NCBI GenBank assembly: GCA_963785725.1
Contig: CAWAWS010000003.1
Coordinates: 64,001-128,000 of the forward strand
From: an uncultured delta proteobacterium
Lineage (GTDB): Bacteria; Myxococcota_A; Polyangia; Palsa-1104
Length of the DNA: 64,000 bases
Direction: 5' to 3'
Shown: positions 1-64,000 of the stretch, piece by piece
How the letters are laid out: the number at the start of each line of letters is the position of its first letter
How positions within the stretch are numbered: the first letter of the stretch is position 1
Notes under the pieces: generated by a model
Databases searched by the model: none
What the model saw: only the letters and a program-made list of their open reading frames with translations
Told to the model about the DNA's origin: nothing
Position numbers and translations under genes: made by a program

Positions 1-1549
<1,549 letters not shown>

Positions 1550-1550
<1 letters not shown>

Positions 1551-1930
1551 TGGCGGCGATGACGAACGGAAAGGCCGGCAAAGCCAAGCGGCCGACGACG
1601 AAGACGACGATGAAGGCCAGGCTGGCCAAGGCATCCACGGAGTATCTGCTGCGGCTCTATGTCGCCGGGCAGACGCCGCGCAGCTTACAGGCGTTCTCGA
1701 ACTTGAAGCGCATCTGCGAGGAGCATTTGGCCGGGCGCTATCAGATCGAGGTGATCGATCTGCTCGTCAATCCGGCGCTGGCGCGCGGCGATCAGATCCT
1801 GGCGCTGCCGGCGGTCGTGCGGCAATTGCCGCCGCCGGTGAAGAAGATCATCGGCGACTTCTCCAACGCCGAGCGGCTCTTGGTCGGCCTCGATCTGCGG
1901 CCGCTCAAGGCGAAGGTCGACGCGCGGTGA
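1550..1930 (+). CDS. kaiB: KaiB-family protein
   Basis: [14 protein letters not shown]...[18 protein letters not shown]...[24 protein letters not shown] is the KaiB signature. The true start may lie slightly downstream. Confidence 0.93.
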
Positions 1931-2280
1931 AGCCGCTGCGCAGCTCGACCGCGGCCTTCGAAGCGGGGCTCGCCGGCAAGGCCAAGAAGTCGGCGACCAA
2001 GGGCGAGCAGTTCGTCCTGCGGCTCTACGTCGCGGGCAGCTCGTCGAAGTCGCTGCGCGCGATCCAAAATGCGCGCCGGATTTGCGACGAGCACTTGGCC
2101 GGTCGCTACACGCTGGAGGTGATCGACATCTTTCAGCAGCCGGCGCTGGCCAAAGACGACCAGATCATCGCCGTGCCGACGCTCATCAAGAAGCTGCCGG
2201 CGCCGCTGCGACGGTTCATCGGCGATCTATCCGACCGCAACGTGCTGATTGTCGGATTGGATTTGAAACGGAAGCGCTGA
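1927..2280 (+). CDS. kaiB: Second KaiB-family protein
   Basis: FVLRLYVAG...[14 protein letters not shown]...[23 protein letters not shown]; overlaps the previous stop (GTGA). Confidence 0.93.
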
Positions 2281-2283
2281 CGA

Positions 2284-4361
2284 ATGGCGAAGAAACAGAA
2301 CAAAGCCCACCCCAAGCCGCCGAAAGCGGCGGACGTGCCGGCCAAGCGGCCCAAGCTCCCCGAGCTCGAAGACCGGCTGCGCGAAGCGGAAGAGACGCTG
2401 GAGGCGATTCGCACCGGGCAGGTCGACGCGCTCGTCGTGCAGGGCGCGAGCGGCGACCAGGTGTTCACGCTGCGCGGCGCCGACCATCGCTATCGGCAGC
2501 TCGTCGAGACGATGAACGAAGGCGCGCTCATGCTGGCCTACGACGGCACGATCGTCTACAGCAACGCGCGCTTCGCCCGCATGGTGCAGCGGCCGCTGCG
2601 CGAGACGATCGGCGCGCCCTTTCACGGCTTCTTGCACGAGACCTGGCACGGGATCTGGGCGCGCTATTGAAGTCGGCGACGAACGGCACGGCCAAGGCCG
2701 AGGTCGAGCTGCGCGCCGGCGACGGCTCGGGCGTGCCCGTCTATCTGTCGGCGACCGCCAGCCGCGACGAGGAGGCCAACGTCTTGTGCGTCATCGCCAC
2801 CGATCTGTCGGAGCAGCGGCGCACGCAAGAGGTGATGGCGGCCGAGCGCTTCGCGGCGTCGCTGCTCGATCAGGCGGCCGACGCCATCGTCGTCTGCGAC
2901 GTCGACGGGCGCGTCATTCGCGCCAGCCAAGCGGCGCATCGGCTGACGCGCGACAATCCGCTGCTGCGGCCCTTTCGCGACGCCTTCTTGCTGACGCAGT
3001 TCGAGCCGCCGAGCAGCGATCCGCTGGCGCTGGCGCTCGGCGGCGAGCGTGTCAGCGGCGTCGAGGCGCAGCTGACGCGCAGCGACGGCACGCTCGCCGA
3101 CGTCTTGGTCTCGGCCGGCCCGGTGCTCAACGGCGACGGCGACTCGGTCGGCTGCGTGTTGTCGTTCGTCGACGTCACCGAGCGCAAGGCGGCGGCGGCC
3201 GAGCGGCTCGAGCTGCTCGAAGGCGCCGAGCAAGCGCGCGAAGCGGCCGAGAGCGCCAATCGCGCCAAAGATCAGTTCCTGGCGATGTTGGGCCACGAGC
3301 TGCGCAATCCCCTGGCGCCGATCTTGACGGCGCTGGAGCTGATGCGGCTCAAAGGCGACCACGAGCTGATTCGCGAGCGGGCGGTCATCGAGCGCCAGGT
3401 GCGCCACGTCGTGCGGCTCGTCGACGATCTGCTCGACGTGTCGCGGATTACGCAAGGCAAGGTGGAGCTGGCGCGGCGGCCGATCGAGCTGGCGCAGGTG
3501 GTCATCAAAGCGGTGGAGGCGGCGAGCCCGCTCATCGAGCAGCGCCATCATCGGCTGTCGGTCGACGTCGCGCAGAGCGGCCTCTTGGTCTACGGCGACG
3601 AGATGCGCCTGTGCCAGGTCATCTCGAACTTGCTGACGAACGCCGCCAAATACACCGACGTCAACGGGCGCATTCACGTGAGCGCCACCCGCGACGCCGA
3701 CGAGGTCGAGCTCACCGTGACCGACAACGGCGCGGGAATCCCAGCCGAAATCTTGCCGCACCTGTTCGAGAGCTTCGTGCAAGGGCAGCGCACGATCGAG
3801 CGCTCCGAAGGCGGGCTCGGGCTCGGGCTGGCCATCGTGCGCAGCTTGGTGCTCTTGCACGGCGGCACGGTCGAGGCGCGCAGCGACGGCATCGGGCGCG
3901 GCAGCGAGTTTGCCATGCGGCTGCCGGCGTTGCGCGCGGACAGCCGCGTCGCCATCGTCGAGCCCGCGGCGCTGCTGCCGGCGACGGCGACGGGCGCGCC
4001 GCGGCGCGTGCTCATCGTCGACGACAACATCGACGCGGCCGAGCTCTTGGCGGCGTCGCTGGAGGCGCTCGGCCACCTGACGCGCGTGGCCCACGACGGC
4101 CCGTCGGCGCTGCGCGCGGCCGAGGAGTTCGACCCGCAGGTGGCGCTGCTCGACATCGGGCTGCCGGTGATGGACGGCTACGAATTGGCGCGGCGCATTC
4201 GCGTCGACGGCCTGCGCTTGGTGGCGCTGACCGGCTACGGGCAGGACACCGACCGCGAGCGCTCGTCGCAGGCGGGCTTCGACGAGCACCTCGTCAAGCC
4301 GGTGGAGATCGCGCGACTGAGCGACGTCATTCGCCAACTGACGCAGCCGCAACCGCATTAG
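2284..4361 (+). CDS. PAS-domain hybrid histidine kinase/response regulator (one frameshift near 2640-2670)
   Basis: N-terminal PAS in ORF 2284..2670. In ORF 2082..4361: H-box FLAMLGHELRNPL, N-box NLLTNAAKYT, G-boxes DNGAGI and GGLGLGL, receiver VLIVDDN...LLDIGLPVMDGY...KP. Confidence 0.9.
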
Positions 4362-4517
4362 GGGCTGTTCTCAATTGGCGGACCGAGCCAAGCGCCGCGA
4401 GGAGCCGCGGCTGCGAGGCGCGAAGAGCGAAGCTACTGGCGGTAACTGAGCGATGAGCAACGAAGCAGACGCGGCCCGCAGCAAGCTTGGCGACGGGAGC
4501 TGATTGAGAACAGCCCC
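4361..4517. mobile_element. MITE-like element with 15-bp perfect terminal inverted repeats flanked by TA
   Basis: GGGGCTGTTCTCAAT (4361-4375) and ATTGAGAACAGCCCC (4503-4517), TA at 4359-4360 and 4518-4519, no transposase inside. Confidence 0.65.
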
Positions 4518-4564
4518 TAGCGCCGCGGCTTTCGGCGCGCCCGCAAAACGTCTACAATGAGCGG

Positions 4565-6034
4565 GTGAACCGAAGAATGCTCGGCGTCTTTGCGGTCGCG
4601 CTCTCGCTCCTGGGCTGCGCGACGCGCGCCCAGCGCGTGAGCGGCTCGGCCGTGGGCGGCTTCGACGGCGGCGCCGTCGGCGACATGAGCGCGCAGCCCG
4701 CCAACGACGGCGGCACCACCATCGCGCCCATCAATCGCGATTCGACGACCATCTACAACGTCTATCCGCAGCTCTATTCGCCATCGGGCACGTTGACGGC
4801 GGTGACGATCGATCTGGAGCGCATTCACGATCTCGGCTTCGATACGCTCTATCTATTGCCGGTGACACCGATTGGCCAGGCGACTTACAATCATCCGTCA
4901 TTCGGCAGCCCTTATTGCGTGCACGACTATTATGCCGTCAGTGAGTCATTGGGTAACGAGGCCGATCTGACGAAGCTCGTGCAAACCGCGCACAAGCTGG
5001 GCATGCACGTCATTCTCGACGAGGTCTTGAATCATACGTCGTGGGATAACGCGCTCATTACGCTGCATCCCGAATACTACTTACATAGCGACGGGAATCC
5101 TTTGAACCTGGACTCGATCGAGCAGGCGTTCGACTTTGCCGACGTCGCGCAGCTCGATTACAAGACGCCGAGCAATGGCGTCGCCGAATACATGACCGAT
5201 ATGCTCGTCTATTGGATCGCGACCTTCGATATCGACGGGTTTCGCTTCGATACCGCCGACGATCCAATGGGCGACGCGCGCATGATTCCGGCCAGCTTCT
5301 GGCAAGACTTGCGGGCGCAATTGGAGGCGACGAAACCGGGAATCTTCCTGCTCGGCGAGGCAGAAGATCCGGCGCTCTCCGATGTGGCGTTCGATCTCGA
5401 TTACGGCTGGCAACTGCAAGGCGTCTACGGCGCCGGCGGCCTGGCGCAAGTGGCGACCGGCGGCGACGCGACGCTGCTCGAGCAGGCGTGGATGGCGCAA
5501 AAGAGCGGCTATCCGAGCGACGTGCGCCATATGACGCTCTTGCAAGACTGGGATCTCGACGAGGATTTGACGCTGTATGGCGGCGCGCCCAACACGATGG
5601 CGGCGGCGACCTTCAACTTCACGATCGACGGCATTCCCATGCTCTTCAATGGCGAAGAGGTGGGGAATGACAATAGCGCCGTCAATACGCATATGCCGAT
5701 CGATTGGAGCGGTCCCAACGCGGCGACGTTTACGCCGTTCTATCGCTCACTGTTGGCGTTGCGGAATGGCAACGCGGCGCTGCAACAGGGCGCCGTCAAT
5801 TGGATTGCCAATAGCGCGCCCAGCTCGGTCGTCAGCTATACGCGTACGAATACGGACGCGACCTTCCTCGTCGTCATCAACTTCGGCGGCAGCGCGGTCA
5901 GCGGCACGTTGTCGGGGATCGGCGCCGGCCCGTGGACCGACGTGTCGCCGGTCGGCTCGCCCGGCGGCACGTCGCACGCACAGCCGCCCAGCTTCACCCT
6001 CGCCGCTTACGACTTCGCCGTATTCCATCAGTAA
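4565..6034 (+). CDS. Secreted/lipoprotein alpha-amylase family (GH13) glycoside hydrolase
   Basis: Lipobox-like LLGC; GH13 regions DEVLNHT, GFRFDTA, LLGEA; region IV reads LQDWD; GIPMLFNGEEVG. Confidence 0.88.
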   Translation: MNRRMLGVFAVALSLLGCATRAQRVSGSAVGGFDGGAVGDMSAQPANDGGTTIAPINRDSTTIYNVYPQLYSPSGTLTAVTIDLERIHDLGFDTLYLLPVTPIGQATYNHPSFGSPYCVHDYYAVSESLGNEADLTKLVQTAHKLGMHVILDEVLNHTSWDNALITLHPEYYLHSDGNPLNLDSIEQAFDFADVAQLDYKTPSNGVAEYMTDMLVYWIATFDIDGFRFDTADDPMGDARMIPASFWQDLRAQLEATKPGIFLLGEAEDPALSDVAFDLDYGWQLQGVYGAGGLAQVATGGDATLLEQAWMAQKSGYPSDVRHMTLLQDWDLDEDLTLYGGAPNTMAAATFNFTIDGIPMLFNGEEVGNDNSAVNTHMPIDWSGPNAATFTPFYRSLLALRNGNAALQQGAVNWIANSAPSSVVSYTRTNTDATFLVVINFGGSAVSGTLSGIGAGPWTDVSPVGSPGGTSHAQPPSFTLAAYDFAVFHQ

Positions 6035-6200
6035 TCATTACCAATTGACGTCTTTGTCGTGCGCGCTGCCATGACAGTGGCGACTGCGCGCAATGGCGCT
6101 CATGTGTCGAACTGTTCGCCTGCGGGCGTGCGCTGAACCGAGCCGTACCATCGAGCAACCGACAGACAGTGTTGCCATATCGGCGCGCGGGGAGGATTGA

Positions 6201-7067
6201 ATGAAAGCGAAAACAGGCGGTCCATTGTCGGCCGGAACGAAAGCACATGCGCACAGCAGAGGCGGGCCGCTGCTCGATCGGCGCGATGTCTTGGCGACCT
6301 TGGGCGCGCTCGGGCCGATGCTCATGCTCGGCTGCGGCGCCACGTCCGGCGGGTCGTCGGCGGGCGGCAACGATTTGTCGTCGACGGGCGGCGGCGGCGA
6401 CTTGGCCGGCGGCGCCGACGCCGGCGCGAACGCCGACGCCCCGCCCAGCTCGTGCGTGGAGATCCCCGACGAGACCGGCGGCCCTTATCCCGACACCGAC
6501 GGCATGATCTCGAATGACACTTACAATCGCACCGACATCACCGAAGGCAAAACGGGGACGCCGCTGACGCTGACGATGCAGCTCGTCAATGTCTCGAGCA
6601 GCTGCGCGCCCATCGTCGGTGCGCGCGTCATCATTTGGCACTGCGACGCCAATGGCGTGTACTCCGAATATGCGTCGTCGATGAACTCCGATCCCGCGCA
6701 AGGCGAGAGCGGCTCGACGACGACGACCTATTTGCGCGGCTGGCAAGCGAGTGACGGCAGCGGCAACGTCACGTTCACGACGATATTTCCCGGCTGGTAT
6801 ACGCCGCGCGTCACGCATATTCACGTCATGGTGTACAACCCGAATGATCTGAAGACGCCGGTGAAGACGACGCAGTTTACGTTTACCGACTCGACCATTG
6901 CGGCGGTCTATGCGCAGTCGACGCTCTATCCCAAAGGGCAGAACTCGACGACGGTGGCGACCGATATGGTGTTCGGCGGCAATGACGAGAACCTCGTCGC
7001 CGCGGTCACCGGTAATACGACGAGCGGCTATGTGGCGACCATCCCGATCGGGCTGACGACCTATTAG
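6201..7067 (+). CDS. Intradiol ring-cleavage dioxygenase-like exported protein
   Basis: RR-type signal followed by LGC; motifs ETGGPY, IWHCDANGVYS, YLRGWQ, FTTIFPGWY..RVTHIH. Confidence 0.85.
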   Translation: MKAKTGGPLSAGTKAHAHSRGGPLLDRRDVLATLGALGPMLMLGCGATSGGSSAGGNDLSSTGGGGDLAGGADAGANADAPPSSCVEIPDETGGPYPDTDGMISNDTYNRTDITEGKTGTPLTLTMQLVNVSSSCAPIVGARVIIWHCDANGVYSEYASSMNSDPAQGESGSTTTTYLRGWQASDGSGNVTFTTIFPGWYTPRVTHIHVMVYNPNDLKTPVKTTQFTFTDSTIAAVYAQSTLYPKGQNSTTVATDMVFGGNDENLVAAVTGNTTSGYVATIPIGLTTY

Positions 7068-7083
7068 TCGCCGCGCTTCGTAA

Positions 7084-7177
7084 GCCAAAGCGGAGAAATA
7101 ACGGGCGCGCGCGAGTTGTCTTGCGCAGCCCGTAGGGCGAGCACCGTCTGAGCGCGCGTCCGTTATTTCGGGGCGCC
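7084..7177. repeat. About 90-bp palindromic (REP/MITE-like) repeat, copy 1
   Basis: Near-exact reverse complement of 8474-8567; internal arms GAAATAACGGGCGCGCGC...GCGCGCGTCCGTTATTTC. Confidence 0.85.
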
Positions 7178-7813
7178 GACGAAGGCGCCGAGCGCGGCGC
7201 CGACGGCGTCGAGCGGCGCCACTTCGCGACGCGCGCGACAGAGAATGAGCGCGCCTTCGAGCGCCGCCAGCACGAGCGCGGCCGCCGCCGCCGCTTTCGC
7301 CTCGGCCAGCCCCGACGCGACGAACGCCGCCTGCAGCTCGCGCTCCCAGACGACGAACACCGCGGCCGCCAGCGCACCCAAATGTGGATGCTCGAGCCGC
7401 TCGATGCCGACCGCCGCGATCGCGCAGCCCGCCTGATACTCGCTCTTGACGAGCACGTGGCGAAAAGCCTCGATGAAGCGGCGCACGACCTCCTGCGGTG
7501 ACGTCGCGTCGCGCAGGCGCAACAGCGTCAGCACGCGGTCGCCGACGAGCGCGATCGCCTCCGCCGTCAGGCTCTCTTTGCCTTCGGGAAAGTGGTGATA
7601 GATCGAGCCGCGCGGCGCCCCGCTCCGCTCGATGACCTCGGAGAACGACGTGCCGCTGAGCCCGCGCTCGCTCAACAGCGCCGCCGCCGCGCGCACCATG
7701 CGCTCGCGCGGCGAACGCTCGCCGACCGCGCTCGTCGCCAGTTTCTCATTGGCCGGCGGCGACTTGGCTGGCTTCTTGGCCTTGGGCGGCGCGGGTTTCT
7801 TGGGTTTCGTCAT
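7163..7813 (-). CDS. TetR/AcrR-family transcriptional regulator
   Basis: HTH: RMVRAAAALLSERGLSGTSFSEVIERSGAPRGSIYHHFPEGKESL; GCAIA motif in the C-terminal domain. Confidence 0.92.
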   Translation of the reverse strand: MTKPKKPAPPKAKKPAKSPPANEKLATSAVGERSPRERMVRAAAALLSERGLSGTSFSEVIERSGAPRGSIYHHFPEGKESLTAEAIALVGDRVLTLLRLRDATSPQEVVRRFIEAFRHVLVKSEYQAGCAIAAVGIERLEHPHLGALAAAVFVVWERELQAAFVASGLAEAKAAAAAALVLAALEGALILCRARREVAPLDAVGAALGAFVGAPK

Positions 7814-7825
7814 GATCGTTTCGGT

Positions 7826-7881
7826 TGACTATGATGATCGTCATAGTCATAGTCGCCGAGCTATGTCGACCATCATAGCTC
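7826..7881. promoter_or_regulatory. Two palindromic CTATG-N8-CATAG sites (probable TetR operators)
   Basis: TGACTATGA-TGATCG-TCATAGTCA (7826-7849) and GAGCTATG-TCGACCAT-CATAGCTC (7858-7881), between the divergent TetR and tautomerase genes. Confidence 0.75.
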
Positions 7882-7894
7882 AAGGAGACCGACC

Positions 7895-8335
7895 ATGCCC
7901 ATGATCGATATCTACGCGCCCGAAGGCACCTTCCCCGAGTCGAACGAGGCGGCGCTCCTCGACCGGGCCACGGCGGTGCTCCTGCAGTTCGAGAAGACGA
8001 CCGGCATTCCGCTGGCGGTGTCGAACACCGGCGCCTACTTGCACGTGCTGCCGAAGAGGCGCGTCGCCGCCGGCGGCAAAGCCGACCAGGTCGTGCGCAT
8101 TCAGCTGCTGACGCCGCGAGACGGCCTGCAGCAGCCGCAGCGCAACGGCATCACCGAAGGCATGACCCAGATCGTCGGCGAGCTCGCCAGCGATCCCAAA
8201 GTCGCCGAGCGCACCTGGGTGCTGTTCAGCGAAGCCGTCGACGGCGGCTGGGGCATCGCCGGCAAGGCCTACAACAACGGCGAGCTGTTCGAAGCCGTCA
8301 AGGCGAGCGCCATTGCCGCGCGGGCTCCGAAATGA
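7895..8335 (+). CDS. Tautomerase-superfamily (4-OT-like) protein
   Basis: Starts M-P (Pro-1 after Met removal): PMIDIYAPEG; C-terminal TWVLFSEAVDGGWGIAG; SD AAGGAG upstream. Confidence 0.75.
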   Translation: MPMIDIYAPEGTFPESNEAALLDRATAVLLQFEKTTGIPLAVSNTGAYLHVLPKRRVAAGGKADQVVRIQLLTPRDGLQQPQRNGITEGMTQIVGELASDPKVAERTWVLFSEAVDGGWGIAGKAYNNGELFEAVKASAIAARAPK

Positions 8336-8494
8336 CGGGCGCTCCGAAATGACGGGCGCTCCGAAATAACGGGCGCTCCGAAATAACGGGCGCTCCGAAA
8401 TAACGGGCGCTCCGAAATAACGGGCGCTCCGAAATAACGGGCGCTCCGAGATAACGGGCGCTCCGAAATAACGGGCGCTCCGAAATAACGGGCG
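8325..8494. repeat. Tandem array of a 17-bp unit (CTCCGAAATAACGGGCG), 10 copies
   Basis: Units start at 8325, 8342, 8359, 8376, 8393, 8410, 8427, 8444, 8461 and 8478 with single-base variants; no spacers. Confidence 0.95.
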
Positions 8495-8672
8495 CGCGCT
8501 CAGACAGTGCTCGCCCTACGGGCTGCGCAAGACAACTCGCGCGCGCCCGTTATTTCTCCGCTTTGGCCTTCCGAGAAGGATCACGCGGGCGCGCGCGCTC
8601 GGAAATGGCGGGCGCGCGCTCAGACTGCGGGCTGCGCAAGACAACGCGCGCGCGCCCGCTATTTCGGAGCGC
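8474..8672. repeat. Palindromic repeat copy 2 (8474-8567) plus a degenerate third copy (about 8600-8672)
   Basis: Shared core GGGCGCGCGCTCAGAC...CGGGCTGCGCAAGACAAC..GCGCGCGCCCG.TATTTC in both copies. Confidence 0.8.
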
Positions 8673-8783
8673 TGGTAGGGTGGGTTCAGGGCGCGCATTT
8701 TTCGCGCAATGGGCGCGGGGCCTCGTCACGATCGTTGCACGGACGATTGAAGCTCGGCGTGCGAGGCGTAATTCCTCCTCGGC

Positions 8784-11700
8784 ATGTGGATCGTCCGACT
8801 CGCGCTGCGTCGTCCTTACACAGTGCTCATGAGCGTGCTCGTCATCGCGCTCTTCGGCGCCTTGGCGCTGCAGCGGCTCAAGCGCGACATCCTGCCCAAC
8901 ATCGACATCCCCGTCGTCATCGTCATCTGGAACTACCCGGGCTGTCGGCCGACGACATGGAGCAGCGCGTCGTCTTCATCACCGAGCGCGCGCTGTCGAC
9001 GACGGTCGACGGCATCGAGCGCATCGAGTCGCAGTCGCTGTCGGGCATCGGCGTCGTCCGCGTCTACTTCGAGCAAGGGCACCGACATCGGCAGCGCCAT
9101 CGCGCAGATCACCGCCGTGTGCGGCACCATCTTGCGCATTTTGCCGCCGGGGATCACGCCGCCCAACATCCTGCAGTTCAACGCCTCCAACGTCCAGGTC
9201 GCGCAGCTGACGCTCAAGAGCGACAGCCTGACCGAGCAGGACTTGTACGACTACGGCCTCAACTTCCTGCGCCTCAAGCTGTTCACCATCCCCGGCTTGG
9301 CGACGCCGGCGCCCTTCGGCGGCCGCTCGCGCCAGATCATGGTCGACCTCGATCCGCAGAAGATGCAGGCGCAAGCGGCGTCTCGGCCACCGACGTCGTC
9401 AACGCGCTCGGCAACAACAACGTCATCTTGCCGGCCGGCGACGCGCGCATCGGCAACATCGACTACGACGTGCTCATGAACTCGTCGCCCGACACCGTCA
9501 AAGAGTTCAACCAAATGCCGCTCAAGGTCGTCAACGGCATGACCGTGCTGCTCGGCGACGTCGCCTTCGTCCACGACGGCTACGCCGTGCAGACCAACAT
9601 CGTGCGCGTCAACGGGCGGCGCGCGACCTATCTGTCCATCCTGCGCAAAGCCGGCGCGTCGACGCTCGCCGTCGTCGACGCCGTGCGCGATCTCGTTGCC
9701 CGCCATCAGAGCGTCGGCGCCGCCGGGGATGGACGTCAGCATCGACTTCGACCAGTCGATCTTCGTGCGCGCCGCCATCAAGGGCGTCTTGCGCGAAGCC
9801 GGCATCGCCGCCGGCGCTCGTCTCGCTCATGATCCTCTTCTTCCTCGGCAGCTGGCGCTCGGTGGTCATCGTCTGCACGTCGATCCCGATCGCGCTCGTC
9901 TTCGGCATCTGCGCGCTGTTCCTGACCGGACCAGACGCTGAACCTCATGACGCTCGGCGGCCTCTCGCTCGCCGTCGGCATGCTCGTCGACGACGCCACC
10001 GTCGAGGTCGAGAACATCCACCGCAACCGCGGCGAAGGCAAGCCGCTCACGGTCGCCATCCTCGACGGCGCGCACCAGGTCGCCGTGCCCGCGCTGGCGG
10101 CGACGCTGACCATCTGCATCGTCTTCTTCCCGGTCGTGATGCTGCAGGGCCCGTCGCGCTTCCTGTTCATGCCGCTGGCGCTCGCCGTCGTGTTCTCGAT
10201 GATCGCGTCCTATCTGCTCTCGCGCACGCTGGTGCCGTCGCTGGCGCACAAGCTGCTGCCCGAGAACGAAGCCGACGAGCATAAAGAAGGCTGGGTCACT
10301 CGCTTCAATGACTGGCGCGATCGCGGCTTCGATCGGCTACGCGGAGCGTATGGCGGCGTCTCTGGCGACGTGCATCGAGCATCGCGGCAAGTTCCTGCTC
10401 GGCGCGCGGCTCTTCGCGCTGATCGGCCTCAGCCTCGTCGTCGTCGTCGGCTTCGACTTCTTTCCCGCAGTCGACACCGGGCAGATGCGACTGCACGTGC
10501 GCGCCCCGATCGGCATGCGCATCGAGGACACCGAGGTCTTGCGTGGGTCGACATCGAGCGCGAGATCGCGCGCATCATCCCGCGCGACGAGCTCGACACC
10601 ATCAACGACAAGATCGGCATTCCCACCTATTACAACCTGGCCTTCGTCTCGACCGACAACGTCGGCGGGCAGGACGCCGAGATGCTCATCCAGCTCAAGG
10701 CCGGCCACCACCCGTCGCAAGACTACATGACGCGCATTCGTAAGGAGCTGCCGGCGAAGTTCCCCGGCGTGCAGCTCTATTTCATGCCCGCCGACGTCGT
10801 GACGCAGGTGCTCAACTTCGGCGTGTCTTCGATGATCGACGTGCAGATCGAGGGCCAGCGACGCCAATGCCTCTTTCGGGGTCGCGCGCCAGCTGTTCGA
10901 CAAAATGCGCGCAATCCCCGGCACCGAAGACGTGCGCATCGCGCAAGTGTTCAATCACCCGGCGCTCACGCTCGACGTCGATCGGCAGCAGGCGCTGCAG
11001 CTCAATGTCGGCTTTCGCGACGTCGCGCAACAGCGTGTTGACGTCGCTTGAGCTCGTCGTCGCTGACCGATCCCAACTTCTGGGTCAACCCGAAGACGGG
11101 CGTCAACTATAACGTCGCCGTGCAGACGCCGATTCTGAAGATGGCGAGCGTCGACGATCTGCTGGGCACGTCGGTGACGCCGGCGAACGGCATCAACAGC
11201 GAGAATACGACGGCCAACTCGCCGACGACGACGCCGGGACCGTTGACGCTGGCGCAGAGCGCGCTGCCGCTCGACTCGCACGAACGCGCCTTATCTCGGC
11301 GGCGTCGCGCGGCTGACGCAGACGCAAGATCGCGCGTCGATCAACCACTACACGGTGCAGCCGATCGTCGACGTGCAGGCGTCGGTGCACGGGCGCGACC
11401 TCGGCGGCGTCACCAGCGACATCGACGCCGCGATCAAGCAGCTCAAAGTGCCGAAGACGTCGCGGATTCGCGTGCGCGGCCAGTCGGAGAGCATGCGCAC
11501 GTCGTTCATCAGCTTCGGGCTCGGCCTCATCGTCGCCATCGTGCTCGTCTATTTGCTGCTGATGGTGCTGTTTCAGTCGGCGCTCGATCCGCTCATCATC
11601 ATGGTGGCGGTTCCGGGCGCCTTCGTCGGCATCGCGTGGATGCTGGCGCTGACGGGCACGACACTGAACGTCGAGTCGTTCATGGGCGCGATCATGGCCA

Positions 11701-12077
11701 TCGGGATCGCCGTATCGAACTCGATTCTGCTCGTCAGCTTCGCCAACGAAGCGCGCGCCGAGAACGAGGCGCTGACGGCGTTCGAAGCGGCGCTCGAGGC
11801 CGGCAAGACGCGCCTGCGGCCGGTGTTGATGACGGCGCTGGCGATGGTCCTCGGCATGCTGCCGATGGCGCTGTCGCTCGGCGAAGGCGGCGAGCAGAAC
11901 GCGCCGCTCGGTCGCGCGGTCATCGGCGGCCTGTTGGTGGCGACGCTGGTGACGCTGTTGGTGGTGCCGGTGATGTACACGATCTTGCGGCAAAAGCCGC
12001 CGACGGCGCACGAGCTCGACAAGCGGTTCAAAGAGGAGTCGCGCGGCGCGATTTCCGAGGAAGGGCGCGACGCATGA
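8784..12077 (+). CDS. RND efflux permease (AcrB/CzcA superfamily), split by several frameshifts
   Basis: MWIVRLALRRP...DILPNIDIPVV; TLGGLSLAVGMLVDDATVEVENIHR; SNSILLV; TRLRPVLMTALAMVLGMLPMAL, spread across overlapping ORFs. Confidence 0.9.
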
Positions 12078-13723
12078 GCGGACCTAAAGAGCCGGCAGAT
12101 CCGCGTGACGAGGCAGCGGAAGCGTTCGGGCGGCGCGCCTATGATCACGATCCCGACGACGACGAGCGGCCGCCGGGGCCGGGTTTCGGCCGGCGCGACT
12201 ACGATCGGCCGCGCGCCGACGATCGCGAGACGCACGACGCGCACGGCCAGGTCGAGCGCGACCGCGACGGCACGCGCGACGACAGCCGCCGAAGCCACCG
12301 CGACGACAACGGCCACGACCGCGACGACAACGGCCATGACCGCGACGGCAAGCCGCCCGGCCAACGGCGGCAGACGCGCAGCTTTCGCGGCCTCGGCCTC
12401 GCGCTCGTCGTCCTCGTCTGCATCGGCGCGCTCGGCGCCGGCATCCTCTTCCTGCGCCACCATGCGCGGCTGACCAAGGAGCGGCAATCGCGCCACGACG
12501 TCGTCAGCCGCGGACCGCGCATCTTCTACGCCAAGGTCGACGAGCAGCCGGCCCAGCGCGAAATGACCGTCACCGCCGACGTGCGCGGCTTCTCGCAAGC
12601 GACGATCTACGCCAAGGTCTCCGGCTACGTCAAATCGATCGCGGTCGACAAAGGCGACAGCGTGCACGCCGGCCAGCTCATCGGCGTGCTCGAATCGCCC
12701 GAAGTCGACCAGCAAGTGGCCGCCGCCGAGGCCGATCTGATCATCAAGCGGCGCACCTTCGAGCGCTATCAAAAGCTCGTCGCCAAAGACTTCGTGTCGG
12801 CGCAGGACTTCGAGACGGCGCGCGCGCAATATGGCGTGTCCGAGGCGCTGTTGCGGCAGATGCGAGCGCTGCAGGCGTACGAGACGCTGCGCGCGCCGTT
12901 CGCGGGCACGATCACGGCCCGTTATGTCGACCCGGGCGCGCTCGTGCCGGCGGCGACCGGCTCGACGGAGAGCGCGCTGCCGATGGTCGATATCGCCGAT
13001 CTGCGCCGCCTGCGCATCACCGTCTTCGTGCAGCAGGACGCCGCGCCCTTCTTGCACGTCGGCGATCCGGTGACGATCACCGTCGACGAGCGGCCGGATC
13101 TGAAGATCAAAGCGGTCATCTCGCGCTTCACGCAGGCGCTCGATACGCGCTCGCGAATGATGTTGTGCGAAGTGTGGATCGACAATAAGGAGAACCTCTA
13201 TCCGGGAACGTTCGTGCACGTGAAGCTGACGCTGCAAGGGCGCAAGACGCCGCAAGTGCCGTCGTCGGCGCTGCTCCTGCACGACAACCAGCCGGCGGTG
13301 GGCGTGATTCGCGACGGCAAGGTGCACTTCGTCGGCGTGCAGCCCGGCGTCGACGATGGGCACCTCGTGCAAATCCTCGCGGGTTTGCAGCCGGGCGAGC
13401 AGGTGGCGCTCAGCTTGCCGGCGGAGATCCCCGACGGCGCGACGGTGCAGCCGGTCGAGCAGCAAAAGTCGCAGCAAGAGGGCCCGAAAGGCGCGGAAGC
13501 GGCACCCGTCGACAAGTCGGGGCCGCGGCAACAAGCGACCACGTCGGGCAGCGACAAAGACAAAGACAAGGACAAGAAGAACACTAAGAACGACACAGGC
13601 AGTGGTGACAAATCGCCGCAGCCGGGCGTTGAGAGTAGTGGTGACAAATCGCCGCAGCCTGCCGGCAAGGGCGGCGACAAGGCGAGCTCGCGCTCCAGCG
13701 GGAGCGATAAAGCCGGGCAATGA
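12074..13723 (+). CDS. RND periplasmic adaptor (membrane fusion protein) with low-complexity termini
   Basis: ATG at 12074 overlaps the permease stop; one TM helix; ATIYAKVSGYVKSIAVDKGDSVHAGQ; LRAPFAGTITAR. Confidence 0.88.
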   Translation: MSGPKEPADPRDEAAEAFGRRAYDHDPDDDERPPGPGFGRRDYDRPRADDRETHDAHGQVERDRDGTRDDSRRSHRDDNGHDRDDNGHDRDGKPPGQRRQTRSFRGLGLALVVLVCIGALGAGILFLRHHARLTKERQSRHDVVSRGPRIFYAKVDEQPAQREMTVTADVRGFSQATIYAKVSGYVKSIAVDKGDSVHAGQLIGVLESPEVDQQVAAAEADLIIKRRTFERYQKLVAKDFVSAQDFETARAQYGVSEALLRQMRALQAYETLRAPFAGTITARYVDPGALVPAATGSTESALPMVDIADLRRLRITVFVQQDAAPFLHVGDPVTITVDERPDLKIKAVISRFTQALDTRSRMMLCEVWIDNKENLYPGTFVHVKLTLQGRKTPQVPSSALLLHDNQPAVGVIRDGKVHFVGVQPGVDDGHLVQILAGLQPGEQVALSLPAEIPDGATVQPVEQQKSQQEGPKGAEAAPVDKSGPRQQATTSGSDKDKDKDKKNTKNDTGSGDKSPQPGVESSGDKSPQPAGKGGDKASSRSSGSDKAGQ

Positions 13724-15135
13724 CGATGCGCACGGCCGTCTTCTTGCTGCTGCTGGCGTCGCGTGCGGCCTTGGCCGACACCTTGACGCTCGATGACGCC
13801 GTGCGCATGGCGCGCGCGCACCATCCGACGGTCGACGCGCAGCGCGGGCAGGTCGTCGTCGCGCACGGCCGCCGCGAGCAGGCGCTGGCCAGGCTGCTGC
13901 CGTCGCTGCAAGGCAGCTTCGGCTATGTGCCGCAGACGTCGAACCTGGTGGCGACGCCGCAGCTGACGCGCGAGCTCATCACGGCGACGGGGCAAGATCA
14001 CGTCATCGATACGGGCGGCGTCGATACGCTCGTCACCTGCCGCACGCCGGGCGTGCGCAACTGCGTGCCGCTTCCGGCCATGGCGAACAGCTGGGCGCTG
14101 CAAAACTTCTGGACGATGCAGGTCGGCTTGTCGTGGACGCTCTTCGACTGGGGCACCTCCATTTACGGCTACAAGAGCGCGCGTCGCGTGGTGGCATCGG
14201 CGGAGGTCGGCGTGCACACGGCGCAGCGCAACGTCGTGCTCGACGCCAAGCTGGCGTTCTTCGCGGCGCTGGCGGCCGACGAGCAGCTCGTCGTGGCGCG
14301 CGACGCCGTGCAGACGTTCGGCGCGCACGTCGAGCAGACGCGCGCGTTTCACGACACCGGCCTGCGCACCGGCATCGACGTGGCGACGGTCGAGTCGGCG
14401 CTGGCCTCGGCCGGGTTCACGTTGGCGCGGGCGGTGGCGGCGCGCGAGACGGCGCGGGCGGCGCTGGCGTTGGCGCTGGGCGAGGACCATCCGCCCGAGT
14501 GGCAGCTCGTGGCCGAGGGCAACTTGTTCGACTTTCGCCCCGACGATCGCGAGCGCAGCATCACCAGCGACGACGCGCTGACCGACACGGCGCTGCGGCA
14601 GCGCACCGAGCTGATGGAGCTCAGGCTGCAGGAGACGAGCGCCGTCGATCTCGTCAAGGCCGCGCGCGGCGCCTATTTGCCGCAGCTGACGCTCAACGCC
14701 GGGCCGAGTTGGGCCGGTGGCAGCTTGGCCGAGCTGACGCCGAACGTGACGTTCACCATCGCCATCGGCTATCCGACCTACGGCATGAGCCCGCTCGCCG
14801 TCCACGGCCAAGTCCGCGAGGCCCAGGGCAACGTCGCCATCACGCGCGCGCAGGAGCGCGCCACCCGCGACGCCATTCGCCAGGACGTCGTCGACGGTCA
14901 CGCGCAGCTGGCGGCGTCGCGCGAGGAGATCATCGCGGCGCTGGCAGCGGTGCACGCGGCGGCGCGCCAACGGGAACTGGCCGAAGGGCGCTACCAAAAC
15001 GGCGTCGGCAACGTCATCGAGCTGCAGGACGCGCTCTTGGCCGACATCAACGCGCGCTTCCAGCTCGTGCAGGCGCGGCTCGACATCGCGTCGGCGCGGG
15101 CGCGACTGCAGCACGCGCTCGGCGAAGACAACTGA
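13720..15135 (+). CDS. TolC-family outer membrane efflux protein
   Basis: Signal peptide; LTLDDAVRMARAHHP; YLPQLTL; ELAEGRYQNGVGNVIELQDA; third gene of the pump operon. Confidence 0.88.
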   Translation: MTMRTAVFLLLLASRAALADTLTLDDAVRMARAHHPTVDAQRGQVVVAHGRREQALARLLPSLQGSFGYVPQTSNLVATPQLTRELITATGQDHVIDTGGVDTLVTCRTPGVRNCVPLPAMANSWALQNFWTMQVGLSWTLFDWGTSIYGYKSARRVVASAEVGVHTAQRNVVLDAKLAFFAALAADEQLVVARDAVQTFGAHVEQTRAFHDTGLRTGIDVATVESALASAGFTLARAVAARETARAALALALGEDHPPEWQLVAEGNLFDFRPDDRERSITSDDALTDTALRQRTELMELRLQETSAVDLVKAARGAYLPQLTLNAGPSWAGGSLAELTPNVTFTIAIGYPTYGMSPLAVHGQVREAQGNVAITRAQERATRDAIRQDVVDGHAQLAASREEIIAALAAVHAAARQRELAEGRYQNGVGNVIELQDALLADINARFQLVQARLDIASARARLQHALGEDN

Positions 15136-15281
15136 TGTGACGGTCGCTGAGCGAGATGCCGTGCTAATTCGGCTTCGGCCCGTCGGGCGATTCGAAGGTC
15201 ATTACGACGCCGACATTCTCGATTACGCGCCACTGATTGCGCTCAGTTTCGTCACGCGCGCCGCAATGATATCGTTCGCGC

Positions 15282-15611
15282 ATGAGCCATTATCACGACA
15301 GCGATGATTTGAAGCTCCTGGCCGACCTCAAGAAGCTGGCGCCCAACGACTTCGACGGCTTCGTCAAGCTCGACGCCACCGTCGGCCGCACCGGCGGCGC
15401 GATCCCCGTCAAATATCGCGAATTGATGGCGCTCGCCGTCGCCTGTACGACGCAGTGCCCGTATTGCCTCGATGTGCACACGCGCAAGGCGAAGCTGGCC
15501 GGCGCGACGCGCGAAGAAGTGGCCGAGACGGTGTTCATCACCGCCGCCATGCGCGCCGGCGCCGCCGTGACGCACGGCGCGCTCGCGCTCAAGCTCTTCG
15601 ATCGCGAATAG
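15282..15611 (+). CDS. Carboxymuconolactone decarboxylase/AhpD-like protein
   Basis: IPVKYRELMALAVACTTQCPYCLDVH (CxxC); GATREEVAE. Confidence 0.9.
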   Translation: MSHYHDSDDLKLLADLKKLAPNDFDGFVKLDATVGRTGGAIPVKYRELMALAVACTTQCPYCLDVHTRKAKLAGATREEVAETVFITAAMRAGAAVTHGALALKLFDRE

Positions 15612-16026
15612 CGGCCTCGGCTTCGTGCCGACGCGGCGATTGCAATCGCTACTGTCGGGATTGCCAATACGAGACTGAAGGCGTCGCCGGAATCGTTAGT
15701 GCGACACGGATTGAGGCAGTCCGGCTGTCGTCAAGCAGCTTGACCATCGTCGTCAAGCTTCTTGACTATCGATACTGAAGTGGTTGCTTCAGTATCGCCG
15801 TGCCGGTGCCGCTGGCGCCGGCGACCTCGGCGCATCATAGCGGCAAGCGCGCGAAGGGCCGCGCCGGCGACGCGAGCTTGACGTAGGCGGCTGCGTACTC
15901 GCCGTTACATCTGCGCCTGTCCACCGTCGTGTTACACGCGGAGCCGTCGGTCCTCGTTTCCGTCGCGGCAACTCCGCGCCGAGCGTCGCAGGCGGCGTCG
16001 GCATAGTCCCTGCTCACTGTCGGCGC

Positions 16027-16973
16027 ATGCATCGCAGGCTCGTGGGGCTCTTCGGCTGCGCGACCGCGCTCGTCCTCGTCGGTTGCGGCGGCAGCGCGGA
16101 CATGGGGTCGGCGGCCGGTGGCAGCGGCAGCGCCGGCGGCGCGAGCGCGGCCGGCGGCAACGGCGCGGCCGGCGGCAGCGGCAGCGCCGGCGGCGACATG
16201 AGCGGGCCGACGAGCGACGGCGGCGCCGCGAGCGACGACGGCGGCATGAGCGGCGACGACGGCGGTCCCAAAGCGCTCGATCCGACGGTGGCGCCGGGCG
16301 GCAACTTCAACTTGACCGTATGGGAGCTGCAGGAACCGTATGGATCGCCGGGCGCGCCGACGACGTACACCTCCGCCCAGCTCGAAGGACCGACCGGGCT
16401 GAACGACGCCTACTTCTATACCGACAAGACCGATGGCTCGATGATGTTTTGGGATCCCGAGAACGGGGTGACGACGCCCAACTCGATGTATCCGCGCTCG
16501 GAGCTGCGCGAGATGACGGCGACGGGCGCGGCCGCCAATTGGGCCATCGCCGGGACGCATACGCTGTCGGCGACCTTGAAGATAGTCAAGGTGCCTGACC
16601 ATGTCGCGGTCGGGCAGATCCACCTCGGCACCGGAACGCCGGCGTCGACGAAGCCGCTGCTCGAGCTCTATTATTATGCGAACGGCGATATCAAGATCGG
16701 CATCGAGACGTCGCCGGCCGGCGGCGACGAGCCGCAGACCAGGTCGGCAGCGTGGCGCTGGGCACGCAGTGGAGCTACGTCATCGGGCTGTCGGGCGACG
16801 ATATTACGCTGACGATCAATGGCGGCGCCGTGCAAAAGTTCACGATGGATTCGTCCTTCAACGCCGAGAATATGTACTTCAAGGCCGGCGACTACGATCA
16901 GTCGGTGGGCACCGATGCCACGGTGGGCGCGCAAGTGCAGTTCTACGCCTTGACGGTGTTTCACGGGCCGTAG
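16027..16973 (+). CDS. Polysaccharide lyase family 7 (alginate lyase-like) lipoprotein, one frameshift near 16740
   Basis: PL7 motifs YPRSELRE and GQIH in ORF 16027..16812; YFKAGDYDQS in ORF 16752..16973; lipobox LVGC. Confidence 0.85.
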
Positions 16974-17040
16974 CCCGCCAGCGCGTTGACGTCGCGCGGC
17001 CGACCGTGCGCGCGCGATTCGCGTTAACGTCGTCGGCACC

Positions 17041-17814
17041 ATGGACCTGGAGCTGACGCGGAAGACGGCGATCGTGACGGGCGCGAGCCGCGGAATCGGG
17101 CGCGCCATCGCGCTCGCGCTCGCCAAAGAGGGCATGCGGCTGGTGTTGACGGCGCGCGATGCGCTGGCGCTCGCGGACGTGGCCGACGCGGCGGGCGGCG
17201 ACGTCCTCGTGCAGGCGTGCGACCTGCGCGCGCCGGACGCGCCGGCGGCCGTCGTCGCCGCGGCGGTCGCGCGCTTCGGCGGCGTCGACCTCGTCGTCAA
17301 CAACGCCGGCGCCACCAAGCGCGGCGACTTCTTCGCGCTCACCGATGAAGACTTCGTCGACGGGTTCGCGCTCAAATACTTCGCGCACGTGCGACTGTTG
17401 CGGGCGGCGTGGCCGTGGCTCGTGCGATCGGCCGGCTGCGTCGTGCAGGTCGTCGGAGTCGGCGGCCGAACGCCGGGCGCGGAGTTTGCGATCGGCGGCT
17501 CGGTCAATGCGGCGCTGATGGCCCTGACGAAGACGATGGCGGCGCGCGGAATGACGGACGGCGTGCGCGTCTGCGCGGTCAACCCCGGCAGCATCGCCAC
17601 CGAGCGGCTCGAGCGGCGCATCGCGGCGCTCGCGGCCGAGCGCGGCGTCGATCGCGATGGCGCGGCGGCGGCGCTGGCGGAGTCGCTCGGGGTCACGCGC
17701 TTCGGCACGCCGGCGGAGATCGCGGCGGTCGTGGCGTTTCTGGCGTCGCCGCGCGCGTCGTTCGTGCAGGGCGCCATCGTCGACGTCGATGGCGGAGCGA
17801 CGCGGACGCTGTAG
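17041..17814 (+). CDS. SDR-family oxidoreductase
   Basis: TGASRGIG, VNNAG, NPGSIAT, VDGG. Confidence 0.9.
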   Translation: MDLELTRKTAIVTGASRGIGRAIALALAKEGMRLVLTARDALALADVADAAGGDVLVQACDLRAPDAPAAVVAAAVARFGGVDLVVNNAGATKRGDFFALTDEDFVDGFALKYFAHVRLLRAAWPWLVRSAGCVVQVVGVGGRTPGAEFAIGGSVNAALMALTKTMAARGMTDGVRVCAVNPGSIATERLERRIAALAAERGVDRDGAAAALAESLGVTRFGTPAEIAAVVAFLASPRASFVQGAIVDVDGGATRTL

Positions 17815-17905
17815 CTCGAGGCGCCGAACGCCGCGCGTGCCTCGCGTTTCGGTGGCGCACTTCCGTCGCGCGCGCCGCAGCTTAGATTTCACGAAGGAGG
17901 CTCAC

Positions 17906-18172
17906 ATGCGCGCGATCCTCGCCGCCCTCTTCGTGCTCGTCTGCTGCGGCGTAGCCTTCGCCGGCGAGCCGTTGCCCGTCGGCAGCCAATGCGGCGCGCG
18001 CGACAAATGCACGAAGGACGCCGCCTGCCGCGACGGCCACTGCATGCAAGTCCGCAACATCCCCGCCGGTGGCCACTGCGAGCCGGCGCTCGGCACGACC
18101 TGCGCCGACGGCCTCGCCTGCTGCGAGCTGACGTGCGCCAAACCCGGCTCCGGCGCCGGCTGCGCGCGCTGA
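17906..18172 (+). CDS. Small secreted Cys-rich protein
   Basis: SD AAGGAGG, signal peptide MRAILAALFVLVCCGVAFA, about 10 Cys in the mature part. Confidence 0.65.
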   Translation: MRAILAALFVLVCCGVAFAGEPLPVGSQCGARDKCTKDAACRDGHCMQVRNIPAGGHCEPALGTTCADGLACCELTCAKPGSGAGCAR

Positions 18173-18355
18173 CGCCGCGCCGGCGACAGCTCCGTCACGC
18201 GTGGCTGCTGCTTTTGGGGGCGCGCCTGGGTGCCAAGCGCGTGCGCCCGCGATAAACCATGGATCGGCGTGCCTGACTAAAAGATGGCCGATTCCGACGG
18301 AGCGGCCTCGCGAGCGGGCACAGCCCGCCCTCGCGAGCCCGCCATGCCGTAGACC

Positions 18356-18477
18356 GCCGCCACGCTCGCCGCGTCAGCCGCCACGCTCGTCGCGTCAGCC
18401 GCCCCGCTCGTCGCGTCAGCCGCCCCGCTCGTCGCGTCAGCCGCCCCGCTCGTCGCGCCAGCCGCCACGCTCGTCGC
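18356..18477. repeat. 21-bp tandem repeat (GCCGCC[A/C]CGCTCGTCGCGTCA), about 6 copies
   Basis: Directly visible intergenic array upstream of the P450 gene. Confidence 0.9.
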
Positions 18478-18517
18478 CGCACTAGAACTTGTGTCATTCC
18501 CCGCCGACGTTGCTACG

Positions 18518-19861
18518 ATGCCGCCGATGATCCTCAACCCGCTGCGCCGGCGCGTCCGCCACCGTCACGGCTTTCCCGTCATGCCCGGCGGCTTCCCCGT
18601 CGTCGGCCACATGCCCGCCGTCGCCACCGGCTACCTGCAGCTCGTCCGCGCCGCCGAAGCCCGGTTCGGCAAGTTCTTCTGGCTCGAAGGCGTCCTCGGC
18701 TCGACGCAGCTCAACTGCCTCGACCCCGACGTCTTCACCATCTTCAAGAACAAGCTGACGACCTCGACCTACTTGCAGACGCTGTTCGCCGAGCTGTTCG
18801 GCGGCTCGCTCATCGCCCAAGACGGCCCGCCGCATCATCACATGCGCTCGGCCATGAACCTGCCCTTCTTGCCGCGCGGCCTCACGGCGTCCGAGGTCGG
18901 CCCGATGGTCGCCGAGACGATCGAGCGCCGCGTCGCGACCTGGCCCACGCGCGGCGACGTGCAGATCCTGGCCGAGACGCGCGAGATGGTCTTGGCCGTC
19001 ATGTTTCGCCTCTTGGGCGTGGCCGAGACCGAGCTGTCGGCGTGGCGGCAGCATTACGAGGAGTTCATGCTCCTCGCCGTCAACCTTCCGTTCGACCTGC
19101 CCTACTCACCGCGTCGCCGCGGCTTGAAGGCGCGCGAATGGCTCGACGAGCGGCTCCTCAAGTTCATCCGCGCCGCGCGCGCCAACCCCGACGGGCACGG
19201 CCTCCTGCCCGCGCTCGTGCAAGCGCGCGACGAAGAGGGGCAGCCGCTGACCGAGCGCGAGCTCGTCGACAACTTGCGGCTGCTCGTGCTCGCCGGCCAC
19301 GAGACCTCGGCGTCGACGATGGCGTGGATGACCATCAAGCTCGCCCAGCGCCCCGACGTCTGGGACAAGCTGTGCGCCGAAGTCGCCGCCGTCGGCGCCG
19401 CGCCGCGCACGCCCAAAGAATTGCGCAATTTCCCCTACGCCGAAGCCATCTTCCGTGAGTCGCTGCGGCTGCATCCGCCGGTGTCGAGCGACGCGCGCCG
19501 CACGCTCGTCGCGCTCGAGCTCGGCGGTCGCACGATCCCCGCCGGCGAGATGATCACCATCTCGATCATGCATTTGTCGCGGCATCCGTCGCTGTACGAG
19601 CGGCCGGACGAGTTCATGCCCGAGCGCTGGATCGGCCGCAACGAAGCCATCAGCCCCATCGAGCTCGTGCAGTTCGGCGGCGGTCCCCACTTCTGTCTCG
19701 GCTATCACCTGGCGTGGATGGAGATCGTGCAATACGTCGTGGCGCTGGCGACGGTGATGCGCCGTCGCAACCTGCAGCCGCGCCTGACCGGCGCGCCGCC
19801 CGCCGCGCGCTATCTGCCGCTGCACCATCCGGCGCCGTCGACGCACATCGCGTTCGCCTGA
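18518..19861 (+). CDS. Cytochrome P450
   Basis: I-helix AGHETS, ExxR (ESLR), PERW, heme motif FGGGPHFCLG. Confidence 0.95.
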   Translation: MPPMILNPLRRRVRHRHGFPVMPGGFPVVGHMPAVATGYLQLVRAAEARFGKFFWLEGVLGSTQLNCLDPDVFTIFKNKLTTSTYLQTLFAELFGGSLIAQDGPPHHHMRSAMNLPFLPRGLTASEVGPMVAETIERRVATWPTRGDVQILAETREMVLAVMFRLLGVAETELSAWRQHYEEFMLLAVNLPFDLPYSPRRRGLKAREWLDERLLKFIRAARANPDGHGLLPALVQARDEEGQPLTERELVDNLRLLVLAGHETSASTMAWMTIKLAQRPDVWDKLCAEVAAVGAAPRTPKELRNFPYAEAIFRESLRLHPPVSSDARRTLVALELGGRTIPAGEMITISIMHLSRHPSLYERPDEFMPERWIGRNEAISPIELVQFGGGPHFCLGYHLAWMEIVQYVVALATVMRRRNLQPRLTGAPPAARYLPLHHPAPSTHIAFA

Positions 19862-19936
19862 CGACGCCGCCGAGCGCCAGGCGCCGCCGCACCGCGCACC
19901 CGTTCAGCGCGCGCGACGTCACGCCCCAGCGACGCG

Positions 19937-20707
19937 TCACGGCAGCGCGACGCCGCTGACCTCGGCGCAATAGGCCACGAGCGCGTCCTGCAGCCGGCGA
20001 TCGTGCACCGCCGCGTGCGTCTCCTGCAGTCGCTGGTGAAAGAAATATTGCCCGCTCACCGTCGCGGCCGCGTCGTCGCTGACGGCGAGCCACGCCTGCG
20101 TCACCGCGCCCAGCGCCAGGTCGTCGGGCGCGCCGCGGCCGCCCATCTTCGTCGGCACCCAGCCCGGCTCGAGCGCGTTGACGAGCGCGCCGGGCCAGCG
20201 CCGCGCCACGGCGAACGCCAACACGACGTCGTAGAGCTTACTGTTGGCATACGCTTGCGAGCCGTTCCAGGCGCGCGTCTTCCACTCGGGGTCGCGCACG
20301 TTGGCCTCGCCGCCGCGATGCATGCCCGAGCTCACGTAGACGAGCCGCCGCGGCCGCTGCATCAGCGCCGTCAACACATAGGGCGCCACGACATTGATGG
20401 CGAACAGCCGCTCGAGGCCATCCTCGGTCTGCACGCGCCGCGGCTCGCGATAGCCGACGGCCACGTTGTGCACGACCGCGTCGAAGGTGCCGATGGCGTT
20501 GGCCTGCGCGGCGACGTCGCGCATCGCCGCCAGCGTCGCCACGTCGCCGACGACGACGTGCTCGGCCGCCGGCAGCCGCGCCTTGGCGTCGGCGGCGCGC
20601 GCGGCATTGCGCGCATGCAGCGTCACGCGATGGCCGTCGGCGGCCAGCCGCTCGGCCGTCATCAGGCCCAATCCATCGCTCGATCCGGTGACGAGAATTC
20701 GCGCCAT
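19937..20707 (-). CDS. SDR-family oxidoreductase
   Basis: TGSSDGLG; YxxxK (YANSK); PGWVPTKMGG. Confidence 0.9.
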   Translation of the reverse strand: MARILVTGSSDGLGLMTAERLAADGHRVTLHARNAARAADAKARLPAAEHVVVGDVATLAAMRDVAAQANAIGTFDAVVHNVAVGYREPRRVQTEDGLERLFAINVVAPYVLTALMQRPRRLVYVSSGMHRGGEANVRDPEWKTRAWNGSQAYANSKLYDVVLAFAVARRWPGALVNALEPGWVPTKMGGRGAPDDLALGAVTQAWLAVSDDAAATVSGQYFFHQRLQETHAAVHDRRLQDALVAYCAEVSGVALP

Positions 20708-20938
20708 GCCCGCTCCCTTCGTCGACTTCGAGCCGCCACGAACGACCGCTCGCGACGTGCAGTATGCGTCGCGCCCGTCGCGCCGGCGACTGCCGCGCGG
20801 TCATGACGACGATGCCGCGCCGTCATGCCCTCCGGGATTCGATCGTCATGGGCGAACGCGCCGCCTGCACAATTTCTGTAACGCCGGCGCCGATCGCGCG
20901 ATTGGCGCGGCGCGCGCCTGGTCGGCTAGGCTGACCCC

Positions 20939-21382
20939 ATGCTGCTGAGCGCGTCCAATCCCACGTTCGTCTACTACGCCGTCACGGTGCTCCTCATGAG
21001 CAGCTTGCTCATTTTCTTGTGGGCCTACAGCGGCGCGGTGCGCGGCAAGACCAAGACCGCCATGAACCCCGAAGACGGCCGCGCGTACGGCGCGCCCGTC
21101 GTCGCGCTCGACCCGCCCGAAGTCGCCCGCGTCTTGCGCGCGCACGCCAACGCGCAGGCCAACATCATCCCCTTCTTGCTGATCGGCTTCGTCTTCGTCG
21201 CGCTCGGCGGCGGCTCGACGATGGGCGCGGTCGTCTTCGGCGCGTTCGTGCTCTGTCGCTTCGCCCACGCGGCCGTCTATCTCGCCGGCAAGCAGCCCTG
21301 GCGCACGCTCTCGTTCGTCCTCGGCGGCGTCGTCACCATGGTCCTCGTCGGCGACGTCATCCACCTCTTGATGAGCCGCTGA
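20939..21382 (+). CDS. MAPEG-family membrane protein
   Basis: NPED...RVLRAHANAQANIIPF; RFAHAAVY; four hydrophobic segments. Confidence 0.85.
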   Translation: MLLSASNPTFVYYAVTVLLMSSLLIFLWAYSGAVRGKTKTAMNPEDGRAYGAPVVALDPPEVARVLRAHANAQANIIPFLLIGFVFVALGGGSTMGAVVFGAFVLCRFAHAAVYLAGKQPWRTLSFVLGGVVTMVLVGDVIHLLMSR

Positions 21383-21383
21383 C

Positions 21384-21746
21384 ATGGTGACGCGAACGCT
21401 GTATGTCATCGCCGTCCCCGACCTCGAGCGCAGCGCGGCGTTTTACCGCGACGTGCTCGGCTTCACCGTCGAGACGATGGGCGATCCCGGCTGGCGCATG
21501 CTCGTCCACGGCGCCTGTCGCATCATGGCCGGCGAGTGCCCCGACGCGCTGCCGCCGCGCGAGCTCGGCGACCACTCGTACTTCGCCTACCTCGTCGTCG
21601 ACGACGTCGCCGCCTGGTGGGCGCGCGTCGCCGGCCGCGCCGAGATCGGCAAGCCGCTCACCGACGAGCCCTGGGGAATGCGCGAGTTCGGCCTGCGCAC
21701 GAGCGACGGCCACCGCCTCATGATCGGCCAGCCGCTGCCCGCGTAG
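21384..21746 (+). CDS. VOC/glyoxalase-family protein
   Basis: IAVPDLERSAAFYRDVLGF; EPWGMREFGLRTSDGHRL. Confidence 0.88.
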   Translation: MVTRTLYVIAVPDLERSAAFYRDVLGFTVETMGDPGWRMLVHGACRIMAGECPDALPPRELGDHSYFAYLVVDDVAAWWARVAGRAEIGKPLTDEPWGMREFGLRTSDGHRLMIGQPLPA

Positions 21747-21759
21747 CCGCGCCCGGCTT

Positions 21760-22038
21760 TCAGCGCGTCAGCCGCGCCTCGCGCATTTGCCAGCGCGCCT
21801 TGGCCTTGTCGCGTTCGCCCTCGCGCGTCCGCACGCTGCCGCGCGCCGGCAGCGCCGCCAAGAGGCGCTCGGTCGTCGCCGCGATCTCGTCGACGGCGCG
21901 GGCGATGGCCGCTTCATCCGCCGCCGCCGGCTTGCCGATACCTCCTACTTTGCGCACGTATTGCAGCGCCGCGGCGCGGATCTCTTCCGGTGTCGTCGGG
22001 GGCGCGAAGTTGTGCAAGACGCGAATGTTGCGACACAT
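21760..22038 (-). CDS. DUF2277-like small protein
   Basis: MCRNIRVLHNFAPPTTPEEIRAAALQYVRKVGG matches my recollection of this family's N-terminus. Confidence 0.75.
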   Translation of the reverse strand: MCRNIRVLHNFAPPTTPEEIRAAALQYVRKVGGIGKPAAADEAAIARAVDEIAATTERLLAALPARGSVRTREGERDKAKARWQMREARLTR

Positions 22039-22265
22039 CCCGCAAGCATAATCGATAATCGCGTGACCGCCGCCGCCGGCGCCGCGCGTCAATCCTACAT
22101 CGTCACCGAGCGCGCACCGTCACCTCCGCGCCACGCCATCTTCCGCGACAGCGACGCCAAAAACGCCGCGCATCTCGTCCTACGCGCCAACGATCGATCT
22201 CCGTCGCCCGCATCAGCGTAAGGATTGGGTGTATCGTCAGGGGCGCTGAACTTTTAGGAGTCACG

Positions 22266-25200
22266 ATGATGCTTCGGCTTAGAGCAGCAACTTGGATTGG
22301 TTTGACCTCACTCATCGTCTCCTGCGGCGCGCCTTCGAACGACGCCACCGGCTCTCGCGAGGAAGCGGTCATCGGCGGCAGCGGCGCCGTCACCGTCGGC
22401 ACCGCCAACACCATCGTCAACAAGTACTACTACGCCCTCGGCGCCGACGCGCCCGCCGGGGCGGTCACGCTGTCGCTGAGCGGCAGCGCCGGCATCGCGC
22501 CCGGCGACCTCGTCATGATCGTGCAGATGCAAGGCGCCACCATCGACACCACCAACACCGCCGCCTACGGCACCGTCAGCGCGCTCGGCGGCGCCGGCTC
22601 CTACGAGCTCGTCAGCGTCACCAGCGTCAACACCACCGCCAACACCATCACCGTCGACGATTCGTGCGGCGGCTTGAAGCATGCCTACTCCGCCGCTGGC
22701 CAGACGCAGGTCATCTTCGTGCCGCAGTATTCGTCGCTGACGATCAGATACGGGCGCGTCGATCACGGCGCCGGCGTGGAACGGCGCAACCGGCGGCGTC
22801 ATCGCGCTCACGGCGTCGACGACGATCACGCTCAACGGCACGGGCAGCATCAACGCCAACGCGCTCGGCTTCCGCGGCGGCCTCATGGACACCAACGCCA
22901 CGACCGAGGTCGACGTCGGCGGCCACAGCCAATGGGTCGGCACCAACACCGTCCTCGGCGCCGAAAAGGGCGAAGGCATCGCCGGCTTCGGCGCGCAGTT
23001 GGGCAGCGCCGGCTTCCTCGGCCGCGGCGCGCCCGCCAACGGCGGCGGCGGCGGCGACAACCACAACGGCGGCGGCGGCGGCGGCGCCAACGGCGGCGTC
23101 ACGTCCGGCAGCGGCACCTGGACCGGCGTCGGCACGATGAACGGCACCGTCGGCGGCGCCGCAGCGTGGACGCTCGATCCCGACTACATCGCCAACGGCA
23201 ACGCGCTCACGACGTCACCCGGCGGCGGTCGCGGCGGCTACACGTACTCGATGAACAAGAACGTGCCGACGACGACCGCGCCGGGCGCGGCCGCGTGGGC
23301 CGGCGATGATCGCTACGACCACGGCGGGCTCGGTGGCCGGCCGCTCACGTCCGATCCGGCGGGCACGATCTTCCTCGGCGGCGGCGGCGGCGCCGGCGAC
23401 TCCAACAACGGCACCGGCGGCGCGGGCGGCGCCGGCGGCGGCATCATCTTCGTCTTCGCCGGCACCTCGGTCACCGCGACCGGAACGGGCGGCATCAACG
23501 CCAACGGCGCCAACGGCAACAACACGACGCTCACCGGCAACGACGCGCCCGGCGGTGGCGGCGCCGGCGGCTCGATCGTCATCGCCGCGCCCACCATCAG
23601 CGGCATCACCTTCGCGGCCAACGGCGGCTCGGGCGGGTTGCAGAACATCACCGGCCACCAGAACGAAGCCGAAGGCCCGGGCGGCGGCGGCGGCGGCGGC
23701 TTCATCGCGCTCGCCACCGGCACCAATCCGACGACCGTCAACGGCGGCGCCGCCGGCACGACCAACTCGCCCGGCGTCACGCCCTTCGCCGTCAACGGCG
23801 CCACCGACGGCACCGCCGGCAACGTCCGCGTCGCCGCCTTCACCGCGCCGCTCTGTCAGCCGAGCCTCAGCGTCACCATCACCAACACGTCGCCGGCGAT
23901 TCCCGGCGATCCCATCACGTACACGATCACCGTCGTCAACAACAGCGCCACGCCCGGCAACTTGGCCACCAACGTGACCGACACGCTGCCCGCGCTCACC
24001 GGCGTCACCTGGAGCTGCGTGGCGTCGCTCGGCTCATCGTGCACGCCCACGAGCGGCACCGGCGCCATCAGCGACAGCGACTCGATCGCGCAGGGCGGAA
24101 CGATCACCTACACCGTCACCGGCACCATCGCGCCGACGGCGACCAACCCGTTCACGCTGACGGCGACGGCGACCGCGGGCGCGCTCACGTCGACGGCCAC
24201 CGACACCGTGCCGCTGGCGCCGGCGTCCGATCTGTCGGTCGTCGTCACGGCCACGCCCGAGCCCGACGCCGTCAACGACACGCTGACCTACTCCGTCAAC
24301 GTGACCAACTCGGGGCCGTCGAGCGCGCCCAGCGGCAGCGTCGTCATCACGCTCGACCCCAACGAGACCTTGCAGACCGCCACCGGCAGCGGCTGGACCT
24401 GCACCGGCACGACGACGGTCACGTGCACGAATCCCAGCGTCCCCGTCGGCACGTCGACGATCGGCGTGGCCGTGACGCCGACCACCGTCGGCTCGGTCAC
24501 GCTCGGCGCCACCGTCTCGTCGAGCGCCACCGATTCGACGCCCGGCAACAACACGACCACGCACACGACGACGATCGTCCGCTGCCTCGTCAACAGCGAC
24601 TGCCCGACGCCGGCCACCTGCAACACGACGACCGATTCGTGCACGCTGACGCCGCCCGTCATCACCGAGCCCGTCGACAATAGCAAGATCACCGACACCA
24701 CGCCGACCATCAGCGGCACCTGCGCCGCCGGCGCCACCGTCTTCGTCTCCATCGACGGCGGTGCGCCCATCGCCGCCACCGTCGTCGGCACGACGTTCAG
24801 CGTCACCGTCCCGAGCGCGCTCGCCTCCGGCGCGCACACCGCCGTCGCCACCGAGACGCTCGGCGCGGGCGCGACCGCCGTCAGCGCCACCAGCAACACC
24901 GACCACTTCACGATCGTCGCCTGCGTCACCAACGCCGATTGCCCGACCGCCAACGCCGCCTTCTGCTCGGCGCTCAACAGCTGCGTCGGCTGCAACGGCG
25001 ACGCCGGCAGCGGCGCCACCGATGCCTGCCCGACGACCGAGCCCTATTGCGCGCTCACCGGCGCCTGCGGCAAGTGCACCACCGGTCTCGACTGCGTCGG
25101 CCATCCCGGCGGCCTCATCTGCAACACCGGCACCGGCGCCTGCGGCACCGCCTGCGCCGTCGACTCCGATTGCAACGACAACACCAAGTGGTGCAGCGCC

Positions 25201-26658
25201 GGCGTGTGCACGCCCAAAGGCACCAACGGCACGCCTTTGCCGACGGTCAGCCCGATCAACGGCGCGTGCACGACCGCCAATGGCGCGCGCGTCTGCCTCT
25301 CCGGCGTCTGCGACGTGACCAACAACCAATGCGGCCTCACCAACTCCAAGAGCTGCGGCCCACCGACGACGAACGGCGAATGCGACAGCAACATCTGCTA
25401 CGCCAGCGACAACTTGTGCGGCGAGCCCAACGGCCAGGCGTGCCTGGCGGCGACCGTCTGCCGCAGCGGCGTCTGCTTCAGCAGCGACGGCCTGTGTGGC
25501 GAGCCCAACGGCCAGCCGTGCGCGACCAACGACGTCTGCCGCACGCTCTGCCTCGGCGCCGACGAGACCTGCGGCCTCTTGAACGGCTCGCCTTGCACCA
25601 GCGCCGGCAACTGCCGCAGCAACGTCTGCAACGCCGACGGCCACTGCGGCGATCCCGCCGGCACCGTCTGCACGACGGCGACGACCTGCCGCTCGGCCGT
25701 CTGCCACCTCGGCGCCTGCGTCGGCAGCTGCACGACCGACACCGACTGCGCCGCCGCCGATTGGTGCGACGCCAGCGCCGGCGACTGCACGCCCGATCTG
25801 CCCAACGGCCAGTCGTGCACGCGCGCCGCGCAGTGCCTGAGCAACGTCTGCAACGCCGACGGCAAGTGCGGCGATCCCGATGGCACCATCTGCGTCACCG
25901 CGACGACGTGCCGCTCGGGCGCCTGCAACTTGCTCGTGTGTGGCAGCGCCTGCACCAGCGACGCGCAATGCGCCACCGGCGACTACTGCGACACGACGTG
26001 CAAACCCACCGTCGCCAACGGCGTCGCTTGCGCCCGCGCCGCGATGTGCACCAGCAACGTCTGCAACAGCGACGGCAAGTGCGGCAATCCCAACGGCCAG
26101 CCGTGCACCGGCGCCGACGTCTGCCGCGGCGGCGCCTGCGACGCCACCGGCACCTGCGGCAGCGGCTGCACGACCGACGTGCAGTGCGGCGTCGCCAGCT
26201 ACTGCGACCTCACGGCCAAGATCTGCAAGCCCGGGCTCGTCAACAGCGTCGGCTGCGTACGTGGCGCGCAGTGCTTGTCCGGCGTCTGCGACACCGACGG
26301 CAAGTGCGGCGAGCCCGACGGTGAGCCGTGCGGCTCGGCGCTCTTGTGCCGCTCGGCCATGTGCGCGACGACCGGCGTCTGCTCGGGCGTCATCATTCCG
26401 CTCGACATGACCGTCGTCGCCGGCGACGGCGGCGCGCCCGACATGAGCGTCGCCGACCTCGGCGGCAACGACAACGGCGACATGGGCAACGGCCGCGGCG
26501 CCGACATGAGCGCGTCGGGCAGCCGACCCGCATTCTCCGGCGGCGGCTTCTGCGCGCTCGCCCCACCCGATCCAAAGTCCGGAGGCTGGCTTGGCCTGCT
26601 CCTCGTCGTCGCGCTCGTGTCGCTCGTTGCCCGCCGTCGCCAGAAGGAGATCGGTTAG
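22266..26658 (+). CDS. Large cell-surface protein: Gly-rich N-terminal domain, DUF11/Ig-like repeats, Cys-rich repeats, MYXO-CTERM-like tail (frameshift near 22750)
   Basis: ORFs 22266.. and 22885..26658; PGDPITYTITVVN and DLSVVVT...LTYSVNVTNSGPS; many C-x-S-x-V-C-N-A-D-G-K-C-G repeats; tail GGGFC...WLGLLLVVALVSLVARRR. Confidence 0.82.
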
Positions 26659-28473
26659 GTGACTCGCCTTCAGCGTCGTACCCACGCCGCACTCGCCTTC
26701 GCCTTCGCCTTGGTCGTCTCGAGCAGCAGCGCGCAGGCGCAGAACAAAGGCTTCACCGTCGAGCGCTACGAGCCGACCGCCGCCGGCTCGTGGACCTTCA
26801 GCGTCGACCACCCCTGGTACACGAACACCAAGTTCTTCTTCGCCGGCGGCTTGACGCTCGATTACGCCCACGATCCGCTGGTCTTCGGCACCGCCAACGG
26901 CAACAACTTCACGCAGCGCGAAGCGGTCATCGAGCACGACCTCATCGGCCACGTCGACTTGGCGGCGTCGTTCTTGGACCGCGTGCTCATCGCCTTCAGC
27001 TTGCCGGTGACGCTGCTCGAGCGCGGCCACAGCGTCGACGGCGTCGCGCCGCTGTCGGGCGCCGCCGCCGGCAATCCGCGCATCGGCGCCATGGTGCGCC
27101 TGTTCGGCCAGCCCTTGCGCGACGCCTTCTCGCTCCATCTCGGCATCGACTTCTGGATCCCGATCTCGGCCAACGACAACCACGCCGGCGACTCCACGGT
27201 GCGCGTCGAGCCCAAGCTCGTCTTGGCCGGCCTGTCGCACTGGCTCTTGTGGTCGTTCAGCGGCGCCTACCAATATCGCCCCGACGCCACCATCGGCAAC
27301 CTGCCCGAGTCGGGCGGCAACAGCGTCGGCCAGGAGCTGAAGTTCGGCCTCGCGCTCGCCTACGCCGACATCGAGCGCCGCTTCTCGATCGGCCCCGAGG
27401 CCACCGTCGGCACCGTCATCAAGCACGCCTTCACCAAGGACTACACGGCGAGCGAGATCTTGCTCGGCGTCCGCTACAACATCGCCCGCCAAGTCGAGCT
27501 CGGCGTCGCCGGCGGCATCGGCATCGGCGACGAGCCCGGCTCGCCCGACGGCCGCGTGCTCGTGCGCTTGGCCTACGCGCCCTATCGCGGCGGCCAGCCC
27601 GCGCCCAAGCCGCAGCCGTATGTCGCGCCGCCGCCGCCGCCGCCGCCGCCCGATCGCGACCACGACGGCGTGCCCGACGACGACGACCTCTGCCCCGACG
27701 AGCCCAAGGGCGACCACCCCGATCCGGCCAAGCGCGGCTGCCCGCTCAAGGACACCGACGCCGACGGCATCTACGATCCCGACGATCTGTGCCCGGAAGT
27801 GCCGATGGGGCCGCATCCCGACAAGTCGAAGCTCGGCTGCCCCGATCGCGACACCGACGGCGACGGCGTGTTCGACTCGGTCGATCAATGCAAAGAGGTC
27901 GCGTCCGGCCTGCATCCCGATCCGGCGCATCTCGGCTGCCCGCTGCCCGATCGCGACCAAGATCAGATCCCCGACGACGATGACGCCTGCCCCGACAAGC
28001 CGGGCGCGCCCAACCCTGATCCGAAGAAGAACGGCTGCCCCGGCCTGGTGAAGATCGAAGGCGGGCAGATCGTCATCATGCAGCCGGTCTATTTCGCAAC
28101 CAACAAGGACGTCATCCTGCAGAAGAGCTTCCCGGTGCTGCAGGCGGTGGCGGACGCGCTCTTGGCGACGCCGGGCATCAAGCACGTGGCCATCGAAGGG
28201 CACACCGACGATCGCGGCAAGCCCGAGCACAACATGGAGCTGTCCGACCGTCGCGCCCGGAGCGTCATGACGTTCCTCGTCGAGCACAAGATCGACGCCG
28301 ACCGGCTCGTCGCGCAGGGCTTCGGGCAGACGCGGCCGATCTCGAGCAACAAGACGACGGCCGGTCGCGCCACCAACCGCCGCGTCGAGTTCCACATCCT
28401 CGACGGCAGCGGCACGTCGAGCGACGCGCCGCCGAGCGACGTCACGCCGCCGCCCGCGTCACCCACGCCGTAG
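26659..28473 (+). CDS. OmpA-family outer membrane protein with thrombospondin type-3-like repeats (TraB-like architecture)
   Basis: Signal peptide, beta-barrel-like region, poly-Pro linker, DxDxDGxxDxxDxCP repeats, OmpA_C motifs IEGHTDDRG...LSDRRA...NRRVEF. Confidence 0.9.
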   Translation: MTRLQRRTHAALAFAFALVVSSSSAQAQNKGFTVERYEPTAAGSWTFSVDHPWYTNTKFFFAGGLTLDYAHDPLVFGTANGNNFTQREAVIEHDLIGHVDLAASFLDRVLIAFSLPVTLLERGHSVDGVAPLSGAAAGNPRIGAMVRLFGQPLRDAFSLHLGIDFWIPISANDNHAGDSTVRVEPKLVLAGLSHWLLWSFSGAYQYRPDATIGNLPESGGNSVGQELKFGLALAYADIERRFSIGPEATVGTVIKHAFTKDYTASEILLGVRYNIARQVELGVAGGIGIGDEPGSPDGRVLVRLAYAPYRGGQPAPKPQPYVAPPPPPPPPDRDHDGVPDDDDLCPDEPKGDHPDPAKRGCPLKDTDADGIYDPDDLCPEVPMGPHPDKSKLGCPDRDTDGDGVFDSVDQCKEVASGLHPDPAHLGCPLPDRDQDQIPDDDDACPDKPGAPNPDPKKNGCPGLVKIEGGQIVIMQPVYFATNKDVILQKSFPVLQAVADALLATPGIKHVAIEGHTDDRGKPEHNMELSDRRARSVMTFLVEHKIDADRLVAQGFGQTRPISSNKTTAGRATNRRVEFHILDGSGTSSDAPPSDVTPPPASPTP

Positions 28474-28556
28474 ACCTCGCCACAGCAATTTCGACGCCGC
28501 TCGACGAGCTGCGTCTGCGAACGGAGTCACGCCGACTGGCGCTGGCTCTGGCGCGG

Positions 28557-28982
28557 CTACCGCGCGGATCGTGACGCCATCACCTGCTCGATGGCATCGA
28601 TGATGTTGGCGACGTTGATCGTGAAGACGCCACCGTGCGCTGCCTTCCACTCGTCATAGCCCGCGGCAAAGTCGGGGATCGCCACCTTCTCGGCCACGAG
28701 GCGCGTCACGCTCCCGTCGAGTGCCTTGGCGGAGATGGGTGAGTGCGGCAGCTTCGTCTGCACGCCGGTCGGCGTCTTGAGCTTCACGCCGTCGATCGCG
28801 ATGTGGACGATCTCGCCGAGCTTCGGGTCGTGCTCGACTTTGAGGATCGTCAACGTCGACCCTTCTTCGCCGTGACGGGTCTGATAGGCCCACTTCTGGC
28901 CGGGGTGGTAGCGTGACTCCGCCTCCGCGACGCCCGCAGCACCGAAAAGCGCCAGCAACACAGCGACAATCTTGAGTGCCAT
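28557..28982 (-). CDS. Hypothetical exported protein
   Basis: Signal peptide MALKIVAVLLALFGAAGVAEA; globular-looking body (GQKWAYQTR...GYDEWK...GGVFT). Confidence 0.7.
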   Translation of the reverse strand: MALKIVAVLLALFGAAGVAEAESRYHPGQKWAYQTRHGEEGSTLTILKVEHDPKLGEIVHIAIDGVKLKTPTGVQTKLPHSPISAKALDGSVTRLVAEKVAIPDFAAGYDEWKAAHGGVFTINVANIIDAIEQVMASRSAR

Positions 28983-29180
28983 CGCCGGACGATAGCGCAG
29001 CATGGACGCCGCCTCCAACTCGCGCGCATAGCACGCGGGCGTTCAGCGAACAGCGTCGATCGTCGTTCGTGATCGCGGTCATTAGCGACGAGCGTGGCGC
29101 GTGGCATCATCCGTCGAAACGTTCGAGCTTCGCGGTCCGGGGATTGCGCCGGGTTCGCTTCGCCGATTGAGAGAGACGAA

Positions 29181-30920
29181 ATGCGCATCACTCCTTTGTT
29201 GCTCTCAGTCGCGCTTGCCGTCGGATGCGGCAATGGCGCGCACATGGGAACCGGCACCGGCGGCGCGGACCTTTCGCCCGGCGCGGACCTTTCGCCCGGC
29301 GCGGACCTCGGCCCTGCTGACGGATTGACGGTCAGCATCGTGTCGCCGCACGACACCACGTACACGAACGGAACCATCACGGTTCAAGTCGCCGTCGCCG
29401 GCGCCGCCGCCGATCGTCTCGATCTGGTCGCCGACGGCTCGCTGCTGGCCACGCTGCCGCTTCCCTATCAGTACGCGTGGGACACGACAGGCATGCCCGA
29501 GGCCAGCTACACGCTCGTCGCCCGCGCCACCCGCGCCGGCACCAGCTACGACAGCGCGCCGGTCACCGTCGTCGTCGATCGCACGGCGCCGACCGTCGTC
29601 ACGCGCTTCCCCGCGCCGGCCACCCTCGGCGTCGACGAGACCAAACCCTTCTGGGTGCAATTCTCCGAGGCCATGGACGGCGCCACGCTGACCGACTCGA
29701 CCGTCACGCTGACCGACGGCATCATGAACCTCGACAAGACCCTGGCGCTGTCGAGCGACGGCACGACGCTGACCTTGAGCAATCCGGTGCTGGCGCAGGC
29801 CGATGACGAGCTGACCGTCACCTTGAGCCCGACGATCAGCGATCGCGCCGGCAATCTCTTGGTCGTGCCCAAGGACGATTGGTGGTTCGAGGTGCCGGAT
29901 TGGCTCGCGCTCGGTGGCCTGCTGCCGGTCGCTGACGCCACCGCCTCGGGTGAAAGCTCGCAGCTGGTTATCGACGGCAGCGGCCGTCCGGTGATCGCCT
30001 ATCTCGAGGTGCCGACCAGCAATGGCAGCACACTGCACGTCCGCCGCTTCAATGGGACCAGCTGGGATCCGCTCGGCGGCACCAGCGATGTCGTCGGTCC
30101 GGCGCAGAACGCCGGCGCCTTTGCGCTCGCCGTCGACGCGCAGGGTAATCCGGCGGTGGCGCTGTCGTGGTCGTCGGCCGTCGAACTCTACCGTTGGGAC
30201 GGCACGAGCTGGCAGGGTGCCATCGTCTCGACCGTCGGTGGAACCGCCGACGCGTTGTCGCTGGCGTTCGACAGTGCCGGCGATCCCACCGTGGCGGCGC
30301 AATGGGGCTCCGGGCCGAGCATCGACATCGAGCAATGGGTCAACGGTCAATGGCAGCCGCTCGCCACTCCCTTGGGCGCCGTGGGTAATGTCAGCCCGTC
30401 GATTGCCTTCGATTCACAAGGGCAGCTGTGGCTGGCCTCCGTGCAGAACGGCGGTGTACCGTGGCTCGACTCCTATTCCGGCACCGCCTGGACGACCGGC
30501 GCCCTCGGCCTGTCGAGCGGTGTCACCGGGACCACGTTGGCGCTTGGCAGGGGCGCCGGTCAGGGGCCGTACGTCGGCACCACGTCGCTGCAGTTCGTGT
30601 CGCCCAATCTGGTCTCCATGTTCCAGGTCTGGACGCCGAGCGGCGCAATTAGCGACAGCGTGCAGACGACCGCACCGGGGGCGATGGCGGTCGGGCCCGC
30701 GGGGCAGCTCGTCCAGGCGTGGCCCTCCAACACGACCAACGGCGTCGTCACCACCGTCGAGAGCTATGATGCCACGACGAGCAAATGGAGCACGCTGGCC
30801 CCGGTGGCGCTGTCTTCCGGTCTCGCAATATCGGTGTTGAGCTCGGGCAAAACAGTGGTCGCGGGGTCGTCGCTCATCGGCCAGCGTCAGGACGTCTTCG
30901 CCTACATCTTCAACCACTGA
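29181..30920 (+). CDS. Lipoprotein with Ig-like domains and a beta-rich C-terminal region
   Basis: Lipobox AVGC; PYQYAWDT; VDRTAPTV; FSEAMD; DRAGN; repeated WDGTSW-type motifs. Confidence 0.75.
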   Translation: MRITPLLLSVALAVGCGNGAHMGTGTGGADLSPGADLSPGADLGPADGLTVSIVSPHDTTYTNGTITVQVAVAGAAADRLDLVADGSLLATLPLPYQYAWDTTGMPEASYTLVARATRAGTSYDSAPVTVVVDRTAPTVVTRFPAPATLGVDETKPFWVQFSEAMDGATLTDSTVTLTDGIMNLDKTLALSSDGTTLTLSNPVLAQADDELTVTLSPTISDRAGNLLVVPKDDWWFEVPDWLALGGLLPVADATASGESSQLVIDGSGRPVIAYLEVPTSNGSTLHVRRFNGTSWDPLGGTSDVVGPAQNAGAFALAVDAQGNPAVALSWSSAVELYRWDGTSWQGAIVSTVGGTADALSLAFDSAGDPTVAAQWGSGPSIDIEQWVNGQWQPLATPLGAVGNVSPSIAFDSQGQLWLASVQNGGVPWLDSYSGTAWTTGALGLSSGVTGTTLALGRGAGQGPYVGTTSLQFVSPNLVSMFQVWTPSGAISDSVQTTAPGAMAVGPAGQLVQAWPSNTTNGVVTTVESYDATTSKWSTLAPVALSSGLAISVLSSGKTVVAGSSLIGQRQDVFAYIFNH

Positions 30921-31227
30921 CGGTGGCGCGGCCGCCCGCCGCCGGCGGTCACGCGCTGGAACGAGAGGCGCGGCCGGGTCGCCAGCGGCGGCTACGTAGG
31001 CGTTCGGCGACACGCGCACACTCGCGCGAGTCCCAGTCGCGGAAAACGAGAACGCCTCGCACGCCTGTTACGTCGGATTGGCGCGCTCCGCGTACGCAAT
31101 TTCGGCCGGTTGGGCTGCGATTTCCCCTCAAGTCTCGCCCGCCATGGCCGATGGATGTCGAGGAGAGCCCACACCGCCGGTGACGCGCAGGCGCACCCAC
31201 CTGTCGGTCACGGCGACACGGAGACCC

Positions 31228-32088
31228 ATGGCCAATTTGCTGCTGCACAGCCTGAACGAATTTCACGAGATCATCTTCGGGCTCCTCGATCGGCTGCAGC
31301 CGAAGTCGGTGCTCGAGATCGGCTCGGAGACGGGCCGGTTCACCGAGGAGCTGATCGCGCGCTGCACGCGTCCCGGCCACGAGCTGATCACGATCGAGCC
31401 GTTTCCGGCCGCGCCGCTGCTCGACGCGGCGCGCGACAGCGACTCGTTTCACCTCGTTCCGAGCACCAGCCTCGCGTATCTGACGACGCGCGCCTGCCAC
31501 TCCGATTTCCTGCTCATCGACGGCGATCACAACTACTTCACGGTCTACAACGAGCTGCGCCTGGCGGCCGCCGGCTGGCAAGACGCCGGCATCGAAGACG
31601 GCGTCATGCTCCTGCACGACGTCGCCTTTCCCTGTGGCCGCCGCGACTTCTATTACAACCCGGCGCAAATTCCCGCGCCCTTCTTGCATCCGCATAGCTT
31701 CGAATTGGGCGTGACGATGGACAAGAAGATGGCGATTCGCGGCGGCTTTCGCGGCGAAGGCGCGTTCGCGGTGGCGCTTCACGAAGGCGGCCCGCGCAAC
31801 GGCGTGCTCACCGCCGTCGAGGATTTCTGCCAGGAGCAGCCGCGCTTCGTCTATCGCTCGGTCGACTGCGTCTTCGGCTTGGGCGCGCTGACCCTCGCCG
31901 GCACGCGCGCCGACGCCGCCGTCGCCGCCGCGTTCGCGCCCTATGACAACGCGCTCATTCGTCGGCTCGAGCGCAATCGCATGGAGCTGTATTTGAAGGT
32001 GCTCGAGCTGCAAGACCTGTTCGTCGCGCAGACGAAGCCGATGACGGCGTCGGGGCCGATCTTGCACGTGCTCGGGGGCGGCAAGTGA
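31228..32088 (+). CDS. Class I SAM-dependent methyltransferase (Methyltransf_24-like)
   Basis: VLEIGSETG; LLIDGDHNY; LLHDV; NGVLTAVEDF. Confidence 0.85.
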   Translation: MANLLLHSLNEFHEIIFGLLDRLQPKSVLEIGSETGRFTEELIARCTRPGHELITIEPFPAAPLLDAARDSDSFHLVPSTSLAYLTTRACHSDFLLIDGDHNYFTVYNELRLAAAGWQDAGIEDGVMLLHDVAFPCGRRDFYYNPAQIPAPFLHPHSFELGVTMDKKMAIRGGFRGEGAFAVALHEGGPRNGVLTAVEDFCQEQPRFVYRSVDCVFGLGALTLAGTRADAAVAAAFAPYDNALIRRLERNRMELYLKVLELQDLFVAQTKPMTASGPILHVLGGGK

Positions 32089-34526
32089 CACGCGCGGCGC
32101 CGACGACGCCCGTTGCCGCCGACGAAGCCATCCGCGCCTGGCAGCTCGACGAGCTGTTGACGACGCCGGGCCTGCGCCTCCTCTCGCTCGACTGCTTCGA
32201 TACGCTCTTGTGGCGCCAAACGGCCGAGCCGGTCGACGTCTTTTTCGACATGCAAAAGAGCGCGGCGTTCAAGGCGCGCGGCTACACGGCGCGCATGCGC
32301 GCGCTCACCGAGCAGCAAGCGCGCCAGCTGCAGCGCCTGCGCAAAGGGCGCGGCGAAGTGGCGCTGGCCGACATCTATCGCGCGGCGTTTGCCGACCTCG
32401 GCGCCGACGAATCGCGCGCGCTGGCCGCCGCCGAGCTCGAGGCCGAGAAGGCCGCGTGCTACGCCTTTCCGCCCGTCGTCGAGCTGATCCGCAAGGCCAA
32501 GCAACAGGCGCTGCGCGTCGTCATCGTCAGCGACACCTACTTCGGCGAGACCGAGCTGCGCGCGCTCTTGCAGAGCTGCCTGCCCGGCGACGTCTACGCC
32601 ATGATCGATCGCGTCTTCTGCTCGTCCGATCACGTCCGCGGCAAGACCGAAGGGCTCTTTCGCACGGTGCTCGAGCGCATGAAGGTGCCGGCGTCGGCGA
32701 CGATGCATCTCGGCGACAACCGCGCCGCCGATCTCGTCGCGCCGCGCAAGCTGGGCATGTTGGCGCGCCACTTCGTGCATCAAGGCGACAACGAGGCCGA
32801 GCTCTTGCGCTTGCAGGGCACGGCCGCGAGCATGCTCCTGCCCGAGCTGCGCGCCGTCGAGCCGATGCCGAGCCCATTTCGTCCGCTGTTGGCGCTGGCG
32901 CCGTCGACGACCGGCGGCGATTTCTTGGGTTACGCCGGCGCGGGCCCGATCTTGTACTCGTTCGCACGCTTCGTGCTCGACGAGATCGCCGCCTTGCGCG
33001 CGGCGGGCAAGCGCGTCAAGCCGCTGTTCTTGATGCGCGACGGCCATCTGCCGCAGCTCGTCTGCGACGCCGTCGCCGGCCACGGCGTCGGCCACGCCAT
33101 GGCCGTCAGCCGCCGCGTCGCCTACGCCGCCACCTTTCGCAGCGCCGCCGACATCGAGCGCTATCTGTCGCGCTTTGGCACCGCCGAGCGCGCCGACGCC
33201 ATCGCGCGCCAGCTGCTCTTGAACGAACGCGAGACGCAGGCGCTCATCGACAAGCTCGCCGGCGAGGCGCTGCCCGATCTGACGATGGCGGCGTGGCTCC
33301 TGCGACCGGCGATGGTGCAGACGATCGTCGAGCGCTCGACCGCGGCGCGGCAGCAGCTCTATCGCTACGTCGAGCGCACCTGCGGCCTCGAGGCCGGCGA
33401 CACGCTCCTGTTCGTCGATCTCGGCTACGAAGGCACGGCGCAACGGCAGCTGGAGCCGGTGTTTCGCGAGGAAAAGGGCGTCGAGATCCTCGGCCGCTAC
33501 CTCTTGTCGTCGCCCATCGCCGGCGGACAGGCGACGCGCAAAGGGCTCGTCGACGCCTCCTGGTGCGATCCGCGCGCCATCGCCACCTTGGTTCGCTACA
33601 TCGCCGTCCTCGAGAACATCTGCACCAGCGACGGCGGCAGCGTCGTCGGCTACGAAGATGACGGCACGCCCGCGACGGCGCCGGTGCTCCTCGATCGCGC
33701 CCAGCTGCACAAGCTCGTCGGCGTGCAAGCCCGCTGCGTGCAGTTCGCGCGCGACGCCGAGACGCTCTTTACGACGACCGGCAAGCGTCCGACCGTGGGC
33801 GCGCTCGGCGCCACGACCGTCGGCGCGCTCGGCCGCCTCCTGTTCTTGCCGAGCGAGACCGAGGTCGGCTTCTTGGCCGGCTTCCGCCTCGACCTGAACA
33901 TGGCCACCGACGACACGATGGCGCTGTTCGATCGCGACGCGGCGCTGGCGGGCCTGCGGCAGCGCGGCCTCTTCTTCATGGAGCAGGACTTGAAGAGCAT
34001 GCGGCTCAATTACCCGACCGAGCTGCGCGCGACGGGGATCGAGCTGTCGATGACGATGTTGGCGCAAAATCGCTACGAGCTGACCTTCTCGGCGCCCGAT
34101 TTGACGCATCGCCGGGAACGCGTCGACGTCATGCTGGCGCGCGACGGTCGCCCGGTGATGGCGCAGCTGACGGCGCCGGCGACCTATGACGGCTGCTTCG
34201 CGCTCCTCGTGCCGATGGGCAGCTGCGATCGTCAGGTCGGTCTCAGCTTCGGTCGCCAGTACGAGTGGCTGCAGCTGGAGACGGCGCAGCTGATCGCTGC
34301 CGACGAAGTCCTCGGCGATCGCGAGTCACAGCACTCCGAAGACGTGCGCGCGCAGCTGTTGCCGCAAGGCATGACCGAGCACGCGCCCGGCCTCCTGCAG
34401 TGCGCCGGGCCGGACGCGTTCCTCTTCTTCGCGCCCGAGCCGCGCAAAGGCGCGACGCGCTACGTCCTGCGCGTCGTCTTTCGCCCCATCGCCCGCCGCC
34501 GCACCGCCGTCGCCAAAGCCGCTTAG
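32085..34526 (+). CDS. HAD-superfamily hydrolase-like multidomain protein
   Basis: SLDCFDTLL (DxxDT), IVSDTY, HLGDNRAAD; second region FLMRDG and FVDLGYEGTAQ; overlaps the methyltransferase stop. Confidence 0.8.
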   Translation: MTRAAPTTPVAADEAIRAWQLDELLTTPGLRLLSLDCFDTLLWRQTAEPVDVFFDMQKSAAFKARGYTARMRALTEQQARQLQRLRKGRGEVALADIYRAAFADLGADESRALAAAELEAEKAACYAFPPVVELIRKAKQQALRVVIVSDTYFGETELRALLQSCLPGDVYAMIDRVFCSSDHVRGKTEGLFRTVLERMKVPASATMHLGDNRAADLVAPRKLGMLARHFVHQGDNEAELLRLQGTAASMLLPELRAVEPMPSPFRPLLALAPSTTGGDFLGYAGAGPILYSFARFVLDEIAALRAAGKRVKPLFLMRDGHLPQLVCDAVAGHGVGHAMAVSRRVAYAATFRSAADIERYLSRFGTAERADAIARQLLLNERETQALIDKLAGEALPDLTMAAWLLRPAMVQTIVERSTAARQQLYRYVERTCGLEAGDTLLFVDLGYEGTAQRQLEPVFREEKGVEILGRYLLSSPIAGGQATRKGLVDASWCDPRAIATLVRYIAVLENICTSDGGSVVGYEDDGTPATAPVLLDRAQLHKLVGVQARCVQFARDAETLFTTTGKRPTVGALGATTVGALGRLLFLPSETEVGFLAGFRLDLNMATDDTMALFDRDAALAGLRQRGLFFMEQDLKSMRLNYPTELRATGIELSMTMLAQNRYELTFSAPDLTHRRERVDVMLARDGRPVMAQLTAPATYDGCFALLVPMGSCDRQVGLSFGRQYEWLQLETAQLIAADEVLGDRESQHSEDVRAQLLPQGMTEHAPGLLQCAGPDAFLFFAPEPRKGATRYVLRVVFRPIARRRTAVAKAA

Positions 34527-34534
34527 CGGCGCAT

Positions 34535-36027
34535 TTACATTCCGATCTGCAAGCGCATCAGCAGCGCGATCTCCGGCAGGCGGTTGTAGCCCATCGCCGC
34601 GCCGCCGGTGAAGTCGCTGCGCTCGAACGCCCACATCAGCTTCGTGTACGGCGTCATATGCCAGTTGAGCCCGACGCCGAGCTCGCGCACGTTGCGCACG
34701 CTGACGTTGGGATCGGCGAACGTCGGAAACGCGTTGGGATCGAGCCGCAGCTCGGAGTAACGCGCCGTGAGCTCCCACGCGCCCAGATTCCACGTATGGA
34801 AATCGACCGGGTGGCGCACCGCGATGCGATCCGACGAGGCGCGCTCCATCGTCAGCACGAAGCGCGCCGTCAGGTTCCAGGCGTGATTGTCGAGCTGCGC
34901 CACCGTGTCCGCGTGCTTGACCCGCTGCGACGACAGCACATATTCGGCCAACAGCGCGAAGGGGCCGATATACCACTCGAGCTGCGGCGCCAGACGCCAG
35001 CGCAAGCCGTCCGCCAACACCGCCGGCGTGGCCGCGCTCATCGTGCTCGGAATCGCCGTCGTCGCCGCCAAATAGGTGAAGATGGGCACGAGCGACGTCG
35101 ACTTGTACGTCGGCAGCGCCGACGCCGCCGCCGTGCCTTCGGGCGTGCCGTAGCTGGCGGCGACGCCGAAGCCGAGATCGCTGATCGACGCGCGTTTCCA
35201 CGGCTTGAGCGGCCGAAAGAAGAGGCGCCCGACATAGTCCTTCGACGATTGGATGGCCGTATCGGGCCCGTTTCCCATATCGGCCGCGCCATTGACGATC
35301 GCCGCTTGGTACTCGACGGTACCACCGGCGATATCGCCCAATAACATGACGCCATAGTCACGAAAGGGGACGAGATCGGTCACGAGCGAGCGCTCGACCA
35401 GCGCGATGCCCGAGTCGCGCTCGAGAAACTCGAGGCCGATGGGCACGCGAAAGCGGCCGGCGCGAATGCGTAGCCACGGCCGCGGATGCACCTCGATATA
35501 GGCGTCGGCGACCACCGGCTGGCCCGGCGCCAGCTCCGGCATGAGCCGAAAATCGACGATGCCGAACAGCGTCCCGTCGATATAAGGGCGCGCGCGGCGA
35601 ATGAAGAACGTATCCGCCGCCGGCTGCTTGTCGCCGAAATAGACGTGCGCGTCGAAGTGGAAGACGGCGTGAAAGCGAATCTCGTTCTTGCCGTCGGCGG
35701 TGCCGAACGCGAAGCCGTCGCGACCGAAGTGAAAGCGCGGTCCGGTCGCGCCCGCGGAGTCGGGATGATCGGCGGCGGCGGCGCCTCGCGGCCCGGCGAC
35801 GGCTCCGGCAAGGGCGGCGGCCGGCGCTGCGCGTCGAGCTTGAGCTCGAGCTGCTTTTGGCGAAAGCGCAGCTCGTCGACCTCATTGCGCAGCGCCTCCG
35901 CTTCGGCGGCCGACAGCGGCGCCGGCGGCGGCGGCGGCGGTTGCGGATCCTGCGCCGCCGCGTCGCGGCCGCACATCAAGGAGCCAAACAGCACCGATAG
36001 GGCCAGAGCAATCTCGCGCGACTTCAC
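34535..36027 (-). CDS. OprO/OprP-like phosphate-selective porin (frameshift near 35700-35740)
   Basis: VADAYIE...LRIRAGRFRVPIGLE...ERSL...PFRDYG; GAWELTARYSEL; GLNWH; the signal peptide and coiled N-terminus are in ORF 35380..36057. Confidence 0.82.
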
Positions 36028-36921
36028 TGCATCGTTCCTTCCGTTTCGCGCGCGCACGCTCGCCGCGCGCCGAGAGGCACGCGCTCACGCACGTTCGCAG
36101 CAAATGGGAGAGCGCCGCGCGGCGCCACGACGGCGTCGCTCACGACTTACGCGCGTGGCCGGGGAGGCGTGTTACGCGCGTCGCTTTGGGTCCGTTCCGT
36201 TGCTCGGGCCCGCTCGCTGCCGCCGGACGGCGTAGGCGAGTGAAGGACAGGCCACGTTCGCCCTCGACAATACTACCGCGCGGAAACTAACGTCTGCATG
36301 CGGCCGTACACGCTCGTTTCGAATAGACGAATACGCATTTACGACTGCCGAATTCGCATTCGAAATGGCCCTTGCAAATATGCAACGTGGCGACTCGACT
36401 CCCACGCGTGTCCATCGCCGAGACAGGCCGCGCAGCGTCGCGATCAGGCGCGCAAACGAACGTGCACAGTCGATCGCGAAACCGTGATGCGCATTTCAAT
36501 TACGCAATTCGGCGACGACGTAGGATACGCGGTTATCGATGTCGTTCCCGCACTCCATTTAAATTGAAAATATGTCGATTATTTTTCGTCGATATCCGAT
36601 ATCGCGGACGAGAACGCGGACGCGACAGCGGCGACTCGACCGCGCGCGCCGCGCGGCTCGGCAGCCGGAAATCGCCGCGAACGCGCGGCGGCGATCGTTT
36701 CCCGCGATTCAACGATGGTGCACGCAAAGCCGGGTGCGATTCGTCAATCGTTTTCGAATCAGCTTATTTTTGTGGCGCGATCATAACGGTTTGAGCGTGC
36801 GTGCGCTGACGTCGCGAAATGATTGCTTCGTTCGGCCGTCGAATGAAGACCAAAGTAAATTCGAGGACTTCTCGTCGAATCAGCGATCGAATCGCGCGCG
36901 GAAACCGTTACGGTGCATTCC

Positions 36922-39849
36922 ATGAAATCGCCTTTCGCGCGTTGGCTTCCAGTCGCTTCATTGCTGTCGTCATCCCTCTTCGCCGCCGGCTGCGGACCGA
37001 CGGCGGCGCCTCCCGGCAACCACGATCTCGCGATGTCGGCGGCGGATATGGCGCAGGCCGCGCCCATTGGCGGCGATATGGCCGGCGCCGATATGACCGG
37101 CGCCGATATGACGCCGGGCGCGCCCGATCTGCCGGCGCCGGCGCCCAGCCTCGCGCTGTTCGCGGCGCCGACGGGCAGCGGCACCGCCTGCACGCTGGCC
37201 GCGCCCTGCAGCCTCGCCGGCGCGCAGACGGCGGCGCGCGCGCTTTCGCCGACGGCGACGACCGATCTGACGGTCTACTTACGCGGCGGCACCTATCGCC
37301 TGACGCAGCCGCTGCAGCTCGACACGAGCGACTCGGGCGTCAACGGCCATAAGGTCATTTACGCGGCCTATATGAACGAGCAGCCGATCTTGAATGGCGC
37401 GCTGCAGGTGACCGGCTTTACGCAGCTCAACGCCACGAGCAACATCTGGCGGGCGGCGGTGCCGGCGGGAACGCAGGGCCGGCAGCTCTATGTCAACGGC
37501 GTGCGCGCCGAGCGGCCGCACACGCAGCGCGGCAGCATCGCCTTTACGCCGACCGCGCACGGTCTGGCGACGCAGAGCGCGACCACGACGCCGCTCGCGT
37601 GGACGCACGCCGGCATGGAGGTCGCGCAAGACAACGCCTGGAAGCACATGCGCTGCGCCATCTCCAGCATCATCGCCACGACCGACACGACGCCGCTGTC
37701 GGGCTATCCGACGCCGTCGGCGACCGGCGTCACGCTCGTCATCGATCCGGCGTGCTGGACGAACAACGAGCTGGCCGTGCCCCATCCCGGCTATCCGTTC
37801 AACGGCGGCGGCGTGCCGCCCAGCCTCGACAACGTCTCGACGATCGAGAACGTCTACGAGCTGCTCGGCGCCAACGGCGCGACCGGCCAGTTCTACCTCG
37901 ACTCCGCCGGCGGCTTCGTCTACTACGTGCCGCGCACGGGCGAGAACATGGCCACGGCCGACGTCGAGCTGCCGATCACCGAGGCGCTCTTCACCATCAC
38001 CGGCGCGCCCGGCCATCTCGTGCCCAGCAACGACGACGACGCCCGCCTCGCCTACAACGGCAGCTGGGGCTACTACACGGTGCGTCAGCGCGGCGACGTC
38101 AACGACGACGTGCACGGCACCACCGACGGCAACGCCACGGTCGTCTTGTCGTTCACCGGCACCGGCGTCGACGTCTTGACCGAGATCGATCCCGGCGAAG
38201 GCGGCGTCACCGCCACGCTCACCAAGGTCAGCGACGGCAGCACCGTCAACTCCGCCAGCGTCACCGGCAACGGCCCGACGCTCTTGGCGCAGCAGATCCT
38301 CTACTCGGTCGGCAACTTACCGAAGGACGACTACCAGCTCACGCTGCAGAAGTCGGCCGCCGACGGGACCTGGCTCGTCATCGACGGCTTCGTCGTCACG
38401 CCCGACGTCATCGCGCCGGCGCACGACCTGGCCATTCGCGGCCTCGGCTTCGACTACGCGACCTGGCTCGCGCCTTCGACGGGCGGCTACATCGACAACC
38501 AGGCCGGCATCTTGTGGGATCCGACGACGCACGCGCCGATTCGCATTCCGGGCGCGCTGCGCGTTCATCGCGCGACCAACTTGGAGCTGTCGGGCAACAG
38601 CTTTGCGCACCTCGGCGGCGCCGGCGTCGAGCTCGCCGACGGCTCGCAGGCGTCCAAGATCGTCGGCAACCGCTTCGACGACATCTCGGGCGGCGCCATC
38701 AGCGTCGGCGAGGTCGACGACTTCTGGCTCGCCGACAGCGCCGCCGCCGGCGCCGCGCGCATGACGTCGGGCATCACCATCGACGACAACGCCGTCACCA
38801 ACACCGGCGTCGACTGGCACGATACCGTCGCCATCTGGGTCGGCAACTCGCGCACGACGACCATCGCGCACAACTTGGTCGCGCACACGTCCTACACCGG
38901 CATTTCGCTGGGCTGGGGTTGGGGCTGGTCGGCGCCGTGCAACGAGCAGAGCGCCGCCCGTCCCGACGAGCCGTGCCGCCGCGGCACCCACTACAACGGC
39001 GGCAATCAGATCCTCGACAACCGCGTCTACGACGTCATGCGTACGCTGTACGACGGCGGCCCCATCTACACGTTGGGCGAGCAGGAGGTCTTCGGCGGCG
39101 TCACGCCCACCGTCTCCGGCAACGTCATCAGCACCGCCACCAACTGCTTCCACATGATCTATCACGACGAAGGATCGAGCTATTGGCAGACCTACGACAA
39201 CGTCATCTACGACTGCGCGTGCCAGTGGCTCGGCGTGTGGGAGCCGACCGCGCACGACATCGTCGCCGGCGGCAGCGCGCCCAATTACAGCGATAACCCG
39301 CAGGCCGACTCCGACGACGGCACCAACGACACGATTGCGACGCCGACGCTGTTGCCGTTCGGCGCCTGGTCGCCGGCGGTCGAGACCATCGGCACGACGG
39401 CGGGCCTCGAGCCGGCCTACGCCGCGCTGACGCCGAAGACGACGCTGCTCAACGACAGCGACGCGGCGCTGCGCTACTCGTCGGACAGCAGCGGCCCGCA
39501 GTGGGGCGCGCTCGACTTCCGCGGCTACGGCGATTACGAAGACGACGTCCACTACGCGACCGCCAACGGCGCGGCGATGTGGATGAGCTTCAGCGGCACC
39601 GGCATCGCCGTCATCGGCGAGAAGGACGCGAGCCAAGGCACGGTCGAGATCTTCGTCGACGGCGTGTCGCAGGGCATGGTGGATACGTCGTCGAGCACGG
39701 TGCGGCAGCTGCAGCAGACGATCTTCGCGGTGCACACGCTGGCGGCGGGCACGCACACGCTGTCGGTCGTCAAGCGCAGCGGCAGCTACGCGACGATCGA
39801 CGGCATCAAGCTCGACCAAGCCGTCTCCGAAGTCACCGCCACGCCGTAA
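36922..39849 (+). CDS. Lipoprotein with right-handed parallel beta-helix (GH141-like) and two carbohydrate-binding-like inserts
   Basis: Lipobox AAGC; VYLRGGTYRL; RQLYVNG; YTGISLGWGW; DGGPIYTLG; IYHDEGSS; two ND.D..L.Y..W...DDVH modules. Confidence 0.78.
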   Translation: MKSPFARWLPVASLLSSSLFAAGCGPTAAPPGNHDLAMSAADMAQAAPIGGDMAGADMTGADMTPGAPDLPAPAPSLALFAAPTGSGTACTLAAPCSLAGAQTAARALSPTATTDLTVYLRGGTYRLTQPLQLDTSDSGVNGHKVIYAAYMNEQPILNGALQVTGFTQLNATSNIWRAAVPAGTQGRQLYVNGVRAERPHTQRGSIAFTPTAHGLATQSATTTPLAWTHAGMEVAQDNAWKHMRCAISSIIATTDTTPLSGYPTPSATGVTLVIDPACWTNNELAVPHPGYPFNGGGVPPSLDNVSTIENVYELLGANGATGQFYLDSAGGFVYYVPRTGENMATADVELPITEALFTITGAPGHLVPSNDDDARLAYNGSWGYYTVRQRGDVNDDVHGTTDGNATVVLSFTGTGVDVLTEIDPGEGGVTATLTKVSDGSTVNSASVTGNGPTLLAQQILYSVGNLPKDDYQLTLQKSAADGTWLVIDGFVVTPDVIAPAHDLAIRGLGFDYATWLAPSTGGYIDNQAGILWDPTTHAPIRIPGALRVHRATNLELSGNSFAHLGGAGVELADGSQASKIVGNRFDDISGGAISVGEVDDFWLADSAAAGAARMTSGITIDDNAVTNTGVDWHDTVAIWVGNSRTTTIAHNLVAHTSYTGISLGWGWGWSAPCNEQSAARPDEPCRRGTHYNGGNQILDNRVYDVMRTLYDGGPIYTLGEQEVFGGVTPTVSGNVISTATNCFHMIYHDEGSSYWQTYDNVIYDCACQWLGVWEPTAHDIVAGGSAPNYSDNPQADSDDGTNDTIATPTLLPFGAWSPAVETIGTTAGLEPAYAALTPKTTLLNDSDAALRYSSDSSGPQWGALDFRGYGDYEDDVHYATANGAAMWMSFSGTGIAVIGEKDASQGTVEIFVDGVSQGMVDTSSSTVRQLQQTIFAVHTLAAGTHTLSVVKRSGSYATIDGIKLDQAVSEVTATP

Positions 39850-39916
39850 TCCGCAGCCAAAGAGACTTCGAGCCGACCGACGTGGCCGGCTCGAGGTCTG
39901 ACTCAATCTTCGCCGC

Positions 39917-40672
39917 TCAGCGATCGACCAGCGACAGGGCGCGACGCACGGGCGCGCTCGAGATGTGGATCACCCCGCCGAACGGCCGCTCCAGCTCGAG
40001 CACCAAGAACAGCGCGCCCGCGAGCGACAGCGCGCTGACCAACAGCGCGACGACCACGGTGGCGTTGTGCGGCGCGAACAGGCCGAAGCTGATGAAGAGG
40101 ACGGTCGCCCAGAAGACGAGGATCACGAGGAACGGCGTCGGGATCGAGTGGCGCGTCGACTGCTCGACGAGGAGCCAGCGCGTCTGCCCGAGATCGCTCG
40201 CCAGGTCGAGCGCGCGCGACTGCAAGCGGCGCTGGACGGCGTTGGCCGGTCGCAGCAGCAGCAAGAGATCCTGCGCGCGCTGCAGGTGGACGCCCGGGTC
40301 GACGGGCGCCGCGCCGTGCGCCTCCTGCGGCCAGCGCTCGGCGAGCTTGCCCGCGATGTAGACGCGCAGCTCGTCCCGCGCCTCCGCCGTCTCGGGACCA
40401 TAGCGCAAGAGCAGCCCATCGAGCTGGATCAGGTTGGCGCACGAGTGGGTCACCTCGGTGTCGATCGCGTCGAAGCCGCTCTTGGCCGACGAGACCAACA
40501 GCCCGAGCACCAGCGCGCTCAAGGCGGCCACCGTGCCCATCGACATCTTCACGATGCGCCGCGTCTCTTCGTCGAGGTGATGCGGCGGCAGTCGGCCGCC
40601 GAGGAACATGCCGGCCAGCGCACCGCCGAACACGCAGCCAAATACGATCGCAACGACGACGACCGATGGCAT
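39917..40672 (-). CDS. DUF4239-like membrane protein
   Basis: ALSALVLGLLVSSAKSGFD; LELERPFGGVIHISSAP; four TM segments. Confidence 0.7.
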   Translation of the reverse strand: MPSVVVVAIVFGCVFGGALAGMFLGGRLPPHHLDEETRRIVKMSMGTVAALSALVLGLLVSSAKSGFDAIDTEVTHSCANLIQLDGLLLRYGPETAEARDELRVYIAGKLAERWPQEAHGAAPVDPGVHLQRAQDLLLLLRPANAVQRRLQSRALDLASDLGQTRWLLVEQSTRHSIPTPFLVILVFWATVLFISFGLFAPHNATVVVALLVSALSLAGALFLVLELERPFGGVIHISSAPVRRALSLVDR

Positions 40673-40678
40673 GATCGA

Positions 40679-42106
40679 TCAAAGGCCCACTTCGGCGGCG
40701 ACGCGACCGGATCTGACCGCCTGCGCCAGCGCCTGGTGGTCGCGCTCGTTCTGGTCGGCGTAGCGCTGCGCGAACGTCGCGACCGCCTCGTCGAAGATGT
40801 CGCGCTTGCCGAGGTAGGCGCTCATCGCGATGCGATCGCCGGAGCGGGCGTGGGCGCGCGCCAGCGTCCAGCCGCACATGCGACCGTAGGCGGCCAGCCC
40901 CGCGGCGTTCATCTTCTCGACCGCCATCGAGCCCTTCCAGTCGCGCAGCTGGCGCACGTAGAAGTCGCGCCGCACGCCGTCGAGGCCGATGGCCGTGCCC
41001 CAGCCGAGAAACATGTCGCTCGCCGCCTGCATCAGCCGCTGCCCGGAGACGACGCGCTCACCGTGGCTGGCGCAGCTGCTGGCGCCGAGGAAACGCTCGA
41101 GCACCGAAGGGTCGGCCTGTTTGGCTTGCAGGAACAGCGGCGCCTGCCAATCGACGCTCAGGAACAGTAAGATCCAACAGCGCGTCCCCACGCTGCCGAC
41201 GCCGACCACCTTGCGGGCGGCTTCGATCATGCGAAACTGCCCGAACAGCGCGCGCCGATGGCTCGCCAGGCTCGCGGAATAGGTGGCCAGCATGTCGCGG
41301 AGCGAGTCCTCGTGGCGGTGCGACATGGCGTCGCCGACGAGCTCGCGCAGCGGGATGATCAGCGGCGGGTCGCTGACGATGCGGCGATCGCCATCGACGA
41401 GCTGCGTGAGCTTGTCGAGCGCATGCGAGCTGTCGTGCTCGAAGGCCTTCTGTTGCATGCGCTCGCACACCTTCTGCTGGGGGCGCTCGAGCAGATGGTT
41501 CTCGTTGATCAGCGCCTCGACATCCAGGCGCGCATACCAGACGTCGAGGTTGGGCTTCATGGCCAGCTCGGTCGTCGCTTCTCGGTAGGCGCGCACCGTC
41601 GCCAGCACCGCCGCGCGCCGCTCTAGCGCCGACATTCCGGTCGAGCGACCGGCGATCTCGAAGCTGGCCGCCAGCCGCTTGACGTCCCATTCCCACGGTC
41701 CCGGCAGCGTCTCGTCGAAGTCGTTGAGGTCGAAGATGAGGTTGCGCTCGGGCGTGCCGAAGCAGCCGAAGTTCACCAAGTGCGCGTCGCCGCACAGCTG
41801 CACGCCCATCCCCGTGGTCGGCGTGCGCGCCAGATCCGCCGCCATCACCAGCGACGCGCCGCGAAAGAAGGCGAACGGCGACGAGAGCATGCGTCCGTTG
41901 CGCACGGGCACCAGCTCCGGCAGCCGCGTTTTCGCCTGCTCCTCGAGGAGCGCGATCGGATCGGGTCGGCCTTCGAGGCTCAGCTCCGCTTGACTGGAGC
42001 GCGGCACCTGCGCGCGCCGCGCCTTGCCCCGAGCCGCGCGTTCGGCGCGCACGCGATAGGCGACATCTTCGCGACCCGCTACATGGCCGTCGGTATGCGG
42101 TTCCAT
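40679..42106 (-). CDS. DUF2252-family protein (kinase-like fold)
   Basis: GRMLSSPFAFFRG; CGDAHLVNFG; FDLNDFDE; KVVGVGSVGTRCW; YVRQLRDWKGS; LARAHARSGD. Confidence 0.88.
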   Translation of the reverse strand: MEPHTDGHVAGREDVAYRVRAERAARGKARRAQVPRSSQAELSLEGRPDPIALLEEQAKTRLPELVPVRNGRMLSSPFAFFRGASLVMAADLARTPTTGMGVQLCGDAHLVNFGCFGTPERNLIFDLNDFDETLPGPWEWDVKRLAASFEIAGRSTGMSALERRAAVLATVRAYREATTELAMKPNLDVWYARLDVEALINENHLLERPQQKVCERMQQKAFEHDSSHALDKLTQLVDGDRRIVSDPPLIIPLRELVGDAMSHRHEDSLRDMLATYSASLASHRRALFGQFRMIEAARKVVGVGSVGTRCWILLFLSVDWQAPLFLQAKQADPSVLERFLGASSCASHGERVVSGQRLMQAASDMFLGWGTAIGLDGVRRDFYVRQLRDWKGSMAVEKMNAAGLAAYGRMCGWTLARAHARSGDRIAMSAYLGKRDIFDEAVATFAQRYADQNERDHQALAQAVRSGRVAAEVGL

Positions 42107-42385
42107 GGAGCCAACAAATGCATCCGCAGTGCCGATAGCGACGGCGGGCCGCGGACAGCCATTCGCGACTTGCCGGGGAAGTGCGGTTCGCGCGGTAGCC
42201 GTGGGCGCGTTCGCCGAGCAGCGCGGGCCTTCGATGCCGGCCGCTCGCACGGGCCGCGAGGAGGCGATCGGTCAATCCAAGCGGGAGGGATTGCGGCAGG
42301 AAGCGAGCGAACATCGAAGCGGAAGGGGAATTGAAGCCTCGGCGCGTTTGCGGCTGTCGTGTCTGCCGGCGACGTTCGCGGAGCG

Positions 42386-43801
42386 TTACGCGGCGTGATG
42401 CTGGACGGCGACGGTCGTCGTCGGCCGCATCGTCGCCGGAATCGCGATGACCTCCGCCAGCGCCGGCTGCGCGACCGGCTGGGCCACGAGCGCGTCGGAC
42501 GCGCCCAGCGTGTACACCCGACCGCGCCAATCGACCTTCCGCTTGAGCATGTTCTGCACGAGCACCGCCGGCGCAATCAGGAAGAACGCGACCGGCGTCC
42601 AGAAGAAGCGCGCCGGCACCTTCGCGCCGCCGTAGCGACGATTGAGCATGAACAGGCTGGCGCTCAGCATCGCCACCGCCGCCGCCGGCAAGAGCGCGGC
42701 CGCCGCATGACCCGAGACCAACGCCACCACCATCGCCGCGGTCGCCAGGAAGAACTCGGCGCCTTGCAGCCACTGACGCCACACGAACGACACCGGCAAA
42801 CCATTGCGCGAGAAGCTCATCCAGCGACGGAAGACCGGCAGGAACTGCTTGAGCGTCATGCCACCGGTCGCGATGTGCAGCGGCTTACGGCTCATGACGT
42901 TCTTGTAGCCCGCTTCGTAGACGCGCTTGCCGATGGCCATATCGTCGACGAGCTGGCCTTGCACCGACTGCACGCCGCCGATGGCATCGAGCGCCTCGCG
43001 ACGGAACACCATCAGCTGACCCATGATGAACGGCAGCTCGCGCTTCTCACCCGACGCGAAGGCCGCCAGCGGCGAGTAGAGCGCGTTCTGCATGAGCGCG
43101 TAGAGCACGTCGCCCGCGGCCTGCGGCGCCTGATGCACCAGCACCGGCGCGAACGCCGAGCCATTCTTGGGCGACGCCAACAGCGTGTCGACGACGCCGC
43201 GCAACACCTGATGATCGGGCCGCGTGTCGGAGTCGCCGAACGCGATCAGCTCGCCGCGGGCGCGACGCTGGCCGGCGACCATGGCGTTGAGCTTGCCCGT
43301 CATGCCCGCCGGCGGCGCGCCGGCGACGATGACGTCGGCCGTGCCCGGCAAGCCGGCGACGCGATGCGCCTTGACCGCCGCCTGCGCGATCGGCAGCCCC
43401 GGGTCATGCTCGTCGTCGAACACGAACAGCGTCTCGACTTGGCCGGGGTAGCCGGTGTCGAGCGCGGCCGCGAAGTTCTCGGCGGCGTCGACATCCTTGC
43501 CACGCACGGGACGAATGACGGTGATGGAAGGATAGTCGCGGCGGAGCTGCGGCGCCTCGGCGCGCGGCGTAATCGCCGCCGACAGCTTGCGATGCCAGGC
43601 CAGCGCCAGCGCGAAGGTGACGAGGCCCAAGCCGCCGACGGCGAGGCTGACGGCCGAGAGCGACGACAACGCGGCCAACGCCGACGCCAGCGCGGCGCGC
43701 GAGCGGTCTTCGCCGAAGTAGATGCCGACGATGTCGAACGCCAGCGCCGCGCCGAGCAGAATCAAACCGACCATTCCCTTGCCTTCGTCCGTGCGTTTCA
43801 T
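42386..43801 (-). CDS. GT2/GT21 glycosyltransferase (ceramide glucosyltransferase/HpnI-like)
   Basis: ITVIRPVRG; GKLNAM; FGDSD; MGQLMVFRREALDAIGG; LVDDMAIG; RRW. Confidence 0.82.
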   Translation of the reverse strand: MKRTDEGKGMVGLILLGAALAFDIVGIYFGEDRSRAALASALAALSSLSAVSLAVGGLGLVTFALALAWHRKLSAAITPRAEAPQLRRDYPSITVIRPVRGKDVDAAENFAAALDTGYPGQVETLFVFDDEHDPGLPIAQAAVKAHRVAGLPGTADVIVAGAPPAGMTGKLNAMVAGQRRARGELIAFGDSDTRPDHQVLRGVVDTLLASPKNGSAFAPVLVHQAPQAAGDVLYALMQNALYSPLAAFASGEKRELPFIMGQLMVFRREALDAIGGVQSVQGQLVDDMAIGKRVYEAGYKNVMSRKPLHIATGGMTLKQFLPVFRRWMSFSRNGLPVSFVWRQWLQGAEFFLATAAMVVALVSGHAAAALLPAAAVAMLSASLFMLNRRYGGAKVPARFFWTPVAFFLIAPAVLVQNMLKRKVDWRGRVYTLGASDALVAQPVAQPALAEVIAIPATMRPTTTVAVQHHAA

Positions 43802-44043
43802 CGTCAGCTCCAGCGTTAGAAGTCGACTTCCGCTAAAGCATCCGGCGTGCCGTCGCGAAACCCGCGGACGGCGCGGCTTTCGTGCGCGGCTGTTGGCTTT
43901 CGCGGCGCCGCGGTGGTGAATTCCGCGGCAGCTTCAACCGCGCGTCCGACAGGAGGTGCGACAGCTCACGCGAGGTGTGCAGGTTAATGATGATGGGTAA
44001 CATCGTAGCGAATGATGACGGGGATCATCGATGCGTCTGCCGG

Positions 44044-44274
44044 CGATCGAGTCGGGTGGCTCGGCCGACGGTCGATTCGGCTGGCTCGGGCGACGACCGA
44101 TTCCGGCAGGTCCGTAGACGATCGATTCCGGATCGTACGCGACGATTCCGGATCGTCCGCAGACGATGGATTCTGGATCGTCCGCGGCGATCGATTCCGG
44201 CAGGTCCGCAGACGATCGATTCCGGGTCATCCGCGGCGATCGATTCCGGCAGGTCCGCAGACGATCGATTCCGG
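44044..44274. repeat. Degenerate tandem repeat of about 24-25 bp (GACGATCGATTCCGGCAGGTCCGCA-like), about 9-10 units
   Basis: GATT cores near 44074, 44099, 44124, 44144, 44169, 44193, 44218, 44242 and 44267. Confidence 0.85.
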
Positions 44275-44381
44275 AGGATGGTGGGCTACCGACGGGCCAA
44301 TGGCGACCCCCAGCCGCCCTCCCTGATTATCGGGCGCTCCGCCGAGAAGTTGCGTCCTCGGCTCGCGACATCCGAAAATGC

Positions 44382-44408
44382 AAAAGGGCCCGGGAATCCC
44401 GAGCCCTT
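44382..44408 (-). terminator. Rho-independent terminator after the START-domain gene
   Basis: Minus strand reads AAGGGCTCGGG-ATT-CCCGGGCCC-TTTT. Confidence 0.65.
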
Positions 44409-44433
44409 CGGCAGCCACGAAAGCGACGCGCGA

Positions 44434-45048
44434 CTAGCGCTTCGAGTACGCGCCGATGACGCCGTTACGATGATCGTTGACCATCTTGCGGATGCCGACG
44501 AACACGTTCGGCAGATCCTTGGCCGCGCCGCCGCTGATCATCCACTTCGGCACCGAGCCCGCGAAATCGATGCGCACATGGTAGATGGCGTAAGTCGCCG
44601 TGCCGCCGCGAATCGGGCGCAATTCCCACTGCCCGGTCAGCGTCGTCATGCGCACCGCCTTCTTGGTCGCGCCCGGACCGCGCGAGTTGTCGACGTGAAA
44701 GCGAATGCCGTTGGGCGTGCCTTCGGTCCAATTGATGAGCAGCGTGAAGTCGCGATCTTTGATGACCGGCAGCTTCAAGTGCTGATAGACCGCCTGCTCG
44801 CCCTGGCCACGCGTCAACACCGTGCTCTCGGCCAGGTGCGGGTTGACGCGCGGGTGATTGCCGTAGTCGAGCAGCGCCGTCTGGACTTCGGCCGGCGACG
44901 CGTCGAACTCGCCGGTCGCAGCCAGCTCGGTCATGGCCGCGGCCTTCTTCTGAAAGACGGCGACGCCGTCATGGCCGCCGATCGCGGAGAAGCCCGGCTC
45001 CACCAGCGCGGCAGCAACTGCAAACATCGAAACGATGATGGCGCTCAT
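44434..45048 (-). CDS. START/SRPBCC-domain exported protein
   Basis: VYQHLKLPVIKDRDF; GQWELRP; DFAGSVPKWM. Confidence 0.78.
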   Translation of the reverse strand: MSAIIVSMFAVAAALVEPGFSAIGGHDGVAVFQKKAAAMTELAATGEFDASPAEVQTALLDYGNHPRVNPHLAESTVLTRGQGEQAVYQHLKLPVIKDRDFTLLINWTEGTPNGIRFHVDNSRGPGATKKAVRMTTLTGQWELRPIRGGTATYAIYHVRIDFAGSVPKWMISGGAAKDLPNVFVGIRKMVNDHRNGVIGAYSKR

Positions 45049-45328
45049 TGTCGTTCTCCTGTCTCTCGCCATTCCCTAAAGCAAGCGCCGGGCCGCTCGC
45101 GAAACTCACTCTTTCAGCGCACTTAGCGATTCATCGGCGATCGCGACGGGCGAATGTTCGACAGCTGCTGTCGCGATTTCGAGCGCCGAGCGGCGTGGAT
45201 CACGACGGCTGCCGGCGACCGTCGTCATGGCGAACCTGGCGCGCCACGACGCCCGGCGGCGCGCGCTCATTGTATTGTGGGCGCCGATCATCATTGCGCG
45301 CATCGAGCGCCTAGACGAGGAGCCGTGC

Positions 45329-46534
45329 ATGAGCTCGAAGGGTCTTTCGCAGTCGGGGCTGCAGCGGCTGCATCGCGTGCTGTCCGGTCACGTCGAGCGC
45401 CGCGAGCTGCCGGGCTTGGTCGCCGTCGTCAGCCGCCACGATGACCTGCACGTCGAGTGCTTAGGCACGCTGTCGGTCGGCCAGCCGGCGCCGATGCAGC
45501 GCGACACGATCTTCCGCATCGCGTCGCTGACGAAGCCGATCGTGGCCGCGGCGGCGATGATGCTCGTCGAAGAATGTCGGCTGCGCCTCGACGAGTCGAT
45601 CGAGCACTGGCTACCGGAGCTGGCCAATCGACGCGTGCTGAAGTCGATCTCGTCGCCGCTCGATCACACGGTGCCGGCCAATCGCGCGATCACGGTGCGC
45701 GACCTCTTGACCTATCGCATGGGCTTCGGAAGCGTCATGGCGCCGCCCGACACCTATCCGATCCAGAGGCTCATTCGCGAATACAAGATCGGCGGCGATG
45801 GTCCGCCGCTGCCGGCGCTGGCGCCGACCACCGAGCAGTGGCTGCAGAGTCTGGCGTCGCTGCCGTGGCTGGCGCAGCCGGGCGAGCAGTGGCTGTACAA
45901 CACCAGCGCCGACGTGCTCGGCATCCTCGTCGCGCGCGTCGCCGGGCAGCCGCTGGGCGAGCTCTTGCGCGAGCGCATCTTTGCGCCGCTGGGCATGAAA
46001 GACACGGCGTTTTACGTGCCGGCCGACAAGCGCGCGCGGCTGGCCGAGAGCTACCGCTTCGACGCGCAAACGAGCACGCTGCAAGTCTACGATCGCGCGC
46101 AGGACAGCGCCTGGGGTGCGCCGCCGCCGATCGAATCGGGCGCCGGCGGGCTCGTCGGCACGCTCGACGACTACTTCGCCTTTTGCCGCATGATGCTCGA
46201 TCGCGGCCGCTACGGCGGCGTGCAACTGTTGTCGCGCGCCAGCGTCGCGCTCATGACGTCCGATCAGCTGACGCCGGCCGAGCGCGCGGGCTCCGCCCTC
46301 TTCTTCGGCGCGCACTCGAGCTGGGGCTTCGGCCTGTCGGTCGACATCCAGCGCGACCAGCTCTACCGCTCGCCCGGCCGCTTCGGCTGGGACGGCGGCC
46401 TCGGCACGTCCGGCTATGTCGATCCGGCCGAGCAGCTCATCGGCATCCTGTTCACGCAGCGCATGATGGAGTCGCCCGAGCCGCCGCGCGTCTTCAGCGA
46501 CTTCTGGACGACCGCCTACGCAGCGATGGAATAG
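45329..46534 (+). CDS. Serine hydrolase, beta-lactamase class C/esterase family
   Basis: FRIASLTK (SxxK); DLLTYRMG; PGEQWLYN; IFAPLGMKDT; FGWDGGLGT. Confidence 0.92.
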   Translation: MSSKGLSQSGLQRLHRVLSGHVERRELPGLVAVVSRHDDLHVECLGTLSVGQPAPMQRDTIFRIASLTKPIVAAAAMMLVEECRLRLDESIEHWLPELANRRVLKSISSPLDHTVPANRAITVRDLLTYRMGFGSVMAPPDTYPIQRLIREYKIGGDGPPLPALAPTTEQWLQSLASLPWLAQPGEQWLYNTSADVLGILVARVAGQPLGELLRERIFAPLGMKDTAFYVPADKRARLAESYRFDAQTSTLQVYDRAQDSAWGAPPPIESGAGGLVGTLDDYFAFCRMMLDRGRYGGVQLLSRASVALMTSDQLTPAERAGSALFFGAHSSWGFGLSVDIQRDQLYRSPGRFGWDGGLGTSGYVDPAEQLIGILFTQRMMESPEPPRVFSDFWTTAYAAME

Positions 46535-46550
46535 CGTGCAGGACTAAGCA

Positions 46551-48168
<1,618 letters not shown>

Positions 48169-48176
<8 letters not shown>

Positions 48177-49557
48177 GGACGATTCCTCCGCGTGGACCGG
48201 GCACCGAGAACATGAGGATGGTCGCTGGCCCGCTCGCCGACAAGCGGTAGCCGCCGCGCATCGTCGCCGGGATGAACGCGGGCACGCTCGGGCTCAGCAT
48301 CGACGTCGAGCCGTTGTCGTCGGTGAGCTCGACATCGCCGCGCACGACCACGAGCTGCTGAAAGACGCCCGGGCCGTGATCGCCCGACCACGTCGCCGGG
48401 ATCGTGCTCGTGCCGTCGAGCTCGAGGCGATGCGCGGTGAAGAACGGCCACTCGGCCTCGTCGACGAGCCGGAGCAGCTGCGCGCGATGCTGGCCGCGCT
48501 CGCCGATCGGCACCGGCACGCGGCGCAGCGCATCGATCGACGTCGCGCTCAGGTCGACGCCGAGCAGCTGCTGCGCCAAGTCGACGCTGCGCAGGCCGTG
48601 GTTGGCGTCGCCTTTGCGGAAGCGGGCGCGCTGACCGTCCCAGATGAACGGCGTGTAGAAGTCGGCGAGGCTGTAGGTGGTATCCGAGCTCTGCTGCGGC
48701 TCGACCAGCGTCAGCTTGCCGTCGATCGACATCGGCAGCCAGCCTTCATTCTTCGGCGGCGCCAGGTTCTGCGCGCGAAGCGCCGGCAAATCGGCGGCGG
48801 CAATGAGGCCGTGCAAGTCACTGTCGGTGCCGCCCGCTTGCGCCAGCCGACGCAGCTGCCGCAGCAACGTCTGCAACGCCGGCCGCGTGTGATCGAGCGG
48901 ATGCGTCTGATGCGAGAGACCGAAGATGGCGTGCATGACGCCCGCCGACGTCAAGAGCAGGTTGCCGTCTTCGCGCTCGAGGTCGACCTCGTTGAGCACC
49001 TCGACGATCTGCGCGCGATTGGTGCGCAGCTGATCGAGCCACTCGGTCAGCCGCTCGGTCTTGCCTTCGTGCGTGAACGGCTGCAGCCGCGCCGCCAGGT
49101 TCGCCGTGTCGTCGCTCTGCCAACGCACGCGCGCCTGCAAGGTCGCCCAATCGGAATACAGCGACGCGAAGGACTCGAAGCGCGCGCGATCCGTCAGATT
49201 CAGCGACGAGAGCAGCTGCCGCAAGAGCGCCTGCTCGCGAGCGAGCCAGCCGGTCAGCTCGGCGCGGTCGACGTCGCGGTTGAAGCCGACGTGCACGAGC
49301 GGCGGGAAGTCGGCGTGCAGGAATTTGGTGAAGATGGGCAGATCGTCGCCGAAGAGCGCGCGCGACCAATCGCCGAGCACCTCGGGATGGGCAGCGACGA
49401 TGTCGGCGAGCGCGGGGCTGCCGGGCGCGTTGGAGACGATGGCGCCGGCCTCTCGTCGCGCCGAGTTGAGCCAACGTTCGCTGCCCCACGACTTCGGCGA
49501 ATCGACGGCGCGAAGGACGAAGGCGCGCCGCTCGAGGTCGATCTCGTTCGTTTCCAT
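48169..49557 (-). CDS. Divergent type I mannose-6-phosphate isomerase-like cupin
   Basis: PKSWG.E.W; LPIFTKFL; GVMHAI; LSHQTHP; KNEGW; EPQQSSDTTYSLADF; overlaps the phosphomannomutase start. Confidence 0.7.
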
Positions 49558-49846
49558 GGTGTGCCTCAAAGCATTGGCAATGCCAACTGTAAGCTATTGA
49601 ATTGTGCCGGCATCTGTTGCGTTCGTCGACACTTTCGCCACAGTGGCGTCGGAAAGTGCAACGTGAGCGCTCGGCGTGCGACGGCGTTCGCATGCGTGCG
49701 GCGAGCGGTTCGGCGCGTGCGCGGACGATCTCGGTCGGCGGGTTCGGCGCGGGCGGGGAAGGTTTCGGCGGCGCGGAGGCGGTGGCCGGCACGGCTTCGG
49801 CGCGCGGGCCGGCGCTGCCCAACGGTTGGCTTGCGATCGTGGCCGA

Positions 49847-50515
49847 CTATTGCCCGCCCGGCAGCGGACCAGGACCATGGAAGTGAGGGATGCAGCGACC
49901 CAAGATGCACACAGTCCCGGTCGCGCAGATCTGACTGTGCCTCTCGCCATACTCATCGCAGGTGATCACGGCGTTGCCGCTGCAGCTGGCGCTGCCGGCG
50001 ACACAGGGAGTGATCGGGGTGTTCGGCGCGTCCCACTTGATGGTGTCGGCGATCTGCGTGCAGTGCGCCGCGTTGGCGGTCTCGTAGTAGCCGAAGTCAT
50101 CTTGGCAGCCGATGCCGACAAAGGCGCCCGACTCCGTCGACGACTGGAACGCGCGCACGTGGCCGGCCCAGCCGCCGCCCAACGGATAGGGGACGTCCGC
50201 GAGCTGAAAAGAGAGCTGTTCGTCCGGGTTGTACACGCACACCAGATTGCTCGCGGGATCGAGCTGCGGGGCGCCGGCGCCGGTCACGAGCGGCGCGTCG
50301 GAGAGCAGGATGCCCACGCTCGGGTCGCACTCGGCCATGGCCATGTCGACGGTGCCGACGCTGAACGGCCTGATGGCGACGCCGGAGCTGTGCACGATCG
50401 GCTGATGCATCGCGTCCCAGGTTACGGAGGTGATGCTGTGTGTATGGGCAGGCGACTCGGCATTGTTGCAACCGGCGATCGCGAGCAGGCACAGCAACGA
50501 GCGTAGTCTAGACAT
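49847..50515 (-). CDS. Hypothetical lipoprotein with Cys-rich tail
   Basis: MSRLRSLLCLLAIAGC lipobox; C-terminal C..GSASCSGN...C motif. Confidence 0.65.
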   Translation of the reverse strand: MSRLRSLLCLLAIAGCNNAESPAHTHSITSVTWDAMHQPIVHSSGVAIRPFSVGTVDMAMAECDPSVGILLSDAPLVTGAGAPQLDPASNLVCVYNPDEQLSFQLADVPYPLGGGWAGHVRAFQSSTESGAFVGIGCQDDFGYYETANAAHCTQIADTIKWDAPNTPITPCVAGSASCSGNAVITCDEYGERHSQICATGTVCILGRCIPHFHGPGPLPGGQ

Positions 50516-50890
50516 TGGGCGACTCCTTGGGTTGCGGCGTCGCGTTGCAAATTTCGTCCCGCGTGCGTCGCGGCGTCGAATGCGCCGTTGCCGCGTCGCG
50601 CGTAGCCGAGCCGTCCACAGGCTGATCATTGACTAGTCGCGCGACGACACCAGCGTGTCAGCGCGCAGCGCGACCAGATCATGGCTGTCGCAGACCACCG
50701 TGGCATTCCTGTCGCGCGCTGGACTGGACGTGGTCACCGAGAGGAGCAGCTGCTCGTCGTCGAGACGCGGAGAGGCGCGCAGCGTTCGCGAGGCCGAAGC
50801 GAGACTCGTCGGCTTGGTCGCCGCCGGCGCGCCGCATTCGGCACTGATTCCGTGCAAGTCTGGCGCATCGTGTGCATAGCCGTGGCAGCC

Positions 50891-52804
50891 ATGTCACCGG
50901 TCTGGGTGCGCGCTCCACTCGGCATCGCGCCGCTGCTCGCCGTTGCGCTCGCAGGCGGCTGCCATCGCTCCCGCGCCGCCTGCAATCCGCTCGTCGGCGA
51001 CGATTGCTTGACGCCCTTTCCGTCGAGCATCTACCTCGTGCCCGATGCCAACAGCGCCACCGGCGTGCGCGTACAGATCCCCGAAGACGCGCTGCCGCAA
51101 CAGGCCGGCGCCGGCGGACACGTCCGCCCCGATCGGCTCGACCGGCTGGACGGCTTCTCGCCGGCGACGCCCTTTCTCGTCTACTTCCGCCGCGGCGTCG
51201 CGGCCGCGCAGCTGCCGCGCGCCGACGACCCCGAGCGCTCGACGCGCGTGACCTCGCCGGTGCAGATCCTCGAATATGCGACGGGCGCGCGGGTCCCGCT
51301 CATGGCCGAGCTCGACGAGGCGGCGCGCCACAATGGCCGCCAAGCGCTCGTCATTCGCCCGCTCGTGCGGCTGCGGCCGGGCACGCGCTACATCGTCGCG
51401 CTCGTCGGGCTGCGCGATGCGAGCGGCGCGCCGCTCGAGCCCGCGCCCTTTTTGGCGCTGCGCGATCGCACGCCGCTGCCGCCGACGCTGGCACCGCTGG
51501 CGCCGCGCTACGAGGAGATCTTCGCCGCGCTCGAGCGCGCCCAGGTGCCGCGTGCCACGCTGAGCCTCGCTTGGGACGTCACCACGGCATCGGACGCGAC
51601 CGCGACCGCTCACCTCGTCGGCATGCGCAACACGGCGCTGGCGCTGCTCGGCGCGGGCAAGCTCGGCTATACCATCTCGTCGATTCGCGAGCCGGCGCAC
51701 GATCCGCTGCTGCTACGCGAGCTCGGCGCGACCGTCCAAGTGCCCTCGTTCCTCGCGCCCGACGGCCGGACGCTGAACCTCGACGACGCGGGCCGCCCGA
51801 AGATGCGCGCGCTCGTCGACGTGCCCTTCTTCGCGCACGTGCCCGTATGCGCGCGGCGCGCGACGCATTCGCTGCCCATCGTCGTCATCGGCCATGCGCT
51901 GCTCGGCAACGCGCGCGAGACGTTGAACCTGCTCGCGCTCGAGCGCTTCGCCAACCAATATTGTGCGATCGTCGTCGCCACCGACTGGCTCGGCCTGGCC
52001 ACGTCCGACCTCGCCATGCTGGCCGAGCTGCTGCCGAGCGACTTCAATCGCATCTACGCCGTGACCGATCGTTTGCAACAAGCCCACGTCAACGCGCAGG
52101 TCATGACACGCCAGCTCGTGACGCACATCAAGGACGATCCTGCGCTGGCCCTCGACGGACGCGCGCTCACCGACGGCAGCGAGGTCTACTACTTCGGCGT
52201 CTCCAACGGTGGCATCCAAGGTCCGGCGTATCTCGCGCTCAGCCCCGACGTGACGCGCGGCGTGCTCCAGGTCGCCGGCGCCGACTGGTCGCTGATGCTC
52301 TTTCGCTGCAGCGATTTTCGCCTCTTGCTCCATCTGATGGCGGGTCCGCTGCCCGATCCGCTCGATCGCCAGATCGCCGTCGCCGCGATGCAGTCGGAGT
52401 GGGACTACACCGACGCCGCGACGTTCGCGCCGCATCTGCTCGCCGATCCATTGCCGGGCAGCGGACGCAAACACGTGCTGCTGCAAGAGTCGCTCGGCGA
52501 TGCCGAAGTGACCAACCTCGCCACCGAGCTCCTGGCGCGCACGGTCGGCGTGGCGGGGCTGCAGCTCTTGCGGCCCGTCTTCGACATCGCCTCGGCGCCG
52601 CCGCCGCTCGACTCGGCGCTGACGCAGTGGGATCTGCGACCCAACGTGCTACCGCCGGCGAGCAATACGGCGCTGCCGCACGACAACGGCGCGCACACCG
52701 TGCTCTATGGCTATCCGGTCGCGCAGCAGCAGGTGATGCGGTTTTTCCAGCCCGAAGGCCGCGTCACCGACGTCTGCCACGGACCCTGCACCATCGGCTT
52801 CTAA
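50891..52804 (+). CDS. Lipoprotein with alpha/beta-hydrolase-like C-terminal domain
   Basis: LAGGC; CLTPFPS; DGFSP; nucleophile elbow YFGVSNGGI; GDAEVTN; NGAH. Confidence 0.75.
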   Translation: MSPVWVRAPLGIAPLLAVALAGGCHRSRAACNPLVGDDCLTPFPSSIYLVPDANSATGVRVQIPEDALPQQAGAGGHVRPDRLDRLDGFSPATPFLVYFRRGVAAAQLPRADDPERSTRVTSPVQILEYATGARVPLMAELDEAARHNGRQALVIRPLVRLRPGTRYIVALVGLRDASGAPLEPAPFLALRDRTPLPPTLAPLAPRYEEIFAALERAQVPRATLSLAWDVTTASDATATAHLVGMRNTALALLGAGKLGYTISSIREPAHDPLLLRELGATVQVPSFLAPDGRTLNLDDAGRPKMRALVDVPFFAHVPVCARRATHSLPIVVIGHALLGNARETLNLLALERFANQYCAIVVATDWLGLATSDLAMLAELLPSDFNRIYAVTDRLQQAHVNAQVMTRQLVTHIKDDPALALDGRALTDGSEVYYFGVSNGGIQGPAYLALSPDVTRGVLQVAGADWSLMLFRCSDFRLLLHLMAGPLPDPLDRQIAVAAMQSEWDYTDAATFAPHLLADPLPGSGRKHVLLQESLGDAEVTNLATELLARTVGVAGLQLLRPVFDIASAPPPLDSALTQWDLRPNVLPPASNTALPHDNGAHTVLYGYPVAQQQVMRFFQPEGRVTDVCHGPCTIGF

Positions 52805-52829
52805 AAAAAGCCCGCACCGAAGTGCGGGC
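52803..52829 (-). terminator. Rho-independent terminator
   Basis: Minus strand reads GCCCGCAC-TTCG-GTGCGGGC-TTTTTTT, downstream of 52859..53305. Confidence 0.85.
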
Positions 52830-52858
52830 CTGGGTTCGACGTCGGCGAACGACGTTGC

Positions 52859-53305
52859 TTAGAAGCAGCCGCTGCCGGCGCGGATGCCACACTGCGACAG
52901 CGAGATCGACGTGAACGTGACCGACGCCGTGCCGCCCGGCGTGTCGAGGTCCTTGGCCATGACGGTCACCGGGTTGTCCTGCGCCTGCCAGTTGTTGTAG
53001 CAATCGGGGCCGCCGCCCGCCGGCAAGAACCCGAACAGGAACTCGAGGTTGTTGACGTCGCCCTTCGCGTCGGCCTTGCCCTCGCCGAGATTCACCCAGC
53101 CCGACTCGCCGTAGACGCCGAGGAGCTCGACTTGGACGGTGCCGTTGGGCGTAAAGCCCGAGCCCGACACGTGGATGAGGCCGCCCGGGCACTCCTCCGA
53201 GTCGACGAACGACGTGATCGTGGGGTTGGTCGTGCACGCCGCCGACGGAACGAGGAACGCACCTGCTACCAGTGCTGCTGCTGCGAGCTTCAGAACATAG
53301 GTCAT
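52859..53305 (-). CDS. Hypothetical exported protein
   Basis: SD AGGAGG, signal peptide, Ig-like VSGSGFTPNG.V motif, followed by a terminator. Confidence 0.7.
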   Translation of the reverse strand: MTYVLKLAAAALVAGAFLVPSAACTTNPTITSFVDSEECPGGLIHVSGSGFTPNGTVQVELLGVYGESGWVNLGEGKADAKGDVNNLEFLFGFLPAGGGPDCYNNWQAQDNPVTVMAKDLDTPGGTASVTFTSISLSQCGIRAGSGCF

Positions 53306-53593
53306 ATGGGACCCTCCTGAGCGCGCGCACCGTGCAACGAACGTACCTCGTATCGTTTATCGAATAATCTGTTTTCGATTATTATGAATCGCAGCAGAAT
53401 ACGGCGGCGGCTCGTGCGTTGAACCTCGCGGCGCGCCGCGGGTTCCGTCGTCCTGCTGTCGCTCCGACGGCAACTTTCGCTGGCGACTGCAGCTTTATTA
53501 GCAACTGCAAGGTATGCGCTGGCGCACGTGCACGAGCGCGTGACAGCTCGTGATCCAAATCAACCGATATTCACACATATGTTTCGATATCGA

Positions 53594-54472
53594 TTATGCC
53601 GACGATCGCGTGAGGCTGACACGCGATCGCGACCACCGCTCGACGACGAGCGCGCAGCCGATCGCAGCCAGCGCCAAGGACTGCGACGTCGACACGTGCG
53701 CGAGCAGATAGCGGCGCTCCTCGTCGCCGCGCAGCCACTCGAGCGCGAAACGCAAGAGACCGTAGCCGCCGAGCCAAGCGAGGAACACCTGTCCGTCGTA
53801 GCGACGCCGCGGCAGCAGCCAGACGAGCAGGAAGAACAGCGCAAGCTCGCCTGCGGCCTCGTAGAGCTGCACGGGATGCAGAGGCGGCGTCGTGACTGCG
53901 AAGGGAATGTGGCCGGCGGCGAAGAGCTGCTCGAAGGCGAGGCTATCGCGCCCGAAGCGCACCGCCCACGGCGCGTCGCTCGCCGTCCCGTAGCAGCAGC
54001 CGGCGAGGAAGCAGCCGACGCGACCGACGGCGTGACCGAGCGCCACCGACGGGATGAGAAAGTCGAGCGTGCGGGCGAAGCCGAGGCCGGAGCGGCGCGT
54101 GTAGGCGGCGAGAAAAATCAGGCAGCCGATGACGCCGCCGTAAAACACGAGGTCGCCGCCTTGCCAAATGCGCAGCGCTTGCGTGCAGCCGACGAGCGCC
54201 TGTGCCGTCGAGCCGGAAGCAATCCCGGCGCGGCACAGCGTCACGAAGCGGTCGGGATTGGTGGCGACGAACAAGAGCCGCCCACCGATGAGCGACGCGA
54301 GGACCAGCCCGATCCACAGGCCCGCGACGACGCGCGGGTCCACACCGGCGCTGCGCGCGTGGCGATGCGCGACGAGCGCCGCGACGGCGAAGCCGATCGC
54401 AGCCAGCACGCCGTAGCTGGCGAACGGCACTTCGCGTCCGAGCCAATGGAGCTGAAAGAGGATGGGATGCAT
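53594..54472 (-). CDS. lgt: Prolipoprotein diacylglyceryl transferase family protein
   Basis: MHPIL; GGRLLFV; VFYGG; GRVGCFLAGCCYG; LHPVQLYE; RFALEWLRGD. Confidence 0.9.
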   Translation of the reverse strand: MHPILFQLHWLGREVPFASYGVLAAIGFAVAALVAHRHARSAGVDPRVVAGLWIGLVLASLIGGRLLFVATNPDRFVTLCRAGIASGSTAQALVGCTQALRIWQGGDLVFYGGVIGCLIFLAAYTRRSGLGFARTLDFLIPSVALGHAVGRVGCFLAGCCYGTASDAPWAVRFGRDSLAFEQLFAAGHIPFAVTTPPLHPVQLYEAAGELALFFLLVWLLPRRRYDGQVFLAWLGGYGLLRFALEWLRGDEERRYLLAHVSTSQSLALAAIGCALVVERWSRSRVSLTRSSA

Positions 54473-54780
54473 GACCGATGGCGCTAATTGCAGATTCGAT
54501 GCCACGCATTGGGGCGTAGCGCGGCGGTGGGGCCGGCCGCGGAAGCTGCGCAAACGCCAGACGCCGCTACTGCCAAACCCCTCTACGAATACTCAATCAA
54601 ACCAGCCCAGCTCAGCCAATGCTCGGTGATCGCCCGATTCGCCAAGCGAACGGTCATTGTCGTGGTCTTCGAGCGCAAGCAGCACCCATTTCTCGTCGCT
54701 GTTTGCGCGCACGTCGGCGTCGCCGCTGCCGGAGCCCGCGCCGTCCTTGCCGTCGCGACGCGGACAAGCGGGCGTCGACG

Positions 54781-55251
54781 TCAGAAACGGAAGAGCGCGT
54801 CGTTGCTGCTGCTGGTACGCCTGCGCAGCGCGCGCTCGCGCCGGGCGCCGGTAGCCCAGACGGGCAGGCCGACCAACATGATGAGGTCGCTCGAGAGGCT
54901 GACGAGAACGCCGGAGATGAAGATCGACTGGGCGCGATGGCTGGCCGCGCTCTGCGCCGGCGACGCGCCGCCACCGCACGGTCCTTCCTCGGGCGCGAAG
55001 CTCGAGAAGCACGAATTGGGCATCGTGACGCCGGCGACCAGCAGGCTGGCGCCGAGCGCGTTCAAGCCGAAGCCGACGGCGCTGATGCCGGCGCCGGTGA
55101 GCTTCGCTTCACGGGCCGCCGCCAGATACTCGGCCTTCTCGTCGGCGCGCGCGGGCCCGGCCACATCGGCGAAGAGGACCACGCCCGCGATCGCGGCGGC
55201 ATAGAGGCGAAGGCGAAGCAGGCGAGGAGGTCTACGTTGGTCGTGGCTCAC
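54781..55251 (-). CDS. Hypothetical membrane protein
   Basis: Signal-like N-terminus and two hydrophobic segments ending in VGLPVWATG. Confidence 0.5.
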   Translation of the reverse strand: MSHDQRRPPRLLRLRLYAAAIAGVVLFADVAGPARADEKAEYLAAAREAKLTGAGISAVGFGLNALGASLLVAGVTMPNSCFSSFAPEEGPCGGGASPAQSAASHRAQSIFISGVLVSLSSDLIMLVGLPVWATGARRERALRRRTSSSNDALFRF

Positions 55252-55554
55252 GTTGCGCGGTCATCGCAACTCGCGGGCCAAGCTGCATCCCGCGCAAGCT
55301 CCGCATCAGACGCGTCTCTCGCACGGCGGCCGCGGTGAAAAGCGGACGGCAGATGTTGGACCACCGACGACGTGTGCGACGAGGCGCGGAACCGGCCGAC
55401 ATCGCACGTCACGACAGAGTCGCCGAACAGCCACCGTGAAACGAGCGCACAGGCTCTTCTTTATAGATTAAGATGAATCGTCTTACGTGTTTTCAGCGTG
55501 GTGCTCCATGCGTAGGCTGAGGTTCGACTCCTGCTGCCCCAGCGTGCCGGCGCG

Positions 55555-57270
55555 ATGAGCTCGCGGCCGGGCGTCGCGTTCGGTCGCTACCGCCTCGTCG
55601 AGCCGCTGGGCTCGGGCGGCATGGCCGTCGTCCATCGCGCGGTCATCGACGGTCCGCGCGGCTTCGCCAAGACGCTCGTCGTCAAGCGCATCCTCGCGCA
55701 GTATTCGCACGATCCGAGCTTCGTCAGCATGCTCGTCTCCGAAGCGCGGCTGTCGGCGCTGCTGCGCCATCCGGCGATCGTCCAGGTCCACGACTTCGGC
55801 GAGGTCGGCGGCGAGTACTTCCTGGCGATGGAGTACATCGAGGGCCACGATCTCGTCGCCGTCCGCAAGGGCTGCCGCGCGGCCAAGACGTTCCCGCCGC
55901 CGGGGCTCGTGTGCCACATCGTCTCCGAGGTGGCGGCGGCGCTGGCCTACGCGCACGCGCTCACCGACGAGGACGACCGCCCGCTCGAGATCGTGCATCG
56001 CGACGTCAGCCCGTCGAACATCATGGTCACCAAGCAGGGCAGCGTGAAGCTGCTCGACTTCGGCATCGCGCGCGCGGCCGAGTGTGTCCGCGACGAGCGC
56101 ACGCGCACGGGCACCGGCACGCTCAAGGGCAAGATCAGCTACATGGCGCCGGAGCAGGCCGACGGGCTCGGCACCGACCGGCGCTCCGACATCTTCGCGC
56201 TCGGGGTGGTCTTCTACGAGTGCCTGACGCTGCGCCGGCTCTTCAAGTCCGACAACGAGCTGACCACGCTGCGGCTGGTGCGCGAAGCCAACGTGCGTCC
56301 GCCGTCGGAGCTCGCGCCCGACATCGGGGCCGATATCGACGCGGTCGTGCGCCAGATGCTGACGCGCGATCCCGCCGAGCGCTACGGCAGCTGCGACGAG
56401 GTCGTCGCGGCGCTGGCGCCGATCATCCATCGCCTGCACGCCGACGCGCCTGCGCTCAAGCGCTTTCTCGCGAAGGTGCCGCCGATCCGCGCGGCCGCGC
56501 CGGCTGCGCCGGCCGCGTCGCCCACGACGATCCTGGGCGAGCTGAAGGAGAGCGAAGCGGCGACGACGCCGGCCACGCCCAGCCGGCACGAGCCGCCGGT
56601 GTCCGCCGACGAAGCGGCGCCGACGACGGCGACCCACTCGATGGGCGAGATCAACCCGGTGAGCGGGCTGCGGCCGCCGTCGCGCCTGCGCTCGCCGACG
56701 ATCTGGATCACCGCCGTGGCGGTGGCGGCGCTGCTGCTGCATTTGGCGCTGCGCCACGAGCCGAGCCCGGCCCCGACAACGCCGGCGACGACGACGCCAG
56801 CGCCGCCGGCGGCGACGACGCCGCCACCGCCGGGGACGACGACGATGACACCGACGACACCGACAGCGCCGCCGATGACGACGACACCGCCGCCGCCACC
56901 GCCGACGGCGACCCGCAGCGTCGTCGCGTCAACGCCGGCGCCGTCGTCCAAGCCGCCCGTCGACAAGCCGCAGGCGCGGCTGCGCGTCACAGGGACGGCG
57001 GGCGCCGAGATCCTCGTCGACGGAGCGCTCGTCGGACACGTGCCCGCCGCGCTGCGGCTGCCCGGCGATGCCGCGAAGCACGAGCTGATGGTGCGACGGC
57101 CCGGCTTCGTGCGCATGACGCGCACCATCGCGCTCGCGAGCGACTCGCCGCTCGACATCGACGCGCAGCTGCAACGCATGCCGCCCGCGCCGTCGCGCCA
57201 CGCGGCGCCGTCTCCGCCGCGCAAGCCGAAGGTCGACGCGCTCAAGCCGGTCGATCCCTTCGCCGAGTAG
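55555..57270 (+). CDS. Hanks-type Ser/Thr protein kinase with TM segment, Pro/Thr linker and PEGA-like C-terminus
   Basis: LGSGGMA; VVKRI; HRDVSPSN; DFG; YMAPE; SDIFALG. Confidence 0.95.
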   Translation: MSSRPGVAFGRYRLVEPLGSGGMAVVHRAVIDGPRGFAKTLVVKRILAQYSHDPSFVSMLVSEARLSALLRHPAIVQVHDFGEVGGEYFLAMEYIEGHDLVAVRKGCRAAKTFPPPGLVCHIVSEVAAALAYAHALTDEDDRPLEIVHRDVSPSNIMVTKQGSVKLLDFGIARAAECVRDERTRTGTGTLKGKISYMAPEQADGLGTDRRSDIFALGVVFYECLTLRRLFKSDNELTTLRLVREANVRPPSELAPDIGADIDAVVRQMLTRDPAERYGSCDEVVAALAPIIHRLHADAPALKRFLAKVPPIRAAAPAAPAASPTTILGELKESEAATTPATPSRHEPPVSADEAAPTTATHSMGEINPVSGLRPPSRLRSPTIWITAVAVAALLLHLALRHEPSPAPTTPATTTPAPPAATTPPPPGTTTMTPTTPTAPPMTTTPPPPPPTATRSVVASTPAPSSKPPVDKPQARLRVTGTAGAEILVDGALVGHVPAALRLPGDAAKHELMVRRPGFVRMTRTIALASDSPLDIDAQLQRMPPAPSRHAAPSPPRKPKVDALKPVDPFAE

Positions 57271-57365
57271 ACATGACGGGTGAGCGATCATCGCGCATGT
57301 CGGTGAGACGTCTCCTCGTTGACGAAAGTGCGCGTTCCTTGATACGGTCGATAAAGGGAAATCGT

Positions 57366-58067
57366 GTGAACCGAGTCGGAGTCAGGTGCCTCGCGCTGCT
57401 GTTTGCGCTCGCGCTAATACCCTCGGCTGCACATGCCGAGGGGCGTGACGAGGCGCGCATTTTGTACAAGCGCGGCCAGGATCACTTCAATCACGGTCAG
57501 TTCAAATCGGCGTTCGAGGAGTTCAGCCAATGCTACGCGCTGAGCCCGCGTCCGCTCCTCCTCTACGACATGGGGTTGACGGCATTGCGGCTGGAGAAGT
57601 ACGACACCGCGCTCGATCTATTGCGCCGCTTTTTGTCGACGATGGACAAGCCCACGCCCGAGCGCAACACGGCCGAGGCGCTGGTGGCCCGGCTGCAAGC
57701 GAGCGGTTCGCGCGGCGATCCGGGCACGCCGACGCCGCCGCTGTCCGAGCCGGCCAGCCCGACGGCCGTCAGCCCGACGCCGGCCAGCCCGACGCCGGCC
57801 AGCCCGACGGCCGTCAGCTCGACGCCGGCCAGCCCGACGCCGACGCCGGTCGTGGACGGAGCGTTGACTGCGACGGCGGCGAGCCCGTCATTGACCGCGC
57901 CGCCGACGCTGACGCAGCAGGCGGCGCCGCCGCCGCGACGGCGCGGGCTCATCTTGGGGCTGAGCATCGGCGCGGCGGCCGTCGTGGTCGGCGCAGTCGC
58001 GATCGGCATCGTGTTCGGCACCGAGCGCGGCCCGACGACGACGATCGGCAGCGGGCACCTGCAGTGA
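57366..58067 (+). CDS. TPR-containing exported protein with C-terminal TM segment
   Basis: Signal peptide; EARILYKRGQDHF...A..EF...Y..SP.P.LLYDMG; PASPT repeats; TM helix. Confidence 0.75.
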   Translation: MNRVGVRCLALLFALALIPSAAHAEGRDEARILYKRGQDHFNHGQFKSAFEEFSQCYALSPRPLLLYDMGLTALRLEKYDTALDLLRRFLSTMDKPTPERNTAEALVARLQASGSRGDPGTPTPPLSEPASPTAVSPTPASPTPASPTAVSSTPASPTPTPVVDGALTATAASPSLTAPPTLTQQAAPPPRRRGLILGLSIGAAAVVVGAVAIGIVFGTERGPTTTIGSGHLQ

Positions 58068-59488
58068 GAGCGCTCATCGTCCTCGCCTTGCTCGCCCAAG
58101 GCTGCCTGATCCGACCGTGCGACGACGGGACGCTGTTCATCGAGCTGACGATGAGCACCGCCGCGACGCACGCCGACCAGCTGCAGTTCGACGCGACCTA
58201 CGGCGGGCAGCACTCGCAAGCGCTGGTGCGCTACACGTCCGGCGCGACGACGGGCACCGTCCAGCTCGACTTCCCGCACGGCTATCCGCGCGGACTCGAG
58301 CTCGCGCTCACGGTCACGGCGCTGCAAGGCGCGAGCATCCTCGCGACCGGATCGACGTCGGCGAGGCTGAGCGGCAGCTGCGCGCGCATCTCGGTCGCGC
58401 TCGCCGACGTGACCGCGAACGGCCCCGATGGTGGCAACGGTGGCGATCTCGCCGCCGCGGCCGACGCCGCAGTCGACGCTGCGGTCGACGACGGCGCCAC
58501 CGACCTGGCGCCGCCGCTGCGGTCGCTCGACGGCAGCGTCGGGGCGCCGCTCCCCGTCGCCACGAGCCTGTCGCCCGCGTCGGTGATCGTCGGCGCAGGC
58601 GCGACCAAGCTGACGGTGACCGGCTCGGGCTTCGTGGCGACGTCGCAGATCACCTTCAACAACACGGCGGCGACGACGACCTTCGTGGACGCGAGCCACG
58701 TCAGCGCGACGCTCACCTCGGCGCAGCTGGCCACGATCGCCACCATCCAGGTGCGCGTCGTGACCCCGGCGCCGGGCGGCGGCACGTCGGCCGCCCTGCC
58801 GTTCGCGGTCAGCTGCCAGCCGATCACGAGCGGCCTGCTCGCCCACTGGACGATGGACACCTCCTCGATCAGCGGCACCACGCTGGCCGACAGCTCGGGC
58901 AACCACAACGACGGCACGCTCAGCGGCTTTACGGCGCCGGTGACGGTCACGGGCGAGCTCGGCCAGGCGCTGTCGTATCCCGCGTCGGGCAGCGCGCACG
59001 TCGCCGTTCCCTCGATCGCGCTCGATCTGACGGCGGGACATACGAACAGCTTTTCCTTCTGGTTCTATCGCGCGGCCGGCTCGGTCAACGACGTGCTGTT
59101 CTTGCTGCCGTCGCCCTACGGTTCGCGATACGACCTGTGGCTGACGGGGAGCGCCGGCCAGTTCCTCTGCTTCAACAGCGGAAACAACGATTGCTTCGGC
59201 GTTCAGAACAACAACCTCATCGGTCGCTGGGTCCACGTCGTGGCCCTCTTCGGCAACGGCTCGACGGCGACCTCCAACCTCTACATCGACGGCGTGCAGT
59301 ACACGCCGTCATGCCTCACCGGCAGCGGATTCGAGCCCTGCCAGAGCAGCACCGCCGGGCTGCCGGTCAGCCTCGGCGGCGACACCGACTTCTACTTCCA
59401 CGGGCTGTTCGACGAAGTCCGCGTCTACGACCGCGCCTTGACGGCGAGCGAAGTGACGACGTTGTACAGCGGCAACGTCTGCCCGTAG
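58064..59488 (+). CDS. Lipoprotein with IPT/TIG and LamG-like domains
   Basis: LAQGC; SLSPAS...LTVTGSGF; LLAHWTMD...DSSGNHNDG; FHGLFDEVRVYDRALT. Confidence 0.82.
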   Translation: MRALIVLALLAQGCLIRPCDDGTLFIELTMSTAATHADQLQFDATYGGQHSQALVRYTSGATTGTVQLDFPHGYPRGLELALTVTALQGASILATGSTSARLSGSCARISVALADVTANGPDGGNGGDLAAAADAAVDAAVDDGATDLAPPLRSLDGSVGAPLPVATSLSPASVIVGAGATKLTVTGSGFVATSQITFNNTAATTTFVDASHVSATLTSAQLATIATIQVRVVTPAPGGGTSAALPFAVSCQPITSGLLAHWTMDTSSISGTTLADSSGNHNDGTLSGFTAPVTVTGELGQALSYPASGSAHVAVPSIALDLTAGHTNSFSFWFYRAAGSVNDVLFLLPSPYGSRYDLWLTGSAGQFLCFNSGNNDCFGVQNNNLIGRWVHVVALFGNGSTATSNLYIDGVQYTPSCLTGSGFEPCQSSTAGLPVSLGGDTDFYFHGLFDEVRVYDRALTASEVTTLYSGNVCP

Positions 59489-59654
59489 CGCTGCGCCGAA
59501 TGGCGACCTCATGAGAAGTATGGGCGGAGAGCGGCGGTCACGATCCGCACGCAAAAGCGCGCACCGGTTTCGAGCCGGGCTCGGGGCCATCCCCAATTCA
59601 CTCTCCGGAAGTTGCCCGCGAGAACCGGCGGGCGCGGCTGTTACGACGTGAAGC

Positions 59655-60821
59655 TCAGCCCTTTACGCACAAGAGCTGCTTGAGCTCGGCCACGATCTCG
59701 ACCAGATCGCGCTGATTGGCCATGACCTGATCGATCGCCTTATAGGCGCCGGGGATCTCGTCGATGACGCCGTGATCCTTGCGGCACTCCACTCCCGCCG
59801 TCTGCGCGCGCAGATCGTCGAGCGTGAACGTTCGCTTGGCCGCCGAGCGCGACATGCGGCGGCCGGCGCCGTGCGACGCCGACTCGAAGGACTCGGCGTT
59901 GCCCAGGCCGCGTACGATGTACGAACGCGTTCCCATCGAGCCGGGGATGATGCCGAGCTCGCCGCGTCCGGCGCGGATCGCGCCCTTGCGCGTCACCAGC
60001 AGCTCGGCGCCGAAGTGCTGCTCCTCGGCGACATAGTTGTGGTGGCACGAAATGGGCGGCGCGAACGCCACGTCGGACCGAACGAAGCGCGCGAGCACGG
60101 AGCGGTAGAGCTCGAGCATCACCTGCCGATTCGCCGCCGCGTAGCGCTGCGCCCAGAACAGATCGCGACGATACGCGGCCATTTCCGCCGTGCCGGCCAA
60201 AAATACGGCCAGGTCGCGATCGGGCAGCTCACGGTTATGCGCCAGCTGCTTGGCGCGATGGATATGCAGCTCCGCCAGCTCCTTGCCGATGTTGCGCGAA
60301 CCGGAATGCAACATCAGCCAGACGCGATCTTCGGTGTCGAGACAGAGCTCGATGAAGTGGTTGCCTCCGCCCAGCGTTCCCAGCTGCTTGCGCGCCTTGC
60401 CCTCCAGCGACTGCACGCGCTCGTCGAGCGCACCGAACTCGGCGAACAGGTCGTAGTGGCGGGCCAGCTTCACGTCGTCGTGCGCGTTGAAGCCGACGGG
60501 GATCAGCGCTTCGATCGCCGCGCGCAGATCGCCGAGCTGCTCGGGCAGATCGTGCGAGGTCAAGTTGGTGCGCTGCGCGGCCATGCCGCAGCCGATATCG
60601 ACGCCGACGGCCGCGGGCGCGATCGCGTCTTTCATCGCCACGACCGAGCCGACGGTGGCGCCCTTGCCGAGGTGCACGTCGGGCATCACCGCGACGTGCG
60701 AGAAGCACCACGGCAGCGACGCGATGTTCTTGAGCTGCGTCAACGCCGCCGACTCGACCTCTTCGAGCGGCGCCCACATCTTGATGGGTACGTTCTTTCC
60801 TTTGAGCTCCGAGATGGACAT
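59655..60821 (-). CDS. rtcB: RtcB RNA 2',3'-cyclic phosphate/5'-OH ligase
   Basis: MPDVHLGKG; VGVDIGCG; GTLGGGNHFIE; LHSGSR; CHHNY; RKGA; IPGSMG; SHGAGR; DEIPGAYK. Confidence 0.97.
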   Translation of the reverse strand: MSISELKGKNVPIKMWAPLEEVESAALTQLKNIASLPWCFSHVAVMPDVHLGKGATVGSVVAMKDAIAPAAVGVDIGCGMAAQRTNLTSHDLPEQLGDLRAAIEALIPVGFNAHDDVKLARHYDLFAEFGALDERVQSLEGKARKQLGTLGGGNHFIELCLDTEDRVWLMLHSGSRNIGKELAELHIHRAKQLAHNRELPDRDLAVFLAGTAEMAAYRRDLFWAQRYAAANRQVMLELYRSVLARFVRSDVAFAPPISCHHNYVAEEQHFGAELLVTRKGAIRAGRGELGIIPGSMGTRSYIVRGLGNAESFESASHGAGRRMSRSAAKRTFTLDDLRAQTAGVECRKDHGVIDEIPGAYKAIDQVMANQRDLVEIVAELKQLLCVKG

Positions 60822-60966
60822 GGGTTGTCTCCATTGTCTGGGTGAAAGATAAAGCGATCAATCGCCGCCGTCGTGCTCGAGCTCGCCGTCTCAATGGACG
60901 GCGTTGCGCAGCCAGGCGCGCCTGCCGCGGCAGAGCGTCTGTGCGCGCGACGGGCCGATGCTTTCG

Positions 60967-61040
60967 TGCTCCGAGCGCGATTCGAACGCGCACTGGACGA
61001 CTTCTGAGACCGTCGCCTCTACCGATTGGGCTATCGGAGC
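60967..61040 (-). tRNA. tRNA-Leu(CAG), atypical short variable loop
   Basis: GCTCCGA TA GCC CAATCGGTAGA GGC G ACGGT CT-CAG-AA GTCGT CCAGT GCGCG TTCGAAT CGCGC TCGGAGC A. Confidence 0.85.
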
Positions 61041-61069
61041 AAAACAGAGTGCCTCGGGCAGAGAGTGAG

Positions 61070-61136
61070 CAGGTCGCCGAGGAGTCGAACCTCGCTGCCC
61101 GGTTTTGGAAACCAGGCCGATCCCAGATCGCGACCC
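61070..61136 (-). tRNA. tRNA-Trp(CCA) with truncated D-arm
   Basis: GGGTCGC GATC-TGG-GATC GGC CTGGT TT-CCA-AA ACCGG GCAG CGAGG TTCGACT CCTCG GCGACCT G (67 nt, G73). Confidence 0.75.
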
Positions 61137-61152
61137 AAGGGCGAACAAAATT

Positions 61153-61229
61153 GCAGCTGGTGGAAACGGAGGGTTACTCCGCGTCGGACACCCGTGTCCG
61201 ACATTCCGGGTGGGGGATAACCCAGCTGC
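61153..61229 (-). ncRNA. Candidate Ro60-associated (Y-like) RNA, copy B
   Basis: Terminal stem GCAGCTGG/CCAGCTGC; unpaired GTTATCCCCCACCC; GGAA/TTCC; hairpins GTCGGACA/TGTCCGAC and GCGGAG/CTCCGT. Confidence 0.55.
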
Positions 61230-61270
61230 TCCGGCTCGCCGACAGCGAAACAAAACGCGGACGAGGAATC

Positions 61271-61337
61271 GGGCTGGGGTTGCGGGCTTCGAACCCGCGC
61301 CGGCGTTGGCCGGCTTCAACCGATGATAACCCAGCCC
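61271..61337 (-). ncRNA. Candidate Ro60-associated (Y-like) RNA, copy A, with T-arm
   Basis: Terminal stem GGGCTGG/CCAGCCC; unpaired GTTATCATC; GGTT/AACC; hairpin GCCGGC-CAAC-GCCGGC; T-arm GCGGG-TTCGAAG-CCCGC. Confidence 0.6.
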
Positions 61338-61349
61338 ATTCGGCCCGCG

Positions 61350-61423
61350 TGGAGCCACTCGTCGGAGTCGAACCGCCTTGCCCGTATACGAGACGGGTGC
61401 CTTCCCGGAAGGCAACGAGGGGC
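61350..61423 (-). tRNA. tRNA-Thr(CGT), atypical, CCA encoded
   Basis: GCCCCTC GTT GCCTT CCGGG AAGGC A CCCGT CT-CGT-AT ACGGG CAA GGCGG TTCGACT CCGAC GAGTGGC T CCA; one mismatch each in the acceptor and T stems. Confidence 0.78.
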
Positions 61424-61495
61424 AAATGCCGGCCGCGATCGGCCGGCGGTATTACTCAGTCTTCGAACGCGCTCGTGTTCCCATTACAGTTACAG

Positions 61496-63145
61496 TTACG
61501 GACGTGGCCGCGTGCGCGCGAAGTCGGCCAAGATCGTCGGCGTGGCCGTATCGAAGCCGACCACGTCGAGCATCCCGGCATCCGTCGGATCGGCGATCGA
61601 GAAGCCGTTCGACACCATGCCCACGACCACCAGCTTGGCCGCGATTCCCAGGCGCTGCCGATACTGTCGCAGCGCCTGCGCCGGATGGATGCCGCCGGCC
61701 CACGTCTCCGAGTCGGTGTAGATGACGAACGTATCCACCTCGACGCGGCGCTCGATCGCCCACAACATCGGCTGCGCGCAGTCGGTGCCGCCGAAGGGCA
61801 GCCCGCTGACCCGCTCGACGGCGCGGTCGAGCCGCCAGTGCGGCGAGATGTCGAGCTCCGTCAGCGACGGTGCACCGCCACCATATTGCCCGCCGTACTG
61901 GCCGTTGCCGGCGCTCGTGAAGGCGACGAAGGCGTGCTGCTTCTCCGTCGCCGCCGTCACCAGCGCCATCGCCGCGCTCGCCACGCGCGGCGTCAGCCCG
62001 GGCACGCCCGCCACCGCGCCGCCGTCCATCGAGCCCGAGACGTCGAGCGCCAGCAGCGTCCGCATGCCCGATGGCTCGACATGCTTGAACGACGCATGGA
62101 ACGCGTCGCTCAGCGCGTCGACGATCGCGGCCCGCGGCGTCCACGTGTGCTGGCCGCGGACGCCGCGACCGGCGGCGTACGTCTTGAGCGCCGCCAGGAT
62201 CGCGATCGGATGGATGCGCGCCGCCGCCAGCCGCGCGCCGTCGCGCAGCCGGTCGGCCACGAGCCGCGTGGCGTCGCTGAGCACGCCCAGCAGCCCGACG
62301 CGGGTCATCGTCGCCAGGTTGCGGATCAGCGCCGCCAGCGGCATGTGCTCGAGCAGCGCCTCCCACACGCGCGCCTCGTCGAGCCACACCGTCGGGACGC
62401 ACTCGCGCGGCAGGTTGTGCTGCGTCACCAGCCGCACGATCTCGCGCACGTCGGTCGCGCGCTTGGCCTGCTCGAAGGCGTCGACGAGCGCCAGCGCCGG
62501 CGGCACCGGCTGCCGCAGCTCGCCGCGCACGATCCAATGATAGAGCTCGTCGTGCTCGGCCGACGGCGCCTTCGGGTGGGCGAGACGCAGCAGATCGCGC
62601 GTCGACCAGCCGTCGCGCGACTGATACTTCACCGCCTGGTACGCGACAGTACCAACGGGCTTGTCATTGAACCAGCGCTGCACCGCCGTCCGCGTAGCGC
62701 GGCCCCAACCACCGAACGCTTGTACGTATTCGGCGAAGTGCATGAGGTGCGTGCCCGTGCGGCAGACCTGGGGCAGCGCCGCCAGGGCCGCGCGGCGCGT
62801 CGCGAAGTCGCCGCGCTTGGCGGCCATCGCCAGCGCGAAGATCGCCGGATCGTTCTTGGGCGCCCGGCCGGCGTCGCTGACGGCGACGATCTGCGCGACG
62901 GTGCGCGCGCCGTCGCCGTCGATGCAGCGGGCGACCGCCTCGGCGTTCTCCCGCGTCAACGCCGGCTCCTTGGCGTAATAGCTGCCGCCCTCGGTGCCGA
63001 GAATCAGGAAGCGGTCGAGCCGCGTCCAGTCGTCGACGGCCCAGGCGAAGCCGCCGCCGGAGTTGGCGACCTGCGTCGAGCCCGGAATGGGCTGCGACTG
63101 CGGCGTCTGGTTGAGCGAGAACAGCTTTCCATAGTTGATACCCAC
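61496..63145 (-). CDS. rsr: Ro60/Rsr TROVE-domain RNA-binding protein with vWA domain
   Basis: QVANSGGGFAW..DDW.RLDRFLILGTEGGSYY; KYQSRDGWS.RDLLRLAHP; MP..ALIRNL; IHP; MIDAS DVSGSM; GGTDC; YTDSETW; DVVGFD. SD AAGGAGGTGA precedes the GTG start. Confidence 0.95.
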   Translation of the reverse strand: MGINYGKLFSLNQTPQSQPIPGSTQVANSGGGFAWAVDDWTRLDRFLILGTEGGSYYAKEPALTRENAEAVARCIDGDGARTVAQIVAVSDAGRAPKNDPAIFALAMAAKRGDFATRRAALAALPQVCRTGTHLMHFAEYVQAFGGWGRATRTAVQRWFNDKPVGTVAYQAVKYQSRDGWSTRDLLRLAHPKAPSAEHDELYHWIVRGELRQPVPPALALVDAFEQAKRATDVREIVRLVTQHNLPRECVPTVWLDEARVWEALLEHMPLAALIRNLATMTRVGLLGVLSDATRLVADRLRDGARLAAARIHPIAILAALKTYAAGRGVRGQHTWTPRAAIVDALSDAFHASFKHVEPSGMRTLLALDVSGSMDGGAVAGVPGLTPRVASAAMALVTAATEKQHAFVAFTSAGNGQYGGQYGGGAPSLTELDISPHWRLDRAVERVSGLPFGGTDCAQPMLWAIERRVEVDTFVIYTDSETWAGGIHPAQALRQYRQRLGIAAKLVVVGMVSNGFSIADPTDAGMLDVVGFDTATPTILADFARTRPRP

Positions 63146-63187
63146 GGCTCACCTCCTTACGGCCCGCTCCATACGGGCGATTCAGGT

Positions 63188-63263
63188 TGGTACGGAGCCA
63201 GGGAATCGAACCCTGCGCAGCGAGTTTGTAGGACTCGTATCACCCCCAGGTGAGCTGCTCCGC
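63188..63263 (-). tRNA. tRNA-Val(TAC), atypical D-arm, CCA encoded
   Basis: GCGGAGC AGC TCACC TGGG GGTGA TA CGAGT CC-TAC-AA ACTCG CTGCG CAGGG TTCGATT CCCTG GCTCCGT A CCA. Confidence 0.8.
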
Positions 63264-63284
63264 ATGAAATGCAATGCAATGACG

Positions 63285-63357
63285 TGCTCCCGGCAGGAGT
63301 CGAACCTGCAATGTCCGGTTTAGAAGACCGGCGCCCATTCCATTGGGCTTCGAGAGC
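63285..63357 (-). tRNA. tRNA-Arg(TCT)
   Basis: GCTCTCG AA GCCC AATGGAAT GGGC G CCGGT CT-TCT-AA ACCGG ACATT GCAGG TTCGACT CCTGC CGGGAGC A. Confidence 0.9.
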
Positions 63358-63377
63358 GATTGGACGCAAACAAGCAG

Positions 63378-63450
63378 TGCTCCCGGCAGGAGTCGAACCT
63401 GCACTTCATCCTTCGCAGGGATGTGACCTATCCATTAGTGCGACGGGAGC
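63378..63450 (-). tRNA. tRNA-Arg(GCG)
   Basis: GCTCCCG TC GCACTAATGGATAGGTC A CATCC CT-GCG-AA GGATG AAGT GCAGG TTCGACT CCTGC CGGGAGC A; weak D-stem. Confidence 0.82.
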
Positions 63451-63464
63451 TTGAATACATCGAG

Positions 63465-63536
63465 TGTCCTCGCCAGGAATCGAACCTGGAATGTCGGCTT
63501 CGGAGACCGGCGTGAGATCCATTTCACTACGAGGAC
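63465..63536 (-). tRNA. tRNA-Arg(CCG)
   Basis: GTCCTCG TA GTGA AATGGATC TCAC G CCGGT CT-CCG-AA GCCGA CATT CCAGG TTCGATT CCTGG CGAGGAC A. Confidence 0.88.
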
Positions 63537-63556
63537 GACGCTGTCACTTCAGTGAG

Positions 63557-63749
63557 TAGTCGTGGCGGGATTCGAACCCGCACGGTCGAAGCAAGAGATC
63601 CTCTGAGGAAACGCGCTTCCCTGCCAAAGCGTTCCCGCCCGGGCCCGGTGCATCCGTAAACCTTGGATCTCGCCGCCGTCAGGCGTCTCCGACTGCTTTC
63701 GCTATCGGTTTCCGTTTTTCCGACGCGCTCCCTTTTGCGCTACACGACC
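63557..63749 (-). ncRNA. tRNA-shaped RNA with a 128-nt structured insert replacing the anticodon loop
   Basis: Acceptor GGTCGTG/CACGACT plus A; TA; D-arm GCGC-AAAAGGGA-GCGC; G; stem TCGGA/TTCGA enclosing 63591-63718; CCGT; T-arm GCGGG-TTCGAAT-CCCGC. Confidence 0.75.
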
Positions 63750-63760
63750 ATTCGAAACGG

Positions 63761-63833
63761 TGGAGTCGGAGGGAGTTGAACCCTCGTCTCTGCGATGCGA
63801 GCGCAGCGTGTTCCCGTTATTCACCACGACCCC
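63761..63833 (-). tRNA. tRNA-Ala(CGC)
   Basis: GGGGTCG TG GTGAATAACGGGAACAC G CTGCG CT-CGC-AT CGCAG AGAC GAGGG TTCAACT CCCTC CGACTCC A; G3:U70 and A73 present. Confidence 0.9.
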
Positions 63834-63918
63834 TTGCTACAGCGGCGAGACACGACGAGCAGTGTTGAAAGACCGAGCGCGTCCTGCATAGGTCGTCATT
63901 CGGCGTTTCATTCAGCTG

Positions 63919-63991
63919 CGCCCCAGCGAGGAGTCGAACCTCGTTCTCCGGTGCTTCAGACCAGCGCGTAGACCGCATACGCTACCGGGGC
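63919..63991 (-). tRNA. tRNA-Phe(GAA)
   Basis: GCCCCGG TA GCGT ATGCGGTCT ACGC G CTGGT CT-GAA-GC ACCGG AGAA CGAGG TTCGACT CCTCG CTGGGGC G. Confidence 0.85.
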
Positions 63992-64000
63992 GTGGCGCCT

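What the first reader, a model, noticed from the sequence alone, without database searches (positions are those of the whole stretch)
59655..64000. Ro60 and RtcB embedded in an array of atypical tRNAs and unknown ncRNAs: candidate tRNA repair-and-replacement operon
Seen: one co-oriented minus-strand run of Phe(GAA), Ala(CGC), tRNA-shaped RNA, Arg(CCG), Arg(GCG), Arg(TCT), Val(TAC), rsr/TROVE, Thr(CGT), two small structured RNAs, Trp(CCA), Leu(CAG), rtcB. I see no clear U-tailed terminator inside, and the last bases (tggcgcct) look like the CCA end of a further tRNA. Known: Rsr, Y RNAs and RtcB form the Salmonella rsr-yrlBA-rtcBA operon, which responds to tRNA damage, and stress-inducible accessory tRNA arrays exist in cyanobacteria. 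Inference: this locus joins both ideas, supplying spare, sequence-divergent tRNAs plus a ligase and an RNA quality-control ring, for example against anticodon nucleases. No rtcA or rtcR is present in the window.
Basis: partly seen in the sequence, partly recalled or inferred. Interest (0 to 1): 0.9.

Follow-up and report, generated by a model that had tools for sequence, protein, structure and literature searches.

The report
Stress tRNA operon hides new RNA
A bacterium carries a long run of spare tRNA genes wrapped around an RNA quality-control protein (Ro60) and an RNA ligase, likely switched on when ribosomes stall, and inside it sits a conserved tRNA-shaped RNA with no codon-reading loop that belongs to a widespread family I could not find described and whose job is untested.

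Summary
Observation confirmed and extended. The run continues past the window: 20 ARAGORN tRNAs, an (8/4) tRNA-Ser after rtcB, rsr and two Y-like RNAs, all on one strand; no prophage genes flank it. Ro60 inside long tRNA arrays recurs (22 of 44 and 14 of 27 related loci); rtcB is optional. No RtcA, RtcR or sigma-54 motif was found. A ~50-codon leader ORF with terminator and antiterminator precedes 25 of 37 arrays (2 of 41 controls), suggesting ribosome-stalling control. Main discovery: the 'tRNA-shaped RNA' (63557-63749) belongs to a family of 74 non-redundant sequences from bacteria, metagenomes and phages, and occurs unannotated in cultured Streptomyces phages. It has a covarying tRNA frame, no anticodon loop, and a giant variable arm with a conserved core predicted to pair with the A-rich loop. 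It matches no Rfam family beyond generic tRNA, nor T4/T5 tRNA-like RNAs. It is rare in these arrays (2 of 72 loci); its function is inferred. No expression data exist. This scan noted similar attenuated Ro60-RtcB operons and short-arm Leu arrays on other DNA; look-ups found no note on this RNA family. Three key reviews were not available.

The parts
59525..59606 (-). (8/4) tRNA-Ser(CGA): 8-bp acceptor, 6-bp D stem, 4-bp T stem, G73; missed by ARAGORN; shows that rtcB lies inside the run
   Evidence: (z -2.4); homologue at the 3' end of array L077; type described in PMC5389517
59655..60821 (-). rtcB, RNA ligase, 388 aa
   Evidence: PF01139 425 bits; active-site columns conserved against PH1602
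60872..60914 (-). relic of the 3' end of an HNH endonuclease gene
   Evidence: nhmmer E 1.5e-5 to the intact HNH gene of the second locus L002
60966..61040 (-). tRNA-Leu(CAG) with a short variable loop; keeps A14, A15, U48, A73
   Evidence: 40 of 61 Leu tRNAs in rsr loci are short-armed, all 40 with A73, 38 with A14-A15 and 38 with U48
61070..61136 (-). tRNA-Trp(CCA) with a minimal D arm (ARAGORN's 5' end runs into the Y-like RNA)
61140..61240 (-). Y-like RNA 2 (long bulged closing stem, no tRNA-like arm; YrlB-like by inference)
   Evidence: z -4.5; same type repeated after rsr in L077 and L002
61257..61348 (-). Y-like RNA 1 (GNCGAA motif, T-loop hairpin; Deinococcus Yrn1-like order)
   Evidence: RF01053 40 bits, E 1.7e-4, below gathering score; z -5.2; motif from PMC4201824
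61350..61423 (-). tRNA-Thr(CGT)
61496..63145 (-). rsr / Ro60 (TROVE + vWA), 549 aa
   Evidence: NF041674 580 bits, cut-off 900; 2nvo E 3e-126
63188..63536 (-). tRNA-Val(TAC), -Arg(TCT), -Arg(GCG), -Arg(CCG)
   Evidence: no housekeeping Arg(GCG) or Val(TAC) called in the genome (88% complete)
63557..63749 (-). RNA X: 193-nt tRNA-framed RNA with acceptor, D and T arms, an 11-nt A-rich loop at the anticodon position and a long variable arm with a conserved core
63759..63833 (-). tRNA-Ala(CGC), G3:U70
63918..63991 (-). tRNA-Phe(GAA), atypical G37-C38 loop
63993..64000 (-). 3' end (CCA) of tRNA-Asp(GTC). The run continues beyond the window in G000:C3: Pro(TGG), a Glu(TTC)-like gene split by a 165-nt repeat, Glu(CTC), Cys, Asn, Gln, Gly(TCC), Lys x2, Tyr, Gly(GCC) at 128188-129345; then the predicted leader: terminator hairpin 129611-129639, 50-codon leader ORF 129671-129823, TTGACT box 129866-129871

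Best explanation
The locus is a co-oriented array of about 22 divergent tRNA genes with Ro60, two Y-like RNAs, RtcB and a new tRNA-framed RNA, and it likely works as a translation-stress operon under a predicted leader-peptide attenuator. Inferred steps: (1) while ribosomes run to the stop of the 50-codon leader ORF they cover the antiterminator strand and transcription ends at the hairpin; (2) when tRNAs are cut, uncharged or ribosomes are drugged, stalling anywhere in a leader that samples all 20 amino acids frees the antiterminator and the whole run is read through; (3) the spare tRNAs refill the pool, RtcB rejoins cut RNAs, and Ro60 with its Y RNAs hands damaged RNA to nucleases as in Salmonella and Deinococcus; (4) RNA X is processed like a tRNA but cannot decode, because its anticodon-position loop is 7-28 nt and predicted to pair with the core on its variable arm; it most likely acts in trans as a further partner RNA of the Ro60/RNA-repair pathway, using the tRNA frame for maturation and stability and the conserved core to bind a conserved host partner. 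Steps 1-3 about 70% likely; the role in step 4 about 35%.
For: Shown: gene content and strand; rsr flanked by tRNAs on both sides in 20 of 22 and 13 of 14 arrays; leader ORF + terminator + antiterminator in 25 of 37 arrays against 2 of 41 housekeeping-tRNA upstream regions; leader ORFs use 2.6 more amino-acid types than same-length coding windows and 2.2 more than their own shuffles, 5 of 20 use all 20; the antiterminator folds in the nascent leader and the terminator when the stop is covered; no RtcR, RtcA or sigma-54 motif. RNA X: 74 non-redundant members, 151-265 nt; acceptor 7 of 7 pairs with changes on both sides, 99% paired, D stem 85%; U8 70 of 74, D-loop GG 71 of 72, genomic CCA 10 of 74 against 104 of 762 tRNAs of rsr loci; loop-core duplex 4.93 bp against 4.40 +/- 0.07 in 2000 shuffles; same-strand tRNAs in 39 of 74 loci and none on the other strand; neighbours include TROVE, RtcB, SPFH, T4-type RNA ligase, YqeY, HNH and YrlA-like RNAs in 4 of 33 loci scanned; TROVE in 4 of 5 phage records with RNA X (3 over cut-off) plus phage Alone3; Ro60 in 5 of 7 bacterial genomes with RNA X (not independent) against 38 of 201 class genomes. 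From papers: whiB7 uORF attenuation (PMC10274678); induction of the Anabaena L-array and rtcB by translation stress (PMC8421152); Rsr/Y RNA/PNPase (PMC4201824).
Against: No processing or binding data. The leader test used thresholds that I set after viewing examples, related genomes are not independent, and the U tail of the window's terminator is weak, can pair into its own hairpin and was not called by the terminator scan. 11 of 37 arrays gave no leader by the script. The array shows decay: a repeat splits the Glu(TTC)-like gene, the HNH gene is a relic, Val has C33 and several tRNAs lack U8. rsr was not found in the two same-genus genomes searched. RNA X is in only 2 of 72 rsr loci and 4 of 151 class genomes; 3 of 4 other bacterial copies stand alone with no rsr, rtcB, HNH or tRNA within 7 kb; 35 of 74 loci show no tRNA (many have short flanks); its core lacks the GNCGAA Ro motif (A at the first position); the window copy alone folds no better than shuffles (z -1.1); the core helices are invariant because the search pattern fixed them, and two positions vary without compensation in copies found otherwise; 10 of 74 copies do not pair the first base after the A-run in register.
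Confidence: 0.62

Rival explanations
1. RNA X is a decoy for tRNA-attacking toxins and anticodon nucleases: the enzyme binds the tRNA frame but finds no cleavable anticodon, so real tRNAs are spared.
For: Complete elbow and acceptor with no fixed synthetase identity (1:72 pair and N73 vary); anticodon-position loop predicted to be locked; carried by phages and by tRNA arrays; a sponge role for array tRNAs is discussed in PMC8421152.
Against: Toxins differ between hosts, so an almost invariant core far from the anticodon position is not expected of a pure decoy (inference); no toxin gene recurs beside RNA X.
Confidence: 0.25
2. The core of RNA X is a ribozyme or a ligand-binding aptamer that uses a tRNA as its carrier.
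For: Conserved unpaired purines in an asymmetric loop and a predicted pseudoknot across bacteria and phages; neighbours include RNA ligases.
Against: No Rfam ribozyme or riboswitch model hits it; it is not placed as a 5' leader of a constant gene.
Confidence: 0.15
3. RNA X is charged or uncharged and enters the ribosome or binds EF-Tu or RelA, acting in rescue or in damping the stringent response.
For: tRNA frame with purine N73 in 70 of 74; context of translation stress; phage Comrade also carries tmRNA nearby.
Against: A 65-197-nt variable region is hard to fit in the A site (inference); G3:U70 in only 7 of 74.
Confidence: 0.13
4. The locus is a decaying, phage-derived tRNA island spread by its HNH nuclease; Ro60, rtcB and RNA X are cargo with no benefit to this host.
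For: Patchy distribution, HNH genes in 19 of 36 arrays, HNH relic and repeat insertions here, similar cargo in phages.
Against: A leader and attenuator with conserved geometry in several phyla; intact rsr and rtcB; kept Leu identity positions; chromosomal flanks without phage genes; two copies kept in one genome.
Confidence: 0.15
5. RNA X supplies the tRNA-elbow-reading (specificity) domain in trans to a truncated RNase P RNA.
For: A 160-nt RNase P-like RNA without that domain lies 10 nt upstream of RNA X in L154, with close copies in L166, L233 and L235; one core strand fits AGNNA in most copies (PMC3664808).
Against: No RNase P-like RNA in 10 of 10 other virus records that carry RNA X; no clean UGNNA partner loop; the host has a full-length RNase P-like RNA.
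Confidence: 0.05

Closest known systems
Salmonella rsr-yrlBA-rtcBA operon under RtcR (PMC7790460, PMC4201824)
   Same: rsr followed by two Y-like RNAs and rtcB on one strand; tRNA-damage theme
   Different: no rtcA, RtcR or sigma-54 motif found; embedded in about 22 tRNA genes; predicted leader-peptide attenuator
Long tRNA arrays (L-arrays), e.g. Anabaena PCC 7120 trn operon (PMC8421152) and mycobacterial clusters (PMC6582537)
   Same: supernumerary divergent tRNAs, HNH gene, rtcB and dps as neighbours, short-loop tRNA-Leu, patchy spread
   Different: Ro60/TROVE has no occurrence in the main text of PMC8421152; Anabaena uses promoter direct repeats, here a leader ORF with terminator
whiB7/wblC uORF attenuator (PMC10274678)
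   Same: leader ORF with a diverse amino-acid set, terminator when translated, antiterminator when stalled (here predicted)
   Different: controls a tRNA/Ro60/RtcB operon instead of a transcription factor; untested
Phage T4 RNA C and RNA D; phage T5 RNA1 and RNA2 (record annotations)
   Same: oversized stable or tRNA-like RNAs of unknown function inside tRNA clusters
   Different: they lack the core motifs and score at most 18.5 bits with the RNA X model, the level of plain tRNAs, against 67-75 bits for true members
YrlA Y RNAs (RF02553), tmRNA, GOLLD
   Same: non-decoding RNAs with tRNA-like parts or found near Ro60 or tRNA genes
   Different: RNA X has a true 5' and 3' acceptor stem in normal order, a D stem and its own core; none of these models covers it
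(8/4) tRNA-Ser (PMC5389517)
   Same: 8-bp acceptor, 4-bp T stem, in tRNA clusters
   Different: nothing found; the gene after rtcB looks like a new member

Membership tests
Ro60/Rsr | TROVE plus vWA domains, homology to D. radiodurans Rsr | tested here: met
Ro60/Rsr | NCBIfam equivalog cut-off NF041674 | tested here: not met
   580 of 900 bits
Ro60/Rsr | binds Y RNA and PNPase | not testable with these tools
   needs pull-down
RtcB ligase | PF01139 over cut-off; metal-ligand and guanylylated His columns kept | tested here: met
   (roles of the residues recalled)
rsr-yrlBA-rtcBA operon | rsr, Y RNAs and rtcB co-oriented | tested here: met
rsr-yrlBA-rtcBA operon | rtcA present | tested here: not met
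   PF01137 not found in G000, 88% complete
rsr-yrlBA-rtcBA operon | RtcR activator and sigma-54 promoter | tested here: not met
   PF06956 not found; no sigma-54 motif in 1 kb upstream (motif recalled)
L-array of tRNA genes | long co-oriented run of supernumerary, divergent tRNA genes with patchy distribution | tested here: met
L-array of tRNA genes | HNH endonuclease gene | tested here: inconclusive
   relic only here; intact in the second locus and found in 19 of 36 arrays
L-array of tRNA genes | promoter direct repeats of the Anabaena type | not tested
   not searched
L-array of tRNA genes | induction by translation stress, aminoacylation | not testable with these tools
   needs RNA data
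Bacterial Y RNA | within 4 kb of rsr on the same strand, long closing stem, GNCGAA motif | tested here: met
   RNA 1 meets all; RNA 2 has the stem but a variant motif
Bacterial Y RNA | Rfam gathering score (RF01053 or RF02553) | tested here: not met
   40 of 80 bits for RF01053; no RF02553 hit
uORF transcription attenuator (whiB7 type) | leader ORF, terminator shortly after its stop, antiterminator from the ORF end | tested here: met
   (computed folds)
uORF transcription attenuator (whiB7 type) | stalling-dependent read-through | not testable with these tools
   needs reporter or Term-seq
Decoding tRNA (RNA X) | 7-nt anticodon loop and fixed synthetase identity | tested here: not met
   loops 7-28 nt, 1 of 70 at 7 nt; acceptor and N73 vary
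Intron-containing tRNA (RNA X) | removing the insert restores an anticodon stem | tested here: not met
   5 of 5 pairs in 4 of 72 copies, shuffled 1.9 +/- 1.2
tmRNA (RNA X) | G3:U70 and model match | tested here: not met
   7 of 74; only T-arm fragments hit
T4 RNA C/D, T5 RNA1/2 (RNA X) | homology | tested here: not met
[quoted passage not shown] | AGNNA and UGNNA loops | tested here: inconclusive
   AGNNA-like strand in most copies, no clean UGNNA partner
(8/4) tRNA-Ser | 8-bp acceptor, 4-bp T stem, variable arm, Ser anticodon, G73 | tested here: met

The most novel reading that the evidence does not exclude
RNA X is an undescribed class of functional non-coding RNA, a natural tRNA scaffold that carries a conserved tertiary core docked onto its own anticodon-position loop, spread through bacteria and phages as an active part (partner, decoy or ribozyme) of the tRNA-damage response; and attenuation by an all-amino-acid leader is a common switch that turns Ro60-containing spare-tRNA operons on when decoding fails.
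Probability: 0.5. Interest if true: 0.92.

Novelty: new variant of a known kind. Interest (0 to 1): 0.8.

Why it matters
It links three known stress devices (spare tRNA arrays, Ro60/Y RNA, RtcB) to a switch that would read tRNA failure directly on the ribosome, which offers an answer to how cryptic tRNA arrays are controlled outside cyanobacteria and what bacterial Ro60 is for. It also exposes a structured RNA family of more than 70 distinct sequences with no Rfam model, present in cultured Streptomyces phages (Alone3, Comrade and others), so expression, structure, partners and phenotype can be tested at once. Oversized tRNA-like RNAs in phage tRNA clusters are still annotated as of unknown function (T5 record); a conserved family with covariation is a better handle than single cases.

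Tried and rejected
Prophage cargo at this site: no phage structural or integration genes among the long flanking ORFs tested; the one PHROG 'tail' hit is a serine-hydrolase-like protein (only ORFs passing length and codon filters were scanned). RtcR, RtcA, sigma-54: not found. A Pro-stop stalling signal: seen in 3 of 26 leaders only, dropped. RNA X as intron-split tRNA-Lys (ARAGORN -i): rejected. RNA X as a dispersed repeat: no second copy in the genome. Split RNase P: 0 of 10 virus records (a motif pattern also 0 of 5); the first motif scan missed the known case and was replaced; the L150 candidate had no Rfam support. Homology to T4/T5 RNAs: none. A constant protein partner next to RNA X: none recurs in more than four loci; the HNH query was out of frame, so HNH was tested only. 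The 17-base pattern over 401 genomes was mostly chance, as its control shows; three hits were kept after inspection. Plasmids: no match with one query; two more phage BLAST queries gave only short hits. Sequencing runs: no RNA holder listed. Promoter scan: no sigma-70 site at its thresholds. Paper searches gave no papers; others gave one or two, none describing Ro60 inside tRNA arrays or this RNA in what I read. Burroughs and Aravind 2016, Sim and Wolin 2018 and Sim et al. 2020 were not held and may describe the Ro60-tRNA gene link. Three supplementary files of PMC10690425 could not be searched and may hold a model of RNA X.


Full report
OBSERVATION. The window is G000:C3:64001-128000 of an 8.9-Mb, 88% complete genome; its nearest named Rsr relatives are myxococcotal and deltaproteobacterial bins. 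The run goes on past the window: ARAGORN tRNAs from C3:124966 to 129345, all on the minus strand. An (8/4) tRNA-Ser(CGA) lies after rtcB, so rtcB is inside the run. A Glu(TTC)-like gene is split by a 165-nt repeat with 11 other near-full copies in the genome (the split gene was read by eye, the BLAST check gave only two short pieces), and 43 bases before rtcB match the end of the HNH gene of a second, smaller rsr + tRNA locus on C39. The array tRNAs are 40-66% identical to the housekeeping isoacceptors. The flanks hold a dps-like gene, a GDT1 transporter, an AMP-binding enzyme, kinases, lgt and transporters, and no phage genes among the ORFs tested.

CONSERVATION OF THE ARRANGEMENT. Of 44 Rsr-relative loci from GTDB, 22 hold ten or more co-oriented tRNAs; rsr has tRNAs on both sides in 20; rtcB is in 10 of these 22 and in 5 of the other 22, mostly at about 30% identity to ours. 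The named records include Myxococcota, Actinomycetota, Chloroflexota and Verrucomicrobiota. Of 27 loci from the window's class, 14 are arrays, 13 flank rsr and 2 have rtcB; one contig is in both sets. An HNH gene is in 19 of 36 arrays and 8 of 36 other loci. Rsr matches in 38 of 201 class genomes and in neither same-genus genome searched. These sets were gathered by rsr, so they show how often rsr lies in an array, not how often an array has rsr; within them rtcB comes and goes. Short-armed tRNA-Leu is a family trait: 40 of 61, all with A73, 38 with A14-A15 and 38 with U48; that these suffice for leucylation is recalled, not tested; a short-loop tRNA-Leu in a mycobacterial cluster is in print (PMC6582537, passages).

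REGULATION. RtcA and RtcR were not found in the genome and no sigma-54 motif lies upstream. Both loci start with a TTGACT box, a 49-50-codon ORF and, about 31 nt after its stop, a GC-rich hairpin whose 5' arm is complementary to the ORF end. A script found ORF + terminator in 26 and an antiterminator of -9 kcal/mol or better in 25 of 37 arrays (24 of 36 without the duplicate; three arrays had no upstream DNA and were skipped) against 7 and 2 of 41 housekeeping-tRNA upstream regions. I set the thresholds after viewing examples. In 20 of the 26 leaders (five with unclear start or frame and the duplicate left out) the number of amino-acid types exceeds same-length coding windows by 2.6 (19 of 20 above) and own shuffles by 2.2 (18 of 20); five, the window's among them, use all 20. 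Folding gives the antiterminator in the nascent leader and the terminator when the stop is covered. Against: the U tail is weak and the terminator scan did not call it. This is the layout described for whiB7 (PMC10274678, passages); that it works so here is inference.

RNA X. The 193-nt RNA at 63557-63749 has acceptor, D and T arms but no Rfam match. Of 158 loci examined, 151 matched, 146 had an acceptor stem, 115 were unique; 99 were kept (16 dropped on score, one kept by hand) and 74 are non-redundant, 151-265 nt. In an alignment of 51 of them the acceptor stem is 99% paired with changes on both sides at 7 of 7 pairs, the D stem 85% and the T stem 99%; the 5' end was chosen by its fit to the 3' acceptor strand, which favours pairing there. 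U8 (70 of 74), D-loop GG (71 of 72) and a hairpin at the anticodon position (70 of 72) were not in the query, though U8, a D stem and an A-run added to the score that chose the 5' end; genomic CCA is as frequent as in tRNAs of the rsr loci. That hairpin's loop is 7-28 nt with an A-run, the variable region is 65-197 nt, and the acceptor pairs and N73 vary freely, so it cannot be an ordinary decoder, and cutting out the insert does not restore an anticodon stem. The A-run loop is complementary to the U-rich 3' strand of the core: mean duplex 4.93 bp against 4.40 +/- 0.07 in 2000 shuffles, with C-G to U-A swaps in six copies, but ten copies unpaired in register at that place, and a rival local helix fits about as well; relatedness inflates such tests. 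The inner core helices are invariant by construction, and two positions vary in copies found by BLAST or the model. The window copy alone is not unusually stable.

DISTRIBUTION AND NEIGHBOURS OF RNA X. A model of core plus T arm finds it in 2 of 72 rsr loci and 4 of 151 class genomes, so it is an occasional member of these operons. It matches 13 Streptomyces phage records, 6 with at least 80% cover, 12 with nothing annotated under the match and one with a hypothetical protein: in the tRNA array that ends in a Ro-like gene in Alone3, in the array of Kela, and between tmRNA, Band-7, HNH and RNA ligase genes in Comrade. Same-strand tRNAs occur in 39 of 74 loci and opposite-strand ones in none. 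Among 104 of 133 flanking ORFs scanned, hits include RtcB, TROVE, SPFH (2), T4-type RNA ligase, DUF7788, YqeY (3), HNH and RecA, along with unrelated metabolic genes; YrlA-like RNAs lie near it in 4 of 33 loci. TROVE is in 4 of 5 phage records tested. Three of four other bacterial copies stand alone, yet those three genomes hold Ro60 elsewhere. It is not T4 RNA C/D or T5 RNA1/2. A truncated RNase P RNA lies next to it in one lineage only.

MECHANISM. Shown: content, conservation, covariation of the tRNA frame. Inferred: attenuation, co-transcription, replacement by spare tRNAs, repair by RtcB, clearance by Ro60/Y RNA (from PMC4201824 and PMC7790460), and a partner role for RNA X in that pathway. 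I give the operon-level reading about 70% and the partner role about 35%, ahead of decoy (25%), ribozyme or aptamer (15%), ribosome ligand (13%) and RNase P helper (5%); a decaying island is given 15%.

LITERATURE SEEN. PMC8421152: passages (rtcB, HNH and dpsA beside cyanobacterial L-arrays; TROVE and Ro60 zero occurrences; figures not seen). PMC4201824: passages and part 1 of 5 of its main section. PMC7790460, PMC5389517, PMC7824862, PMC6582537, PMC10274678, PMC11109978: passages. PMC5966550: term search with no hits. PMC3664808: parts 1 and 2 of 5. PMC10690425: passages, and 6 supplementary files searched for the core motifs without a hit, 3 not searched. Ten searches showed no description of Ro60 inside tRNA arrays or of RNA X; none was aimed squarely at attenuation of tRNA arrays (one search was on uORF attenuation in general); three reviews most likely to bear on the first point were not held. 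Earlier notes of this scan report an attenuated Ro60-Y-RtcB operon and a short-arm-Leu array on other DNA, and single oversized tRNA look-alikes; sequence look-ups for RNA X found no note on it.

VERDICT. The operon is a new variant built from known parts with a predicted new switch; RNA X is a real, conserved and apparently undescribed RNA family of unknown function that can be tested in cultured phages. Interest 0.8.

Noticed in passing
G000:C39:~623460-627800 (L002:3464-7800, minus): Second rsr locus (72% identical protein) with the same leader, about ten tRNA-like genes, three Y-like RNAs (one split by the same dispersed repeat), a 71-aa ORF with no Pfam hit and an intact HNH gene; a second rtcB in two matched pieces lies at C39:447268-448323.
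   Followed up: partly
G000:C3:128325-128489 and 11 other places: 165-nt inverted-repeat element that has inserted into a tRNA gene and a Y-like RNA gene; ends resemble a CTAG target.
   Followed up: partly
L154:1422-1581, also L166, L233, L235: 160-nt RNase P-like RNA without the specificity domain; in L154 directly upstream of RNA X and a YqeY gene.
   Followed up: partly
L016, L018, L019, L023, L024: about 400 nt between the leader terminator and the first tRNA: A conserved non-coding stretch in actinomycete arrays that may be another unknown structured RNA.
   Followed up: no
L077:6645-7514: 289-aa ORF inside a tRNA array with no Pfam or PHROG hit; found in 2 of 36 arrays.
   Followed up: partly
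G000:C3:128065-128185 and 129340-129440; window 63834-63917: Three folded or tRNA-like remnants inside the array with no homologue found in the loci held.
   Followed up: partly
L001:9333-9887 (C3:130332-130886, plus): dps-like gene divergent from the array promoter; dpsA neighbours cyanobacterial arrays, but it is in only 1 of 36 arrays here.
   Followed up: partly
array tRNAs, window 63188-63991 and C3:128188-129345: Several lack U8 or carry odd anticodon loops (Phe G37-C38, Val C33, Leu A37); Arg(GCG) is an anticodon not called elsewhere in the genome. Whether this shields them from nucleases was not tested.
   Followed up: no
L287 (G352:C27), upstream of RNA X: A stand-alone copy follows a gene that looks CarD-like (recalled, not searched).
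   Followed up: no
L007/L098, within the array: An elongation-factor-Tu-like ORF end lies inside this tRNA array (seen; likeness recalled, not searched).
   Followed up: no

Follow-up and report, generated by a model that had tools for sequence, protein, structure and literature searches.

Predicted full-size Y RNAs with an animal-like handle in a tRNA array carrying rsr and rtcB in a Myxococcota-type bacterium

In a general Y RNA, the 5′ and 3′ ends pair in a long stem that contains a single bulged C and a bulge opposite it (accessible text of PMC4726728), and His187 of Ro60 is essential for the contact with Y RNA (accessible text of PMC4030889). The available part of PMC4450293 reports that the motif UUAUC and a central UG-CA are conserved in sbRNAs and vertebrate Y RNAs, and that full-length sbRNAs need both in a cell-free assay of the initiation of DNA replication. 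A named partner for the animal UUAUC was not found in the accessible portions of the literature on animal Y RNAs. In Deinococcus, Yrn1 and Yrn2 derive from a transcript that also contains tRNA-Asp, and it is Yrn1 that links Rsr to PNPase as a tether. According to the same source, of which part was available (PMC4201824), the Deinococcus RNAs keep both strands of the helix, as animals do, short hairpin Y RNAs (Yrn2 and YrlB) exist, BLAST found no orthologue of Yrn1, and the sequence GGUUAY, there called YUAY, was already visible in the 2014 seed alignment of YrlA. Arrays of L-type tRNA genes are co-induced with rtcB under translation stress (PMC8421152, available text); the words TROVE and Y RNA are absent from that text.

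In the window, by which we mean the whole stretch of 64,000 nucleotides that was analysed, the rsr gene (61496..63145, minus strand) encodes an Ro60 orthologue of 549 aa with the Pfam domains PF05731 (TROVE) and PF25045 (vWA_Ro60). His190 of this protein was aligned with His187 of vertebrate Ro60; thus, the key histidine is kept. A MIDAS motif (DVSGS) is located at position 368, and the score with the NCBIfam Rsr model (580) is under the cut-off of 900. The PDB matches scored 425, 410 and 407 bits; judging from the entry codes, we take them to be D. radiodurans Rsr, frog Ro60 and human Ro60, respectively. The gene is embedded in an array of 20 co-oriented tRNA genes in all, which extends past the window (G000:C3:124966-129345), and 17 of these genes precede rsr, six of them placed by ARAGORN at 63188..63991 (minus strand). 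On the downstream side, all on the minus strand, rsr is followed by a tRNA-Thr(CGT)-like gene (61350..61423, ARAGORN), two RNA copies designated A (61255..61350) and B (61139..61241), a tRNA-Trp(CCA)-like gene with a shrunken D-arm (61070..61137 by Rfam alignment, 61071-61146 by ARAGORN), tRNA-Leu(CAG) (60966..61040, ARAGORN) as the last tRNA, and the rtcB RNA ligase gene (59655..60821, PF01139, 425 bits), which closes the array. Both copies lie within about 4 kb of the Ro60 gene. A scan of the array found no consensus sigma-70 promoter and no minus-strand terminator near either copy. The source genome has a PNPase gene and a second rsr on contig C39.

The array resembles the L-arrays and the Anabaena trn operon in having about 20 tRNA genes and rtcB in a single orientation, but differs from them in that rsr and Y RNAs are embedded in it. 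A short tRNA-Trp like that of the window was also found in another fetched locus (L007:7807-7875). A frame of about 50 codons that ends in Gly-Pro-stop or Asp-Pro-stop, followed by a terminator-like hairpin, precedes each of four tRNA-rsr arrays (L001 ~8670-8825, minus strand; L002 ~8610-8760, minus; L003 ~3007-3160, plus; L007 ~1469-1610, plus), and this element is a candidate translation-sensing attenuator.

The original prediction described two stretches of 67 and 77 nt with the same fold, with no strand given, and this description held on the minus strand: each has a GCUGG/CCAGC stem, GUUAUC, a small hairpin and two adjacent hairpins, and the two folds (z −4.5 and −3.8) were matched in stability by none of 200 shuffles. 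Both copies also contain the shared sequence GCTGGGTTATC, which has exactly two matches in the window (61325-61335 and 61216-61226) and two in the 8.9-Mb genome. On its own, the 11-mer exceeds chance only slightly (two or more matches at one mismatch in 5 of 100 shuffles); the case is carried by the structure. The boundaries had to be redrawn. The GCUGG/CCAGC stem had been regarded as terminal and as the part through which the RNAs are bound, but it is the upper stem, and the predicted Ro60-binding helix with its bulged C lies outside it and had been cut off. Consequently, the RNAs are not minimal, as had been proposed, but of ordinary Y RNA size, about 96 nt (A) and 103 nt (B) with predicted ends. 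These boundaries were set with a pairing map and with the covariance model R1 described below, in whose training set neither copy was included (48.2 bits for A and 36.3 bits for B). The full-length folds have z values of −5.9 and −4.3, which exceed those of the shorter stretches.

The lower Ro60 helix of copy A has 8 of 8 plus 2 pairs around a single bulged C (61342), with a multi-base bulge on the opposite strand, and all 8 pairs of its upper stem are formed. The UUAUC loop motif (61325..61329) follows the upper stem directly, in the register of the Rfam Y_RNA and ceN72 consensus. A mini-hairpin (61316..61326) with GG in its D-loop-like loop folds with 3 bp rather than the 4 bp first described, and its GG is predicted to be the elbow partner of the T-loop. 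It is followed by a middle hairpin (61299-61314) and a T-arm (61282-61298), whose loop, UUCGAAG (61287-61293), had been recognized correctly. Copy A abuts the CCA end of tRNA-Thr, and a U-rich tract comes after it. In copy B, the lower helix has 7 of 8 plus 2 pairs around the bulged C (61233), again with a multi-base bulge opposite, and the upper stem has 7 of 8 pairs with one mismatch at the top. Its UUAUC (61216-61220) is followed by a small hairpin, an 8-bp hairpin and a degenerate T-arm (61166-61182), recognized by the alignment of this final hairpin to the T-arm found in members of the A type; the degenerate loop occupies the place that had been assigned to it. The handles of the two copies differ by changes on both strands, with A-U for G-C in the lower stem, and the upper stem of copy B holds 7 Watson-Crick pairs that differ in sequence from those of copy A. 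The 5′ motif of copy A reads GCCGAAUG and fits the YrlA motif GNCGAAN(0-1)G, and that of copy B, GCCGGAG, has one change from it and is the commonest form in our alignment A2.

A plus-strand reading was rejected: the motif, the T-loop and the model matches are all on the minus strand, co-oriented with rsr. A coding explanation was likewise set aside, as the frames that span this region are long, GC-rich, overlapping and unsupported. Searches with blastn found no homologue of the copy B payload and only short weak matches to that of copy A. Because the payload sequences are not conserved, copy B may be decaying.

To collect relatives of the two copies, loci were gathered in two independent ways, by the Ro60 protein (10 from the source genome and its relatives, 44 from genome contigs) and by the 5′ DNA motif (at least 121 metagenome and 101 viral loci). 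A script selected 148 non-redundant candidates beside rsr among the matches listed. A home-made pairing score did not separate real matches from chance, and a covariance model was used instead. For this purpose, 60 short candidates were picked by hand and aligned, copies A and B being left out, and the alignment was the basis of model R1. In it, 87.5% of the cells were paired, against 72.1% in shuffles, and 198 cells showed two-sided changes, against 75; these figures ignore kinship between the sequences and are not probabilities. None of 500 shuffles was as high as the real alignment in pairing or in two-sided changes, and slid controls fell to 37-52%. Four upper-stem positions that had not been used in the selection were also tested because the ends had been picked by duplex energy. 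Among the 132 of the 148 candidates that parsed, these positions were paired in 74% of cases, compared with 41% (maximum 48%) in shuffled sequences. A motif-blind structure scan of 63 protein-found loci gave 85 matches, 60 of them with UUAYC at the start of the loop, and the same scan of shuffled DNA gave 15.5 matches per pass, none with UUAYC. Since the scan recovers UUAYC without having been given it, the motif is not an artefact of the search.

R1 matches place the handle in at least 322 distinct bacterial and phage sequences. Among the 322 listed, 170 are at most 76 nt long and 63 are longer, all without a T-arm, 58 have a T-arm without a D-stem (a pattern-based class), and 31 are YrlA-type with a T-then-D payload. 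Truly minimal members of 60-76 nt exist elsewhere in the family and none at this locus. An anticodon-like 7-nt loop directly follows UUAYC in 41 of the 132 parsed candidates, against 4.5 in shuffles; it is absent from copies A and B. Such loops were also seen in some YrlA-type members, which suggests that the YrlA 'V' hairpin is a remnant or mimic of the anticodon arm. A GG after the motif occurs in 22 of the 24 members with a spacer of 19-34 nt before the T-arm (copy A and several close kin included), but in only 35 of the 225 members without a T-arm. Copy A belongs to this subclass, in which GG just after the motif is followed by a hairpin and then the T-arm, and copy B can be aligned to this arrangement too, except that its T-loop has decayed. 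One RNA in another locus (L007:7468-7590, plus strand) combines the handle with a D-anticodon-T tRNA body and no acceptor stem; by eye, this body presumably resembles initiator tRNA.

The family is closely linked to rsr. Copies A and B are the only R1 matches in the window at E below 0.3, and the source genome holds four significant matches, all flanking the two rsr genes. Among 61 related genomes, for each of which 84 candidates were scored, the six with R1 matches are the six with a canonical rsr (at least 49% identity), three of the matches having been in training. R1 found no match in the two genomes that have a divergent Ro-like protein alone, nor in the 53 without rsr. Among the matches listed, rsr lies within 3 kb in 43 of 55 metagenome loci and 44 of 70 viral loci that are model-positive, compared with 0 of 25 listed metagenome and 0 of 26 viral motif loci that are model-negative; these counts exclude 41 metagenome loci without flanks and 5 viral loci that overlap. 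Outside training, in loci of at least 4 kb, rsr was nearby in 15 of 17 listed metagenome and 21 of 46 viral loci. All 201 R1 matches in rsr loci, among the matches listed, share the strand of rsr. In cultured actinobacteriophages, an R1 match was present just upstream of the Ro gene in 4 of 4 checked. The prediction that the two copies are Y RNA-type Ro60 ligands tied to rsr is therefore supported by the Ro helix, the covariation and the strict co-occurrence with rsr.

The handle is not universal. At E≤0.01, it was matched in 29 of 53 rsr-type loci, and in 17 of 41 when the training loci are set aside. A sample of 141 genomes from the phylum added six with a canonical rsr, all of them negative for R1; two of these six rsr loci contain weak handles of 18-19 bits, and four contain long tRNA-like matches. 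Conversely, 26 of the 70 model-positive viral loci have no rsr within 3 kb. Fifteen such viral records were searched in full; TROVE was located elsewhere in four and not found in 11, most of which are incomplete and two of which are estimated to be at least 90% complete. These two records (L192 and L220, from G066 and G069; 99% and 91% complete) carry a strong handle and no TROVE match, and their RNAs are possible orphan Y RNAs aimed at the Ro60 of the host.

Neither RNA reaches the cut-off of any Rfam family. Yrn1 (RF01053), which keeps both strands of the Ro helix, lies near rsr and is co-transcribed with tRNA, resembles the copies in these respects and in its Rfam consensus GGUUAC after the upper stem. 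It also has a D-like element, a hairpin and a T-arm in that order, which is the order of copy A and, with a decayed T-loop, of copy B. The RF01053 model aligns to 61251-61351, where copy A obtains 40.2 bits (cut-off 80), and it gave no match to copy B; at the genome scale, a search with it returned nothing in the source genome. In contrast to Yrn1, copy A is about 30 nt shorter, a 3-bp mini-hairpin replaces the longer D-like segment, and the host, judged by the nearest Ro60 matches, is of a Myxococcota-type lineage. Two closer Yrn1 look-alikes outside Deinococcus (L120:3268-3401, minus strand, 52.5 bits with RF01053; L063:6-140, plus strand, 48.9 bits) lie within arrays of many Y RNAs. YrlA (RF02553) and YrlB of Salmonella and M. 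smegmatis share with the copies the 5′ motif GNCG(A/G)A, the YUAY/GGUUAY sequence and the vicinity of rsr and rtcB. However, copies A and B have no T-acceptor-D module and no D-arm after the T-arm. Membership in YrlA was rejected, because the sole RF02553 match (16.8 bits) is on the wrong strand; as proposed, the RNAs are not YrlA. The absence of a D-arm and the different arm order that had been claimed are correct relative to YrlA, but the order is that published for Deinococcus Yrn1.

In the RF00019 and RF01656 consensus, the bulged C occupies position 9 and UGGG positions 18-21, and UUAU(C) starts at 22; copies A and B and the consensus of model R1 share this register. As in vertebrate Y RNAs and nematode sbRNAs, the upper stem contains a central UG-CA, and a bulge lies opposite the bulged C. 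The stem definition of Y RNAs (bulged C and opposite bulge) applies to both copies, and, given the model-predicted ends, both fall within the usual size range (about 80-130 nt) and have a large loop domain. The two copies read CUG-CAG in place of GUG-CAC and thus deviate from the (A/G)UG-CA(C/U) of nematode sbRNAs and vertebrate Y RNAs; they also differ from the animal RNAs in their tRNA-like payloads and in the location of their genes in a polycistron. RF01656 (ceN72-3_ceN74-2) scores 26.7 bits for A and 14.1 bits for B, below its cut-off of 38, and its alignment to both copies starts about 15 nt outside the ends drawn earlier. No match to A or B was listed for RF00019 (cut-off 38 bits). Seven members from bacteria or phages score above the RF01656 cut-off (L007 44.9, L142 47.4, L066 45.5, L124 41.5, L016 39.6, L160 38.4 and L169 38.4 bits), and two reach 29-30 bits on RF00019, the best seen being 29.9. 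GCUGG had also been compared with the start of animal Y RNAs, but this resemblance is coincidental: in the Rfam alignments, GCUGGG aligns with GUGGG of the animal upper stem, and the sequence that truly corresponds to the animal 5′ end is located another 13 nt upstream. Overall, copies A and B are predicted to be full-size, animal-like Y RNAs, a variant related to Yrn1, and are formal members of no Rfam family.

The second rsr locus contains Y RNAs of other layouts. At L002:5043-5181 (minus strand), we found a tRNA-order Y RNA with a D-arm, a T-arm and a 7-bp acceptor stem ending in CCA, in which a capped Ro helix with UUAUC stands where the anticodon arm would be. A pattern search of the fetched loci found about 30 other tRNA-order Y RNAs with 7 of 7 acceptor pairs. 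Three more Y RNAs follow this rsr (L002:5438-5620 and 5190-5417, minus strand; 48.2 and 42.9 bits), the third being split by a 164-bp insert, and a gene after them was judged by eye to be HNH-like. The insert is a palindromic MITE-like element (L002:5229-5392) that also interrupts a tRNA-like gene at L001:7327-7490, and about a dozen near-complete copies of it are present in the source genome.

We estimate a probability of roughly 80% that copies A and B work like Y RNAs, likely cut from the transcript of the tRNA array and bound by the Rsr encoded just upstream. This reading is based on the structure, the covariation, the link to rsr and the register of the animal consensus. Since copy A starts where the CCA of tRNA-Thr stands and copy B runs up to the tRNA-Trp-like gene, both would be released by tRNA processing; by analogy with Deinococcus, trimming at the tRNA 3′ side would expose the beginning of A, and RNase P, by cutting at the following tRNA, would generate the 3′ end of B. 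Rsr may grip the bulged-C helix through the conserved His190, and the RNAs may gate Rsr and tether it to RNA-processing enzymes under translation stress. In this way, they would likely assist Ro60 in the handling of damaged RNA. Induction under such stress is suggested by similar arrays (PMC8421152, accessible text) and by the Pro-stop frame and hairpin ahead of four arrays. The loop of copy A may be a tRNA-elbow mimic, with GG set against the T-loop, that recruits an effector. The effector would most likely be PNPase, as in the RYPER particle of Deinococcus, for which we see about even odds; the co-encoded RtcB ligase is a less probable candidate, and a role of the loop as a nuclease decoy is less probable still. 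Against this, the Ro60-Yrl complex of phage phiLo dampens PNPase and does not stimulate it (available part of PMC12135203). Copy B, with its decayed T-loop, may act mainly as a gate or stabiliser, or may dock another partner. The invariant UUAYC may be a structural hinge or a second Ro60 contact, shared with animal Y RNAs. The hinge role is suggested by the conserved UA of YrlA, which kinks the stem in the crystal structure (bioRxiv 312249, available text).

The position of rtcB at the end of the array raises a different view of the locus, in which Rsr and the two RNAs serve mainly in tRNA repair, aiding the neighbouring RtcB or soaking up tRNA-cutting nucleases, with no PNPase particle. The co-induction of L-type arrays with rtcB and the excess of anticodon-like loops over shuffles are consistent with this view, and an RtcB cofactor role has been proposed (accessible part of bioRxiv 312249). 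We nevertheless consider it unlikely, as copies A and B themselves have no anticodon-like loops and rtcB is present in only 16 of 53 rsr loci.

Copy A alone could be the functional Y RNA, with copy B as a decaying duplicate; the lower R1 score of copy B, its decayed T-loop, the mismatch atop its upper stem and the lack of a payload homologue point in this direction. However, the handle of copy B is kept in full and shows changes on both of its strands, and a T-arm is absent altogether from 233 of the 322 listed family members, so that we regard such decay as improbable. Finally, the location of both copies between tRNA genes and the T-arm within copy A might indicate processing signals, spacer hairpins of a tRNA operon or tRNA debris that Rsr does not bind. 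Neither the bulged-C helix nor UUAYC is a feature of tRNA, R1 matches occur beside rsr with no tRNA array (for instance in the phage loci L277, L278 and L280), and an array of 13 tRNA genes beside a divergent Ro-like gene (L010) has no match. An origin of this kind is very improbable, and we retain the reading of both copies as Rsr-bound Y RNAs.

The common register raises the question of descent. Tentatively, and at somewhat below even odds, we propose that the Y RNAs of bacteria, phages and animals have a single homologous handle in common, and that the animal forms descend from a payload-poor member. The shared handle would combine, at fixed positions relative to each other, the Ro60 helix, an upper stem of 8 bp and UUAYC, and on the same joint reading the payloads would be interchangeable in bacteria and phages, as a bare or anticodon-like loop, an elbow mimic, a YrlA module or a whole tRNA body. 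In the text available to us, no paper connects GGUUAY of bacteria with UUAUC of animals, and none reports a handle common to both, a point that reviews may cover. If the proposal is true, the UUAUC of the sbRNA replication assay is an element of a pre-animal Ro60 RNP, and it could be studied in bacterial RNAs of 65 nt.

The surprise is moderate, since Y RNAs are expected beside rsr and GGUUAY could already be seen in YrlA. Nevertheless, bacteria and phages commonly carry the full animal-type handle, including UUAUC, although the current Rfam cut-offs miss it, and a model of 67 positions recovers many unannotated Y RNAs, including those of cultured actinobacteriophages. Small bacterial RNPs thereby offer a way to test where animal Y RNAs came from and what UUAUC does.

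What the first reader, a model, noticed from the sequence alone, without database searches (positions are those of the whole stretch)
63557..63749. 193-nt tRNA-shaped RNA with a 128-nt folded domain in place of the anticodon loop
Seen: all tRNA frame elements sit in normal order with normal spacing (7-bp acceptor, U8-A9, 4-bp D-arm, G26, 5-bp TCGGA/TTCGA stem, 4-nt variable region, T-arm with TTCGAAT, A73). The loop is 128 nt and folds: CCGAT-A-GC-GAAA-GC-A-GTCGG with a GNRA loop, CGCC-TGAC-GGCG, and GAGATCC/GGATCTC enclosing GGAAC-GCTT...AAGC-GC-GTTTCC. Known: YrlA Y RNAs are circularly permuted with a closed acceptor stem; tmRNA has G3:U70, no D-stem and a much longer insert; group I introns are usually longer. 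This RNA fits none of these. Inference: either a new tRNA-mimic ncRNA (Ro60 partner, nuclease decoy, possibly CCA-added or charged) or a tRNA with an unusual intron that the neighbouring RtcB could ligate. I could not identify a plausible spliced anticodon loop.
Basis: partly seen in the sequence, partly recalled or inferred. Interest (0 to 1): 0.92.

Follow-up and report, generated by a model that had tools for sequence, protein, structure and literature searches.

The report
Widespread giant-armed tRNA-mimic RNA family
This stretch is one gene of a widespread, uncatalogued family of 150-280-base tRNA-shaped RNAs in bacteria, phages and plasmids; they carry a large, strongly conserved folded domain where the small variable arm should be, lack a normal code-reading loop, and likely act on the protein-making machinery instead of reading codons.

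Summary
The 193-nt element is real (minus strand, in a tRNA array upstream of rsr and rtcB). It belongs to a family of at least 155 distinct sequences (151-283 nt) from phages, plasmids and genomes of five phyla. No Rfam family describes it, and nine paper searches found no description.

The tRNA frame is under selection: acceptor, D and T stems and the 15:48 Levitt pair covary. A short arm with an AAAAC loop (no U33) sits at the anticodon position; the large domain sits at the variable-arm position. That domain has a near-invariant core (GGUUGC-RGAW-GCACC...GGGAAGCGCGUUUCC) and may dock the AAAAC loop (weak support).

The intron idea is not supported. RNA-library contigs of a Bacillota member are unspliced, two end exactly at base 73, and RtcB or Ro60 is rarely adjacent. 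Sixteen of 119 members carry G3·U70 with G1:C72 and G2:C71 (15 also A73), in several lineages.

Best reading: a non-decoding, probably chargeable tRNA mimic acting on the translation apparatus; function untested. My look-ups found no earlier scan report on this family, only on other giant tRNA-like RNAs.

The parts
63557..63749 (-). Whole tRNA-framed ncRNA gene, 193 nt; CCA not encoded
   Evidence: single copy in the genome
63743..63749 (-). Acceptor stem 5' strand GGUCGUG (G1·U72, G2:C71, U3:A70)
   Evidence: all 7 pairs show both-side changes in 64 homologs
63725..63740 (-). D arm GCGC-AAAAGGGA-GCGC with A14, A15 and G18G19
   Evidence: GG in 118 of 119; 15:48 covariation
63705..63723 (-). 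Arm at the anticodon position: UCGG/CCGA stem, 11-nt loop AAAAACGGAAA with the conserved AAAAC(G), no U33
63695..63702 (-). Small GNRA hairpin (optional in the family)
63687..63693 (-). 5' strand of the helix that closes the variable-arm domain (pairs with 63585-63591)
   Evidence: in 105 of 119 members the best partner of the pre-T strand lies 3' of the AAAAC loop
63673..63684 (-). Variable hairpin with UGAC loop
63665..63671 (-). Helix GAGAUCC pairing with GGAUCUC (63595-63601)
   Evidence: probability 0.96
63647..63662 (-). Conserved core 5' strand GGUUUAC-GGAU-GCACC (family GGUUGC-RGAW-GCACC); the window carries an A·C mismatch at a G-C family pair
63622..63646 (-). Variable stem-loop capping the core
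63607..63621 (-). Conserved core 3' strand GGGAAGCGCGUUUCC; (C)GUUU is the predicted docking site for the AAAAC(G) loop
63565..63581 (-). T arm GCGGG-UUCGAAU-CCCGC
63557..63564 (-). Acceptor 3' strand CACGACU and discriminator A73
63759..63833 (-). Upstream neighbour tRNA-Ala(CGC); the array continues beyond the window to G000 C3:129345 (20 standard tRNAs on this strand)
63464..63536 (-). Downstream neighbour tRNA-Arg(CCG)
61496..63145 (-). rsr (Ro60: TROVE + vWA_Ro60); context, not an obligate partner
61150..61351 (-). Two Y-RNA-like elements downstream of rsr (context)
   Evidence: Deinococcus Y RNA E=1.4e-4, below gathering, for 61251-61351; the second is read from sequence
59655..60821 (-). 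rtcB RNA ligase (context)

Best explanation
This is a gene of a conserved family of tRNA-shaped RNAs that lack a normal anticodon loop and carry a near-invariant domain at the variable-arm position, and that likely act as processed, probably chargeable tRNA mimics on the translation apparatus. Shown by sequence comparison: the family; the tRNA stems; covariation of the 15:48 pair; the core helix pairs; the A-rich loop without U33. Weak hint only: an unspliced RNA with a tRNA-like 3' end for one Bacillota member. Inferred: RNase P and the CCA enzyme mature it like a tRNA. Inferred: host synthetases charge at least some members (alanine in the G3·U70 subset). Predicted: the AAAAC(G) loop pairs with (C)GUUU in the core like a built-in codon-anticodon pair, hiding the loop and packing the domain. 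Inferred: the invariant bulge and internal loops contact a universal tRNA-handling machine, most likely the ribosome reached via EF-Tu, to modulate or rescue translation when tRNAs are damaged or a phage takes over. I put about 0.9 on 'non-decoding tRNA-scaffold ncRNA, not an intron' and about 0.45 on the translation-effector mechanism as a whole.
For: 155 distinct members, 119 at under 90% identity. On an unfitted MAFFT alignment of 64 members, 97% of cells pair and 17 of 23 pairs show both-side changes, against 34-53% paired for slid controls. The Levitt pair is A-U or G-C in 85 of 95 rows with A14 (shuffled mean 55); independent tree pairs give p about 0.002. All 16 G3·U70 members also have G1:C72 and G2:C71 and 15 have A73, whereas only 17 of the other 103 have G2:C71; at least 6 label changes are forced by supported branches; these match the bacterial alanine determinants listed in PMC9976931 (passages). 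CCA is encoded in 34 of 119. No shared protein neighbour among 135 flanking ORFs of the solitary copies, which points to a universal partner. 67 of 100 loci have tRNA genes within 1 kb. Solitary copies have promoter-like motifs: sigma54-type in 8 of 28 GC-rich cases vs 6 of 2333 control windows; -10 box in 5 of 17 vs 84 of 1007. RNA-library contigs are unspliced and bounded by the gene.
Against: Nothing here shows ribosome or EF-Tu binding, or charging. 103 of 119 members lack G3·U70, including this one, and acceptor stems and discriminators vary freely (A 85, G 23, U 11). The loop-core pairing has few compensatory changes (5 cells, 2 of 500 shuffles; pairing 85.4% vs 83.8% shuffled) and only 2 supported independent pairs. 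Its spacing from the T stem varies from 18 to 49 nt, so docking could be between molecules or absent. A variable arm of 80-200 nt may not fit the ribosome. The family model costs about 12 kcal/mol against the MFE in this member. Core invariance is inflated by my search patterns, and acceptor and T pairing by my parser (at least 6 of 7 and 4 of 5 required). The eight sigma54 cases come from about two lineages. No RNA data were examined for the window's own copy.
Confidence: 0.45

Rival explanations
1. The tRNA frame is only a natural scaffold that gets the RNA cut out and stabilised. The working part is the core itself, as a ribozyme, a small-ligand pocket or an RNA-RNA oligomerisation module (AAAAC loop of one molecule docking in the core of another).
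For: Invariant unpaired bases in a bulge and two internal loops; free variation of the acceptor stem; no fixed protein neighbour; variable spacing between loop and docking site. Other large bacterial ncRNAs, GOLLD and ROOL, form oligomers (PMC12286853, start of abstract in the listing).
Against: The core was not seen outside a tRNA frame: apart from four partial, weak matches (E above 1e-3), all 220 core-profile hits in the fetched loci lie in a tRNA frame (some patterns required the T loop). The repeated full alanine identity set is not needed for a mere scaffold. RNA contigs run through the core. A glmS-like pairing failed covariation.
Confidence: 0.27
2. It is a decoy or inhibitor for tRNA-targeting nucleases, or an accessory RNA of Ro60/RtcB repair systems: a tRNA shape with a hidden, uncleavable anticodon loop.
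For: Here it shares an array with rsr, Y-like RNAs and rtcB. Ro60 is enriched among carriers: 9 of 40 genomes vs 16 of 201 in a phylum sample and 19 of 46 virus or plasmid records. RNA-repair operons respond to cut tRNA (PMC7790460, passages).
Against: 31 of 40 carrier genomes gave no TROVE match, including a complete chromosome (G462) and a 98%-complete genome (G250). Ro60 lies in the flanks of 2 of 80 loci (a lower bound: it missed L189 seen). The YrlA Ro60-binding motif occurs in the first 40 nt of 2 of 119. A decoy for diverse nucleases should vary, not keep an invariant core across phyla.
Confidence: 0.17
3. It is a tRNA gene with an unusual intron that is excised and ligated by RtcB.
For: rtcB lies 2.7 kb downstream.
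Against: No joints in 8 RNA runs; contigs keep the insert. The insert is not in the anticodon loop. The remaining loop has A before AAC in 116 of 119. No Rfam intron hit; both group I P7 words in 3 of 119. RtcB in the flanks of 9 of 80 loci. ARAGORN's anticodon call differs between close homologs (Lys, Gln, Ala).
Confidence: 0.04
4. It is a dead tRNA interrupted by a dispersed repeat.
For: A neighbouring tRNA-Glu gene in the same array does carry a multicopy inverted-repeat insertion.
Against: The insert is single-copy in this genome, conserved across phyla, and the frame shows compensatory evolution.
Confidence: 0.01

Closest known systems
Phage T4 species 1 and 2 RNAs (rnaC, rnaD; NC_000866) and T5 RNA1/RNA2 (AY543070, annotated 'tRNA-like stable RNA with unknown functions')
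   Same: Oversized RNAs in phage tRNA clusters, some with a T arm; function unknown (annotations).
   Different: The core profile gives no hit in the T4 or T5 regions at E up to 5. This family keeps a full D arm, extends to chromosomes and plasmids, and has its own near-invariant core.
tmRNA (Rfam RF00023)
   Same: tRNA frame around a large insert; a subset carries G1:C72, G2:C71, G3·U70, A73; possibly ribosome-directed.
   Different: It has a real D stem and an anticodon-position arm, is 151-283 nt, shows no conserved reading frame, and most members lack G3·U70; no ARAGORN tmRNA call in the window.
YrlA Y RNAs (Rfam RF02553; PMC4201824, passages read)
   Same: tRNA mimic with D and T arms and the Levitt pair; here encoded near rsr and rtcB.
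   Different: Not permuted: free 5' end and acceptor 3' end; no GNCGAAN0-1G motif near the 5' end (2 of 119); not tied to Ro60.
Class II tRNAs (Leu, Ser, Sec) and allo-tRNAs (PMC5389517, passages read)
   Same: Extra domain at the variable-arm position; 7/5 acceptor/T layout like ordinary tRNA.
   Different: The arm is a multi-helix domain of about 80-200 nt; the anticodon loop is non-canonical; the RNA is not 8/4 or 9/3. Of 20 loci scanned, only L308 reached the Rfam tRNA cut-off over its whole length (38.9 bits).
GOLLD and ROOL RNAs (Rfam; PMC12286853, listing and start of abstract only)
   Same: Large structured ncRNAs; their link to tRNA arrays is recalled from my own knowledge.
   Different: No Rfam match; far shorter and built on a tRNA frame.

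Membership tests
Canonical decoding tRNA (RF00005) | 7-bp acceptor, D arm, T arm, tertiary 8:14, 15:48, G18G19 | tested here: met
   (U8-A14 in 92 of 119; 15:48 in 85 of 95)
Canonical decoding tRNA (RF00005) | 5-bp anticodon stem with a 7-nt loop and U33 | tested here: not met
   11-nt loop here; loop sizes of 7 to over 20 nt in the family; A before AAC in 116 of 119
Canonical decoding tRNA (RF00005) | Aminoacylation and EF-Tu delivery | not testable with these tools
   identity elements only
tmRNA | G3·U70 and A73 acceptor | tested here: not met
   window has U3:A70; met in 15 of 119 relatives
tmRNA | No D stem; internal tag reading frame | tested here: not met
   D stem present; spacings not held in frame; no ARAGORN or Rfam tmRNA call on the element
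YrlA Y RNA | Permuted tRNA module with closed acceptor stem and a GNCGAAN0-1G Ro60-binding stem | tested here: not met
   open acceptor end; motif in 2 of 119; features from PMC4201824
YrlA Y RNA | Encoded within about 4 kb of Ro60 | tested here: inconclusive
   met for this copy; seen in 2 of 80 loci; 31 of 40 genomes without a TROVE match
Group I intron in tRNA | P7 core words; Rfam intron match; insertion in the anticodon loop | tested here: not met
   (P7 words recalled)
Spliced tRNA intron of any type | Joined product lacking the insert | tested here: inconclusive
   no joints in 8 RNA runs for homolog L203; contigs drop rare and short forms
Bulge-helix-bulge intron | BHB motif at the exon-intron boundaries | not tested
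   no motif scan run; no plausible spliced anticodon loop
T4 species 1/2 and T5 RNA1/RNA2 | Sequence homology | tested here: not met
   core profile no hit; full profile hits only T arms
glmS ribozyme, permuted (resemblance recalled) | Pair between the first bulge base and the C of AGC | tested here: not met
   G to A change uncompensated in 32 of 155 (b1:e6); no Rfam hit
5S rRNA helix II / loop A / loop E (resemblance recalled) | Loop E non-canonical pairs and shared words | tested here: not met
   only CCGA and UAGG shared with the genome's own 5S; the column two past G·A covaries as a Watson-Crick pair (c7:e-2)

The most novel reading that the evidence does not exclude
A new class of ribosome-targeting RNA: a charged tRNA body fused to a conserved domain that supplies its own codon, so it could enter ribosomes without mRNA and without an SmpB-like protein. 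It would be a second, tag-free RNA route to ribosome rescue or control, spread by phages, plasmids and tRNA arrays across many phyla; or else the first natural ribozyme or aptamer carried on a tRNA scaffold.
Probability: 0.25. Interest if true: 0.96.

Novelty: new variant of a known kind. Interest (0 to 1): 0.8.

Why it matters
Bacteria have few known non-decoding tRNA mimics with a described role (tmRNA, Y RNAs), and the tRNA-like stable RNAs of phage tRNA clusters are still annotated as function unknown. This family is broad, has a near-invariant non-tRNA core, and is missed by the annotation records I checked. It is directly testable: it occurs in cultured Streptomyces phages (Comrade and relatives) and as a stand-alone gene on Cytobacillus, Peribacillus, Priestia and Listeria plasmids, with minimal versions of about 152 nt suited to structure work.

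Tried and rejected
Exact window-specific pattern in viral contigs: 0 hits. BLAST of genomes: 3 real matches of 61 including the window's own (G017 was an ordinary tRNA T arm) and 3 of 401; these are lower bounds. L044 against plasmids and L016 against phages: no match. The genome-scale pattern was loose: 38 of 111 hits are framed members, the rest chance matches. The UGC-GGAU-GCA hairpin, first seen in the core, is broken by the C and U variants that instead covary with the 3' strand. The self-complementary reading of GGAAGCGCGUUUCC (hairpin or dimer) conflicts with CC/GG covariation (L011, L015) and with 3' variants. glmS-like and 5S-like readings were rejected (see membership rows). A 4-mer test of the local arm was weak (109 of 119 vs 77 of 119 in its control), so I lean. 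The tree tests of core pairs had too few supported independent pairs (1-2). Thermodynamic z-scores are uninformative. The sigma-70 and terminator scan upstream of the array found nothing. PMC9484302 lists other plasmid ncRNAs, not this one (passages). Preprint 10.64898/2026.07.01.735769 concerns manA and EGFOA (abstract and outline). No covariance model was built.

Full report
Observation. The element lies on the minus strand at 63557-63749, between tRNA-Ala(CGC) and tRNA-Arg(CCG). The array runs from G000 C3:124966 to 129345 with 20 standard tRNA genes on this strand and encloses rsr and two Y-RNA-like elements, followed by rtcB. Rfam gives no match on the element at E up to 5 or up to 2. It is single-copy in the genome by BLAST and by profile. 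Its folding energy alone is not unusual (z -1.12).

Finding the family. BLAST found two homologs in the same genus, which exposed conserved words in the insert. Patterns built on them gave 9 framed members of 10 viral hits, 38 of 111 genome hits, more from two single-motif viral scans (38 and 15 hits), 39 of 41 with a relaxed pattern and a metagenome scan stopped at 120 rows. A parser kept 202 loci from 215 candidates: 155 distinct sequences of 151-283 nt, 119 at under 90% identity. A few real variants were dropped by the parser (L085, L245, L268, L272, L284, L337, L339 and two cut by contig ends). Named genome carriers are Myxococcota, Pseudomonadota, Bacillota, Deinococcota and Planctomycetota. 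The RNA also occurs in 23 Streptomyces phage records, 17 covering at least 80% of the query, and 18 plasmid records of Listeria, Cytobacillus, Peribacillus, Bacillus and Priestia. It is unannotated in the two records I opened. Twenty further loci gave no describing Rfam family; one member scored as a plain tRNA over its full length.

Architecture. On a MAFFT alignment of 64 of the 119 representatives, not fitted to any structure, the acceptor, D, T and core helices pair in 97% of cells and 17 of 23 pairs show changes on both sides; slid controls pair in 34-53%. My parser required at least 6 of 7 acceptor and 4 of 5 T pairs, so the pairing fractions are inflated. The 15:48 pair was not selected for: it is A-U or G-C in 85 of 95 rows with A14 (shuffled mean 55, none of 10000 as high) and holds on independent tree pairs (p about 0.002). 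G18G19 is present in 118 of 119. The L-shaped tRNA core is therefore likely kept.

The proposed stem 27-31/160-164 is possible in this sequence (probability 0.32 against 0.49 for the local arm) but pairs in only 101 of 263 aligned cells. The MFE and RNAalifold on the ten shortest members give a short arm at the anticodon position with an A-rich loop, then a domain in the variable-arm position. The loop holds AAAAC(G), varies in size and has A where U33 would be in 116 of 119, so by established tRNA rules it cannot decode normally.

The core. It reads as one irregular hairpin: GG/CC, a U-rich internal loop, UGC/GCG, a 3-4 nt bulge (GGAU 110, AGAA 26, others 19 of 155), GC/GC, an A/GAA loop, CC/GG, a G·A pair and a variable cap. 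Support: CC/GG is compensated in L011 and L015; the middle pair of UGC/GCG is G-C in 98 of 119, C-G in 5, U·U in 5 and other mismatches in 11, including A·C here. The tree offers only 1-2 supported independent pairs for these changes. The bases that never vary are partly fixed by my patterns. The loop AAAC(G) is complementary to (C)GUUU in the core: C:G or U·G in 119 of 119, A:U in 119 of 119 at one position, G:C 98 and A:U 4 at the next, with compensations in L213 and L195. The formal test is modest (5 both-side cells, 2 of 500 shuffles) and the spacing varies. I treat this docking as predicted. Apart from four partial weak matches, all 220 core-profile hits in the fetched loci lie inside a tRNA frame.

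Identity. Acceptor stems vary freely, but 16 of 119 have G3·U70; all 16 also have G1:C72 and G2:C71 and 15 have A73, against 17 of 103 with G2:C71 among the rest. On a tree without acceptor columns the label needs 11 changes, at least 6 on supported branches, although the sign test is not significant (p 0.125). These are the bacterial alanine determinants in PMC9976931 (passages). This suggests selection for charging in several lineages. The window's copy has U3:A70, A73 and no encoded CCA; 34 of 119 encode CCA.

Context. 67 of 100 loci with full flanks have same-strand tRNA genes within 1 kb. Solitary copies have no shared neighbour among 135 of 162 picked ORFs that were scanned. They often have a promoter-like motif just upstream: sigma54-type in 8 of 28 GC-rich cases (about two lineages) against 6 of 2333 control windows, and a -10 box in 5 of 17 AT-rich cases against 84 of 1007 (motifs recalled). 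Ro60 is enriched but not required: 9 of 40 carrier genomes, 16 of 201 in a phylum sample, 19 of 46 virus or plasmid records (many are incomplete). Ro60 and RtcB lie within the flanks of 2 and 9 of 80 loci.

Expression. I searched runs with a Bacillota member (L203), not the window's copy, and laid 8 of 24. In six runs from five studies a contig of 153-177 nt lies within the gene's limits and runs through the core; X4 and X14 end exactly at base 73 and X10 one base short; no joints were seen. Three contigs extend past the gene, and no DNA or silent control was laid. This is a weak hint of a discrete, unspliced RNA with a tRNA-like 3' end; a short spliced product would be missed.

Mechanism. The best reading is a processed, probably chargeable, non-decoding tRNA mimic whose conserved domain locks its own loop and contacts a universal tRNA-handling machine, most likely the ribosome (0.45). 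A scaffolded ribozyme, aptamer or oligomer is next (0.27), then a nuclease decoy or Ro60 accessory (0.17). The intron (0.04) and dead-gene (0.01) readings are not supported. No step after the sequence comparison is shown.

Known relatives and literature. It is not a member of tmRNA, YrlA, group I introns or the T4/T5 stable RNAs (membership table). Nine full-text searches found no description. I read passages of PMC5389517, PMC9484302, PMC10690425, PMC4201824, PMC7790460 and PMC9976931, and the abstract and outline of 10.64898/2026.07.01.735769. Six supplementary files of PMC10690425 held none of five core words, but files 1, 2 and 4 were not searched, so the family could sit unnamed among its 10,006 candidates. 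Most subscription papers are outside the library. Earlier scan notes describe other giant tRNA-like RNAs; sequence look-ups returned no report on this family.

Verdict. A real, widespread and apparently undescribed ncRNA family: a new variant of the tRNA-mimic kind with a novel conserved domain. Interest 0.8.

Noticed in passing
L001:8263-8500 (G000 C3:128263-128500, minus strand; beyond the window): A tRNA-Glu(UUC)-like gene whose D loop is interrupted by a roughly 165-nt element with terminal inverted repeats; 13 further matches elsewhere in the genome at 74-88% identity. It looks like a miniature mobile element in a tRNA gene.
   Followed up: partly
G000 C39:625418-627815: A second Ro60 gene next to a five-tRNA cluster. 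Its upstream region is 68% identical over 289 nt to the leader of the C3 array. The core profile finds no copy of this RNA there.
   Followed up: partly
L001:9345-9900 (G000 C3:129346-129900): Array leader of about 550 nt: an AT-rich stretch, then several hairpin-like segments and a tRNA-like 5' half just before the first tRNA; no Rfam match.
   Followed up: no
window 61150-61351: Two tandem Y-RNA-like elements downstream of rsr that share a CUGGGUUAUC...AACCC...CCAGC frame; only the upstream one scores against the Deinococcus Y RNA model, below the gathering cut-off.
   Followed up: partly
L001:8071-8190 and window 63835-63917: Two long spacers in the array with possible structure; the first is single-copy in the genome.
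   Followed up: no
window 63284-63833: Array tRNAs include rare anticodons: Arg(GCG) and Ala(CGC).
   Followed up: no
L078, L101, L122 (Sandaracinaceae): Solitary members followed within about 40 nt by a strong Shine-Dalgarno and a similar reading-frame start.
   Followed up: no
L044, L051, L054, L040, L026 and relatives: A subfamily has an extra hairpin with a conserved GUAAUG loop between the core and the T arm.
   Followed up: no
L348:6001-6195: On a Listeria plasmid the gene sits between a Tn3 transposase and bcrABC, unannotated.
   Followed up: no
L212, L284: Bacillota copies with a changed acceptor 3' strand (L212 is classed as a provirus), as if the gene served as an integration site.
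   Followed up: no
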